Source: Malacoraja senta
Taxonomy: Eukaryota
DNA: 64,000 nt
Direction: 5' to 3'
NCBI GenBank assembly: GCA_038087875.1
Contig: CM075980.1
Location: 11,842,001 to 11,906,000, forward strand
Shown: in pieces, positions 1 through 64,000 of the stretch
Layout of the letters: each line of letters opens with the position of its first letter
Numbering within the stretch: position 1 is the first letter of the stretch
Program-made: the position numbers and the translations under genes
The notes under the pieces: model-generated
Database searches by the model: none
What the model saw: only the letters and a program-made list of their open reading frames with translations
What the model was told of the DNA's origin: nothing

Positions 1-1959
1 ATGCAGCACCATGACTTCCTTACATTTGTACATCATGCCCCATCTGATGCAGGCAAGCATATCATATGCCTTATTTACCACTTTGTCTACTTTTGTTTCT
101 ACTTTCCAGGAGCTATGGACTTGTATCCCGAGATCCCTCTGTACATCAATGTTGTCAAGGGTCCTGCCATTAACTCTTCCTCTTATATTTCCTCTTCCTC
201 TTATACTTCTTATATTTGGCCTCAAAGTGCCTCGCAGAAATATCCAGTCTGCTTTAACCATCCTCTTACCATTAAGTCACTATTTGACCTAAGTTTTTCA
301 ATCTCAAATTAAATGTGCTAATACTCTACAATCTTATCCAGAGGATCCTTTAGCGTGAGATCATTAATTATCCTGTCTCATTGCACATGCCCACATGTGA
401 AATGACCCATTGTTTGGTGGATGAGCAGCGGGGAAGCTACTAGGATCCAAACACGTTGCCTGTATCTGTCCTATGCACTCATCCTCTGTGATTTATCCAA
501 TCTTATTGAATACTTTTTTTGCCCAAGATTATTATAGTACCTTCTTTCTTATGAGCCCCCTAAATGCAGCTTGATCAAGGCAATTACTATCACATGTCTA
601 CTAACTGGTCCCTTTTGATGACTTCCATTTATTTCTTCTCTATCAAAATTGAATCTATGCCATGAACTTCTGAATAAAGATCTTCTCTCACTGAGATCCA
701 CCACCTTCCAAAATATTAGGTGCCCAGGCATATTCAGTTCCTAGCCTTGCTCACCTTGCAACCGCTTTTGGTAATGACTGTCACATTGTTTATTCCTAAT
801 AGTGTCATGTCAGAGTGTCATCAATTTATTTGGTTCAGTTGCTTTGCACATTACTGAGCTTTTCATTTTATCGCCTTCTCCCTTCTCTATTTGCATTTCA
901 TGCTTAAGTTTGTAAGTTTTGCCCCTCTCTGTCTCACTCTGATTATCATTACCCCTCTTGCCGATCAGCATTACAGTTGTCCTTTTCAATAACTTCAAAT
1001 GTCCCCTTACATGAACCTTTATCAGATCTCTTTGTGATCTCCCTTGCTGTAAAAACCACCCAGCTTTTCCAATCTGTCCAGTTTATTCAGTTAATCAGAT
1101 CATTTACCAGTGAATTAGATCATGACTGGTCGGACCTCCATCTAACTGCCTTGATTTCTCAATGGTTCTATACCTTGCGCACGTACCGATTGAAAGAATT
1201 GAGGAGAAACAGGCCTGTACAGAATACTCCTTCTAATCTGGACATGTTAAATACCTTTTGTTCCAACCACTGCGTGTTGTGTTCATGTTCCACTTGCTTT
1301 CTCCCATGTAGACAGGATTGGAGGAGATGTGGAGGATAAATATCTCTTTCTCCTGACTCCTTGGGTCCTCTCCACCCACAAATCAGAAGTGCCTGGCATA
1401 GTCCCCAGTTACCTGGATGAATGTACCACCAAACAAGCCAGCACCAGCTACGACTAAGCAGCCTGTTTGGTTGGCACCGCATGTGGCAGCTTCATTATTT
1501 GTTGCCTCCCCTACTGTCTACAGTGTATATTATCTACAAATGCACTTGAATCACTCTCCTGGAGTAGTCCCAAGAACGTCTCCCAAACCAGGACATGGGC
1601 AACATGCACATGAGAACACCGCATTTGGAGGTTCCTTCCATCCTCTCTGGACTTGGACATGTGTTACTTGGTCTACATTCTGGAACTTACCATGCAATAG
1701 TCTTCATCTATCAAAGTCCCTTTGAAAGGAAACAAAGGCAGACTTGACTTTGTATATAGTACCTGTCCTAAGTACTTTACAGGTAACAGAGTATGGATTA
1801 GGGACACGGTTCAACCCATTATGACCGCTGTCATATAAGGTCATGGCTGATTTCATTGTAACCTTACATCTGTCTACCATGGTAGCCACCATGTAGTTGG
1901 TTACACTACCATGTACTGTATATAATGGTAACTGTATCATTAAGAACTGAGAACCAGGC

Positions 1960-2930
1960 GGTGTTATTTGAATCGTGATATATTCATATCTTATCAGTCT
2001 CATGAATATGTGTGTGAGTATGCACAGTGTACTTTTGTAAAATAAAGAAGACCGACACTGGCAAATGCTTGACTGAAACCTGTCTTTGTTTCTGTCTACT
2101 TGCCACTACTGTAATATCTTATACATAGCGACAAGTATCCAATTGAATTTGTTAACTCAACCTTTAAATTCTGCGCAGGATTGTTTTAACAATATGCAGT
2201 AGAGTTTAACATTTTACACGGCAAATACGGAGCTGTGTCGCAAGTGTTTCTGAACTGGACAAAATAGACTGTAGATCCATCTATGCACTGTAGTGTAAAA
2301 CAGCAACTGCACGAATCATCTAGAGATTGTCAGGCTCTCTTTGTGTTATGTCTATGTGACAAAATGGCATCCATAAGATACATCGGCCGAATAGGGATTT
2401 TCGACAAGAACCATGAAACCTTTAGCTCGTACTGTGAGCGACTGGAAATGTTTTTTAGTGCAATTAATATTATTGAAGCTGAAGAAACAGAGGGCGGTGA
2501 TCAAGTGCAGGTAATAGCACAAAACAAGGCAATTGGAACGCAAAAAGGCCATTCTATTAACTGAAATTGGTTCTGAGGTTTATGTATCTCGCACCAAAAT
2601 CCTAGTCCCAGAGAAAGCAAAACAGATTTCATTTGAGACTGTTGTTGATGCTCACTTCAACCCTACGCCCATAGAGATTGCAGAAAGATACAAATTTCAC
2701 ACACAAAAAAACAAGTCTGATGAGTCTGTGAGTGAGTACATTGAAGAAGTTGTCTCTACACTGCAATTTTGGGACATTTCTGAATCGAGTTTAGTGTGAT
2801 AGATGTGTATGTGGATTGCTGGAAGAGGGAATCCAATCAAAATTACTGAAAACACCAGCCCTTACCTTTGATTTGGCATGCAAAACAGCCTTGGCATCTC
2901 AAAGCGCATGTGAGTTTCGACCAACACCGT
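1960..2930 (+). mobile_element. Degenerate Gypsy-type LTR retrotransposon 5' part (LTR, PBS, gag)
   Basis: AATAAA at ~2041, then ...CA|TAGCGACAAG, PBS-like, at 2126. Frameshifted gag-like peptide: IGIFDKNHETFSSYCERLEMFF..KAILLTEIG..HFNPTPIEIAERYKFH. Confidence 0.75.
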
Positions 2931-3621
2931 AATATCTTCCACCTTTCACCCCCTTACATATCAAGTATCCATCTTCCGCTGTCTTAAGAATATCCAAAGC
3001 CTCTGCACTCATTGTCCTTTGGGATGCAGGAAATCCTGGGGGCGTTCACACAGCAGGTTTTCACAAAGAGAACTCGTGATAGGATCATCTGCTTTGGTGA
3101 TGTCGGGATCACTACTGATTAGGACTCTGGGTATCCTAACTCTACAGCTTTTCAAAGTAATGTTGTGTGCTCTTTAGCATCCACCTTGGAGAACAATATT
3201 AATTAACAAATCATCTGAAGCATAATTTCTCGCAACAGCCCTAGATTTTTCTGCATGCATCTTTAGAGTGGGACGTCCTGTAACCCTTGTGACTGAGACA
3301 TGGCTGATGGCTCTCTGTTTACATTATTTACTATGACTAGCTCAGTACAGTAAACATATACAAGTTATGTAGCTTTGTCTCAATTTTTTAATTTGTCATT
3401 GATAGCTGCACTGTTTGCCCCTACAGAGGGCCAGTATTAGTTGCTGCCGTTGGGAGTTTATCCTTCATATCCCTCTTCACTGTTAGTGACCTATTAACCA
3501 CCTCCCTGTCCTTCATTTTTGAAAGTGCTGTGGGTTTTTGTTTCGTCACAAAGAGGTGGTCTGGACCATGTTTGTGCTTGTATTGGTTTTATGTTGAATT
3601 ACTGTCATAATCCCATTTCAG

Positions 3622-3739
3622 GGTTTCCAAGGTTTTGGCTTTGGAGATGGAGGATTCCAGATGTCTTTTGGGATTGGGGCGTTTCCATTTGGGATTTTTG
3701 CAACAGCATTCAACATTAATGACGGCCGTCCGCCTCCAG
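3622..3739 (+). CDS. RNF185: RNF185 E3 ubiquitin ligase, penultimate coding exon (118 bp)
   Basis: ttcag|GGT...CCAG|gtatg. Translates [39 protein letters not shown], matching vertebrate RNF185 as recalled. Upstream exons were not found and probably lie outside the window. Confidence 0.96.
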
Positions 3740-5866
3740 GTATGTGATTTAAAATGACCGTTCTCCACCCCTCCTACATGCTTACTGCTTAGTATGCAAA
3801 TGGTCAGCTCTCCGTTAGAGTTGTATGGTTTGGTCTCCGTTCACATTTGTCTCTGCATATTACAGCATACCACTCGCTAGTGGTGGTAGATGTTCTGGAA
3901 ATGATTGAAGCTGGGAGATGGGCAGGCAGCATATTCAGTTTACAGCTCTCAAAGCAAAATGGCAGTGTTCTGAGGGGTTCTCGGAAAGTCCTAATCCAGC
4001 ATTGTGGTGGCATTCACATCCTCCACTGAAATAACTAATGTCAACTATTTTGTCATAGAGCTGTACAGCGCAGAAACCACATTGACCAGCCAGCGAAGTT
4101 AGGATTACTGGACTAGCTCCCTATTCCTGCATTTGGCCCATAGACGAGTGAAAAAGTTGCCCCTGGGATCCTTCTTAAATCTCGCCCCTCTCACCTTAAG
4201 CTTATGCCATCTAGTGTTAGAAACCTCTACCTTGGGGAAATCCATGCCGCTCATGATCTTGTACACCTCAATAATGTCACTCCTGGGCCTCCTACAATCC
4301 AAAGAAAAAAGCAGAGGACCAAGACTCGTCATCAGACCTCAAGCTCGGTCTTGGTCTTTACATTGCAGATGCAGGTGTGGAAGCCAGGGGCAAGCTGATC
4401 TACACACAGCATATCTTCAGAACCACCAGCTGGTCAACAGCATGATTCAACACATTTGCACAAGATGACCCTCATCAAGGTTTCTTTAATCAACACAAAA
4501 TGCTGGAGTAACTCAGCGGGTCAGGCAACATCTCTGGAGAAAAGGAATAGGTGACATTTTGGGACTGAAAGGTAGAGAAAGCCAGAACAAAGCAGGGCCG
4601 GCAACAGATGACCTCAGGAAGGGTGGAGCCCATAATGGCCCATTGGTGGCTTGGGAAGATATACTAACGAGAGGAATACGGAATACAAGGATGTGAACAG
4701 TGGAGCCAGTAGGACGACTGTGTGGGGGGGGGGAGAAGCCAGGTTTACTTTCAACACTCAAAATAGAACAACAAGCCATTTATTTAATGCTCTTTGTTTA
4801 AATATTGTGCCTGTCATGTAGAGTGAACATGCTTACTGCTACAGACAGTTACTTCAGAGAGGATCTGTCAAGAAGAGCTGTGTGCACATAGTCTTGGCTT
4901 TGATCAGTTTAAGGTGATTAGCTCTTGTGAGCTCTTGAGTTAGACTATTTTTAGTGTTGCGGACCTGCTGTTGTGCTGATACATCAATATGCTCTTGTTA
5001 TTTTATATTAATATGTAACACATTAACCCATTGTTTTCTTGTAAGTGTAAACCTTGTGCAGCCACATAATTCTGTCATTATTTTTCTCATGTTTCTGTTT
5101 ATCCCACATTTATCTGATGCCCTTAGTTGCGTTCTTTGCATTCAGTTCATCTCACCGTCTGGCTCGGTGTTTAAACTTACCATTTCTTCGCACGGTTTGT
5201 AAGCTTAGACAGATTATAACATCAGAGAAACAGCTTGTATTAGTGCTAAGAATGTCAGAGACCTTACTCAGCGCTTCTCGGTCGTGGTCTTTATGCTAAT
5301 CCTTTGTCTACATGCCTCGCCTCAAAAACCTTTTGGTATAGTCTTGCAACTTTTCATCAGGACAGACATTTAGACTGCATTATTTTGCCCTTTGGATTGT
5401 CTCCATTGTGTTTGCTCCTTTGAGAACTCCAAAGGCAATAAGCTTTATTATCTTGAACTGCAAGCACACAAAGAATCATGAATACTAGCCATTCCTGAGG
5501 ATTAGCCTTGTGAAGCTTTATCTTCAGCTTTTTGCTTCCGTTTTATCTGAGCCAACCTTATTGTGTTACACGTATGCTCCATCTTGGACTCGCTGTGTGC
5601 ATGTTTCCATGTTTGTCCCTAATGTGTAGGATAATGCTAGTGTACAGGGTGATTGCTAGTCGGCGCCGACTCAATGGGCCAAAGGGCCTGTTTCCATGCT
5701 GTATCTCTAAAAGACGAAACAAGCCCTGTGAAAGCAGTGACCATACTTAAGACTGATTAATTGCCTGTAAAGTACCCAATGAAAGGTGCCATCTTGAGAG
5801 TCTATCTGTATTTAATGATCTCCAACTGGTGGATTCTCAGTGTGTTTTTCCTCTCTTGTCCCGCAG

Positions 5867-5964
5867 CAGTCCCTGGAACGCCGCAGTTTGTGGATGAACA
5901 ATTCCTGTCTCGTCTTTTCCTCTTCGTGGCTCTTGTAATTATGTTTTGGCTCCTCATTGCCTAA
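5867..5964 (+). CDS. RNF185: RNF185 last coding exon (C-terminal TM helix, stop)
   Basis: Polypyrimidine tract plus ccgcag|CA GTC. Translates (A)[31 protein letters not shown]. Phase 1 fits the previous exon. Confidence 0.96.
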
Positions 5965-8849
5965 GGACAAAATGGCAGCGATCCTTAACTTGTCTGAAAT
6001 GTGGCAATGAACTATCCCAGGTTTCTGTGTTTTTCTACCTTTGGATACCTATTGGGTACAAAAATCAGATCTAATAAGTAACTAAAATCAGCTTCTAAAG
6101 GGATATGCTTTGATGGACTGTGAATGTGATTAAAAGGCTCCTTTTTCTTGGGCTGTAATTCTGTGGCAGTGTCCATTTCAGTATGGATGAGTGGTGTGCC
6201 TGCTCACCTCACTGAAAGTTTTTGGAGGTCTGTATCTTAATTCAATCACTGCTACACTGTCATTTTGAAAAGGGCCAAAGTACTTGTTACTTAGCAGAAG
6301 GACTGGCCCTTGAAATGAAACAGCTCAGAGATTTAAGACATGTCGGTAGCAGCACGTATCTGTGTGTTTGGTTGATATAACCATTTGATGAAGGCAAATG
6401 TATAAACACCACTCAAGGACTTGAATACGCAGTTCAACCCAATGTTGAGAGCCTATCTGCCTGCTCAATGAATAAAGAAATTCCTACAATACAATTTAAA
6501 GAAGGACTGGGAACTCGGTGAAAAACATTGATATGTATTGATCATTGCTTATGGGAATCTCACTGTACATGAATTGACTGCCATGTTTCCCTACATATTA
6601 GTGACCACACTTCAAATACATTTTTGTGAAAATCTTTGATATAAACTAAGGGTGGTAATAATTGAAATTCCCTATTTGCATAGTTCCAATTTCACCCTGT
6701 TAATCACTGGCAAAGGGGATTTGTAGTCTTTCATCTGCAAAGTTGCGTGTCAGTCAGGTATCCTGTTCTCCCCATTTCTGCTCATGCTAACATTGAATGG
6801 GTTTCTCAGTGACAGATTACCTACTCAGGTGGCTGCATCGATGGATTTATTTTTATTAATTGTTCAGGGGACCTGGACCCTGATGGCAATTATTGTCCAT
6901 CCCTGACTGCCCTTTGAACATGTAGTGGACGTTTCAGAGAGCAGTTAAGTCTGATCACTTTGGTGTGTCTACAATTGCAAGTAGACGGGACTGGGTAAAA
7001 ATAGCAAGTTTATTTGGCCTTACCCCGAAATCTAAGCCTGAGCACGCGGAGCAAGGCTGCAACCCCAACTGGGATCTTGCAGTTGTTTAAAGGTCCAGTC
7101 CAGGCGACCGTGTTTGATCGGAATCCCCACTGGAGTTGAAACCAGATGTACCAGGCTGCCGAATGATGTTGGCCATAGAAGATGTGGCCATCCTTGGAAC
7201 CTGATTCACCCATGGTAATGGCGTGGAAAAAATGAGTTACAGATGGGTGAGGGCGGAACTGCCTCCATTGTGTGGAGGCTGGGGAGATGGTTCTGTCCTT
7301 CAGTTTGGTGAATTAGTGGAGCTCCTGGAAGTGATTGGGATTACCCATGCCCTGATGGGTTGACAATGCAGTGAGAGAGTATCAGCGTGAACTGAATATG
7401 GGTGGCAATTAAAGTATCAAAAAGTATTTTAAATTTAATATCCTGTTTCTGGCTTTATCAGATGTCAAATAAATATTGAACATTGATCTACTGATGACCT
7501 ATTGTAATTTCTTTATCCTGATTAATGGAAAAATCAAAACATTTTATTCACTGAAAACTTTCATTGGTGATAAAGGGTGGAGCTTGGCAAAGTTCTGGAA
7601 TTATGCTTAAGGAGCTTGAATCACCCGGTGGTTGCCTCTGAGGCAGAACCTATTACATTCAACCCAACTCCAGCCTTCATCACACAACTCGGGCAGCAGT
7701 GTGGCACAGCAAGTAAGTGCCAACTTGCAGTTCCATAGAACTAGGTTCAATCCTGAGCTCGGGTGCTGTCTGTGTAGAGTTTGCACGTTGTCTGTGACCA
7801 GGAGGGTTTCCCCTGAATGTGTGGGTTGCTATTTTGATTGGCTGCAGTAAATTGTTCCTAATGTGTGCATGAGTAGCAGAACCAGGGGAAGTTGATGGGA
7901 ATGTGGGGAGAATAAAGTGAATGTTGATGAAAGTGGGAGCTTGATGGGAGGTGCAAATTCAAGGGGACAAATGGGCCCATTTCCATACTGTGTTTGACTC
8001 AATGGTAATACAAATCCAGGCTGGCGCTTCAATTCAGGAGCAGGAGGGTCCACTAAAGTGCTGGTTGTTGGATGAGAAGTGTTCTGCCTGTCTAAAGTGG
8101 CAAAGGTTTCATGTGATGGCTTCTCCCGTAAGTCTGCAATGTTGGCACAAGTGTGCGCAGCTCTGACTTGCTGATTGCCACGGACATCCCCTGTACAGCG
8201 ATTGGAGTACGGCCGTCTCCCACGTTCCTACAGTCACACTACAAAATCTGAGCATGGGCACTTCCACAGGGAGTTGCAATTGCCACGGAGAGAGGCAAGT
8301 TCCAGGAATTTACATCTTAATTTAGTGCGTCCAATGGATGTAATTGCTTTAATATTTAATTGTTTCTAATCTTACATTTTATACATTGAATGAATATATC
8401 TAGTATAATTATTAGTGTAGGAAGAAACAGAAAATTGCTGGTTTACACCGATAGACACAATTCTGGAATAACTCAGCGGGACAGGCAGCATCTCTGCAGA
8501 GAAGGAATGGGTGATGTTTCAGGTCAACCCTTCAGTATAAATAATCTATTCCACAGCATTGATAACTGGTTCAATATGAGAATGGCTAATCTCATTGTCA
8601 AAGCATTTTTGGTGGAAGTTTTAACAAAGTTTATTTCACAAATTAGCTTATGTCATCTCCTACAAAGCCAGGAAAAGTTTTACCAGTTCTGACAAAAGTT
8701 CTTCTACCTGAAATGGTAGCTCTTTCTCTTCCCACAGATGCAACTTGATCACTGTTTCCAGTGTTTTTTTTACATGTTGTAAATTCTCAGCAGTTATTTT
8801 GATTTTCAAAGTTTATCATAACAGTTTGGATAGTAACCATAACTCCTAC

Positions 8850-10010
8850 CTCAACAAGTATGTGGGCACACTACAATCTGCCTACTGCCATAGCAGGTCA
8901 AAGGAGGATGCAATCACACTGGCTCTCCACTCTGCACTAGATCATTTGAACAATAAAAAACACATATGTCAGGCTGTTGTTTATAGATACCAAGCTCTGG
9001 GTCTCTGCACATCCTTCTGCAACTGGATCCTTGACTTTCTCATCAACAGATTTCAATCTGTACAAGTTGGCAGCAACACTTCCTCCTTGATAACCATCAG
9101 TACAGGAGTGCCTCAAGGATGCGTGTTCAGCTCCCTGCTCTACTCACTCTATACTCACTCCATATTCAGATTTGTCAACGACACCGCAGTTGTTGGACAA
9201 ATGACGATGAATGGGAGTATAGGAAGGAGGTCGACTGACTGACCAAATGGTGCCAGAACAACAATCTTGCTCTCAACGTCAATAAAACCAAGGAACTGAT
9301 TGTTGACTTTGGAAGAAGGTCGAGTATCCACAAACCTATCTTCATCAACGGGATGGTTGTGAAGAGAGTCAAAAGTTTCTAATTCCCTAGGCATGCATAT
9401 CTCTGAAGATCTGTCCTGGACCCAGCACATCGATGCAATCATAAAGAAACCCCTCCAAAAACCTATTTTTCCTTAGAAGATTGAGGAGATTCGGTACATT
9501 CACGAATACTCTCCTGAACGTCTACAGGTGTACAGTAAAGAGCATGGTTGCATCATGACCTGGTTCAGCAACTTGAGCGCCCATGATTGCAAATAGTGGT
9601 GAACACTGCCCATTAGTGTTGTAAATAGTGGTGAACTTCACGGGTCCATTGAATAGAGTTGTTACCTCCAAATCAGATTTGTCACAGACCCACACCACCC
9701 TGGCCACACACTCATTTCACTACTGCCATGGAGAAGGTGATATTGGAGCCTGAAAACTGTAATGTCCAGTTTCAGGAACAGCTTCTTCTCTACAACCATC
9801 AGGCTATTGAACACTACAACCTCCAAATAAGCTCTGAACTGCATAGACTTGGGGAGCATTGTTTCTGTCTTTGCGCTATTATATACTGAACGTTTTGGTT
9901 GTTTATTATGGTGTTTACAGAGTACTATTTACGTATCTGTTGTGCTGCTGCAAGAAAGAACTTCATTGTTCCATTTGGGGACATATGGTAATAAAACACT
10001 CTTGACTCTT
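8850..10010 (+). mobile_element. Rex1/Babar-type LINE RT fragment, degenerate
   Basis: LQSAY..RSKEDAITLALHSALDHL..CNWILDFL..TISTGVPQGCV, with frameshifts and a 3' tail. Confidence 0.8.
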
Positions 10011-10039
10011 AAGTTTGTAAGAAGCTATGAAAAGCATGA

Positions 10040-11740
10040 GGAAAGTTTAAATTAAATGTCTGCATTTGGAGAAGACGAATTTCAATATCATGAGGCAGGA
10101 GCTGCCAAATTCAGACTTGGGAGTAACTTCTTGCAGGTAAACCTATGTTTGGCAAACAGGAGTCTTCTAAAAGTGAAATTGTGAGAGTTTGGGGCCAAGG
10201 TGAAGGGTAAGGACATCAAGTCCAGGGCTTGGTGTACAGTAAAGAGCATGGTCCAGGGCTTTCATTTTTAATAAATTGAAGCATTTTGTAAGAATACAAC
10301 AATGAAAATGGGGAAAGCCCTTCAGGAGTATAGTGTGAGGAGGATGCTTACAAGAAATTAGGAGATCAAAGAGTACCATGAAATAGCAATTGGAGATGAG
10401 ATTAAAGATATTCTCAAAACATTTCATAAATATATTGATAGTATAGTGAAAGACTTGGATGCTCCCCATAGAGTGGATGTGGGGAGGATGTTTCCACTAG
10501 TGGGAGAGTCTACGAGTGGACGTCGTAGCCTCAGTATTAAAGGATGTTCCTTTAGGAAGGAGATGAGGAGGAATTTATTTAAAGAGGGTGAATCTGTGGA
10601 ATTCTTTGCCACGGAAGGCTGTGGAGGCCAAGTCAATGGATAGTTTTAAGGCAGAGATAGATAGATTCTTGATTAGTACTGGTTATGGGGAGATAGCAGG
10701 AGAATAGGGTTAGGAGAGATAGATCAGCCATGATTAAATGGTAGAATTAATGGGCCGAATAGCCTAATTCTGCTCCTATCACTTATGAGTATGATCATAT
10801 GAGAGTAAGAGGGTGACCAGGAAAAGAGCAGGGCCTGTTAGGAACCAACTGAGCCAGAGGATGTGTTGAGGTGCTAAATTAATATTATTTATCTGTATTC
10901 AGTAAATATTGTAGATGGAAATTTCAATTGGGATGATGACATTCTAGAGGACTAACTAAAAAGACAGATGTGCTAGTGGGCATAAAGGTGGATGACTCCA
11001 CAAGATGTCTAGAGATTTATCCCAGGATGCTATGGGAGGCAGAGGAGATGATAGCTGGAACCCTAACAAAGATATTTAAATCTCATATTTAAATCTCATG
11101 CACCTCAATTGGGCAGTCTACATCCCGGGGGCCTGAACATTGAATTCTCCCAATTCTGCTAGCCCTTGCTGTCCCCTCCCCTTCATCAGCCATCTGGTTG
11201 TCTCCTCCCCTCCCCCAGCCCTCGGGCTCCTCCTCCGCCTTTTTCCTTTTTTCCTTTCTTCTCCCCACCCCCTATCAGTCTGAAGAAGGGTTTCGGCCCG
11301 AAACGTTACCTATTTCCTTCGCTCCATAGATGCTGCTGCACCCGCTGAGTTTCTCCAGCTTTTTTGTGTTCCTTCGATTTTCCAGCATCTGCAGTTCCTT
11401 CTTTAACATATTTAAATCTTAGCTGGTTACAGGTGAGGTACCAGAAGACAGCAAATGTGTGCCATTACACTAAAAAACAGAGAGCAGGGTTAATCCAGAT
11501 AATCGCTGGCCAGTTAGTCAGGGGTAGGGAACTTAATGTAAAATACTCCGAGTGATTGTATTAATCTACACTTAGAAAGACAGGGATAGCCAGCATGGAT
11601 TTGTAGGTGGGAGATCCTTTCTGACTAATTTAGTTTGTTGAAGAGGTAACTGAATGGGCAGTGGGGTTCATGTTTACTGGAGCTTGAGTAAGTCTTGGAC
11701 AAGATCCCACATGGAAGGTTAGTCCAAAAGATCAGATCCC
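10040..11740 (+). mobile_element. Old CR1-type LINE fragments with nested insertions (host of the young CR1)
   Basis: Degenerate CR1 ORF2-like DNA that resumes after 14825. Contains a CR1 3' end at ~10446-10790 and a Penelope-derived insert. Confidence 0.65.
11098..11406 (+). mobile_element. Penelope-like element-derived short insertion with TSD catatttaaatct
   Basis: Begins with the GIY-YIG C-terminal remnant (ttgggcagtctacatcc..ttgaattctcc). Near-identical to 53540-53817. Confidence 0.75.
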
Positions 11741-14700
11741 ATATAACCATATAACCATAACAGCACGGAAACAGGCCATCTCGGCCCTTCAAGTCCGTGC
11801 CGAACATTTTTTTTAATTTTTTTATTTAATTAAAAATAAATACTTCCCCCTAGTCCCATCTACCTGCACTCAGACCATAACCCTCCATTCCTTTCCCGTC
11901 CATATACCCATCCAATCTATTTTTAAAGGATAAAATCGAACCAGCCTCCACCACTTCCACTGGAAGCTCATTCCACACAGCTACCACTCTCTGAGTAAAG
12001 AAGTTCCCCCTAATGTTCCCCCTAAACTTCTGTCCCTTAATTCTCAAGTCATGTCCCCTTGTTTGAATCTTCCCTACTCTCAATGGGAAAAGCTTATCCA
12101 CGTCCACTCTGTCAAACCCGCTCATAATTTTAAAGACCTCTATCAAGTCCCCTCTTAACCTTCTGCGCTCCAAAGAATAAAGACCTAACTTGTTCAACCT
12201 TTCTCTGTAACTTAGTTGCTGAAACCCAGGCAACATTCTAGTAAATCTCCTCTGTACTCTCTCAATTTTGTTGACATCCTTCCTATAATTAGGCGACCAA
12301 AATTGTACTCCATACTCCGGAATTGGCCTCACCAACGCCTTGTACAATTTTAACATTACATCCCAACTTCTATATTCAATGCTCTGATTTATAAAGGCCA
12401 GCACACCAAAAGCTTTCTTTACCACCTTATCTACATGAGATTCCACCTTCAGGGAACTATGCACAGTTATTCCTAGATCCCTCTGTTCAACCGCATTCCT
12501 CAATTCGCTACCATTTACCATGTACGTCCTATTTTGATTTGTCCTGCCGAGATGTAGCACCTCACATTTGTCAGCATTAAACTCCATCTGCCATCTTTCA
12601 GCCCACTCTTCCAAATGGCCTAAATCTCTCTGTAGACTTTGAAAATCTACTTCATTATCCACAACACCACCTATCTTAGTATCATCTGCATACTTACTAA
12701 TCCAATTTTCCACACCATCATCCAGATCATTGATGTACATGACAAACAACAGTGGACCCAACACAGACCCCTGAGGCACCCCACTAGTCACCGGCCTCCA
12801 ACCTGACAAACAGCCATCCACCATTACTCTCTGGCATCTCCCATTCAGCCACTGTTGAATCCATCTTGCTACTCCACCATTAATACCCAACAATTGAATC
12901 TTCTTAACCAACCTTCCATGAGGAACCTTGTCAAAGGCCTTACTGAAGTCCATATAGTCAACATCCACTGCTTTACCCTCATCAATTTCCCTAGTAACCT
13001 CTTCGAAAAATTCAAGAAGATTAGTCAAGCATGACCTTCCTGGCACAAATCCATGTTGACTGTTCCTAATCAGACCCTGCTTATCCAGATGCTTATATAT
13101 ATTATCTTTAAGTATCCTTTCCATTAATTTGCCCACCACTGACGTCAAACCAACAGGTCTATAATTGCTAGGTTTACTCTTCGAACCCTTTTTAAACAAC
13201 GGAACAACTTGCGCAGTATGCCAATCCTCCGGCACTATTCCCGTTTCTAATGACATTTGGAATATTTCTGTCATAGCCCCTGCTATTTCTACACTAACTT
13301 CCCTCAATGTCCTAGGGAATATCCTGTCAGGACCTGGAGACTTATCCGTTTTCATATTTTTCAAAAGTGTCCGCACCTCCTCTTCTTTGAATCTCACAGT
13401 TTCCATTGCTACTCTGCTTGTTTCCCTTACCTCACATAATTCCATATCCTTCTCCTTCATGAATACCGAAGAAAAGAAATTGTTCAATATCTCCCCCATC
13501 TCTTTTGGCTCTGCAGATAGCTGTCCACTCTGACTCTCTAATGGACCAATTTTATTCCTTGTTATCCTTTTGCTATTAATATAGCTGTAGAAACCCTTTG
13601 GATTTACTTTCACCTTACTTGCCAAAGCAACCTCATATCTTCTTTTAGCTTTTCTAATTTCTTTCTTAATATTCTTTTTACATTCTTTATACTCCTCAAG
13701 CACCTCATTTACTCCATGCTGCCCATAATAATTGTAGATCTCTCTCTTTTTCCGAACCAAGTGTCCAATTTCCCTTGAAAACCATGGCTCTTTCCATTTT
13801 TTACTATTTCCTTTCAACCGAACAGGGACATAAAGATTCTGTACTCTTAAAATTTCACCCTTAAATGTCCTCCATTTTTCTTCTACATCCTTCCCATAAA
13901 ACAACATGTCCCAATTCACTCCTTTTAAATCCTTTCGCATCTCCTCAAAGTTAGCCTTTCTCCAAACAAAAATCTCAACCCTAGGTCCAGTTCTGACCCT
14001 CTCCATAATTATATTGAAACTAATGGTATTGTGATCACTGGACCCGAAGTGCTCCCTGACGCATACCTCCGCCACCTGCCCTGTCTCATTTCCTAACAGG
14101 AGGTCCAGCACTGCCCCTTCTCTAGTAGGTACCTCTATGTATTGCTGCAAAAAACTATCTTGCACACATTTTACAAACTCCAAACCATCCAGCCCTTTTA
14201 CAGAATGTGTTTCCCAGTCTATGTGTGGAAAATTGAAATCTCCCACAATCACTACCTTGTGCTGACTACTAATATCTGCTATCTCCTTACATATTTGCTC
14301 TTCCAATTCTCGCTCCCCATTTGGCGGTCTATAATACACCCCTATAAGTGTTGCTACACCTTTCCCATTTCTCAGTTCCACCCAAATAGCCTCCCTAGAC
14401 GAGCCCTCTAATCTATCCTGCCAAAGCACTGCTGTAATATCTTCCTTGACAAGCAATGCAACACCCCCACCTCTTGCCCCTCCAATTCTATCACCCCTGA
14501 AGCAACGAAATCCTGGAATATTTATTTGCCAATCACAGCCCTCCTGCAACCATGTTTCACTGATCGCCACAACATCATACTTCCAGGTGTCAATCCAGGC
14601 TCTAAGCTCATCCACCTTTCTTACAATGCTTCTAGCATTAAAATATACACATTTAAGAAACCCACCACCACTTATTCTCTGTTTATTATCTTTTTCTTCT

Positions 14701-14824
14701 TTCTCCCCTACATTTTGGGTCCGAGTGCTTCCCTTCTCTGCCTCATACCTCCCACATTTTCCACTAGCTTTCTCTATTTGAGTCCCTCCCCACAACCGTT
14801 ATTTGAGTCCCTCCCCCCAACCGT
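11741..14824 (-). mobile_element. Young 5'-truncated CR1-clade (HER1-like) LINE
   Basis: Uninterrupted ORF2, a 3' UTR, and a terminal (tatatggt)n microsatellite tail at ~11741-11760. Confidence 0.95.
11850..14795 (-). CDS. CR1 ORF2: APE endonuclease + reverse transcriptase (981 codons open)
   Basis: Endonuclease motifs YFNARS, SETW, GDFNFP and SDH. RT motifs NYRPV, DFSKAFD, GVPQGSVLGP and YADD. Confidence 0.93.
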   Translation of the reverse strand: MWGGTQIEKASGKCGRYEAEKGSTRTQNVGEKEEKDNKQRISGGGFLKCVYFNARSIVRKVDELRAWIDTWKYDVVAISETWLQEGCDWQINIPGFRCFRGDRIGGARGGGVALLVKEDITAVLWQDRLEGSSREAIWVELRNGKGVATLIGVYYRPPNGERELEEQICKEIADISSQHKVVIVGDFNFPHIDWETHSVKGLDGLEFVKCVQDSFLQQYIEVPTREGAVLDLLLGNETGQVAEVCVREHFGSSDHNTISFNIIMERVRTGPRVEIFVWRKANFEEMRKDLKGVNWDMLFYGKDVEEKWRTFKGEILRVQNLYVPVRLKGNSKKWKEPWFSREIGHLVRKKREIYNYYGQHGVNEVLEEYKECKKNIKKEIRKAKRRYEVALASKVKVNPKGFYSYINSKRITRNKIGPLESQSGQLSAEPKEMGEILNNFFSSVFMKEKDMELCEVRETSRVAMETVRFKEEEVRTLLKNMKTDKSPGPDRIFPRTLREVSVEIAGAMTEIFQMSLETGIVPEDWHTAQVVPLFKKGSKSKPSNYRPVGLTSVVGKLMERILKDNIYKHLDKQGLIRNSQHGFVPGRSCLTNLLEFFEEVTREIDEGKAVDVDYMDFSKAFDKVPHGRLVKKIQLLGINGGVARWIQQWLNGRCQRVMVDGCLSGWRPVTSGVPQGSVLGPLLFVMYINDLDDGVENWISKYADDTKIGGVVDNEVDFQSLQRDLGHLEEWAERWQMEFNADKCEVLHLGRTNQNRTYMVNGSELRNAVEQRDLGITVHSSLKVESHVDKVVKKAFGVLAFINQSIEYRSWDVMLKLYKALVRPIPEYGVQFWSPNYRKDVNKIERVQRRFTRMLPGFQQLSYRERLNKLGLYSLERRRLRGDLIEVFKIMSGFDRVDVDKLFPLRVGKIQTRGHDLRIKGQKFRGNIRGNFFTQRVVAVWNELPVEVVEAGSILSFKNRLDGYMDGKGMEGYGLSAGRWD

Positions 14825-16954
14825 GTGATCGAAGGCTAGTTGGTTCCAAAATTGGTGTGGTAATAGATGGTGGAGGGTTGCTTTGCTAATTAGATGTGTG
14901 TGACCAGCAATGCACCACATGGATCAGTGTTGGGATCCTTGTTATCTATATCAACAACTTACAGTAGATGTGAATGTAGGAGATACAATGTATGTAGGCA
15001 TCTGATAGAGGTGTATAAACATATGAGAGGCAGAGATAGGGTAGATAGTAAGAGATTTGCTCATGGCAGAGGTATTCTAAGAGTAGAGGGCATTGATTTC
15101 AAGTGAGGGATAAGGTTGAGAGGGGATATGAAGAATTCCCTCCCACTGGAACCAGCTGGAAGTGCCTGAGCAGGTGGAAGCAGACTCAATATTCAAGCAT
15201 CCAGATAAGCACTTGACTCACCAAGGCACAGGAGGCTAAGGATCAAGCGCTGGTAAACAGGGCATGTAGATACTTGATGGTTGGCATAAGAGGGGTAAGG
15301 GAGGGGAAAAAGGGGGAGAGATAATGTATGTGGGCGATGATGAGAATGACTAAAGGAGAGAGAGAGAAATGAAAAATATTTAATGGCTGTAGCATTGGAG
15401 GCCATAGGGGTATAAAGAACAGAAACGGGTCCTTTGCTCCAGGTGCCATGTTGCTTAACCGAGCTAGTCCCACGTGCTGCACCTGGTCCGTATCCTCCAA
15501 ACTTTCCCGATTTATGTACCAGTCCAAGCGTCATTCAAACATGGCAGTTATGAGTGCTTTTCAACTGCAGTAGTGGTGCCAGCAGACCACAATGTTGTGC
15601 GTGGCTTCAGAAGTGAGAACGGGATGAACGACAGGCTGATCAGTCTAACAAATTCATGGAAATGAAATCTGAGGAGCATTATTTGGAGGGGGACAGAGTC
15701 ACTGAAGGCCAGTCGGTGTGGGTTAGTTCAGGTCAGGTTGTCCCTGATTAACTTCAGCTCTCTGTCTGAGAGAGTGGTGGAGACAGATACCTGGCAGGCG
15801 TGCCTTAAACCACTGGGCAATGGACACAGAATTATGAATGGGGTTAACCATTCATTCATAGGTTTGAACATAATGGGCTGAAGGGTCTCACGTGCCAGTA
15901 ATATTCCGTCCTATTTTGAAATTGCATCTTGAAGGTGATGGAAAGGCTACAAGGCTTCACTAGATACCCAGACTACAAACCTACTCTTGTAGACACTGTT
16001 ATATCTATGGTTGTGTTTCTGGTCATTAAAGGCAAACATCAATGTGAGAAACTTGCTGGTAATGCCACTAAATGTCAACAGCAAGTGTTTAGAGAGAAGT
16101 CTATCTCATTGGCTGTTCTCATTTATCTGCCCGTTTCTGAACATTAGGTCTTGCTGCATACATATGCAGTGTTCTTGTTGCACAAGGAGATGGAAATGTG
16201 CCTAGTGCAATCATCAACACCCATCCTTTCTTCTGACCTTATGCAGACCAGCTCCTTGTATTCAGGGGGGAAATAAAGTGCTGGAAAGGACATGGATAGG
16301 CAGTGGTTCCTTGCCCCTCTCATGCCCACTTTCAATAAATATCACAATAAATATCCCATTTACCCACGCATGATCCTTACTTCACTGAAGTAGAGTGCCG
16401 ATCCAAAATGTTGTCCTTCCATGTCCTCCAGAGATGCTGCCTGACCTGCTGAGTGTTTTTTCGTAAAGCAATATCTAGTTTTTTGTGTCCTCCGCATCAG
16501 CTCCCTCAGACATTCGGCTTCCCCACCTCACTCTCGCGTGACAAAGCAAGGTCTATGCCCATTGACAATGGGGTCAAGTGGAGACCAACCTCTGCTGCAC
16601 GGGGCCAGCATACAGGTGGACGGATGCACACACGCTCACATGCAAACATTAACCCCACTCCGCACACCTTCTCAACTCTTCCACTTTTCCAGACTTTCCC
16701 CAAATCTCCCTCCCTTCCTCCTCATTCAACTGCCTCCATACATCATCCTTCCCCTCCTCATCCCACACTGGCAGCTAATTGCTCCCTCGTGGGACCCCAC
16801 CCTGACTGCTGCTACTAATCCCTCCAGTGGTGCTCTATTCTGTTTCCCTAAACCTCGTGCCCTGGGGCGGATCCCCAGCAACCTCGGGACAATCACCTCA
16901 CTACCACCCCGTGCTGTTGGCATCCGGTGGAGCTCGGTGCTCTGAAGGGGTGGG

Positions 16955-17126
16955 TGGGTCTCAGTACATGATTTTTCAAATGGGCCAGATTGATGGAACT
17001 TCTTCTTGCGTATGGCGTGCACAGCCTAAAGTTGTACGACAACTTGTTCTATTTGATTGTGCACACCAGGTTGATTGCATTGGTTGAAACAGGGCGGACC
17101 ACGTGAAGGTTGCAATCTCTCACCCC
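16955..17126 (-). repeat. Interspersed repeat fragment, family unresolved
   Basis: Resembles a common batoid repeat as remembered, ending in an aagaagaag-like tail. Not verified. Confidence 0.35.
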
Positions 17127-17361
17127 AGATTGATGGATCATTCACATTCTCACCCTGATTTACTCTTGCACCTGCTATCAAATGCCTTCCCATTTGCCCT
17201 TGACCCTTGTTCATGCCCTTACTCCACCCATGTCATTTAAATCTCCCTCCCTCTCAAGCTCACTCACACCCCTCCTTTCATTTAACTTACATTTTCAATA
17301 GGTGCTCACTATGTCCATCACATATAGCCTCCTCCCACTTACATTTCTCTTTTACACATCT

Positions 17362-17666
17362 GGGCAGCACAGTGGCACAGCGGTAGATTTGCTGCCTTAC
17401 AGCACCCGCGAACCGGGTTTGATCCTGACTACGGGTGCTGTCTTTACAAAGTTTGTACGTTCGACCCGTGACTGCATGGGTTTTTTCCGGGTGCTCCGGT
17501 TTCCTCCCACACTCCAAAGACATACAGGTTTGCAGGTTAATTGGCTTTGGTAAAGATTGTAAATTGTATTTAATGTATGGGATAATGCTAGTGTACGAGG
17601 ATCACAGGTCAGCACGGACTTGGTGGGCCGAAGGGCCTGTTTCCTTCCCGTATCTAATACTAAAAC
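17362..17666 (+). mobile_element. HE1/V-SINE-type tRNA-derived SINE, full length
   Basis: tRNA-like head (gtggcacagcggtaga..gggtttgatcc), central V-domain (gggttttttccgggtgctccggtttcctcccac) and a CR1-like tail. Confidence 0.85.
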
Positions 17667-20632
17667 CTCTCCCTACTCTTGCACACCCACTACTCTCCTG
17701 TGCTTGGCTGTTTTTGCCATCATTCTCCATCCTCAAGCCCACTAATTACCCTTGCAGTATCTTACCCACTCCCCCTCTATTTCACATAGACCCCACTCGT
17801 TTCACTCTTCCTCACTCCCTCGCCCACCCCTACCTCCAGGCACACTATATCTATACCTCTTATGCCCACACACCACCTCAGTCCTTCCAGTGCAGCCCTC
17901 TCCTTACAACAGCTCTCATTCTCTTCCACCTGCTCACTCATTCACCCTTTCATTATATCCTTCTCCCATAGACTCGGCTTTCATCCCAAACCCACCAGCT
18001 TGCTCACTCCACCGCATGCCCCCTTCCTCCCTTCACGTCCTCTCAGAAAGCACCACAACACAGTTTCTTTAAAAACAAAATTTTCATTACATTGTAATTA
18101 AAAAATTTAACAGAATATTCCATGACATATCCCTGGATAAATTAGGAACATTGTTGAATACTTAAGAGCTCCAATTATGGAGAAGGTGCCAAAGCAGAAA
18201 GCCCACAGGTAATACCTGAAATTGATTTTCTAGCACATTTAATAGCTGTCGGTCAGGACCTGGGTTTCCTCGACATCGTCTCTCAGGGGCTCCTTGACAC
18301 TGACTTTGGGGTGGGGATGGGGGGAGGGTGAGTGTGTTGGTGGAGAGAATGTGTATGGGGGAGGGTTGCCCTGGAGATGAACTGCTCGTTACCATCCAGT
18401 ATTCCCGGGATCTGGCAGGGTTCACGTACACTGAAATCCGGGAAGTGGCCACGGAGCTTGGTTGAGTGGATGTCGAGGCATTTTCCCCTTCCCCGTGGAG
18501 TGCCTCAAACAGGAGGCAAAGCAACAGAAAGTGATGGGAACCCCAACCTTGATCCTGCTGAATGGAGCTGTCCTGCTTACCTTCCCCTCCCAACTTCAAA
18601 CATGGTCCTGCTGCCCTCTCTACTTTGAAATGCAATTTCACCCCCCTCTCCCCTCCCCTCCATTTAATGACTACTACTTTGATAAAGGCAGTGATTAATC
18701 ATTTTCTCAAGTTAGATGCTATGAGAGGTGGGGCTGGCAAAGGTCTCGGATCGGAAGTGTTCCCACACACATTCTCTTTGTTCCTCAGCATCGGCAGCAA
18801 CTTCATAAAATGTGTCCCCATTTTAAAGCTTTGTTAATCACGCTATTGTGTTATGGAAGTTTTAGTTTATAATAAAGCCACTTACAACATAGTGCAAGTT
18901 TGAGAAGCACAACATGGTTATTTAAGTCATAAACTGCTGAAACAGGTCGTTTTACGATGTGCAATGTGAAGGTCAGAGCCCTTAGACTGTGGTGGGAGGG
19001 TTGGATCAGACCATAATATCCATCATGAAGAGAGTGGGACGTGAAACAGATTAGGGAAGAGCAGCAACTTGTGAGGGAGGGATAATATTGAGTGGGTCGG
19101 TGGGCCCAGAGCAATGTCCTGATGAAGAGCTGTAGTGAACCCCTGGATTGAGTTAAGAGATGGCTGGTTCTGTAGCACATACTCAGCACCAATAAGGGAT
19201 GCTGCATCTGAGCTCATAGCCATTCCTTTTGAAGGGAGTTAGAGGGGGATCGGTACTCAACCACTCCAGGCTGTGAATATTTCAGTCATCTTTTATATCA
19301 AGTCCCAGACCCTGCCACTATCATGAGTTGACTGTTTAAATGTCCACCATCATTCTGGGTAAGCGGTAGCAGATTTGAGGAGCTCCGTTCCCATCCACTG
19401 CTTTTGTGTTTCTGGGGTAGGTCCACAATTTTGACACATGCGACCCTGCAGTATAATCTCACCAGACCAGCTTCCTCAGTTAGTTCCACAGCTCTGAGGT
19501 CGCTTGGTGCAGCTCCTCGGCATTGTTAATTCCATGAAGGATTAAAGGATAGGCTGGTTTATGGGGGTGCTGAGTGGGGCATTCCATGGGGTGGGGAGAG
19601 GGGCTGTATGTGGGAATGGGGTGGGGAGGAATGTAGTGTGGTTGTGATTGGATAGGGAGGGGCTGACTGAGTGTGAGGGGGTCAAATATGGAAAAGCAAA
19701 ACATTTGCCTGGGTCAGGTAAATCCCTGATCTCAAATCCCTGAGAGTTAACAGCAGGTTATCAGCGATTCCAATACTGGAGGTCTTTGCTTAAAGAGGAC
19801 AGAGAATGCTGCACGTGCAATTGCTAAGGCTTTGGTGAGGCTGCAGCTGGAGTATTTTGTTCAGTTTCAGTATCCTTTCCTGAGGAGTGATATTCTTGTG
19901 CTGAAAGCAGGGACACACTGATAAACACTCAACTGATCCCTGGGATGTGGAGGGTTCATCCCAAGAGCAGGGGTTATGTGTTCAGTCACACAAATTGAGC
20001 AAGTGGTTGTGGAGCTCAGCCAAGTGGAAGCTCGGGCTCTTCCCCCACTGGAGTTGTCTACAACAAGGACAGAGTGACAGAACTAGGCCGTTGGACAGGG
20101 ATGAGAGCTTCAATCAAAGTTGCCACAGGGCGTTTAGAGTTTTTCGACAGATTGCTGGGCACTGCGGGGAACGACAGGATAAGGAGTTGATCAATCATCA
20201 TCCTACTGAACGGAGACACCCTGCATGCCCTGCCCTCCCATCTTTAAACCCGGTTGTGTTGCCCTCTCCGCTTGTGGCGCACAATACTTCACACAGTAAT
20301 TCCAACCCCACCCCTAGAAACATCTATATTAAAGTTTGAAACACTAGCAACAAGCTGTTTACCATTCACGTGTCCAAACCCAGGTTATGCTTAAAATGCA
20401 GCCTCAAATATAAAACAGAACCATCACATGATTCACTGCTGGATACTGCTAAACGCTCTTCATGCATTGATTATCAACACCCAGACGTGGCCTGATCCTT
20501 CCAGGAAACTCCACAGTGCGCCAGTAGTCAGGATGAGTTGTGTGTCCGGAGACATGTTATAAAGATTCAAGCAAGCTCGCTCTCTCTCTCGTCAGAGTCC
20601 ACAGCCAGAGATCCACTGGTTTGCGCCTAAAC

Positions 20633-20840
20633 TCAAGCCCCAGGAGTGCCAGTGGCGGTTGCACGAGAACTGTCCGCCTCACGGTCTTCCCCGGTCAGTG
20701 CCTGAGGGTTCACCATCATCACCATCACCTCGTCCTCCAGCTCACAGCTGGGTTGGTGAAGGCCCGACAACGGCAGCATGATTCGCTGGATCTCTTGTTC
20801 ACGTGCTCGCTGCTCCTGTTCCTTCTTTATAGCTTGTCCT
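20633..20840 (-). CDS. PIK3IP1: PIK3IP1 last exon (cytoplasmic p85-like region, ends GTPGA*)
   Basis: ttgcag|A GGA. Translates GQAIKKEQEQRAREQEIQRIMLPLSGLHQPSCEL...TGTPGA*, compared with human REMQRITLPLSAFTNPTCE...AGTPGA. Confidence 0.93.
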
Positions 20841-21143
20841 CTGCAATAAAATGGTACCAAGTCTCATTAATTTTTCAGCCACATCCGTTTATCGAGTACC
20901 TTTAATGCAGAGTTCTGTTATCAGGCAACATTTCACTCCGAGCCGAACTTGAGGGACGGAAGCCAAAGCTTGGTCAGTGGTAGGCTGCAAGGGGAGATAT
21001 TCTGGAGCTCAGGGATTAGCGAGGCTGAAGGGACCATCAGTGATGGTAGAGCCATTACATTCACATAGGAATTATGTTAGCCCAAAGGAAGGCAGACAGT
21101 GGATACGTCCAGTAGCTGTGACGTAGTGATCTAAGATCTCTGT

Positions 21144-21234
21144 CTGAAGAAGGGTTTCGGCCCGAAACGTTGCCTATTTCCTTCGCTCCATAGATGCTGC
21201 TGCACCGCTGAGTTTCTCCAGCATTTTTGTGTAC
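21144..21234 (+). mobile_element. ~90-bp Penelope-derived insertion with 16-bp direct repeat
   Basis: ctaagatctctgtctg at 21131-21146 and 21235-21250. Confidence 0.75.
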
Positions 21235-21266
21235 CTAAGATCTCTGTCTGTTTGCTACTGGAGACA

Positions 21267-21580
21267 TTTTTAGTTTACTTTAGTTTAGAGAACCAGCCCG
21301 GAAACAGGCTCTTCGGCCTAGCAAGTCTACACCGACCATGGATCCCCGCACACTGATGTTATCCTATACACACTAAGGACAATTTACAACTATACCAAGC
21401 CAATTAGCCTACAACCCTGTGTCTTTGTACTGTTGGAGGAAACCAGAGCACCCAGAGAAAACCCATGCAGTCACATGGAGAACATACAAACTCCATACAG
21501 ACAGCACCCTTAGTCAGGATCTAACCCAGGTCACTGGCGCTGTAAAGCAGCAACTCTACCGCTGCACCACCATGCCACCC
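21267..21580 (-). mobile_element. HE1/V-SINE
   Basis: Reverse complement of the 17362-17666 SINE, with a (ctaaa)n tail. Confidence 0.85.
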
Positions 21581-22300
21581 CTAATGTGGAGAGGACAGGG
21601 AGAGGTTCCCAGAAACTGCAGTCCGGAATTGCTGCTCTGCCAGCTGCTCCGGTGGATATGCATCAGCCCAGCCCGACTGTTGTCCACCAGATCTGTTTAA
21701 GCCGGCGTCCCTTGGGATTTAGGATACAAGGAAGAGACGCTGCCCAGCAGATGCCAACAGCAGCAGCTTTAACGTCGCAAAGGCAATGAAGGTGGCGTCA
21801 AAGTGAAGTGGGTTGATTGTGGCCAGACTGAATTTGGCCAGCCTGGGGCCAAAGGCCAGGCAGCTGAGAACCAACGGGCGTGGAGCAGGCCGGGAGTGCT
21901 GTGACAAGGACCTCAGCTATGAATGGGAGCAGGAGTAGAACTGGTACAAGGGCAGGTCACCCGGAACAAGCCTGCTGCACCGTTCAACACTGTCACAGCT
22001 GACCCTCTGCCTTAATGTCACATCCCACACCTCCATTACTTCTTGACCAGCACTCTGATACTTGTGAACCAGAAGCCCTGATGGGGCCCAGTGGAATAAA
22101 GCCCAGGCGATACTCAGCCAATAGTGGCTGGACACGAGCCGGCGCTCAGGCCGGGAGCCAGTGGTGAGACATGAACCAACAGTTGGACCAGGAACCCATG
22201 CCTACACTTCAACAGGAATCAACCCTGGTCTCTCAGCCCAATACTGCATCCCACTACCAGATGACACACCTTCCAGTCACTCCAGGAGGCTTGTCCTTAC

Positions 22301-22379
22301 CGTTTGTAGATGTAGCCCACTGTGATGCCAGAACCCAAAAATATGATGATGACAATCATTCCAATCGCCATAGCCTGAC
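22301..22379 (-). CDS. PIK3IP1: PIK3IP1 transmembrane exon (79 bp)
   Basis: cctag|GT...AAACG|gtaag. Translates GQAMAIGMIVIIIFLGSGITVGYIYKR, compared with human GYVLGITMMVIIIAIGAGIILGYSYKR. Confidence 0.94.
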
Positions 22380-23456
22380 CTAGGATTAAAAACGAAACCA
22401 ATGTGGAAAAGGGGAAAACAGGCAGACTTTTCAGAGCCTGGGGGTAAAGAGTTTCACAACAATGAGCTCTACAGGTTCAATACCTCTGAATGAGACCTTG
22501 TGTTGAACAATACTACTTGGTGACCATACACAGTGTAGAGTCAATACTTGTAAGCAAACACGTAGCTGGGTCTGGGTCAAACATAAGCTGGCAGACCTCC
22601 AATGCTCAACACTAGGACTCGAGAGACGAAGCTATAGGGAAACATTGGGCAATCTAGGACTTTATTCCTTGAATCGTAAAAGAGTGAGGGGTGATCTTAC
22701 AGAGGTGTACAAAATCGTGAAGGGAATAGAATGCACACATGTTTTCCCAGGATTGGGGAATTCAGGGCACGAGGGCACAGGTTTAATATGAGAGGGGAAA
22801 GCTCTAATAGCAACCCAAGAGGCAACTCCTTCACAGATTGTGGTGGGCATGTGGAACATGCTGCCAGAGGTAGTAGTTGAGGCAGGTTCAACAAACCTTG
22901 AAAGACTTTTGGACAGGCAGATGGATATGGAATGTTTAGAGGGATACGAGTCAAACACAGGCAAATGGGACTAGCTTAGACGAACACCTGGTCAGCACGT
23001 GTAGGAAAGAACTGAAGATGTTGATTTAAATAGAAGGTAGACAAAAAGCTGGAGTAACTCAGCGGGACAGGCAGCTTCTCTGGAGAGAGGAATGGGTGAC
23101 GTTTCGGGTCGAGACCCTTCTTCAGAACATTTCTGGGGATGGTGGAACTTGTACAAGCATCTGAACGAGAATGGGTCCAATATATTTGCTCATGTTGTTG
23201 AGGACATTTTTAACTAAACTAGCAGGAGGAATGGACAACAGCTAGGGCGAGGTTCAGACAAAGGTAGGGCGAGGTAGAAAAACAGCTAGGGCAAGGTTCA
23301 GACAAACACAGAAGAGAAAGTTGTAAAGTGTAGTACACAGACATGGGCATAAAACAAGGCACACGAGGACTGGAAGGCTAAATGGAATCTATTTTATCAC
23401 AAGCAGCCAGATTGGCAAGGCAAATGAACTTAAGAGCATTGATAATTGTGTGTTTG

Positions 23457-23720
23457 GTTAATCGATAATCGGCCCACCGAGTCTGTGCCGACCAATAATC
23501 ATCCTGTCTACTAGTTCTATTCTACACTCCAGGACCAATTTACAGAAGCCAATTAACCTACAAACCTGCATGTCTTTGGAATGTGGGAGGAATCGGGAGC
23601 ACCCGGAGAAAACCCACGCGGTCACAGGGAGAACATGCAAACTCCATAGAAACAACACCTGTAGTCAGGATCAAACCCGAGTCTGCCGCTGTAAGGCAGC
23701 AACCCTACCGCTGTGTCACT
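23457..23720 (-). mobile_element. HE1/V-SINE
   Basis: Same family, reverse orientation. Confidence 0.8.
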
Positions 23721-23729
23721 CAACCTGTA

Positions 23730-24826
23730 TTCACTGAGGAGACATTGTGGATAGAGAATTCTGTTGGACAAATAAAATTCTAGCTATGAAATAAGACCAA
23801 GTATTAGATGTCTTCATAGGCATAAAGTTGGATAAACTCCCGGAGCCTGATGAGATGAACGCCAGGATGCCAGAGAAGGCAAGGGAGGACATTGCTGAGG
23901 CCGTGACAAGATATTTAAATATCCTCTGGCGACAATCGAAGCACCAGATGAAGGGAAGGCAGCAAATGTGCACCTTTATTCAAGAAGGGCAGCAGGAATA
24001 ATCCAGGTAGTCACAGACTAGTTAGTCTAATGTCAGCAGTAGGGACGATAACGGAAATAATTCTGAGGGGTAAGATTCTATTTGGAAAGCCATGGATTGA
24101 GGAAGAATAGTTTCATGGTAGGTGGTGGGAGATCATGTCTGACTAAATGTATTTGAATTTTTTTGAAGCAGTAACTATGTTGATGAGGGCAGTGTGGTTA
24201 ATGTGGTTTACATGGACTTTAGTAAGACCTTGGATTTGGCTCCTCAGGGAACATTGCTGCAAAAGGTTGGAGCCTGTGGAATTCAGAGCATGTTGCCAAA
24301 CTAGATTAAAAAAAACAAGTGGTAATCGGAGGCAGAGGGTTGTCATTGAAGGGAAGCCTGTGACTAGTGGTGTCTCTTGGGTCTGTGGTGGTAACCCTGC
24401 TGTTTGTTATATACATTTAGCAACTTGCATATGAACATTTTGAACGACAGTTGATACTGATGCAGAAGAGGGTAGTCTTAGATTGCAGAATTATATCAAT
24501 ACGAGGCAATGGCAGATGACATTTCATACTGACAAGCCTAATGAGATGCTCATTTTGGGAGGTCTAACAGCGTAGACTATACACCATGAATGGCAGGGCT
24601 CTAGGGAGTATTGAGGAACAAAGCAATGTTAAAGTCTAAAAGACCCCCCGAATGTGGCAGCACTGGTAGATGGGGTGGTGAAAGTGGCACATTGGATGCA
24701 TGACTACATTAACCAGGGTACTGAGTACAAATGCAAGATGGTCTGGGTCCAACTTCATAAAGCCTCGGTTAGGCCACGATGGAGTATGGTGTGCAGTTCT
24801 GGTCACCACTGTAGAAAAGATGTGAC
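23730..24826 (+). mobile_element. Old CR1 RT fragment
   Basis: Degenerate DK.PGPD, LNFFEAVT and QRVVI..VTSGV motifs. Interrupted by a SINE at ~24827-25051. Confidence 0.7.
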
Positions 24827-25433
24827 TACTCCTGTAGTCTGTACGGAGTTTGTACGTTCTCCCCGTGATCTTCATGGGCTTTCTCCGAGATCTTCGGTTT
24901 CCTCCCACACCCCAGAGGTATGTAGGTAAATTGGCTTGGTAAATGTAAAAATTGCCCCTAGTGTGTAGGATAGTGTTAATATGCGGGGATCGCTGGTAGG
25001 CACGGACCCGGTGGGCCTGTTTCAGTGCTGTATCTCTGAACTAAACTAAACTCCAGAGTGGGCGCTGACAAGATTTGCCAAATGACGTCAAGGATGAGGG
25101 GCTTTAGTGATGCGCGCAGGCTGGAGATGCTGGGCTGTTCTTGCTGGAACAGAGCATGGGGGGGGGGGGGGTGAAATCTAGAAGAGGTCATCAAATGAAG
25201 TTGACCAGCAAGAATCAAAAATAACATCAGGGAAAGTAAATTATACGGGGCATGCGATTGGGGGCCAGAATGTGAGGGTATATTCAGTGTTCAAAAGGAT
25301 GCAGGACAAGTAGCAGAAAGAATGTGTAGGGGAGTAGAACAAGCAGTGTTGCTGTTAAAGAGCTGGCACAGACTCGACTGACCGAATGGCCCCCTCCTGT
25401 AACCATGCTAGTATTAGAGTGCAGGGACTGTAC

Positions 25434-25628
25434 CTAGAACTCCAAGGTCCCGTTTCCGCTTGGCAGACTGCCTCACGGGCGAGGTACCACCACTGACCGG
25501 TCGCTGGACGCCGGGCTCACGGCCAGAGAGCGGCTTCACCTGCTCGTCGATCTGAGCCACACTCACTCCAGGCTCCACCGTTTCCGGCACCCTGGTCGTC
25601 TCATTGTGGTCTTCGTTCACAGATGCCC
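25434..25628 (-). CDS. PIK3IP1: PIK3IP1 extracellular stalk exon (195 bp, phase 1-1)
   Basis: gtcag|GG...CTAG|gtaca. Ends VQRPVSGGTSPVRQSAKRKRDLGVL, compared with human VQPVIGISQRVRMNSKEKKDLGTL. Confidence 0.9.
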
Positions 25629-26202
25629 CTGACGCAAATGCAAGCCAGAGGAGTGGGTGAGCAGGCATTGAATACATCTCGGCTTGTATTTCCAAACCTA
25701 ACACTTCCATTATATAACTATTTAATCTCCATTCTACAAGATCATTCCATGCATCCTACCATGGGAATATAACCTTTTAGCTGAAGTACAAGTCTGGTGA
25801 ATCCACAGTGCTTGATCCAATGCTCCTACCCTCTTTATCACTATAATACCCAGACCTCAACACTATCCAAACTGGATCCAAGCAGATGTTTATAAAACTG
25901 AAACATAACTAAACCATGTCCCGTTTCAATTCCATGCTTCTATTTATTAATAAAAGCTGTACATGATTTCTGTTCATAGGCCTCTAAGCATTTCCATTAT
26001 TCCACAGTTCTAGGCTTCCCATCATTTAAATGATAGTCAAATACCTTTCTGTGTGTCCTATATATTCACTATCACCAGGACTGTCCAACCCTATTAAGTC
26101 TCCAATCTCTAACATCTTCTTTCCAATACCCATTATTTTCACCTCTGACATCTGATTCCTGTCCGTGTGTCCACTAGTGTCTTCTCTACACTCTGACATT
26201 AC

Positions 26203-26310
26203 CTTGCCGTTACAGCGAACGTTCAGAGATGCCCAACAGAAACTCTAGCTCACTTCCAGTCAGCGCCATCTAAAGCCCAACCCTAGCGTTTGTGGTCCCA
26301 GTCTGCGACA
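26203..26310 (-). pseudogene. Possible decayed PIK3IP1 exon 3 (second half of kringle)
   Basis: Minus strand TGTCGCAGACTGGGAC...GGTTGG-GCTTT resembles CRNPD...PWCY with indels. It ends AACGTTCGCTGT...AAG|gtaat, has stops in all three frames, and abuts a SINE at its 5' side. Confidence 0.4.
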
Positions 26311-26321
26311 CTTTAGGCTAA

Positions 26322-27540
26322 CACTTTAGAGATACAGCGCAGAAACAGGCCCTTTGGCCCATGGAATCCGCACCGACCAGTAAATCACCCCGTACACTAG
26401 CACTATCCTACACACTAGGGACAATTTACAATTTTTACCAAAGCCAAAAGTACGTCTTTGGAGTGTGGGAGGAAACCGGAGCTCTTGGTGCAAACCCATG
26501 TGGTCACAGGGAGAACGTACATGATTGGCTGCTCTAATGGTTAGAATGCATGGGATCCAGGAAGAGCTAGCTAACGAGACACGGAATTGGCTTCATGGTA
26601 GGAAGGTGAAAAGGTGATGGTAGAAGGTTTTTTGAATTGGAGGCCTGTGTCTAGTGGCATGTCTCAAGGATCGGTACGGGGCCCATTGCTGTTTGTCATC
26701 TGTATTAATGATGTCAATGGGAGTATTCAAGGTATGATTAATAATTTTGCAGATGACATCAAAATAGGTGATACCACAGACAGATGGTTATCAATAATCA
26801 CAGTGGGATCTTGATCAGCTAGACAGGTGGAATGAGAAATGGCAAATGGAGTTTAATTCAGATAAATATGAGGAGTTACATTTTGGAAAACATACCTGGG
26901 CAGGATCTTCACAGTAAAGGGCAGGGCCCTGGGGAGTGTTGTAGAACAGACGGATGTGGGGGTACTAACATTAAATTCCCTGAAAATGTCATCGCAGGTA
27001 GATGGGGGGGGTGAAGAAGGCTTTTGACATGCTGGCCTTCGTCAGTTGAAGAATTGAGTATACAGGTTTAGATGTTATGTTACAGTTGTACAAGACTTGA
27101 GGCCACATGTGGAATATTGTGTTCAGTTTTGGTCACCCTGCTATAGGAAAGATGCCATTAAGCTGGAGAGAGTGCGGAGAAGATATACGAGGATTTTGCC
27201 AAAACCCAAGGGACTGAGCTATAGGGAGGTTGGGAATGCTGGGACTTAATTCCTTGGAATGCAGGGGGCTGAGAAGTGATCTTATAGAGCTATATAAAAT
27301 GAGGGGAATAGAGAGGGTGAATGCACGCAGTCCTTTTTTCCCAGGGTAGGGGAATGATAAACTAGAGAGCATAGGTTTAAGGGGTGGGGGTGAGAATAGT
27401 TGAGGCAGCTGCATAACAACAGTTAAGACTTTTGGACGTACATGGATCTGGAGGGATATGCACCAGGTGATGGTAAATGGGACTAACTTAGGTGGGACCT
27501 CTTCTTTGACCTGCACCAGTTGTATGACTCCATGATTCTA
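26322..27540. mobile_element. SINE 3' half (-) fused to a CR1 RT/3' fragment (+)
   Basis: SINE at 26322-26521. CR1 WRPVSSGMSQGSVRGPLLFVICIND..FADD from ~26614. Confidence 0.75.
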
Positions 27541-27708
27541 CTCTTGGCTACATCCTCAAATCTGTGTACCACCTACCACTCAAAAAAATCCCCGTCTCTT
27601 TACATCACCCTTCATAAAATGAAATGCCCCCATTTATGTAATCTCTGACCCGGCAGAAAATGTCCATCTGCATCAGTGGCAATGTGCATACAATTTTATA
27701 CCATCTCT

Positions 27709-27920
27709 NNNNNNNNNNNNNNNNNNNNNNNNNNNNNNNNNNNNNNNNNNNNNNNNNNNNNNNNNNNNNNNNNNNNNNNNNNNNNNNNNNNNNNNNNNNN
27801 NNNNNNNNNNNNNNNNNNNNNNNNNNNNNNNNNNNNNNNNNNNNNNNNNNNNNNNNNNNNNNNNNNNNNNNNNNNNNNNNNNNNNNNNNNNNNNNNNNNN
27901 NNNNNNNNNNNNNNNNNNNN
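27709..27920. other. Assembly gap (212 N) followed by a C/T-rich low-complexity tract
   Basis: Run of N, then a polypyrimidine tract at 27921-28035. Confidence 0.99.
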
Positions 27921-28039
27921 TCTCCCCACCTACCCCCTTTTCCCTTCCTCTCCCCTCCCGACTCTACCCCCCTCCTCTCCCTCTATCCCCTTGCTCCCCC
28001 ACTCCTCACCTCCCCCTTTCCCACCCTCCCCCACAATGA

Positions 28040-28900
28040 AAATCGTGTTGTTTAATTTTTTTTTTTTAATCTCAATGAAAATCACATTTTTTCTTTAATA
28101 TAACCCAAACATCCAAACATAGTGTTATCTGTTAATGAAAACCAAAGAAATTGATTTAAACTTTTTTTTGAAAATCGCGATTTTTTAATGTAAATGAGAT
28201 TCAAGATCCCATTGTGACGTCGAACACGGCAAGTGGAAAAGTGGTTTGAAAAGTGATTTTTATAAAGTTTAAAATGTCAATAACTTGTAAAATATACCAT
28301 CAATCTGAACAAAACTTGTTTCATTTACATCACAGGACAATGGTGAGTAAGGTGGGCCAAATATTGTAGCGCTATCGTGTACCGTTTTTGGCGGGTTTTG
28401 GGATATCAAGCACACGCATACAAACAAACAGAGTTTTAGTAATATACTAGATTAAGAATAACCCGCGGAGGGGGCGGGGGTTTGAATAACCCCGGGGGGG
28501 GGGAATAACCCGTGGGGGGGGGCACTCTGCAGCTTTGGGAGCCCACTGTGATTATCATCACTGGAAGATCCTGGAAAAAAAGTTGTCCGTGAGAAGCTGC
28601 TGTTACCGTTGGCAACGTCCCATTGTGATGTCATTGGCACTCGGCAGCTTGAGAGTCCATTGTGATTGGTGCACTGTGAGTGGCATTGTGACATCATCAG
28701 TGGAAAGTCCTGGAGAAAGGCTGTGTGTGAGAACCGGTTTTTTACCTTTTCTTAAAACTTCAATCGTCAATAACTCGCAAAATATAGGATGAAATCTTAA
28801 GTGAACCTGATTACTGCGTGGAGGGGGAAATGCGAGTCAGAATATGTAAAAACGTAACTGCTACCGCGTAGTGTTTTGGCGCACGTGCACACACACACAC
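28040..28900 (+). repeat. Two diverged tandem units of a non-autonomous DNA element (possibly Helitron/Helentron-like)
   Basis: Similar motifs recur: gtcaataacttgtaaaatata / gtcaaataactcgcaaaatata and gctatcgtgtaccgtttttgg / gctaccgcgtagtgttttgg. Junction ...aatatactag at ~28450. Confidence 0.35.
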
Positions 28901-28915
28901 AGTGACACCCAATAC

Positions 28916-29038
28916 CTGTGCTGTTTTGGGACAGAGTCAAGTTGAAATCCTTTTTGCTTTCCACCAAGTTCGTACAATTTACTCCTGATGTAATACGCTG
29001 CTCAGCTCTTAAATCTGTTCCATTGGAAGGTACACATT
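28916..29038 (-). CDS. PIK3IP1: PIK3IP1 exon 2, degenerate first half of kringle (123 bp, phase 1-1)
   Basis: ttgcag|AA TGT...ACAG|gtatt. Translates (E)CVPSNGTDLRAEQRITSGVNCTNLVESKKDFNLTLSQNST, compared with kringle CxxxNGxxYRGxxxxTxxGxxCxxW. Confidence 0.82.
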
Positions 29039-29899
29039 CTGCAACAAATTAACACAGAAAATGATGAGCAATTACAGCATGGGGAGGGGAGGGGGCGGAG
29101 GGTCATAGACCTTGGGGAAGAGACGGTGGAAATGTGTGGGAGAGGAAGAGACAGGAGGGAAAGTCGAAGCAAAGGCCCGAGGGAGTTGAGAGAGGGTTAG
29201 GATGACGATGGGATAGGAGGAGAGGGGGCATGGGATGCGGCAAAGTAGGAGTGCAAAGAGTGGTGGTGAGGTCGGATGGGAGGCATCAATGATGAGGAAG
29301 GGTCTGATGGAGAGTTTTGGATGTTATGGAGAGTTGTGATTTGTTGGTGGGGAAGGAGAGAGTTGTGATTAGTAGGTAAGAAACAATTGGTGAATGGGAG
29401 CAGGAGAAAGTACGTGGTGTGTATTGACAGTGGAGATTGAATGATTGCTCTGTCTCCCCTCTCCCAACCTCACCTGCACCATAACTGTAAGATATTACAA
29501 CTTCAGCACGTAGATAGAAGCAAGCACAGGTTGTCAGTACACGCTGTTGCTCTATATTTCACAAAAGTACACTGCACATACTCACACATATTCACGAGAC
29601 TGATACGATATTGAATATATCACATGACACAAATCATGCCATTCTAGTACTCAGTACTTAAAGTTAGTTACCATTATATACACTACAATAACGTTGCTCC
29701 CTCCCCTCTCTCCCACACCACCTGCCTCCCCTTCCCCTCCAGCTTGCCCCTCCGACCCCCACCCCTCCTCGCATCCCCCAACCCTCTCCTTCCCCCCCCT
29801 CCCGCCTCTACTCTACTCCCCCCCTCCCCGCCTCTACTCCCCCCCTTCTTTCTTCCACCCCCTTCATTCTCTCTCCCCCCCTCCCCTCCCCCTCCCCCC

Positions 29900-30560
29900 T
29901 ACGGGGCCTCGCGGCTTTTCCCTGGTCGCGGGGCAGCTCCAACCACCGACAGCAAGTGTAGGAGCAGCGCTGCCAGCTTGAGGCCCGGGAGGGTGACGCC
30001 GACGCCGCGGTCCCCGTTCCCCCGGGTGGTGCTGGTGCTGGTGCCGCGGTCCCCCATCCCCCGGGAGCCGCCGCTGGGATCCATTGCAACTTGTAAACAA
30101 CCTCGCTCCTACATCAACATCTCTCTCCGCCCAATCAGGACACAAAGTACAGCAACCAACCAGCAATCTCCGCCCAGCAGCCAATCCAAACCCTGACCCG
30201 GAGATGAATGACCAATCCCGAGACACAGTCTCGGCCCGACAACCAATCGCAAGCTCGTGTCACGCAACTAAGTCACGAGCGGGACTCTGCGCCCAGCAAC
30301 CAATGGGAGCGCGGACTCTGCGCTCAGCAACTAATCCCAGCCGGGACTCTGCGCTCAGCAACAATCACAGCCGGGACTCTGCGCCCAGCAACCAATGGGA
30401 ACGCCCGCGCCGAGCTGAGCGGAGACACAAGGTGGGGCGTGCAGTAAATAACAAAGGCCGGGAACCTCAGCGGGCCGGGCCGGGCAGCGTCTGTAGAGGG
30501 ATAAGTTCGTCCAGTACTTTGATTTTTAATGTCAAGCCCGGTGACCCGCACTCAGACCCA
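29900..30560. promoter_or_regulatory. CpG island / PIK3IP1 promoter with CCAAT-box array and forkhead motif
   Basis: High CpG density. CCAAT at ~30131, 30181, 30212, 30243, 30300 and 30392, partly within a ~30-bp tandem repeat (gggactctgcgc[c/t]cagcaac). GTAAACAA at 30093-30100 and a GC-box-like ggggcgtg near 30434. Confidence 0.75.
29922..30084 (-). CDS. PIK3IP1: PIK3IP1 exon 1 (ATG, signal peptide); donor uncertain
   Basis: ATG at 30084 in a CpG island. Signal-like LKLAALLLHLLSVVGAAPRP. The required phase-1 donor position reads CCAG|GGAAAA, which is non-canonical. Confidence 0.65.
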
Positions 30561-31119
30561 AGGCCCTGCAGCCGATCCAAATCCAGCCCCACAACCAAAG
30601 ATCCTATAGCGGATCTTTGCCCACAACTAATCGGAGAGGCGCAATTGAAAAAGACCTGGTCGGTGCCGAAGAACCGTGGCCCACAGGCCTCTACTACTAC
30701 CAGTGTCCAAATTTGCCTATAAATCCACGAATGGTTTAGCAGGCAAGGAGACCCTCTTAACCGAATGTACCTCAGAGACAGTCATCAGCACCCCTTGAGG
30801 CGCAAAGTTTTTATGATAAATACTATGCCCGTTTCCCTCTCACTGTTAAAACCATGCAACCCCAAGATTAGGTTTCCATTTTGTAATGTGTTCTCAGCAC
30901 ATTCCCCACCATCTAGAATGGTTTCTTATCCAGGACCCATTTGCAGGTGGTGAATAATTAATATATAAGCAAGTCAATTTGATTCCACGCCGTTTCCTGT
31001 TATTATTATTTACAAACTTCTAATTTGGAATTCACCCTGTAATTCAATATCAGGCAACCTTTCCAAGTCTTCAGCACACTACGCTGTCCAAAAAGCCAAG
31101 GAGGCTTTTAGCAGCTGGG

Positions 31120-31680
31120 ATCAAGCTGGGCATATCTGGAGGAGTTTAGGGGACCGAGGAGCATACTTAACAAAGAAACCAGGAGGGTAAAAAGGGGACA
31201 ACCTCACAGGTAAAATTAAGGAGAATCCAAAGAGTTTGTATGTATATTAAGGAAAAGAGGGTACCTAAAGAGAGAATAGGATCTCGCACAAACCAAAACG
31301 GTCAACTATGTGTGGAGCTTCAGGTGATTGCCAAGGTCCTCAATGAGTACGCCTTTTCTTTTACTGTGGAGAAAAACATGAAAACTGGAGAACTTGAGAG
31401 AATTAGTGTAGATGTCGAGAGGACAGTCCGTATTACCACCGAGGAGGTGCTAGACATCCTAAGGCGTATGAAGGTAGATAAACCTTCTGGGTCTGATAAG
31501 ATTTATCCAATCTATGGGAAGCTAGAGAAAAAATTGCTGGAACCCTCTCTGAGATATATGAATCATTAGAGGCTGGATGACTGGACTGTGCTTCCATTTA
31601 TGAAGGTCTGCAAGGAAAAACCAGGAAACTATAGACCAGTGAGCTTAAGTTACTGGAGAGGCTTCTGAGGGATAAGATAT
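31120..31680 (+). mobile_element. CR1 ORF2 fragment
   Basis: IKENPK..YIKEKR..MKVDKPSGSDKIYP..NYRPVSL. Confidence 0.75.
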
Positions 31681-32211
31681 GTGCACTGAATATCATCCAA
31701 ATCATCACATTAGATTCCAATGTGCGCCCCATTCACAGGAATATGCAAAAACTCAATCCAACTTTAATCCATCCCTCAATACGATGAACCCTACCATGGT
31801 TCAATACTGGATCCACAGGTGCCTCCGTAGTCTGTTCCACGAGGCACAGTCTCACTCATAACTCACTTTGAATTTTAGTTAATCTACACGTAAATCCCCA
31901 CTTCCATCTACCCAAAGCCCCTCAGTTACAGTCCATTGCAGCAGAATCTCTGGCTTAAGGTCCAATGTGTAACGTTGTTATTCTCAATTAAAACCAGCAA
32001 ACCCAGAGCTTATATTCTAGTTAGTAACTGCCAACGGTTGCATAAGTAAACCAACTGCATGCCTCGATATGACAGCAGTGTGTAGAACCATCAACTGGGC
32101 TCAGTCCAGGGAGACGGGTGGAGATTCCAACAGTTGTCTTCATGAACGTGGGATAAATGTTGACGGGAAGTGACAGCAAGATATCATGACAAAACCATCT
32201 CCACTTCAGAA

Positions 32212-32217
32212 TTTATT
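32212..32217 (-). terminator. Candidate DGCR2 poly(A) signal AATAAA
   Basis: TTTATT on the + strand, ~1.7 kb past the DGCR2 stop. Alternatives at ~32327 and ~32454. Confidence 0.4.
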
Positions 32218-33899
32218 TGGCATTTCATTTTGTTAACAGAGGTACAAGACATTGAATCAGTCCTTACATGATGCAGTGAAAGAACAAGTGAAAAATGGAA
32301 AATTCTGAACAAACACACATATCAAATTTATTGTCTACTTATTATTCACCGAGTATCAAAATCTTTCCACTGCCACAGAAAGTTCCAATCACAAACTACA
32401 AATGTCTGTTAACTGCGGTGTTCGAATAGGTTGTGAGCGCATGTGCACGTCTGTTTATTTGACAATTGAGGAATGAAGGGAGAGACCGTGACCAGCCGAT
32501 ACAAAGACAGTGCAGAATTCCCAAAACCCCATTTGAATGGACTTTATTCCAACAAATTGGCTACCGCAACCAGATCAACAGAAAGCCCAGCAATCACATC
32601 AACCAACATTAAAATCATTGATAGGTATCACCAGATCACATCAACATGATTATCAGCCACATCAATATACAGCACTAACAGCATTGATTCATATCAATCA
32701 CATCAATGTAGGTGATCATTAGACCACGTCAACATTGTTGACATTTCATTATTAACTGCACCATAGCAATGATCAATATCATCAGCAGTGAAAAGCTCCA
32801 GGGGAGGGAGCAGGGGCAGGGAGCAGAGAATAGAGAAAGTGCTTGCGAGTGCACTCTGTAATACACAGGACCTCCTGCCACTCTGGCCCAGTCAGCAGCC
32901 CTCCACTCTCAGCTTATTAAACATTAGTACTGATACAGTACTGCTAAAAAATACAACTGAGCCAGACCTCCCACTGTGGTACACTACCTCTGATTCAGGC
33001 CCTTAACCCAATCCACCTACACGGGAGGCTGTAACACCCCTGCCATGCGTCACAGAGTTGATCACTTACGCTCACCGCGAGCGTCAATGGGAGTGGAGAC
33101 CTCTCCCCACCCTCCTGGAGTGAAAGGACGTGCAGCCACCCCACTGACCGAGGCCGTAACCCTTCCCTCTGCGACAGAACTTGTAAACCATCAACCCCGT
33201 CATGGAGCGCTGCAGACCCTGTACCCCATCCTTGGGCTTCGCTCACCCCCACCCACCTCCCTGTATACCACCCTCCACCAAAGTGCACATAGGACTGCGT
33301 TACAACCCCTCCCAGGACTCCACCCTAGCCCCAGATTACACCACCTGCCCGCCCCAAATGGCCTGTAACTCTGCTCCCCTCCCAGTGACGAGTATACCCA
33401 CCTACCTTTCACCCTTGTATTATATAGGCTGCTCCGAGCAACAGCACCAGCCGGCTTCATCAGTTACACTTCTGTTTGTGTGGAGACGTCGCTCGGCACT
33501 TGCCAAGGACTGGGCCTGGTCCACTCCCAGTCCGAGAGCCTTGCTTATCCCACAGGTTGGCGATGCACACAGAACCACCTATCCCTCACGTCTCTTCCAG
33601 CCTCTTGATTCTAAGCCCTGTATTTGTATGCAAAGTCTATTTAAAAATAACACAAAAAAAAAAAAAAACAGCTGCCGTTTAGGGTTCTAAAGTCCTACAA
33701 TACCCGCGAACTGGGAAACGTGCTGCATTCCATCATCAATATATACACAAATGATCAACTCATTCATCAAAACAGGGTAATCTGCTGGAGACCAGAACCG
33801 AAGTCTTGTTAAGTCATCTGACTGGTATTGTCAATATAGCACTGTGCAAACATTTGCCCAAATTCAATAAAACAATGATTAATCGCCCTCCCTTCCAAT

Positions 33900-34117
33900 T
33901 TATACCACTGTATTTACTGAAGAGTGACTGCTGCGATTCAGCGCACTCTCTGGGTGGATGGGGTGTGGCACCAGTAAGGTACTGCTGCCAGCCGAGACCT
34001 GCAGCTCCTCCGTGGCGGCCTCCAGAGTGAAGCTGCTCACATCAGTCGGCTCTCCAATGACGGTCTCGGCTACAGCGCGCTGGCTGATCTGTTCCACCAC
34101 CTGCCCAGGACCACCAC
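33900..34117 (-). CDS. DGCR2: DGCR2 last coding exon
   Basis: ttcag|GT GGT. Ends ...SAGSSTLLVP...SSHSSVNTVV*. Human ends SSLNTVV, a PDZ-binding-type C-terminus. Confidence 0.92.
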
Positions 34118-35817
34118 CTGAAAACAAAAGACATTTCATTTGTTATCGCACAACAAAATACTGGCCGGAGAGAGACTTTTGCAGGGCTTCTGGTGGTCTC
34201 TGGAGCAGCTAGATTGTGCTCCCATTTTTCAGGTTGAGGACATTGCCCATCCCTACTTGCTTCAAAGGTGAACTGTCTCCTTAAATATTTCTGGTGACGT
34301 ACTCACTTCCACACCGTTGGCGTGGGACATTCAGTATTTGGACCAAGCCATGGGGGAAGTTTGGGCAGGGAGAATGGTGAAATATTTCCAAATTAGGACA
34401 GGAATCTGTAGGATGTGCACCCTTCTTGGTGTTCATAGCAAAGGACACAGCTTCTGAAGGTGCGGTCAGAGTTAACACAACAATGTTGTAAACAGTCTTA
34501 ACATTCTTAGAGATAGCAATTGTTGACTTGGCCTGGTGTCAGCTCTTCCATGCAGTAAAATCACAGTTGGGGAAAAGCAGTAAACACAGTTCTTTCCTTT
34601 ATTTCTAAAACTCTCCCCAATGGAATACAACTTCCCACACTCAAGTCCTCGAACCCAGTATTTAACCCGGTGGGAACCGATCATACATTCTGCCTTGTTG
34701 TGGAGGGTGGCAAGCTTGTTAGATATTGCCATTCCATCCAGGCCACAATTACCCTGAAGGGCCCTGATCCGAAACATTACCTATCAACATTCTCCAGAGA
34801 GGCTGCCGGACACACTGAGTTACTCAGCACTTTGTCTGTTTTGTGTTAACTAGCATCAGTAGTTCCTTGTTTCCACAGGCTAGAATTATGCTGGGTTAAT
34901 ACTGATCAGACATGTAACTGTACCAACCTTACCACCGGGTGGCACCACCATCATGGCAGCCTCGCCAACAGTCTGTGTGTCCTACTGTTTTTATTATTTT
35001 ACGTTTGTTTAAACAGTTGTATTTATTTTATGTGTTTATTGTGTTCTTTTCACTTAGTATGGCTGTATGGTAACTCAAATTTTACTGTACCATAGTTGGT
35101 TAAGTGACAATAAACGCAAACTTGAACTTATACATATGGAGCAACAGAGGTTGGGTATCCCATCCAAAACCATCTTCCAAACTTATAACCTTACAACCTA
35201 GTAGAGAAAGGGAAGGGAAGACCATTACCTGCAGGTCTCCCTCTTGGTTGCAGAGTATCCTGAAACTTGCCACTTAACAGGAATGTGTGAATACCTTCAA
35301 ATTCTGCAGCGTTTCACGGGAGAGGCTCATAACCACCTTCCCAAGGACAACTAGGGATAAACTGTAGGTGCAAGGAATTGCAGATGATGGAATCCTGAGC
35401 AAAACATAGTGCTGGATTAACTCAGTGGGTTAGGCAACATCTGTGGAGAGAATGGACAGATGACATTTTGGGTTGGGACCCCTCTTCAGAGTTATTGTAC
35501 TGGGGCAGGGGGTTATACTTTGCCAGCAGGAACTACATGAATAGATCCAGTATGAAGAAATGTGCCATATCTTTCTAGCATACCATAGTCCAGGAGATTG
35601 GACCACCAGATCTTCAAAATCATTGTCACCACAGAATTCCCCCACTCTAATTCCACGATTTGACTCGTGCTCTGAACCATACTTGCCTAATCTCTTTAGC
35701 TACCTTTTACAGATAATGACGCTATGATAGAAGGATAAGAACCTTGTACCATCCTACTCAGAATCATCATGTTATGATAATATCATGCTACAGAGAGATG
35801 GTGTAAGTTGGACCCAC

Positions 35818-36057
35818 CTGGGCTTACACAAAGCATGCTGTTTGAATTGATGGATGCCTCATACGGAGGGGGTGGATCATCAGGATGCTGAATGTCTGGG
35901 TATTTATAAGCCGTGTATGGAGGTGGGGGATCGTGGAAATGGAATGCTCCTCCCTCACCATCGTCAGAGAGATGCAGAGGAGTTAGGCCTGATCCAAGGC
36001 TATCTGGACCATAATCAAAGCCTGGCATTCTGCTTCGGGCGAGGTTAAAATGATGCA
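35818..36057 (-). CDS. DGCR2: DGCR2 exon, cytoplasmic PPPY motifs (240 bp)
   Basis: [61 protein letters not shown]. Canonical ag/gt. Confidence 0.97.
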
Positions 36058-37544
36058 CTGTGAAAGAAAACCAGAAAAATCAGCTGCAAATACTAGACCA
36101 GATTCAGTGCCAGCAAATGGCTACCAACTCCACATAGAACAGCTAACAAACCCCAACGTTTCCCTTTCATGCTGCTTTATGTGAAAATAGCCCCCCATTC
36201 CCCCATTTCCAATGTTCCCAGCTTAACTCCTCATTCCTCCACCAACTCCACTGTCCCTGGTTCCACTGCCCGTCCCCTTCACCCCTCCACTATCCCAGGT
36301 CCCCTTCACCAGCCCTCTCACCCAGATCAAGTTATAACAGGTACAGATTTCAGAGGTCTGACTCAAATAACCTTGTTGGACAAGAGGAAGTTGTCTCACA
36401 GAAAATTTGTATTTACACTGAAACTTGAACACGAATCGGTCCCAAACCTTCAGGAAATTTAGCAAAGAAAATTTGACAATGACTACATATTGAGGAACCA
36501 ATTGAGGTGATCAATAGACTGGTCTAATGATAAGTTTCAAGATGTATCCTAAAATAAAATACAGGGAACAGGCCAAGGACTTTGGAGCACTAAAGCCAAG
36601 AAAAACACAACGAAGAGGCGTAACAAAGTCTGGATCCAAACTGGCTCAGCAAATAAAAATCGTGCAGTTTTAACTCAGAACAAATCTCAAGGTGTCTCCA
36701 ACAAAATATGGGAACAATCCCAATGGAAAAGTAGAGCTTAGTTGATAGGATATATACAACAAATGGTTCAGGAATAGAGTCCCAGAGTGAACGAGCAATG
36801 GACTACTGGTCCTCTTGAACCTGCTCTGTCATTCAGTAACATCCCAGCTACCTCACCACCACTTTCCTGCAGTAACTCCACATCCCTCAAATCACTTAAT
36901 ATTCAAAAATCAACCATTCCCATCTTGAATACACTCAGCAACTACGTTTCCTCTTCCCCTGAGGAGTGAATTTTAAAGATCATATATTTTCCAGGTGAAA
37001 TAATTTCTCCTCATTTCTATCCCGAATGCTGACCCTGTACTCTGAGACAGACACTGAGCTAGGGGAAACAGCATTACTGCTGCTTCATAAGAAACGGCAA
37101 GCTTCATAAAAATGCTTGAGATCACCTCTCACTCTTCGAAACTCCAGGGAGTAGAGCCAGACTTCTCAATCTCACCTTTAATGACAAATCTGCCTTCCAG
37201 GAATCAATTTGGTGAATCTTTGCTAATGTTGTTATCTTTCCTTAAGTAATGAGACCAGACATACACAAAATATTCCACATGTGATCTCACTAGGGTCTGA
37301 CACAGCTGGAAGAAAACTTCCACCCTTGAAAATAAATCCTCTAAACCTCTAAAGGCCAATATATTGTTTAGCTTCCTAATTATGTGCTGAACATTTACCC
37401 GTTATCTTTCAGTGATAGAGTGTACAAGAACACCCAGGTCCCTGTGAACACCAACAACTTTCAACCTCGAATACTTAAAACCAATATTCTGCCTTTTCTC
37501 TATCAAAGTGGATGATCTCACTTTTCCCACACTTTCTCACATCT

Positions 37545-37980
37545 AAGTAAGTTTATTGGTCAAGTATTCACATACAAGGAATTTGCCTTGGTGCTCCGCC
37601 CACAAGTAACATGACATACAGTGACAGTTACGAATGACTCAGAAAACACTAAACATGAATAATAATAAAACACCATCGATCAAGCATGTGAACCAACAAA
37701 ATACCAGATCAAACGGAGGCTACAGATTTTTGGCTGTTGAGTAGAGCAACTACTCGTGGATAAAAACAGTTTTTATGTCTGGCTGTGGCAGCTTTGACAA
37801 TCCGGAGTCGCCTTCCAGAGGGAAGTGATTCAAAGAGTTTGTGGCCAGGGTGAGAGGGGTCAGAGATGATCTTGCCCGCTCGCTTCCTGGCCCTTGCAGT
37901 GTACAGTTCATCAATGGAGGGAAGGTTGCAGCCAATAACCTTCTCTTCTGATCGGACGATTCGCTGCAGCCTCCAGGTGT
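37545..37980 (-). mobile_element. Rex1/Babar-type LINE 3' end
   Basis: RLQRIVRS..IISDPSHPGHKLFESLPSGRR, with an acttactt tail. Inserted in an older CR1. Confidence 0.8.
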
Positions 37981-40032
37981 CTGCTATGTCTTTCCCCATT
38001 CACTTCATCTCTCCATATCCCTCTCATGCCTGTCACCAAGCTTTGCATTGTCAGCAAACGAAGATATATTATTTAATACCTGTGCACAAATCATTTGATA
38101 TAGATTGTGAAAAGCTGCGGCCTAGCGTCAATCCCAACACCACCCCACTGGTCATGGCCTTCCAACCCAAAAACAACCCATTTAAACTTTCTCTTGGTTT
38201 CTGTCTTTTATTGGGCCTCAATCCATTACAGCATTTTACCCTCAATGCTAATTTTGCTCAAAAGGCTTCTTCATGGCAGTTCATTGAAGGCCATTTGAAA
38301 GGTCAAATGCATCACACTTTGATGAGGTAACAGATAAAGGCAATGATGGGAAGGCAATACAGATTTTCAGAAGCTACTTGTTAAAGCCCTACAAAAAGGC
38401 TGATTATCCCATGGGCCTCCGTTTAAAAAGACCACTGACAAAACTGGCTCAGGAAAAGAACCAGTAAACAGTTGTTCTTCAGACAGCGGAGGGTAAAGTG
38501 ATATTCCCTACTGGATCAGTGCTGGCACTTCAGATTCTTTTCCAGAATTATAGACAGCACAGCAGTTTAGCTAGTAGAGCTCCTGCCATCCCAGCACCAC
38601 AGACCCAGGTCCAATTCTGACTTTGGATGCTGGTGTGTGGAGTTTGCATGTTTTCTTTATGGCTGTGTGGATTCCCCAGGTGTGCCAGTTTCTTCCCACA
38701 TTCAAAAATGTGTGTGTTAGTACGTTAATCAGCTGCTGTAACTTTCCCCTGGTGTGTAGTCGAGTCATCGAATCTTGGGGAAATGAATAGGAGTGTGGGG
38801 AGAATAAAATAGTAGAATGTAGGATTTACTCTGGTAAATGGGTGGTTGATGGTTGGCTCAGACACGGTGGACCGAAGGAAGTGTTTATGTGGCATCGTAC
38901 AATAATTTGAACATGGGTTCAAAATGTTACAAAGATCACCAAGATCATGGGAGGATTAAATAGAATAAATAAGAGACCCGTTTCTACTGACAGATGATTC
39001 AAGGACTAGGGGACACCGCTCCAAAACAATGAGCAAATGACAATGATAGAGTGGTTATATAAAACTTACTGTATGAATGGGTGGTGGCAACATGACTTGG
39101 ATAGGCACTTGAATGAAGATAACAGGCAGTGATACAGGGAAAGACCAGGGAAATGGCACTGAACATATTGTTCTACAATATGTTCACAGACTCAATGGGC
39201 CAAACAGCTCCCTTCTATGCTGTAACCACTATGATACCAGGATAGTGCCAACATGCAATACGGGGACACAGCTGGTAAAGCTGCTGCCTCCCAGCGTCAG
39301 GGCCCCAGGCTCAATCCGACTTCAGTTCCTGTCCATGAGGAGTTTGTGCATTCTACCCATGACATCATGTGTTCCCTCCCACCTCGCATGGTAGATTAAT
39401 TGTCTGCTGTAAATTGCCCCTGGTTTGTGGTGAGTGTTGAATGTGGTAGAGGAGGGGAGGGGTGATGGAAATGTGGGGAGAATAAAATGGGATTAATATA
39501 CGAGTCATGTAAATGGGTAAAATAAGGTTGATGAAGGCTCAATGGGTCGAAGCGCCTGTTTGTGTACTGTACGATGGACCATGAAGAGGAGCAATGATAG
39601 GATGAGGACTATTAGTGAACACATTAGGATAGTGTCAGCATTCCAGTGCATGAAGGCAAGGGATCTCTAGGGATCAAAATACTCAAATTTAGGGGCATGG
39701 AATGCATAACGGAGAGGGGTTCTGGTAAATAGGTAAACTGAAGCAAAGTCAAATGGTATCGGATGTCGAGTTGCAGTGTTCTTGATAGAAAGGGAATGGG
39801 GTTATGTTCAATCAAAGAATTGTATGCCAAAGCTGCAAGATTAGCTTCAAACAAATGTTTGGAGGAAACGACGGATTGCACAGTAGGAACCCATAAAAAT
39901 GTCCTCAGAGAAACGTGCTGGTATGGAGGAACTTGATACAAGACAGAGCTGGATGTCATCAACAATAACTGGAGCTTTGAGGTTTTATGATTAACAGTAC
40001 TGTGTACAGTTGCTCTGTAAAAGAAAACTTAC

Positions 40033-40185
40033 AGTTCCCCCCAATAAGAGACTCGATGCGTTCTCTCCGTCGTTGCCGTAACCGGTGGACCATGAAGAGG
40101 AGCAGTGACAGAATGAGGAAGGAGGAGATGCAGCTTACGATCAGACGCATTCCACTCGCCATAGAATCAAAAATGCCGCTGCCAT
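40033..40185 (-). CDS. DGCR2: DGCR2 transmembrane exon (153 bp)
   Basis: [51 protein letters not shown]. Flanked by cacag| and |gtaagt. Confidence 0.97.
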
Positions 40186-40400
40186 CTGTGGGCATTGGGA
40201 AACACAGGGCAGTTACATTCAGCACTCCAGCTGCCTAAGATTTTCTTAGCTACTCAAATTGCATCTCCTCTGGAACAGTTTGCTTGGAGACACAGTAGGT
40301 TTTGAAGTGCCAGACCTCAAACCAAATGCACAATGTTATCTGAAACCAAGGCCTTTGTGATCATTAATATTTCTTGCTAGAGCGAGTCGAATATGTGAAG

Positions 40401-40576
40401 GAAAGAACTGCAGATGCTGGTTTAAATCGAAGATAGACACAAAATGCTGGAGTAACTCAGTGAGTGACGTTTCGGGTCGAGACTGAAGAAGAGTCTCGAC
40501 CCGAAACATCAACCATTCCTTCTCTCAAGAGATGCTGCCTGTCCTGCTGAGTTATTCCAGCATTTTGTGTCTATCC
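40401..40576. mobile_element. Penelope-derived inverted-repeat insertion, 14-bp TSD
   Basis: tcgaatatgtgaag at 40387-40400 and 40577-40590, with internal inverted arms. Confidence 0.75.
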
Positions 40577-41416
40577 TCGAATATGTGAAGATTGGGTTGG
40601 GAGGTTGTTTTGGTTTACTCCCCCAACAGAGTATTCACTTGACACAAGGTTGAAACTGAAGTCAAAAGCATTAACTTTCTCGTTGGCCCTGATGTGGTGG
40701 TTGCTAGCATCATTGAGGGGGAAGTGATGAGGGGTGAGGGGTGAGGGGTGAGAGGCATCACCCAATCAAATAGACCTGAGCATGCAAAGTGGTATTCAAT
40801 TGGGGTAAGTTTTATAAATAAAGGAAAGAACTGCATTTACCACTTTTCCCCAACCTGCTTTAAAGTTAATTACGTTGAAGCTATTTCAACTGTTGGAATT
40901 TCTGTACAAGCTTCCAGAAACAGTAATGTGATAACAATCAGATAATCTGCTGTTGTGTTGCTTGTTGAGGGAGAATTCAAAGTGGAACGACGCACTCGTC
41001 TTTGGTTTAACAACTCCAGAATGGTAGCATCTTTGATTGTCTAGAGCATGGAAGTGACAGAAAATATTCTGAATCTCAAACTTGAATCCATGTTTTCCTG
41101 CTTCGGCTCCTTCACCAGGAGGATGCAACAGCAAGAACAAATGGGAAACGGCGAGAAAAGTTTGTCTCACTCGTACTGCCCACAAGAAGCAGCACGTACC
41201 GAACCATATCTGAATTTCCAGCATCAACTTTCCTCCACAGATACAATAAACTCAAGTCTGATTTTTCATGGACTTGCTGCTTCCAATCTACAAATAGATT
41301 CTGCCATTAGATGCACTTGTAATGATCTACACTAGTGCTCAAGAGACACTAGCCAGTGATTCCCTGCTGCAGCCACTCTTTAAACCACATCACATGCTGG
41401 GTGGGAGTTGCTTTAC

Positions 41417-41620
41417 CTGGGTCAAGACATGTGAATTTGCAGCATTCCTTTGGATCCTTTTCAAAGTGTTGACACCCTTGTGGCCGCTCACACAAAGCTG
41501 CTACACACATTTCAGGCTCGCCGTTGTGGCAGGTGCAGCTCAAGCATGGATCATTACCCTTTGGAGTAAAGTACTTGCCCTCGTCTACCACGTTATCTTT
41601 TATATCCACACAGGTTTGAC
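41417..41620 (-). CDS. DGCR2: DGCR2 VWC-domain exon (204 bp)
   Basis: [49 protein letters not shown]...CCKFTCLDP. Confidence 0.97.
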
Positions 41621-41792
41621 CTGGAACATAAGCACAAGGTTCGACATGTTAAGTGAGTAGACAAGGAGGCAGATGGGAGTATAATAGGAAAAGTGGATAA
41701 TTATCCAATTCGTTGGCAGAATTAAAAATATATATATTTTTGAAGAGATAACAACTATTGGGACCCAAAGTAATTTTCAGTAGCTTGCATAT

Positions 41793-42580
41793 AGACATAA
41801 AATGCTGGAGTAACCTAGTGGGACAGGCAGCAACCCTGGAGAGAAGGAATGGGTGACGATTCAGGTCGAGACACTTCTTCAGACTGAAAGTCACGGGAAA
41901 GGGAAATGAGAGATATAGACGATGATGTAGAAAGATATGCAAAAAAAGTAGTAACGATGATAAAAGAAACAGGTCATTGTTGGTTGTTTGCTCGGTGAGA
42001 ACAAAAAGCTGGTGTGACTTGGGTGGGGGAGGGATGGAGAGAGCGAAAGCAGGGGTTTACTTGAAGTTAGAGAAATCAATATTCATAGTCTATTGTCTAT
42101 TGTCTACCCCTGGGTTGTAAGCTGCCCAAGCAAAATAGGAGATGCTGTTCCTCCAATTTGCGTTTAGCCTCACTGTCATTGGAGGCCATTTCTTTGCCCA
42201 CTTCCCAATCTGTCCAAGTACTTCTGCTTCCGCTACACCACCTGCCCTTCCACCTATCTTGGTATCATCTGCAAACTTGTCCACAAAGCCATCAATTCCA
42301 CAAAGCTCATCCAAATTATTAATATACATTGTGAATGGTAGCGGGCCTAACACCAACCTCTGTGGAACTTCACTAGCCAACCAGAGAAATCCACCATTAT
42401 TCTCACTCTTTGCCTTCTGCCATTCAGCCTGTCTTCAATGCATGCTAGTATCTTCCCTCTAATACCATGGGCTCTCATCTTGTTTAGCGGCCTCACATGC
42501 GGCACCTTAAAGGCCTTCTGAACATCCAAGTACACAACATCCACTGACTGTCTATCCTGCAATTTACTTCCTCAAAGCTT
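41793..42580 (-). mobile_element. Penelope 3' fragment joined to a CR1 RT fragment
   Basis: PLE terminal repeat at 41793-42175. CR1 VPQ..LGPL..FADDTKIGG at 42180-42580. Confidence 0.7.
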
Positions 42581-44539
42581 TATAGTTCTCTTGTATGTTG
42601 TGCACTTAAACCTTTGGACTTTGGTACGGTGGATGAGCAAAGTGCTTTGAAAAGAAAACAAAAACTTGTTGGAGTCAGAAGCAAAAAACAAACTGCAGAA
42701 GGAACTCAGCAGCATCTGTGGAAGTAAAAGGGTTGGCTAACATTATGGGTCGAGATCCTGCATCAAGATATAGAATATTCTGAAGATTCTGAGGTTTAAC
42801 ATCCAAGAGTTAGAAACAGTTGCACGGCAGATGGAAAGAAACGATGTCGGTTGGAGAGGTTAACACAAAAAAAAAATGGAGACGGCCAGAATAATACACT
42901 GCAGCTCAGAAATGAGAAAGAAGTCAGAAACAAACATTCACTGAGTTGAAGGATCAGTTGAAATAGTTGTCAGGGGCACCTGCAGGCTGATCAATCATCA
43001 GCTCAGTTACGATGAAAGACACAGCAGCTGTGGCTGGGTGTATTCCAGTGTCGGCCAGTGCATCGTCTCAAGGTTCAGAAGTCAGAATTTGAAACCCGAA
43101 ACCGTGGGCCTAGCCACTCTCACTTAAAACGTGTGATGGAGGAAAGGGGATACTGCAAAATATTTGCCACAGAGCTCTAAAACTGAAAATAGCGTTTGGA
43201 AATCCTAATGCCTGAAACTTAGAAGTTGGAATGGCAAATATGGGCAATTTATGTTTAAAAAGAGTTAAAAACAAAGGTTAAACCGATTCAGTGAAATAAC
43301 AATGGAATAAAAATGAAAAATGCAGATTAGGCAGCCCCTGTTGAAAGAGAAACAGTTCATCTTTTAAGACCCTTTATTGGAACAGTGGACTCTGCACATG
43401 TAGCTTGAACTTAGACAAAAATATAGCCAATAGCAAACCAATAAGCCTTAAGTAGTGGAAGGAAGACTGGGAGAGAAAGGACAAGAGGATGGTGGAGGAT
43501 AAAGTAAAAAGAACTCAGGATAGTTATGCCCAAGATCAATTTGGAGTGGAATCGTCAAGACATCCCACAGCCTGCATCACATGCCCAACTCATGGTCTAC
43601 GGAGTGGAAAATCATTTTTACATAAGTAGCCGTCACATACACTAACAAATAAAATTACCAAAACTGATTCAAAGACCGAGTTCAGGAATACATGCAGCAA
43701 TTTCATGGAGCAATGCATCGTGGAATCAAGATATTGTGCATCTCATCAAGTGTAATGAGACAAAATTAATAATCTTATTGAGAGATCCTCTGGGGGAAAG
43801 TAATCATACCATCAAAAGTTTGTATTCAGTTAGAAATTATGAAAGAATATGACCAAGGCATTAAACAAATGTATAATCAAAAATACAGTAAACATACCAA
43901 GTCCAGTGGAAAATCAAGCAAATTTCCTCTGAAGTAATTAACAGAAACTTGAAGTAACATTAATAAGGGGAATGCATATAGAAATTAAAGGTGCTAAACA
44001 CCAAATAGCCAATACCTAATAGTTTGTATCTTAGGGTTCTAAAAAAAGTGGCAGTATAGAAAGTACTTCCAGCATTTCCTACTTTATTTCAGATTTCCAG
44101 CATCTTTTGACTTCACTGAGACTGACCTAATACACGAGTATCACACTAAATGAACAGTACGCCAACCACAGACCAATAAACACTCGAGCAAAGATACAAG
44201 GCACAGACCAAAAATGCAATTCCTCAGTAGACAACTAAACCACAGGGCCAAAGTAAATGCAAATAAATGGAGTAACTTCCCTCCAAACCCCCATTTTCAA
44301 GCCATAGATTCAATTATCCACAAACCCCCTGTGAGGAAGTGAGCCACAAAAATCTGGCCTAACATTCCTCCCATTCCTGCATGCAGCTGTGAACTGTGGG
44401 CAGAATTTGATAGATTGAACCTGCATTAAGTTGGAACCCCTGTGACCTTTCTTGTGTTTAATATTGGTTGTAACTGGAACATAACAGTGACAATCTCGAG
44501 GGCTGGCAGATTCCAATTGGCAGGAGAATCACCACTTAC

Positions 44540-44722
44540 TTCTTTTGCAGAGAAACGCTGACTTCTCATTGCAGTTCTCGGCATACCAGCTGTGTAATCC
44601 GTGGTGCCGCAGGCTGGGGAAGTGGGAGCATTGCAGCTGAGCACACAGCACATTTTCTTGCTCCGAGATGGTCATTCCAAACGTTGGCACCTGTTCTGGT
44701 GGAAGGAACACCTCCGTGGAAC
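44540..44722 (-). CDS. DGCR2: DGCR2 C-type lectin domain, third part (183 bp)
   Basis: [10 protein letters not shown]...[37 protein letters not shown]. Canonical splice sites. Confidence 0.96.
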
Positions 44723-47027
44723 CTGGAGAAGAGAAACACTATTAAGCAAGTACAATGCAGCTGAATGTGCATGAAAATAAAGCCATCTCTGCAAAACAGC
44801 AGGCCCAGTGAATCCATGCCAAATCTTCCATCACTCTTTCTACTTAGTACCGCCAAACTATTTTCCATTTCAGAACTGCAACTGAGCCTTTATTTTATCT
44901 CTTTCTTTCTTTATAGGCAATTCAAAGGAAGGGGAGGAAGTTCTCTCCATTAATTCAGCAAGCTTGCTAATAAGTCCCTTGCCATACATGGTTTTTCTGC
45001 AGATCTATGATTTAACCCACTTTTAACCATTATTACCACTACTACCAACCAAGGTCATGATCTTATTGTTGATACAATCTGTACTTATCAAATCCCATTT
45101 GCGCAAGGTTTTCCCTGCACTGGATGGACAGCTGCACGCGTCTTTGAGACTAGCGTGCATTTCTCACTGATGCCCTTTCATGCTTACGTCTTATTTTGTC
45201 CATGATCTGCATTTTTAGTTCATTTCCACTAAACTGGTTCTCTTGATTTGTTTTATTTTGCATTCTTTCTCATGGTGCCTCTTAAATATATCATCATCAA
45301 GCTTCTCATGATACAAAACAACTTTTAACTAGCTCATCCCTTAATTGTCAACCTTCCTTTCCTCCGCAGTCAAATGGCCTCTGTGCTCATTTTCCTGAAA
45401 CTCCCAGTTTGATTTCTTCTAAAGGTTCATATCACAGCATGAATCAGCTCTGATCAAAGGAATTAATGATATGCCAATGTGACAACAGTATGACATCCTC
45501 CTTGGCATGAATGCAAATTGTGCTTCAGTTGACTATACTGGTGGCATGTTCAGCACATGTTCCCAAGAACAGATCTTACAAAATCACTGTCAAGATGGGT
45601 CAATACAGTATTTTATCTGCATGATATAGAGATGTATTACCACTGTGCTACTTTGCCAGCACCTTGTGGAGGTTTCAGCCCACCAGCAGTGCTCCTGCAC
45701 CAATGAAACAGCTAGTTATCTTATCACCACCTGGTTCAGTATGGAAAGAATCACCAGGAATGTACAGAGGCTGCCTGAGGGCTAGGGTGAACAGCATGGC
45801 CATTCACTCTTGCGTAACAGCAGCATGGCCATTCACTCTTGCGACACAGGCTGAGGGTTGCATCAGTCAAGTATGGTGTGACCATGATTGAAATTTGTTA
45901 CATAGAGATTTGGCCTTGTTGGGGAGAGCCAAGAAAATAGAGGGAGAGGCATCAGCTTCATCACATCAGGATGATGAGACAGACTGCAGGACCCCAGCAG
46001 TCTGCTCAGACATGGAGCTGCTGCTGCTGGTTGCCAGCAATGAACCCCACTCACTGTGTCAGTCAGGGTGCAGTCTTGAGCCTCATATCTTAGTTCTGAG
46101 AGGGCATCCTGCTTGTCCTAGTCTGCCTAATGCCAGCTGGCACAGCAAGCAACTGCACAGTGACGAGATCGCAGTTTCATTGCTGTGGGGAGTGCCAGTG
46201 GAGGGCAGGGAATTGCAGCAGGTTCCCTCCACTACACCAGCCTGCTCAGATGTCTGTTTTAACTTATGGCGGAATACATCTCTAAGTGTTTGGCCAAGAG
46301 CACTATAATAAATCAGCACTCTGTAGGGTAGCACTAAGCTGGATACTGCTCCCCTCGAAAATTGTCCCTCTCATCTAACTTGATTACATTGTATTGGCTT
46401 TTCTCCTTATCGATAAAATTAGACCCAGACTGCCAGAGCTTTGCCACCCTCACCATTACCTCTGGCCTCCCTTCCCATTACTTGCTTATATGCCATACTT
46501 TGCAATATTAGCTGAAAATCTGTTTATCTGTTGCCCACATTTGTTCAGGGCATCATCCATCTTGACTACCACCCTCTCACGCTCTGTCGCTAATTTGTTC
46601 AATTCTGTCCAAAGTTTAGGCCTGGATGAGTAGAGTTTTCTTCAAATAAACATTAAAAAGATGAAAGCCAGTTTTTCCAGTCCATGTCAAAAACTCAATC
46701 GTCAATCCGAGGGATCAAATCCTTTGATCTGATCCCTCAGTTGTCGCTTGCCTGGTTCCATCTTGGTTCCATTACAAATTCATATTAAGCATGCAAGTAC
46801 TTATCCATCCCCCCTGTAGACACCATTGTTACAGTTCCATCCTTGCCTCTCCTTGGCCCCTTAAACATGGTTCTGGTCATTTGTCTGAATGAAGCCTTAA
46901 GATTCTCAATGATAAATATTATTGATAATGCATCAGTGAAGTTGCATTGGAGCAAGCTGGTTAGGAGGCTGGTGCTCTAAGTCACCATTACTGGTACTTA
47001 CATCAACTTCTCTTTCAGCATACTTAC

Positions 47028-47110
47028 TGCTCTTATAAGCTACTTCCCACTGTCCCTCTAGCGAGGTGTGGCTTCTGTTTGTTATCGTGTACTGATAGCC
47101 AACCCAGAAC
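47028..47110 (-). CDS. DGCR2: DGCR2 C-type lectin domain, second part (83 bp)
   Basis: FWVGYQYTITNRSHTSLEGQWEVAYKS. Flanked by cacag| and A|gtaagt. Confidence 0.94.
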
Positions 47111-47562
47111 CTGTGAAGAAACAATTTATCAAGTGGAGAATAAATATGTAGTTGCCAATAACAAAGCTGTACCAAACATTGACATCAAAAAGCAAGTTCA
47201 CACAAAATCTTCTCTGCTCTTCCACACACATGCTCCCACTGTTCTGTCATAACCCTCTTCCACTACCTCTCACTGCCTCCACCCAAATAACCTCAGAGCC
47301 AACTCCAACACTCGCCCTCAATGCCCCTCCACTTCTTTTTCTAACAGCACTGTTCCCTGACCACTATTCCCACTCGTATCTCCTACTCCCCATGTCTCTC
47401 ATCTCCCTCGTATCTATACTTTTTCCTCACTGCTTTTACTCTGTCAATTTCTCTTTTGCCCCACCTATTCTTCTCTCATTGCCTCCACACACTCATGCTC
47501 ACTTCCTGGGTTTCCTCATTCCTTCCCTCTGCCACCATGCCACCCATCGCTCCCATTCTTAC

Positions 47563-47773
47563 CTGCGTTGGTCCTTGCGACTCAATGGCCGTTCCTCTAG
47601 GTCCCATTCTTCAGCTAGTATGAAGCGCAGCTCTTGATCAGTAGTGAATGTAGCCAACGATCCATTCACTCGTTGACATGTTTGGACAGCATTCCAGTAG
47701 TCCTCACTATTCAAATACACTCGATAACAGCTCGCTGTCCCCTCATAGTGATGCCAGCCTGTTGGACACTTAC
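47563..47773 (-). CDS. DGCR2: DGCR2 C-type lectin domain, first part (211 bp)
   Basis: [57 protein letters not shown]. Confidence 0.96.
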
Positions 47774-48959
47774 CTGCCAACAAGACCAATTGTCAGCATG
47801 AATTCTGCAGTATGACTAAATGCAGGCAACTAAATGTAAAAGGTACATCTTATGTATGTCCATGAAATCTTATGCTATTTTGCAAGAGAGAACTCAGAAT
47901 ATAAACCTAATTGGATTGTTAACAAAAAAAAAAATCAATGGAGGAAGAAAATCTGTTATTTCCCCTCGCCTAGAAGACTCCAGACCAACATTGTGATGGC
48001 ACTTCAAAGGGGTTGACAAGATACTCACTTTGTTAATGAGAGGGAGGTAGTAAATGACAGCCTTGCCAGCAATTGTCACATCCTGGAAATGAACAAGTGA
48101 AACAAAATTTGTCTATAACCTTGCATTGGCTCTTCAGAAGAGTATCCCGAGTCACACAGCACTGCTCTTTCCTCACACCTCGTGTTGGATTCATGTACTT
48201 AACCCAACTCCCCGTCAAGCAACTCAAGACCATCTGCTGAATGAAGCATGTTCGCATTTGTTACTTCTCACTCTACAGCCAATCAGCACAATGCTACGTC
48301 CTGGATTATTGATGCTTTGAGTAAATAAAGAAACCTTACTTAATCCAATCATGAGAAAAATCACCACACAACCTTACATAAGGCAAAGCAGATTTACTAT
48401 TGCGTAACACTGGCATAGAATACAAGAGTTTTTCTATGAAATTAACACCTATAAAGCAGCTTTGCAAAATGTAAGTGCATAATACTGGTGGAAACAATAT
48501 AATACAAATAACAAGAAATAACACTGAACAGACATGTTATTCTTTATCAGAATTGACTCAACCGGGGGCAGGACCCAGTCTACCAGTTGGACAGATCAGG
48601 AACTGAATCAGAGAACTTCTTCTGTAAACCTGCAAGGTTTTTGGAACATATATGAGAGAGTTGGCCCTCTCATTATCTGCACTCCAGTGTCCAGCAGCAT
48701 CTTCAGGAATTCTATTGGTGGTATAATTATTGTCAACATAGAGGAATGATACCTCAAGATATACTTTTGCAGTAAAACTTAGGAACTAAGAATTGTGAGT
48801 TAACTCTACAATGCTGTCATACTTCGCCAGTGAAGCCAACCCCTTAACACAAACCTTTGCTTGGTAGGATTCTCTTAACAACAAAACTGGTAAAAAGCTG
48901 CTGCAATCTGACTTTTGAAGAGCTTGTTCAAACATCAAGATAGTGGAACTGCAACTTAC

Positions 48960-49085
48960 GGGTGAACTGGAAGGGCTGGGCCACATTGATCGGGTAGAAG
49001 CGGGTGTCCTCGGCAGTTCTGCCACGCACCTGTTTCAGGTCAGTAGTTTCCTTTGTGTGGTGCCCGCGGTGATCACCAATCACTC
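48960..49085 (-). CDS. DGCR2: DGCR2 linker exon (126 bp)
   Basis: actag|GA GTG...ACCC|gtaagt. Translates VIGDHRGHHTKE...FYPINVAQPFQFT; human has VNVAQPVRFS. Confidence 0.92.
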
Positions 49086-49908
49086 CTAGTAGGTAGACAG
49101 TAGGTAAGAGAGTATGACAAGCTGCACTCACTCCCTGCAGCTACATAACCAAACAGCATTTCATTCATGCAATATTTGGAATGTAGTAAAATGCCCCAAT
49201 ATTATTATTTTTTAAACAGGTGTTTGAAACAGATAGGATCAGAAGATAGAATTTAATGTAATAATGAATAAAGTCAGATAGAAATTGAAGATTTACAAAT
49301 GGAGGTCCATGTGAAAGGGTTTCGTACCTTGAAGATGTGTGCGAAATATAGCAACCTAAAAGATAAATGTGCAAAAGACCAGAAATGCAGGAGTACAGAG
49401 ATCAAGGAGATGATAAAGGGAAAAGGCCATGGGAGGATTTGAAAAGCTGGATGATTGCTTTCATGCCACAAATGTTCTAGTCACCTAGCAAAATAGCCAA
49501 CGGACCACTTGCATCTTAAATGAAGGCCACACAATTTTCCTTCCCACCTGTCTGAGTTTGTCCTTGGGGATAACTTCTTTAATGTTTCTTTAATTTCCTC
49601 CACATGGGTTATTTGTGGAATACAAGAGCATCCTTGGTTTTACTGTCATTCAGGTGCCCACCATCTCTTTAGCCAGTACACTGTGGACCCTGCCAGCACC
49701 CTTTAGTTTCACTATCATGTTGTACTTTATCAATCATCTTCTAAAAGTCACACCATATCAACATCATCTTGCCAGCTCTCTCCAATACATGCAACAACTC
49801 TTATCGTTAGTTAAACACATGCTTTAAAAAAATTAATGCTGCATGTTATTGATTACCCCAATGTCTCCCCCCACTCCCAACCAAACTACCAATATATATT
49901 GTCCTGGA

Positions 49909-50113
49909 AGGTACACAAAAATGCTGGAGAAACTCAGCGGGTGCAGCAGCATCTATGGAGCGAAGGAGATCGGCAACGTTTCGTCTGAAGATGGGTTTCG
50001 GCCCAAAACGTTGCATATCTCCTTCGCTCCATAGATGCTGCTGCACCCGCTGAGTTTCTCCAGCATTTTTGTGTACCTTCGATTTTCCAGCATCTGCAGT
50101 TCCTTCTTTAACA
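49909..50113. mobile_element. Penelope-derived hairpin insertion, 15-bp TSD
   Basis: atatattgtcctgga at 49894-49908 and 50114-50128, with ~75-bp near-perfect inverted arms. Confidence 0.8.
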
Positions 50114-52499
50114 ATATATTGTCCTGGATGGTTGTCTTGAAAGTTTTCCAGCGCCAGCTCGCTTTTTCCAAACTAGATTCATCATTTGGAATTACCCAAT
50201 TTTAGTTTACTGTTATACCACCAGCATTTTGCTCAACTGCCTTCTCAAGAGAAAAATATTATTCATTACATCAGCCACACCCTGCGTCTCCACAAGAATC
50301 TTCTTGTTTAGCCAATTTTTCTTCAACAAGAGTTTTCCGGTGTTATAATAAAACCATTGGTATTTCTTTGGTTATCTAGTCTTCATCCATTTATAATCTT
50401 CTCCTCTGTCCTTCCTTTCACACAATATCAGATATATAGTGAGCTATTCATCACGGAAGTAGGCTCTTTGGCTCAACTTGTCCGTGCTGACCAAGTCATG
50501 CAACTGTGCTAGTCCCACTTGGTGTCCGTTATTGCCGGTTGTCTGCTATAACCACGTACGGTATTATCATTGTATAGGTAGTAGAAATCAACAACAGCAG
50601 TTGCTGGTTAATACACAAAAGGACACAACGTGCTGGAGTAACTCAGCAGGTCAAGCAGCATCTCTAGAGAACATGGATAGGTGACGTTTCAAGTCGGGAC
50701 CCTTCTTCAGAACTGGGCCTTGAATCCAGATGAGTCGACAGCCCCAGCCTGCTGGTGGTCAGGGGTGAGGAGAGGATCGGTGGACTCAATGGGTGCGGGC
50801 AGCTGGAGTGCAGGTAAGGGCCAGTGGTGCTGGTGGCAGGTGTGGCCAGGAAATGGCAAAGGAAGCAGTGTGGACCAGCAGTGGCGGCAGAAGGTCCGAC
50901 CTGGAAGCGACGTAGGTTGGCGATGACGTGAGCAGCCAGGGCTCTATGCGGCCCGGGAGGTGGCACAAGCTGTGGGGTAGCGTGGGCGGCTGGGGAGGCA
51001 GCACGAGCCAGGGGTGGCGTTGGCAGCCGTCGGTAGGTGCACCCACTATAACCAGAATTACATAAAAACTAAGGTTTACTGTATTATGAACTTCAAGCAA
51101 ATTGTATAATAACACTGTTACTGGCTCACAGCTCATGTAAATCAGTTCGATTCTGACCATTAGCTGTGTGGAGACTTTATATTCTCCCTGTAGTTTTCCT
51201 CCCACATCTGAAAGTGGGGTATTGATGGGAATTGAATGCAAAAGGCATACTTCCACACTGGTAAAGATAATACATTGCATTGATAGGTTCCTGAGATTTA
51301 CCAGTTGCTTTTACTGGGAATGAAAAATGGAAATTGTGCAACCATGCAACTTGATCTCTTTCCCATGCTTGTCAATTGCCCCATTGATGGGGAAAAGAGC
51401 ATAAGTTGCATGGATACAGGGAAATAAGAGGGGGAAAGTAGTTTACTTTGCTGGGAGTTACTATGAACTTTCAATAATCGTAAAATCCAGTACAACAAAA
51501 CTGTGTCGAAATATTAAGCGTCGTCTTTTTTAACAGGGTCAACTGCAAAACCTGACCGGGTCAAAAGGATGATTACAAACCCAAGTTATTTTGATTTATT
51601 TTGTGTGGCATTTAAAGACCAGATAAAAATTTTATGGCAAAGGAAGTCCATTAAAGAACTCTTCAATATTTTGAAACAATAATATACAAGAAGTATACAT
51701 CTCTTTTCAATAACTTGTACAGGGTCTATAGTCTTTAATGTCAGTCTTGAGTTTTTTCCTGAATGTAATGATTCCAACTCACAATAATGATTTGCCTCCC
51801 TATACCATTTTGCCACTGCATCTTCCCTCAGCACCTCTCATGTTGTTCTTACACTGATCCTGGTTATAGTCTGATAAGCTACCAAATGCTGCCATACCTT
51901 AGTCAGGTATCCTCTGACCATGAAAAAAGTGTTCTTTCCTTTGTTAGAGAAGGATCATAGCAACTGCAAGTAGTAGTACAATAAAATATTTTAACATTAA
52001 ACCTTTCTTCTAACCCAATCTAATTTAAACTGATTGAATCTTCCTACTATTCAAGCACTTTTTTAAATACATTAATTTGTCCACAGGTTCCTCCTTTTTT
52101 ACTTGTCACTATGCAATGGATTGTCAGGAATGTTATCATTTTCTCATTATTCTTTGACTTAATGCACTCATTTTATGTTCATTTTATTTCATTTGTGATC
52201 CAAACTTCAGTTGCCAGTCATGGGCCAGAACGGGAAAACACATGCACTTCTGCGCCAAACTTTGATAAATGTCAGGAGGTATAGAACTCCCCTACTAACG
52301 TCCCCAGTAAGCTGACTGATCCAGCAATGGAGCGGAAAGTTCCTGCAATTTCTCAGCAGTGTCTCTCCAGCGGACTGTTAGATGACAGTCAATTTGATTA
52401 CGGCACTTTTCAATGAGGTGAAATACGAGGTGAAATTGGAACCATTGGTGGACATGAAAAAACTGTAATAAAATAGTGTGGGAACTTTAATACAGATGT

Positions 52500-53130
52500 T
52501 TTATTGAGGCATATTTAGCCTTAAAAATCACTCCATTCTGAGGTTCCTGCATCAAGGCCACCACCAGAGTCATCCCTGAACCAAAGAAAAGCAAGGTCAC
52601 ATGCCTTAATGACCTGATGGCTCTGTTATCCACCTTCAAGTGCTTTGAGAGGCTTTTCATGGAGCACATCAACTCCAATCTCCCAGACAACCTTGATCCA
52701 CTGAAGTCAGCTTACAGGCGCAAGAAGTCCATGGCAGATGCCATTTCCCTGGTCCTACACTTATCCCTGTAACATCTGGATAACAAGAACACCTATGCCC
52801 GATTCCTATTTTTGACTATAGCTCCACCTTCAACACCACAATTCCCATTTAATTCCTGGACCTAGGATTCGGTAACCCCCTCTGCATCTGGATCCTACAT
52901 TTCCTGACCCATGGACTGCAATCAGTAAACGTAGGCGAGAAAACTTTCTCCTCGTTAATTCTCAACACCCATGCTCCGCAAGGTTGCGTGCTCTGCCCTT
53001 TACCATCTTCCCTATACACTCTTAACTGTGCGGTCAAATTCAACCATAGTGCACATGCCTTAGTCTGCATCAATGGTGCTGAAATGGAGATGGTCGAGAA
53101 CTTCAAGTTCCTGGGCATAAATAACATCAA
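52500..53130 (+). mobile_element. Rex1/Babar-type LINE RT fragment
   Basis: KCFERL..LDPL..AYR..DAISL..LNTHAPQGCVL motifs, degenerate. Confidence 0.75.
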
Positions 53131-53539
53131 CAATTTGTTCCTTTTCTCCCTTCTCTTCCCCGAGCTCCACATGGACCTGCACCCATTTCTCCTCTTTCCC
53201 CTCCCACCTCTATTTCTTCCTCTGGCTACACAATTTGCACCTCTTCTATCTTTATCTCACACTTTTTATTGCGCTTTCCCTCTGGCCGTAACACTATATT
53301 CTGCACATTGTTTTTCTCCTTGCACAGTTGTACTTGTGTATGGGTTGATTGTACTCGTGTATGGCATGATTTGACTGCATAGCTTGCAAAGCAGTTTTTT
53401 TTTGCAAAATCTCAGTACATATAACAATAAATACCAATATCATTGTTTTCATTACAGTCTAGGTACGTACCTGGGAGATGAAGGGTAAGGAAATAACATT
53501 CAGAGCAACAAATATGACCAAAGAGATAGAGCACAATGC

Positions 53540-53817
53540 CTTAGCACCTCATATTCCGCTTGGGCAGTCTACATCCTGGGGGCTTGAACATTGAATTCTC
53601 CCAATTCTGCTAGCCCTTGCTGTCCCCTCCCCTTCATCAGCCCTCTGGTTGTCTCCTCCCCTCCCCTAGCCCTCGGGCTCCTCCTCCGCCTTTTTTCCTT
53701 TCTTCTCCCCACCCCCTATCAGTCTGAAGAAGGGTTTCGGCCCGAAACGTTGCCTATTTCCTTCGCTCCATAGATGCTGCTGCACCCGCTGAGCTTCTCC
53801 AGCATTTTTGTGTACCT
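53540..53817 (+). mobile_element. Penelope-derived insertion, 14-bp TSD
   Basis: gagatagagcacaa at 53523-53536 and 53818-53831. Confidence 0.75.
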
Positions 53818-56800
53818 GAGATAGAGCACAAAATGGGCATGCAAATAGGAAATGGCTGTATGGAGCTGGAGTGACCGACCAGGCCTCTGTTTGAGATTTC
53901 AAAGACCAAAAAAGAAAGGTAGATACAAAAAGGAAATTTTATTTTTGGACAACGAGTATGGCTGAAGTACCGAATGTGCATTTGATGTCAGTCGTCACCA
54001 AGGAAGATGATGGTGCTAGAGTCTCAGCAGAGGAAGATGCAGATGAAATAAAATTAGAAAATGCTGGAAGATTTCAACAGGACAAACAGCATCAGGTAGA
54101 AAGAAAAACTATTTATGTTTCAGATCCTGAACTGATAAAAAGAGAAACAATTTAATACGTAGATCGCCTCGACGACGGAAGATTTGAGTTCCCCAACCGT
54201 GGGAGAACAATGAAGGGGAGAAGATTGAACTTCTTTTGCCTTCCATTACAGATAGAAATGTGGGGGAGTCGCTGTGGTGGATGTCCATGTTAAAAATGTA
54301 TTTGGGTGTCTTGTTGCTCTTTAATGGTATGACTATGGCAAATCAAATTCCTCGTATGTTGCAAAACATGCTGAGCTAATATATTACTATTATGATTATG
54401 ATTATGAATAGGGCTTGTGGCAGAATCAAGGAAGTGTTAATGAATATTTCTGAGAGAATGGGGGAATAAATAGGGGAATGGGATGGATCTGAAAACCAGC
54501 ATACATTTAGTGAGTAACTAACTCCTCTTTTGCAAGGAAATATAGTGCAAATGTAAACTAGCCAAGTATGAAATGTTAACTGCTAGAGAGACTTTCAGGC
54601 TTCCACCAGCCTGTAAAGAATGGTTTTCTAACTTTCTTCCTGAAACTTTTAGCTTGAACTGTCTCCTGGTTCTAGATTCCCCAAGCTGCAGACCAAAGCA
54701 TGGCTGGGGAATTCAGCAAGTGATGAACAGAATTAAGCGTGGACTTAGAAATGTCCAAGTTAAAAAGAGGCATTCTTAATGACAGAATGCGCAAACGTAA
54801 CTTTAAAGGGTCTTGACCCGAAACGTCACCCATTCCTTCTCTCCAGAGATGCTGCTAGTCCCGCTGAGTTACTCCAGCTTTTTGTGTCTATCTTCGGTTT
54901 AAACCAGCATCTGCAGTTCCTTCTTACACAAATGTAACTTATGATTGGTCTTTCAGCTTCAAGCAGCTGAGAGGAAGGGGACTGGAATTGCTGGTTGGGG
55001 ATGAGTTTGTGATGGTAACTGAAAACACTGAGCTGGAGTGACCGACCAGGCCTCTGTTTGAGATTGTGCTAATCCTCTGCAGCCACCTGCTCTTGGATAC
55101 TGCTGGCACTGTCACCTTGGTTGTTACACAAGTTGATCCAGTCTGCAGATGGCAAATAGTGGCCAGGCAGTGGAAAGTAAAGCCTTATTATGAGTGCTCT
55201 GATGGCCTTCTGACAGAAGGACCAACGGGAAAAAATGTCAATGAATAACAATTAATGGAGGAAACAAATTTACTTAAGACGCATTTAACATTTATTTAAT
55301 TAAAATGTTACATGGCAAAAACCCTATTCAAATGACTAGGTCACACCAAGACATAACAGCTATGTCTGATGTAAAACAGATAAGTCAGAATAAAAACTGT
55401 ATCCATTGCTTCAGCTCTGAACATCACCGATACCATTCAGAACAAATAGAATGAACTGCACTGGCAAGAGACAGGAGCAATAGCGGACAGATACTCAAAC
55501 TGGCAGGTGGTGATGAAAAGTTCCCATAAAAAACTGTTGGTAGAACAACTGAAGAAAGGTCTCGATCTGAAACCTCACCCATTCCTTCTCCCCAGAGATG
55601 CTGCAACTTTTTGTGTCTATCTTCGGTTTAAACCAACATCTGCAGTTCCTTCCAACACATACAGCATATTATAAATCTTGGATGATGGGACAGAAAACGA
55701 TGCATCTTGGTTTGACATTTTTGTATCACTGCATATAGAAACAGTGATTGGAGGGTTACGTGAATTGGCAAAACAATGTCAAACGAATTTCAATGCAGGC
55801 AATTGTGAGCTTGTTTACTTCAGAAACAAAAAGATGAGAAAAATGTTTATGAAAGGATTGGAAAGGAGCCTGTGTGTATGGGCTATTAAAATGTCATGAA
55901 TGCTGTAGAAAATAGTCAAAAAGGCCTTAATATCTAGAGAACGATAATGCAAAGGTTTACTAATCACACGACCTAAATATGGAATACTGTGTTCAGTTGC
56001 AGATATCAACTACCTTTGGAAGGATATATTATCCTGAGAGAACACGGCATGCGTTCACACGATGTCTGAATTGCAAGGATCAAGCGATATCTATGCCATA
56101 TTTCTCATAGGCTCTGGCAGCCCCAAAGGTTTTTGTACATTTTTCCCCCACTGTAATTTACACTAAACTAAATTGTTGATGCCATATAGGAATGGCAGCA
56201 ACTATTTTTTACTTCAGCAAACTACCAGAAATATTCATTTGATAATGACCAGATTACAGTCTTGTGGGATAGTTGGGCAGAGGCAGCCGTTCAAGCAATA
56301 GGCAATGATCACCTCCAGCAAGCAAAATTGTTAAATACAACTCCGTCATTCAGTGACATTGCCGTCATCTGATCAATGAACAATTTAGAGGTCATCATTG
56401 ACCACAAATATAACCAGAACAGCCATACAAATGCTACGGCTAACAAGAGCAATTCAGAAGCAGGGTATTCTCATGAGAAAATTAAATTTCCTGACTACCC
56501 CCATTCACAAGACAGGAGAATAATGGAAAACCCCTCACGTGTGGCAATGTGGGAATCGTGATACTAGTCAAGCAGCTCGATGCTACCCAGATCAAAGCTA
56601 TTTGCTTTATTAGCTTAGCCCCTGTGCACCATGACTACTGTGTGACTCACAATTAATCGCCAAGACTTTAATGTCATCTGCAAACCCGAAGAAAGAAAAG
56701 GATAACAGGTCAACTGCAGGTTCTCTTCCAGTCAGAAGCACACCATTCTGATTGAACATCGAGATCTTTAAGAAAGAACTGCAGATGCTAGAAAAATCGA

Positions 56801-58042
56801 AGGTAGACAAAAATGCTGGAGAAACTCAGTGGGTGAGGGAGCATCTATGGAGCGAAGGAATAGGCGACGTTTCGGGTCGAGATCCTTCTTCAGACTGATG
56901 AGAGATCCTGGGCTTTATAAGCAGAGGCAGAGAATGAACATTAATATAGCACTGACACTGCTAAAAATAGATGGCAGTGCCTGGTTCTCCTGCTGCTTAA
57001 GAAGAAATGTAAATGCTTCAGAGGGGCAAAAGAATTTTACAAAAATTCTAATATTGAGATTTTAATTACATTTGTTCTCCTTGGAGAAGAACTCGCAAAG
57101 GGACCCGTTAGTTGTCTATAATCGTGATTATAGACAGAAAAGATCAAGAAATTTGTTCAACGGCAAAGAATAAAAAATAACAAGTTTTTATTTAAATGCA
57201 TCAAATCCCTACAACACTGCATCCCCTCTTTCTCTACTGGACAACTCCTTGTTCCAAAACGCCATAACAACCATCTTCCAAAATGGTTTATTCAAGGGCA
57301 GCATTATACCCTTCAGTGGAGAGCCATTCCTCAGTATTCTCATTCTCTACTAAACCTCCATCATACCAACCCTGCACTGATGTTGCTCAATTCCGTGGAG
57401 TGAATACATCTGGAGGAAACTTCCCACTTTCCCTTACATGGAGGCTACAATTCAGATTTCAGTGCAATGACTTACAGATGAAGAATCTAAAGATACAAAA
57501 TCCTCTGCTGACTGCCTTACCCAGGATAGATTCAACTTTACATTCCACAGTACAAATACAGAATCTTTTCTGCCATGATTTAATTTACATTATTTATAGC
57601 TTTTTTGTTCATCGGTACAAAACAAAGAAACTTACACAATAGCAATGTACACAATTCTAAATAATGTCTTCAGTTGACAGGAACCTCTCCAAAGACAGAA
57701 CATAAGAGGCAGTTTTTCTTTCCACGCTATACCATGACCCAACTCCATTCAAGACCTCATTTAGGTCCTCTGACCTTGACCTCCACCCCACAACACAGAA
57801 CTTTCAATGTCACAATCTCAGAGTGACAATCCACACCAGTGCATGTAGATACTAATCAGCACATTTCTACAGACAATTATATAAAATCTTGATTTTAAGT
57901 TGTACCAGATTAGAGCGTAGACACTTTTTTTAAAGGAACATGGGTCCCTTAAAATTTACTTTCATGTACATTGATAATATAAATATAATTAAAGATTGCA
58001 TATTTGAGATCATAAACCAAATTACATAATCTAGTCACTTAC

Positions 58043-58165
58043 CTGGACAATCGAGTTCATCACTGCCATCTTCACAGGTCTGCCATCCATCGCAGTACCA
58101 GCTCTGAGGAATACACTGAATAGTTCCAGTCTTGCAAGCAAATTCTCCAGTTGTACAGCGCAGCT
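58043..58165 (-). CDS. DGCR2: DGCR2 LDL-receptor class A domain exon (123 bp)
   Basis: [41 protein letters not shown]. Flanked by ttcag| and |gtaagt. Confidence 0.97.
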
Positions 58166-58850
58166 CTGAAAAAAAAACACAGGCCAATGTTAGCACATCA
58201 GCTGCTCATCCAAATGCTGCTTCTATAATACTTCCAATTGAAAAACAATATGCAGCTAGAGACGTGCCTGCACAACCGGGTGTCAAATTAGAGAGGAGAA
58301 CAGCAGGGAAAAGTCCCATATCTCTCTAGACACAATAACATGCAAAACAGAATTAAAATGTGGATGTGTTGCCATTAAATAATGGGGTCTGTTAATATTT
58401 GAGAGAAAGAAAAACTTAATACTTAGGATAAAATCCCTAACAAATGCAATCTGGGAACACCAGTTCACCTGAAGTCCATCAGGGAAGTGGGAATGATCCA
58501 TCAGGGGGTCAGTCTGTAATGCTAGTTGTCAGGGCCTACTTGGGTGGCTGTGGATATATTAAAGATGTATAATGAACTTGCAAAGAACAGAAAATTCCCT
58601 CTAAACACAAATTTATCTATCTCCCTCCTGCACTGCAAGTCTACCACCATCTCGCGACTTGAGTCAGAAACATGGCTACCAATACTAAAGGGATTATCTC
58701 CAGAAAGATGCGTTTCCTAACTGCCCACACATGCCAGATGTATTTGATTCATTGTATCATCAGTTATAAATAGTATTAAAATTTGTCAAATAAGTTGCCT
58801 CACCGATAAAAACGTGCCATTTATTTTTCACATCATGTCAAAAAACCTAC

Positions 58851-58883
58851 CTGACAGAAGTCTTGCCAGACCGAGCCGTGGGC
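58851..58883 (-). CDS. DGCR2: Probable DGCR2 33-nt micro-exon upstream of LDLa exon
   Basis: ttctctcaattacag|GC CCA CGG CTC GGT CTG GCA AGA CTT CTG TCA G|gtaggt. Phase 1-1 and frame-preserving. Encodes PRLGLARLLS. Confidence 0.65.
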
Positions 58884-59689
58884 CTGTAATTGAGAGAATG
58901 AGCAGTTTAAAAATGGCTAATGACATCCATAAACACATGTTACAGACACATTTGCCAAGCCAAGGGTCTCAGGTTGGACTGTGTCCCAAAACAGTGCCAC
59001 ATTTTTACAACATCAAACGACTCTTTACCAACTCGGTCCAGGCACAGGCGAGAACGATCTTGAAATCCCATGTTAGGACTCAAGATTTGAAAAGTTCCTC
59101 AGCTGAATATGAGACACAGGAAGCGCTGTGCCACCATCAATCCAGAGTATCATTGTTCCAAGATATAGTGGACCACATAATCACCAAGGGAATATAGAAA
59201 CAAGGCATGTGTTTCTATCATAACATAATCAAATACTGAAAGTTATGAATTAGTTAGGAGTATAGCTTGAAAGGTCAAGGTATTAAGGTGTATATTGCAT
59301 AAAAATATTAATTGTTAATAATCACAAGCTACAGTGGTTGGAGAAGAAAGCTATAAAAGCAAATAGCAGATGGATGTTGAGACAGCATTCTTTAATATAC
59401 AAGCTTCAGAAGATGTTTTTTAGTCGAGTTCCAGAAGTTTATGCCCATGGTATTCTCTGGGGGAAATGATAAACACACCACATTGCGATTAGGGAAAGGA
59501 AGCTCCTGTTATCTCTACCTTTAGACAGATAGAACAATTACATTATTTTAGTCAGTGCCATGAGTGGACTTACCTAAAATGCTTGTCTGAAGACAATGTA
59601 CTCAAGATCACTTGAGCAAAGCTGGAGATGAACAAGCGTCACATTCACGTAACCCAAGGATGAGGTTCTTTACTATTACTGCGATCCTA

Positions 59690-60300
59690 CTGTTACCTTC
59701 CCCCTGCAACCGCAGGAGATGCAACACCTGTCGCTATACCTCCTCCTTCAACTCTGTCCATGGACGGCGACAGTCCTTTCAGCTGTGGCAGAGACTCACT
59801 TGCACCTCTCCAACCTCATCTACAGGATATGCTGTTCCAAGTGTGGAGTCCTATATATCGGCGAGACCACGCACAGACTGGGAAAACCTTTTGCTGAACA
59901 CCTTCGCTCCGTTCATCTTGGCTTACGCAATCTCCCAGTTGCCAAGCACTTTAACTCCCCTTTCCAATACCATTCTGAACTTTTTGTCCTGGGCCGTTTC
60001 TATTGTCAGAGTGAGGCCAAATGCAAATTGGAGGAACAGCACCTCATAATTTGTGTGGGCAGCTTACAACCCAGTGGTATGAATATTGATTTCTAGAACT
60101 TCAAGTAACCCTTGCATCCCCTCTCTCCCCCACCTGGTCGTTGTACTAGTTTCACTGCCGTCGTGTTGGGTTTCACTGACTGTATAACTCATTTTCACCT
60201 TCCCCGCAACCAACAATGGACCATTGTGGGTTCCACCTTTCCTTGATCATCGTTGCTTTTAGCATATCTTACATTCAATTATTGTGTGTCGTCTATTTCT
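59690..60300 (+). mobile_element. Penelope-like element GIY-YIG endonuclease fragment
   Basis: IYRICCSKCGVLYIGETTHRLG..AEHLRSV..PVAKHFN..EQHLI..GSLQPSGMNIDF. Confidence 0.88.
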
Positions 60301-60302
60301 CT

Positions 60303-61260
60303 CAATAGACAATAGACAATAGGTGCAGGAGTAGGCCATTTGGCCCTTCGAGCCAGCACCGCCATTCAATGTGATCATGGCTGATCATCCCCAATCAGTA
60401 CCCCGTTCCTGCCTGCTCCCCATATCCCGTGACTCCACTATTTTTAAGAGCCCTATCTAGCTTTCTCTTGAAAGCATCCAGAGAACCTGCCTCCACCGCC
60501 CTCTGAGGCAGAGAATTCCACAGACTCACCACTCTCTGTGAGAAAAGGTGTTTCCTCGTCTCCGTTCTAAATGGCTTACTCCTTATTCTTAAACTGTGGC
60601 CCCTGGTTCTGGACTCCCTCAATAGTAAGAATGTCCTTCCTCAAATTAGGGGACCAAAACTGCACACAATACTCCAGGTGTGGTCTCACTAGGGCTCTGT
60701 ACAACTGCAGAAGGACCTCTTTGCTCCTATATTCGATTCCTCTTGTTATAAAGGCCAACATGCCATTTGCTTTCTTCACTGCCTGCTGTACCGGCATGCT
60801 TACTTTCATAGACTGATGTACAAAGACCCCCAGATCCCATTGTACTTCCCCTTTTCCCAACTTGACACCATTTAGATAGTAATCTGCCTTCCTGTTTTTG
60901 CTACCAAAGTGGATAACCTCACATTTATCCGCATTAAACTTAATCTGCCATGCATCTGCCCACTCCCCCAACCTGTCCAAGTCACCCTGCATTCTCACAG
61001 CATCCTCCTCACAGTTCACACTGCCACCCAGCTTTGTGTCATCTGCAAATTTGCTAATGTTACTTTGAATCCCTTCATCCAAATCATTGATGTATATTGT
61101 AAATAGCTGCGGACCTAGCACCGAGCCTTGCGGTACCCCACTGGTCACTGCCTGCCATTCTGAAAGGGACCCGTTAATCCCTACTCTTTGTTTCCTGTCT
61201 GCCAACCACTTCTCTATCCATGTCAGTACTCTACCCCAATACCATGTGCCCTAATTTTGT
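60303..61260 (-). mobile_element. CR1 3' fragment with internal deletion
   Basis: VTSGVPQGSVLGPQLFTIYIND..FADDTKLGG, a jump to the 3' end near 60620, and a (ctattgt)n tail. Confidence 0.88.
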
Positions 61261-63414
61261 TTCCTCTTCCCCTGACTCTCAGCCTGAAGAAGTGTCTCGA
61301 ACCAAAACGTCATTCATTCGTTTTCTCTAGAGATATTGCCAGACCCATTGAGTTATTCCAGTTTTTTATGCCTATCTAAGGCTGGGGTGGTTGCTTGTTT
61401 TGATTCATTAATGAGGGTAATTAGGAAATTAATGGATAACAAGTATTTGCATATCCTTGAAACAGGCTACTTAAACTTCTGCACAAAGGGTAAAAAAAAG
61501 GCAGCTGAGCAAGAGTCCCAAGACAAATCCTTCATGCTAGATTTGGCTTAAAATCTTGATCAGCGGCAGATGAACGGCATTAAGAAGAAAAACAAGATGA
61601 CTGTTGGCACCACAACTAATGAGAGAAACCTCACTGCTCACTGTTTAGACAATCAATGCATTGTGAGAAAATCATCACATCTGGCAGACAGACACATATA
61701 GAAACCAAGAAATTGCTCTAATCCTTGATCCTCTGCATAACCTGTGATCTTGGAGAAGTTGAAAATCATATAGCTAGTAGAATAAACAAAGCCTGTTAAG
61801 TTTATATTCATCAATATCAGATTGGATTTAAGAAAATTGATGTCAAGCAGGGTTCCCAACTAACACAGCAAGATTCAGTCCCACAATTCATGCAACACTT
61901 CAAAATGACAATTACTTTGGTTGGTGAATATACAGTTACTGAGGTAAAATGCCAATTAGCTTAGTGCTGCAAAAGAACACTGCTGGCAGACCCCACCAAA
62001 CCATTTCTGTTTGCAGAGCCAACCTGCCCAGAGTTTATTCTGCATTCAATAAGAGAGTAACTGGTCTGAGGTTTGGCCTCAACGCCATGTTCTTGACTTT
62101 TGATTCCTCTGCAACCTAAAGGAGTACCTCAGCTTTGAAATACTGCTTTAATACTGCTGTAATTTTTGCTGGCAGCTTGTTAGAGAACCAATACCGACCT
62201 GCTCACTGCAAGTCAATGCATGATTGACATGTCTACCACTCGTCGTAATGTTTATAGTCAGTAATGCACTGAAGGTGGATGCTGCTACAATTTACTTCCA
62301 GCCTCACCACTGTCCTATATTTGAATTTGATCATGCTTTCAGCGAGGCTGGATTCCCTACACATCCAGCTCCTCACATTTTAGTTTACCTGATGTTCAAT
62401 TAATTTGTATCACTTCAACATATTTTTAAAAGTTTAAAAAAAAATTGTTTGACCTTTTCGGTTTTTAAACTTCTGCTCCAAAACAAACACAGTTCAATGG
62501 CCTTTGACAGGAATGATCACTTTGCACTGACGAATTTTTTAACTTTGCAAGATATCAGTGACAGTGAAATCTGGACCAAGGGGGCTGCAAAAGATTTGTG
62601 CAGTCATGGAATTGGGGAGGGGGCAAGAGTGATTAAGCAGTACAATCCCACCCAATGCCTCAACACCATCCACAGGTTCATCGTAGAGAATTGCTTCGCT
62701 TTGCAGCCCTCAAAGGGAATATCACCTCATTCGCTTCTTAAATGTAATCCCGAACTTGAGAATGCCCCTCTTGTTCAAGATTCCATCACCAGGAGAAACA
62801 TCTTCACAGCTATACATGCTCCAAAGAATCATATATTTTGATTAAAAAATCTGATTATTCTCACTTCTAGGCAGCACAGACACAATTTACTCAATCTTTC
62901 TTCAGAAGTCAACATTTTAATTCCAGGAATCAATCTAGTAAATATTTCCCCCTCTTTTGTACTTATCCGTCACATGTGTCAACTGTGTTTCTTGTGCATG
63001 GGCACCCAGATCTGCTCAAACATCAGCACTTGTCAAACTTGCACTTGATAATCAATGTTCAATTAATAGCAAAAATTCTATATTATTTATAATTTACTTC
63101 CAATCCCCCTCCAAACAGATTTTAATTCAATTTTCTGAGCCATGGTTATTTCTCCCGACTCTCCCAACATCACTATCAGAGATACTTCATTCTTGCTTTT
63201 CCTTCGAAAGGAGCTTGAATTATTGTTTTCAGCTTTGGCCAGTATATAATCACATATGCCTAATGGCTATTAGAACATTTCCATTCATCTCCATTTGTAA
63301 CATCAATTAATTTATCTCGTCACCAATGTGTTGAGCATTCAGAGATAGAGCCTTTAAGTCTTGCAAAATGTTTCCCTAATTTTGTATCTATTTGCCACTG
63401 CATTTTTACCATTG

Positions 63415-64000
63415 TTATAGAGTCATTGTTATACAACTCAGAAACATGCCGTTTGGCCCAACTCGTCCATGTCAGCCAAGATGCCTTAATGAGCTGGTCC
63501 CAATGCCTGCATTTGGCCCATATCCTTCTAAACTTTCCTATCCATGAAGCCATCCACATCTCTTAAAAGCAATTGTATCAACCTTTGCACAGTTTCATTA
63601 CATAAACTCATCATGCCGTATGAAAATCATGCCCCTCGGGTTCCCTTTAAATGTTTCCATTGTCACTTTAAAATATTCCTTCTAATTTTAGACTCACTTA
63701 GACGGGAATGGGGGGGGGGGGGAGGGAACTGACAATCCAAGTTATCTATGCCTCTCATGATTCTATATACCTCTCCAATGTAACCCTTCAACCTTCTTCG
63801 CTCCAAGGAATGGTCCTAGCCTATCCTATCTCTCCTAATATCTAAAACCCAATGCAGGTAATATCCTTGTGAATATTTTCTCCACCCTCTCCAGCTTCAA
63901 TCATATCCTTCCTATAGTTTGACAATCAGAACGTCACACAATATTCCAGATCCAGTCTCATCATCATCTAGAACAACTGTAACATAATGTTTCAACTCTT
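63415..64000 (-). mobile_element. Old CR1 3' end
   Basis: Reverse-complement CR1 3' UTR and RT C-terminal DNA, degenerate. Confidence 0.6.

What the first reader, a model, noticed from the sequence alone, without database searches (positions are those of the whole stretch)
25434..30084. PIK3IP1 appears to have shed its kringle domain while keeping TM and PI3K-inhibitory tail
Seen: exon 2 is open and spliceable, but the kringle signature is eroded (YRG to LRA, conserved W to L) and it carries several N-x-S/T sequons (NGT, NCT, NLT, NST). No intact exon 3 (CRNPD..PWCY) is visible. The best candidate, 26203-26310, has indels and stops and is cut by a SINE. Exons 2 and 4 are both phase 1, so direct joining stays in frame and gives a ~255-aa protein. 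The TM exon and cytoplasmic REQEIQRIMLPLS..GTPGA are intact. Inference: a naturally kringle-less PIK3IP1/TrIP, informative about whether the ectodomain is dispensable.
Basis: partly seen in the sequence, partly recalled or inferred. Interest (0 to 1): 0.7.

Follow-up and report, generated by a model that had tools for sequence, protein, structure and literature searches.

The report
Skates and rays lost half PIK3IP1's kringle
This skate's PIK3IP1 gene, a membrane-bound brake on PI3K signalling, really lacks the exon for the second half of its outer kringle domain, and so do all ten other skate and ray species checked, whereas mouse experiments found that domain necessary.

Summary
Observation confirmed and widened. 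PIK3IP1 lies on the minus strand (ATG 30084, stop 20633): five open exons and a 255-aa product. Exon 2 (first kringle half) joins exon 4 in phase.

The missing kringle exon 3 is not an artefact of the 212-N gap:
- Ten other batoid species from four orders have gene models with the same exon 2-to-4 join and no Pfam kringle.
- Four gap-free batoid loci hold no trace of exon 3, at protein or DNA level.
- Two spliced RNA contigs from a Leucoraja-like skate carry the junction.
- In sharks, exon 3 sits about 100 nt after exon 2. The window's gap is about 1 kb away, inside a repeat-rich segment that Rhinoraja lacks.

Sharks, chimaera, coelacanth and bony fish keep the full kringle. One loss in the batoid stem is the simplest reading.

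The remaining 41-aa half keeps both cysteines and three or four N-glycan sites. It is under purifying selection (dN/dS about 0.2 between skates and sawfish).

In this assembly the gene also shows two unverified lesions. The intron-1 GT donor is lost. A +1/-1 frameshift pair rewrites the invariant tail motif SAFTN to SGLHQ.

Many squamate reptile gene models are also kringle-less.

The parts
29922..30084 (-). PIK3IP1 exon 1 CDS. It begins at the ATG at 30084 and encodes the N-terminal region and signal peptide (LKLAALLLHLLSVVGAAPRP). The last base is the first base of a split codon (phase 1). The expected GT donor at 29921-29920 reads GG.
   Evidence: All six other elasmobranch loci have G|gt here. 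The window lacks the t.
30109..30111 (-). In-frame stop. It closes the upstream ATGs that other batoid gene models use as start (MLMQERGCLQVAM...).
   Evidence: tblastn of the Leucoraja protein shows MLM* in the window.
28916..29038 (-). Exon 2, the first half of the former kringle. It encodes 41 aa with both cysteines (C1, C2) and the sequons NGT, NCT, NLT and NST. Phase is 1 to 1, with a canonical ag acceptor and gt donor.
   Evidence: It matches shark exon 2 DNA at about 68-71% identity. dN/dS is 0.13-0.57 among batoids.
27709..27920 (.). Assembly gap (212 N) inside the exon 2 to exon 4 intron. It is about 1 kb downstream of exon 2.
   Evidence: The flanks align to Leucoraja L001, leaving about 195 nt unaccounted for. 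The whole block 28904-27218 is absent from Rhinoraja, whose gene has the same exon 2 to 4 structure.
26203..26310 (-). It is not supported and is ordinary intron at the edge of a repeat.
   Evidence: The HMM score is at noise level, there is no DNA match to shark exon 3, and the position is wrong relative to shark gene structure.
25434..25628 (-). Exon 4, the extracellular stalk (GASVNEDHNETT...RKRDLGVLG). It is phase 1 at its start and joins exon 2 in frame.
22301..22379 (-). Transmembrane exon (QAMAIGMIVIIIFLGSGITVGYIYK).
20633..20840 (-). Last coding exon, the cytoplasmic p85-like tail ending GTPGA, plus the stop codon. It has an open frame.
20750..20764 (-). A +G and -C pair, 17 nt apart, that shifts the frame over four codons. 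The invariant motif SAFTN becomes SGLHQ.
   Evidence: nucleotide alignment of nine sequences. (A225, F226 and N228 are invariant in 18 species). Not verified with reads.

Best explanation
This is the skate orthologue of PIK3IP1 (TrIP).

Shown: the 41-codon exon 3 of the ancestral gene is absent from the genome of every batoid sampled. That exon encoded the second half of the kringle, with four of its six cysteines and the CRNPD...PWC core. It is flanked by phase-1 introns, so exon 2 splices straight to exon 4 without a frameshift. The product has a signal peptide, a 41-residue remnant of the first kringle half, the stalk, one membrane helix and the p85-like cytoplasmic tail. A kringle fold cannot form.

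Shown: the remnant has not decayed. Its two cysteines are invariant, its N-glycan sites are kept, and dN/dS is well below 1.

Inferred: exon 3 was lost once, in the common ancestor of skates and rays.

Inferred: the remnant now serves as a small glycosylated cysteine loop, or as an inter-chain disulfide handle. The tail is inferred to restrain PI3K without a kringle, in contrast to mouse T cells.

The N gap in this window is an unresolved repeat-rich stretch of intron. It is not a hiding place for the exon.
For: Protein-level evidence:
- Gene models of Narcine, Hemitrygon, Hypanus, two Mobula species, Pristis, Leucoraja, Amblyraja and Rhinoraja all join QNxT directly to GASxNE.
- Alignment A1 shows one clean 41-column gap in all nine batoid rows.
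- Pfam finds no kringle in seven batoid proteins or in the window's exon 2, even at E<=10. Sharks match positions 1-79 of 79.

Genomic evidence:
- The Leucoraja, Pristis, Rhinoraja and Narcine loci contain no N.
- An exon-3 HMM and shark exon 2-3 DNA find only exon 2 in these loci.
- In Heptranchias and Rhincodon, exon 3 lies about 95-110 nt after exon 2.
- The window's gap lies about 1 kb away, in a block that Rhinoraja lacks. It sits next to a multi-copy repeat.

Transcript evidence:
- Logan contigs from SRR11241664 and SRR11241671 map as exon 2, exon 4, TM exon and tail, on both Leucoraja and the window.

Orthology:
- RNF185 lies downstream and a PPxY-protein gene upstream, as in the shark loci.

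Selection:
- Exon 2 dN/dS is 0.18-0.23 between skates and Pristis, Fisher p 4e-4 to 7e-4.
- C68 and C88 are invariant.

Structure:
- AlphaFold gives pLDDT below 50 for the whole ectodomain of the Leucoraja protein.
Against:
- In this assembly the intron-1 donor is GG and the tail motif is rewritten. This species' copy might be mis-assembled or decaying.
- Selection on exon 2 is weaker in comparisons with Narcine (dN/dS 0.35-0.57, p 0.04-0.08).
- The function of the remnant is inferred only.
- The AlphaFold alignment was shallow (18 sequences).
Confidence: 0.9

Rival explanations
1. Assembly artefact. An intact kringle exon 3 lies in the 212-N gap at 27709-27920, and the gene is a normal kringle-bearing PIK3IP1.
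For: The gap lies in the right intron, and a 123-nt exon would fit in it.
Against: - Four gap-free batoid loci lack the exon.
- Ten other species' models and two RNA contigs join exon 2 to exon 4.
- The orthologous Leucoraja interval, about 195 nt, has no kringle motif.
- Rhinoraja lacks the whole block around the gap.
- Shark exon 3 sits about 100 nt from exon 2, not 1 kb.
- Exon 2 already lacks the core Tyr and Trp in all batoids.
Confidence: 0.03
2. In this particular species PIK3IP1 is a young pseudogene. The lost intron-1 donor and the rewritten tail motif are real, and the gene no longer makes a working protein.
For: - The GT donor is lost by deletion of the t, and the next GT, 10 nt on, is changed to GC.
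- The +G/-C pair alters residues invariant from teleosts to sharks.
- The window does not show an excess of lineage-specific 1-nt indels that would point to a sloppy assembly: 3 in 6.2 kb against 4 in Leucoraja.
Against: - All five exons are open with no stop.
- All other splice sites are canonical.
- The second indel restores the frame exactly.
- Few other window-specific changes exist: 3 nonsynonymous and 2 synonymous.
- An in-frame GC donor 9 nt downstream could rescue splicing. This is inference.
- The lesions could not be checked against reads.
Confidence: 0.2
3. The kringle-less form is only an alternative splice product. The exon exists in batoid genomes but is usually skipped.
For: - Exon-skipping isoforms are annotated in batoids: exon 2 is skipped in Hemitrygon X2 and Rhinoraja X2.
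- Kringle-less isoforms stand beside kringle-bearing ones in turtles and crocodilians.
Against: No exon-3 sequence exists in four complete batoid loci or in the window, at protein or DNA level. No batoid model of any isoform carries it.
Confidence: 0.02

Closest known systems
PIK3IP1 / TrIP of sharks, chimaera and bony vertebrates (e.g. Rhincodon typus XP_048467237.1, Heptranchias perlo, Callorhinchus milii; mouse and human TrIP)
   Same: - It sits at the same locus, with RNF185 as neighbour.
- It has the same exon phases, signal peptide, stalk and transmembrane helix.
- It has the same cytoplasmic tail, with EREMxRIxLPLSAFxNPxCE and the C-terminal GTPGA.
- Exon 2 is recognisably homologous at DNA level, at about 68-71% identity.
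   Different: - Those proteins have a complete 79-residue kringle with six cysteines (Pfam PF00051, E 1e-14 to 1e-16).
- The batoid gene lacks the exon for its second half. It has also replaced the core Tyr and Trp of the first half.
- In mouse T cells, deletion of the kringle abolished inhibition of pS6 and stopped activation-induced shedding (PMC6279406).
Annotated batoid PIK3IP1 models (Leucoraja erinacea XP_055511980.1, Amblyraja radiata XP_032899397.1, Rhinoraja longicauda XP_078277583.1, Pristis pectinata XP_051887754.1, Hemitrygon, Hypanus, Mobula, Narcine)
   Same: They have the same five-exon structure and the same exon 2 to 4 junction. Apart from one residue (position 31: K/Q in Rhinoraja, D/E in Leucoraja), the window's exon 2 peptide is identical to those of Rhinoraja and Leucoraja.
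   Different: - The window's copy has GG at the intron-1 donor.
- It has a stop in the upstream extension.
- Its tail reads SGLHQ instead of SAFTN.
- No gene model of this exact sequence was found in the protein collections.
Kringle-less PIK3IP1 models of squamate reptiles (Podarcis, Varanus, Pogona, Paroedura, Elgaria, geckos, snakes)
   Same: They have a signal peptide, stalk, TM helix and p85-like tail with no Pfam kringle, about 178-188 aa.
   Different: - There both kringle exons are missing from the models, with no half-kringle remnant.
- Hemicordylus and tuatara keep the kringle.
- I did not inspect squamate genomes. Loss versus exon skipping is therefore open.

Membership tests
PIK3IP1 / TrIP (orthologue) | Orthologous locus (conserved neighbours) | tested here: met
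   The RNF185 last exon is at window ~5761-5961 (+), downstream and convergent, as in Narcine L004, Hemiscyllium and Rhincodon L006. A PPxY-protein exon at 35786-36079 matches Rhincodon at 93% aa identity.
PIK3IP1 / TrIP (orthologue) | N-terminal signal peptide and single transmembrane helix (type I membrane protein) | tested here: met
   The hydrophobic LKLAALLLHLLSVVGAAP and the TM exon align with all orthologues. AlphaFold helices 42-60 and 171-220 in the Leucoraja protein agree. No dedicated signal-peptide predictor was run.
PIK3IP1 / TrIP (orthologue) | Extracellular kringle domain (Pfam PF00051) | tested here: not met
   No Pfam hit at E<=10 for seven batoid proteins or for the window's exon 2, while sharks match 1-79/79. 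There is a 41-column deletion in A1.
PIK3IP1 / TrIP (orthologue) | Cytoplasmic p85-like tail with the invariant LPLSAFxNPxCE motif and C-terminal GTPGA | tested here: inconclusive
   Met in all other batoids. In the window the frame and GTPGA are kept, and phmmer finds PIK3IP1 tails (E 8e-13). But SAFTN reads SGLHQ through a +1/-1 indel pair that is unverified by reads.
PIK3IP1 / TrIP (orthologue) | Binds p110 and damps PI3K/Akt signalling | not testable with these tools
   Known for the mouse and human protein (PMC6279406, PMC11615590). No batoid data were found.
Kringle domain (PF00051) | About 80 residues with six cysteines in three disulfides (1-6, 2-4, 3-5) and the CRNPD...PWC core | tested here: not met
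   Only C1 and C2 remain. The segment holding C3 to C6 and the CRNPD/PWC core is absent from protein and genome. The disulfide pattern is from established knowledge of kringles.

The most novel reading that the evidence does not exclude
After losing the kringle fold about 200 million years ago or more, skates and rays kept the first half as a selected, heavily glycosylated two-cysteine module. Under this reading the module replaces the kringle's proposed role in clustering the protein, for instance through a disulfide-linked dimer. The p85-like tail would then still restrain PI3K. Together with kringle-less models in many squamates, this would show that the kringle is not intrinsically required for TrIP function. 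That would contradict the simplest reading of the mouse deletion experiments.
Probability: 0.3. Interest if true: 0.6.

Novelty: new variant of a known kind. Interest (0 to 1): 0.45.

Why it matters
TrIP/PIK3IP1 is studied as a brake on T-cell activation and as a possible immunotherapy target. What its kringle does is an open question. In mouse cells a kringle-deleted construct did not inhibit and was not shed (PMC6279406).

A whole vertebrate clade has lived without a foldable kringle and still conserves the stalk, the membrane helix, the tail and a two-cysteine remnant. That makes it a natural deletion series. It gives concrete constructs to test whether clustering, ligand binding or shedding is the kringle's real job.

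It is also a clean example of domain loss by removal of one symmetric-phase exon. The loss is already implicit in RefSeq models, but I found no paper describing it in the searchable library.

Tried and rejected
I therefore have no read-level check of the exon 2-4 junction, the intron-1 donor or the tail indels in this species.
- The search for homologous proteins with the 68-aa tail found no candidates, because fragments are hidden inside clusters with long representatives.
- The look-up of encoding contigs gave no DNA for Hemitrygon and Hemiscyllium (files too large) and no record for Narcine isoform X3.
- The search of earlier findings had nothing on this place.
- An apparent match between the Leucoraja intron and shark intron 3 turned out to be a multi-copy repeat, not orthologous sequence.
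- The best exon-3 HMM hit in the window, near 27120, lies in a LINE-like fragment at noise level.
From the orthologous Leucoraja interval I used only its length, composition and absence of motifs.
- The identity of the sequencing run X18 (RNA or DNA) could not be established.
Full report
**What is in the window.** The finding sits on the minus strand.
- Translating the open segments and matching them to relatives gives a five-exon PIK3IP1 gene. The exons are exon 1 at 30084-29922, exon 2 at 29038-28916, exon 4 at 25628-25434, the transmembrane exon at 22379-22301 and the tail exon at 20840-20633.
- The joined coding sequence is 768 nt, or 255 residues.
- Exon 2 ends after the first base of a codon and exon 4 starts with the last two bases. 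The direct join is therefore in frame.
These are DLRA in place of the shark NYRG, Leu in place of the kringle Trp, and four sequons.
- The only N run in the window is 27709-27920, inside the intron between exons 2 and 4.
- No C.NP, NPD or PWC motif occurs in any minus-strand frame between 20000 and 30300.

**Is the missing exon hidden in the gap?** This was the first thing to test, and five lines of evidence say no.
- *Relatives share the join.* An exhaustive search with the 68-residue tail and a follow-up search recovered PIK3IP1 from many vertebrates. Every skate, ray, sawfish and electric-ray model joins QNxT directly to GASxNE. The species are Narcine bancroftii, Hemitrygon akajei, Hypanus sabinus, Mobula hypostoma, Mobula birostris, Pristis pectinata, Leucoraja erinacea, Amblyraja radiata and Rhinoraja longicauda.
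- *Other lineages keep the kringle.* Sharks of four orders, the chimaera, the coelacanth, a gar and teleosts have a full kringle. In an 18-species alignment the nine batoid rows share one clean 41-column gap, exactly the shark exon 3. Pfam finds no kringle in seven batoid proteins or in the window's exon 2 even at E<=10. Two sharks match the model end to end.
- *Gap-free loci lack the exon.* I fetched the genomic loci of Leucoraja, Pristis, Rhinoraja and Narcine, and none contains a single N. A profile built from 32 kringle second halves finds nothing above 5 bits in six-frame translations of their exon 2-4 introns or the window's. Shark exon 2-intron-exon 3 DNA matches exon 2 in every batoid locus, at about 60-71% identity, and nothing else.
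- *The gap is in the wrong place.* In Heptranchias and Rhincodon, exon 3 lies only about 95-110 nt downstream of exon 2. The window's gap is about 1 kb downstream. It sits inside a block (28904-27218) that Rhinoraja lacks altogether, although Rhinoraja has the same gene structure.
- *The gap's flanks account for it.* They align to Leucoraja and leave about 195 nt unaccounted for. That interval has no kringle motif and sits next to a roughly 1-kb multi-copy repeat, which probably explains the gap.

**Transcript evidence.**
I could not look at RNA of the window's own species.
- The Leucoraja protein cluster holds two products from Logan assemblies of runs SRR11241664 and SRR11241671.
- Their contigs (1845 and 942 nt) map as exon 2, exon 4, TM exon and tail plus 3' UTR. 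They map this way on both the Leucoraja locus (96-99% identity) and the window.
- The exon 2 to 4 junction therefore exists in mRNA of a close relative.

**Orthology.**
- The RNF185 last exon lies downstream in convergent orientation, as in Narcine, Hemiscyllium and Rhincodon.
- A PPxY-protein exon upstream matches the Rhincodon locus at 93% identity.
- No second PIK3IP1-like gene appeared for any batoid.
- This is therefore the orthologue of the kringle-bearing shark gene, not a paralogue.

**What remains, and is it used?**
- The 41-residue remnant keeps both of its cysteines in all 18 species aligned.
- All batoids have a sequon at the N-G-T position and one at the end of the exon. The older NLT site is also kept.
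- Pairwise Nei-Gojobori estimates give exon 2 dN/dS of 0.18-0.23 between skates and sawfish at dS of about 0.6-0.7 (Fisher p 4e-4 to 7e-4). Against Narcine the values are 0.35-0.57. These are similar to the stalk, TM and tail exons, and to the shark-shark value.
- The stub is therefore under purifying selection, not drifting.
- AlphaFold on the Leucoraja protein, with a shallow alignment, predicts the signal and TM helices. It gives pLDDT below 50 for the whole ectodomain, which is consistent with no folded domain.
- In a kringle, C1 pairs with C6 and C2 with C4 (established knowledge). Both partners are gone here. I infer that the two survivors pair with each other or between chains.

**How it most likely arose and works.**
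- Shown: exon 3 is phase 1 on both sides, so its removal leaves the frame intact.
- Inferred: parsimony puts one loss in the batoid stem. Shared derived changes in exon 2 support this (Trp to Leu, Tyr to Leu or Phe, and a one-residue deletion).
- Inferred: the protein remains a type I membrane protein whose cytoplasmic tail restrains PI3K. The ectodomain is reduced to a glycosylated cysteine stub plus stalk.
- Mouse work found that both the kringle and the p85-like domain are needed. The kringle-deleted construct neither inhibited pS6 nor was shed, and a cross-linked CD8 ectodomain could substitute (PMC6279406).
- Shedding in mouse maps to the stalk (PMC11615590).
- A disulfide-capable stub replacing kringle-mediated clustering is a testable idea. 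It is not a result.

**Lesions specific to this assembly.**
- *Intron-1 donor.* It reads G|gg where six other elasmobranch loci read G|gt, because the t is missing. The next gt, 10 nt on in Leucoraja and Rhinoraja, is gc here.
- *Tail motif.* In the tail exon a +G and a -C, 17 nt apart, turn SAFTN into SGLHQ. A, F and N at these positions are invariant in all 18 aligned species.
- *Upstream stop.* A stop at 30111-30109 closes the upstream ATGs used in other models. This is harmless if translation starts at 30084.
- The window does not show more lineage-specific 1-nt indels than Leucoraja in 6.2 kb of three-way alignment. That speaks somewhat against a generally error-prone assembly.
- Everything else in the gene is open and canonically spliced.
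- I cannot decide between assembly error, tolerated change and early decay. A GC donor 9 nt downstream would keep the frame, but that is speculation.

**Comparison and novelty.**
- The protein works like PIK3IP1 and is its orthologue. It fails the kringle criterion that is usually part of the family's description.
- Full-text searches found no paper on this loss, although it is implicit in RefSeq models.
- My last protein search showed that many squamate models go from the signal peptide straight to the stalk with no kringle. These are geckos, lacertids, agamids, a skink, Varanus, Elgaria, a tegu and snakes. Hemicordylus and tuatara keep the kringle, and turtles and crocodilians have both kinds of isoform.
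- Kringle-less PIK3IP1 is thus probably not unique to batoids. This lowers the surprise and raises the generality.
- I rate it a new variant of a known kind, of moderate interest.

Noticed in passing
window 20750-20764 (minus strand, tail exon): A +G/-C compensated frameshift rewrites the invariant PIK3IP1 tail motif SAFTN to SGLHQ. It is either an assembly error or a real change in the most conserved part of the protein.
   Followed up: partly
window 29907-29922 (minus strand): The intron-1 donor reads GG instead of GT (the t is missing). The second GT seen in Leucoraja and Rhinoraja is GC here. A GC donor 9 nt downstream would be in frame.
   Followed up: partly
proteins P0082, P0106, P0089, P0080, P0148, P0010, P0011, P0022 versus P0087, P0184: Many squamate reptile PIK3IP1 models lack the whole kringle (signal peptide straight to stalk, about 180 aa). 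Hemicordylus and tuatara keep it. Turtles and crocodilians have both isoform types. This may be a parallel loss or widespread skipping of the two phase-1 kringle exons.
   Followed up: partly
proteins P0046, P0047, P0044, P0030: Batoid isoforms reduce the ectodomain further. Exon 2 is skipped in Hemitrygon X2 and Rhinoraja X2. An internal donor is used in Pristis X2. Narcine X1 has an 8-residue insertion before the TM helix.
   Followed up: no
window 5761-5961 (+) and 35786-36079 (-): The RNF185 C-terminal exon lies downstream of PIK3IP1. Upstream is a highly conserved PPxY-motif exon, 93% identical to a 165-aa Rhincodon gene. Synteny with sharks is conserved.
   Followed up: partly
window 27218-28904; L001 5549-6560; window 60305-61158: The intron block holding the gap is absent in Rhinoraja. 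In Leucoraja it adjoins a roughly 1-kb LINE-like repeat with many copies in every elasmobranch locus examined, including one further along this window.
   Followed up: partly
window 30085-30120 (minus strand): The peptide ERGCLQVAM upstream of the start is conserved across batoid models, but is closed by a stop in this window. It may be a conserved 5' leader or an upstream ORF rather than coding sequence.
   Followed up: no
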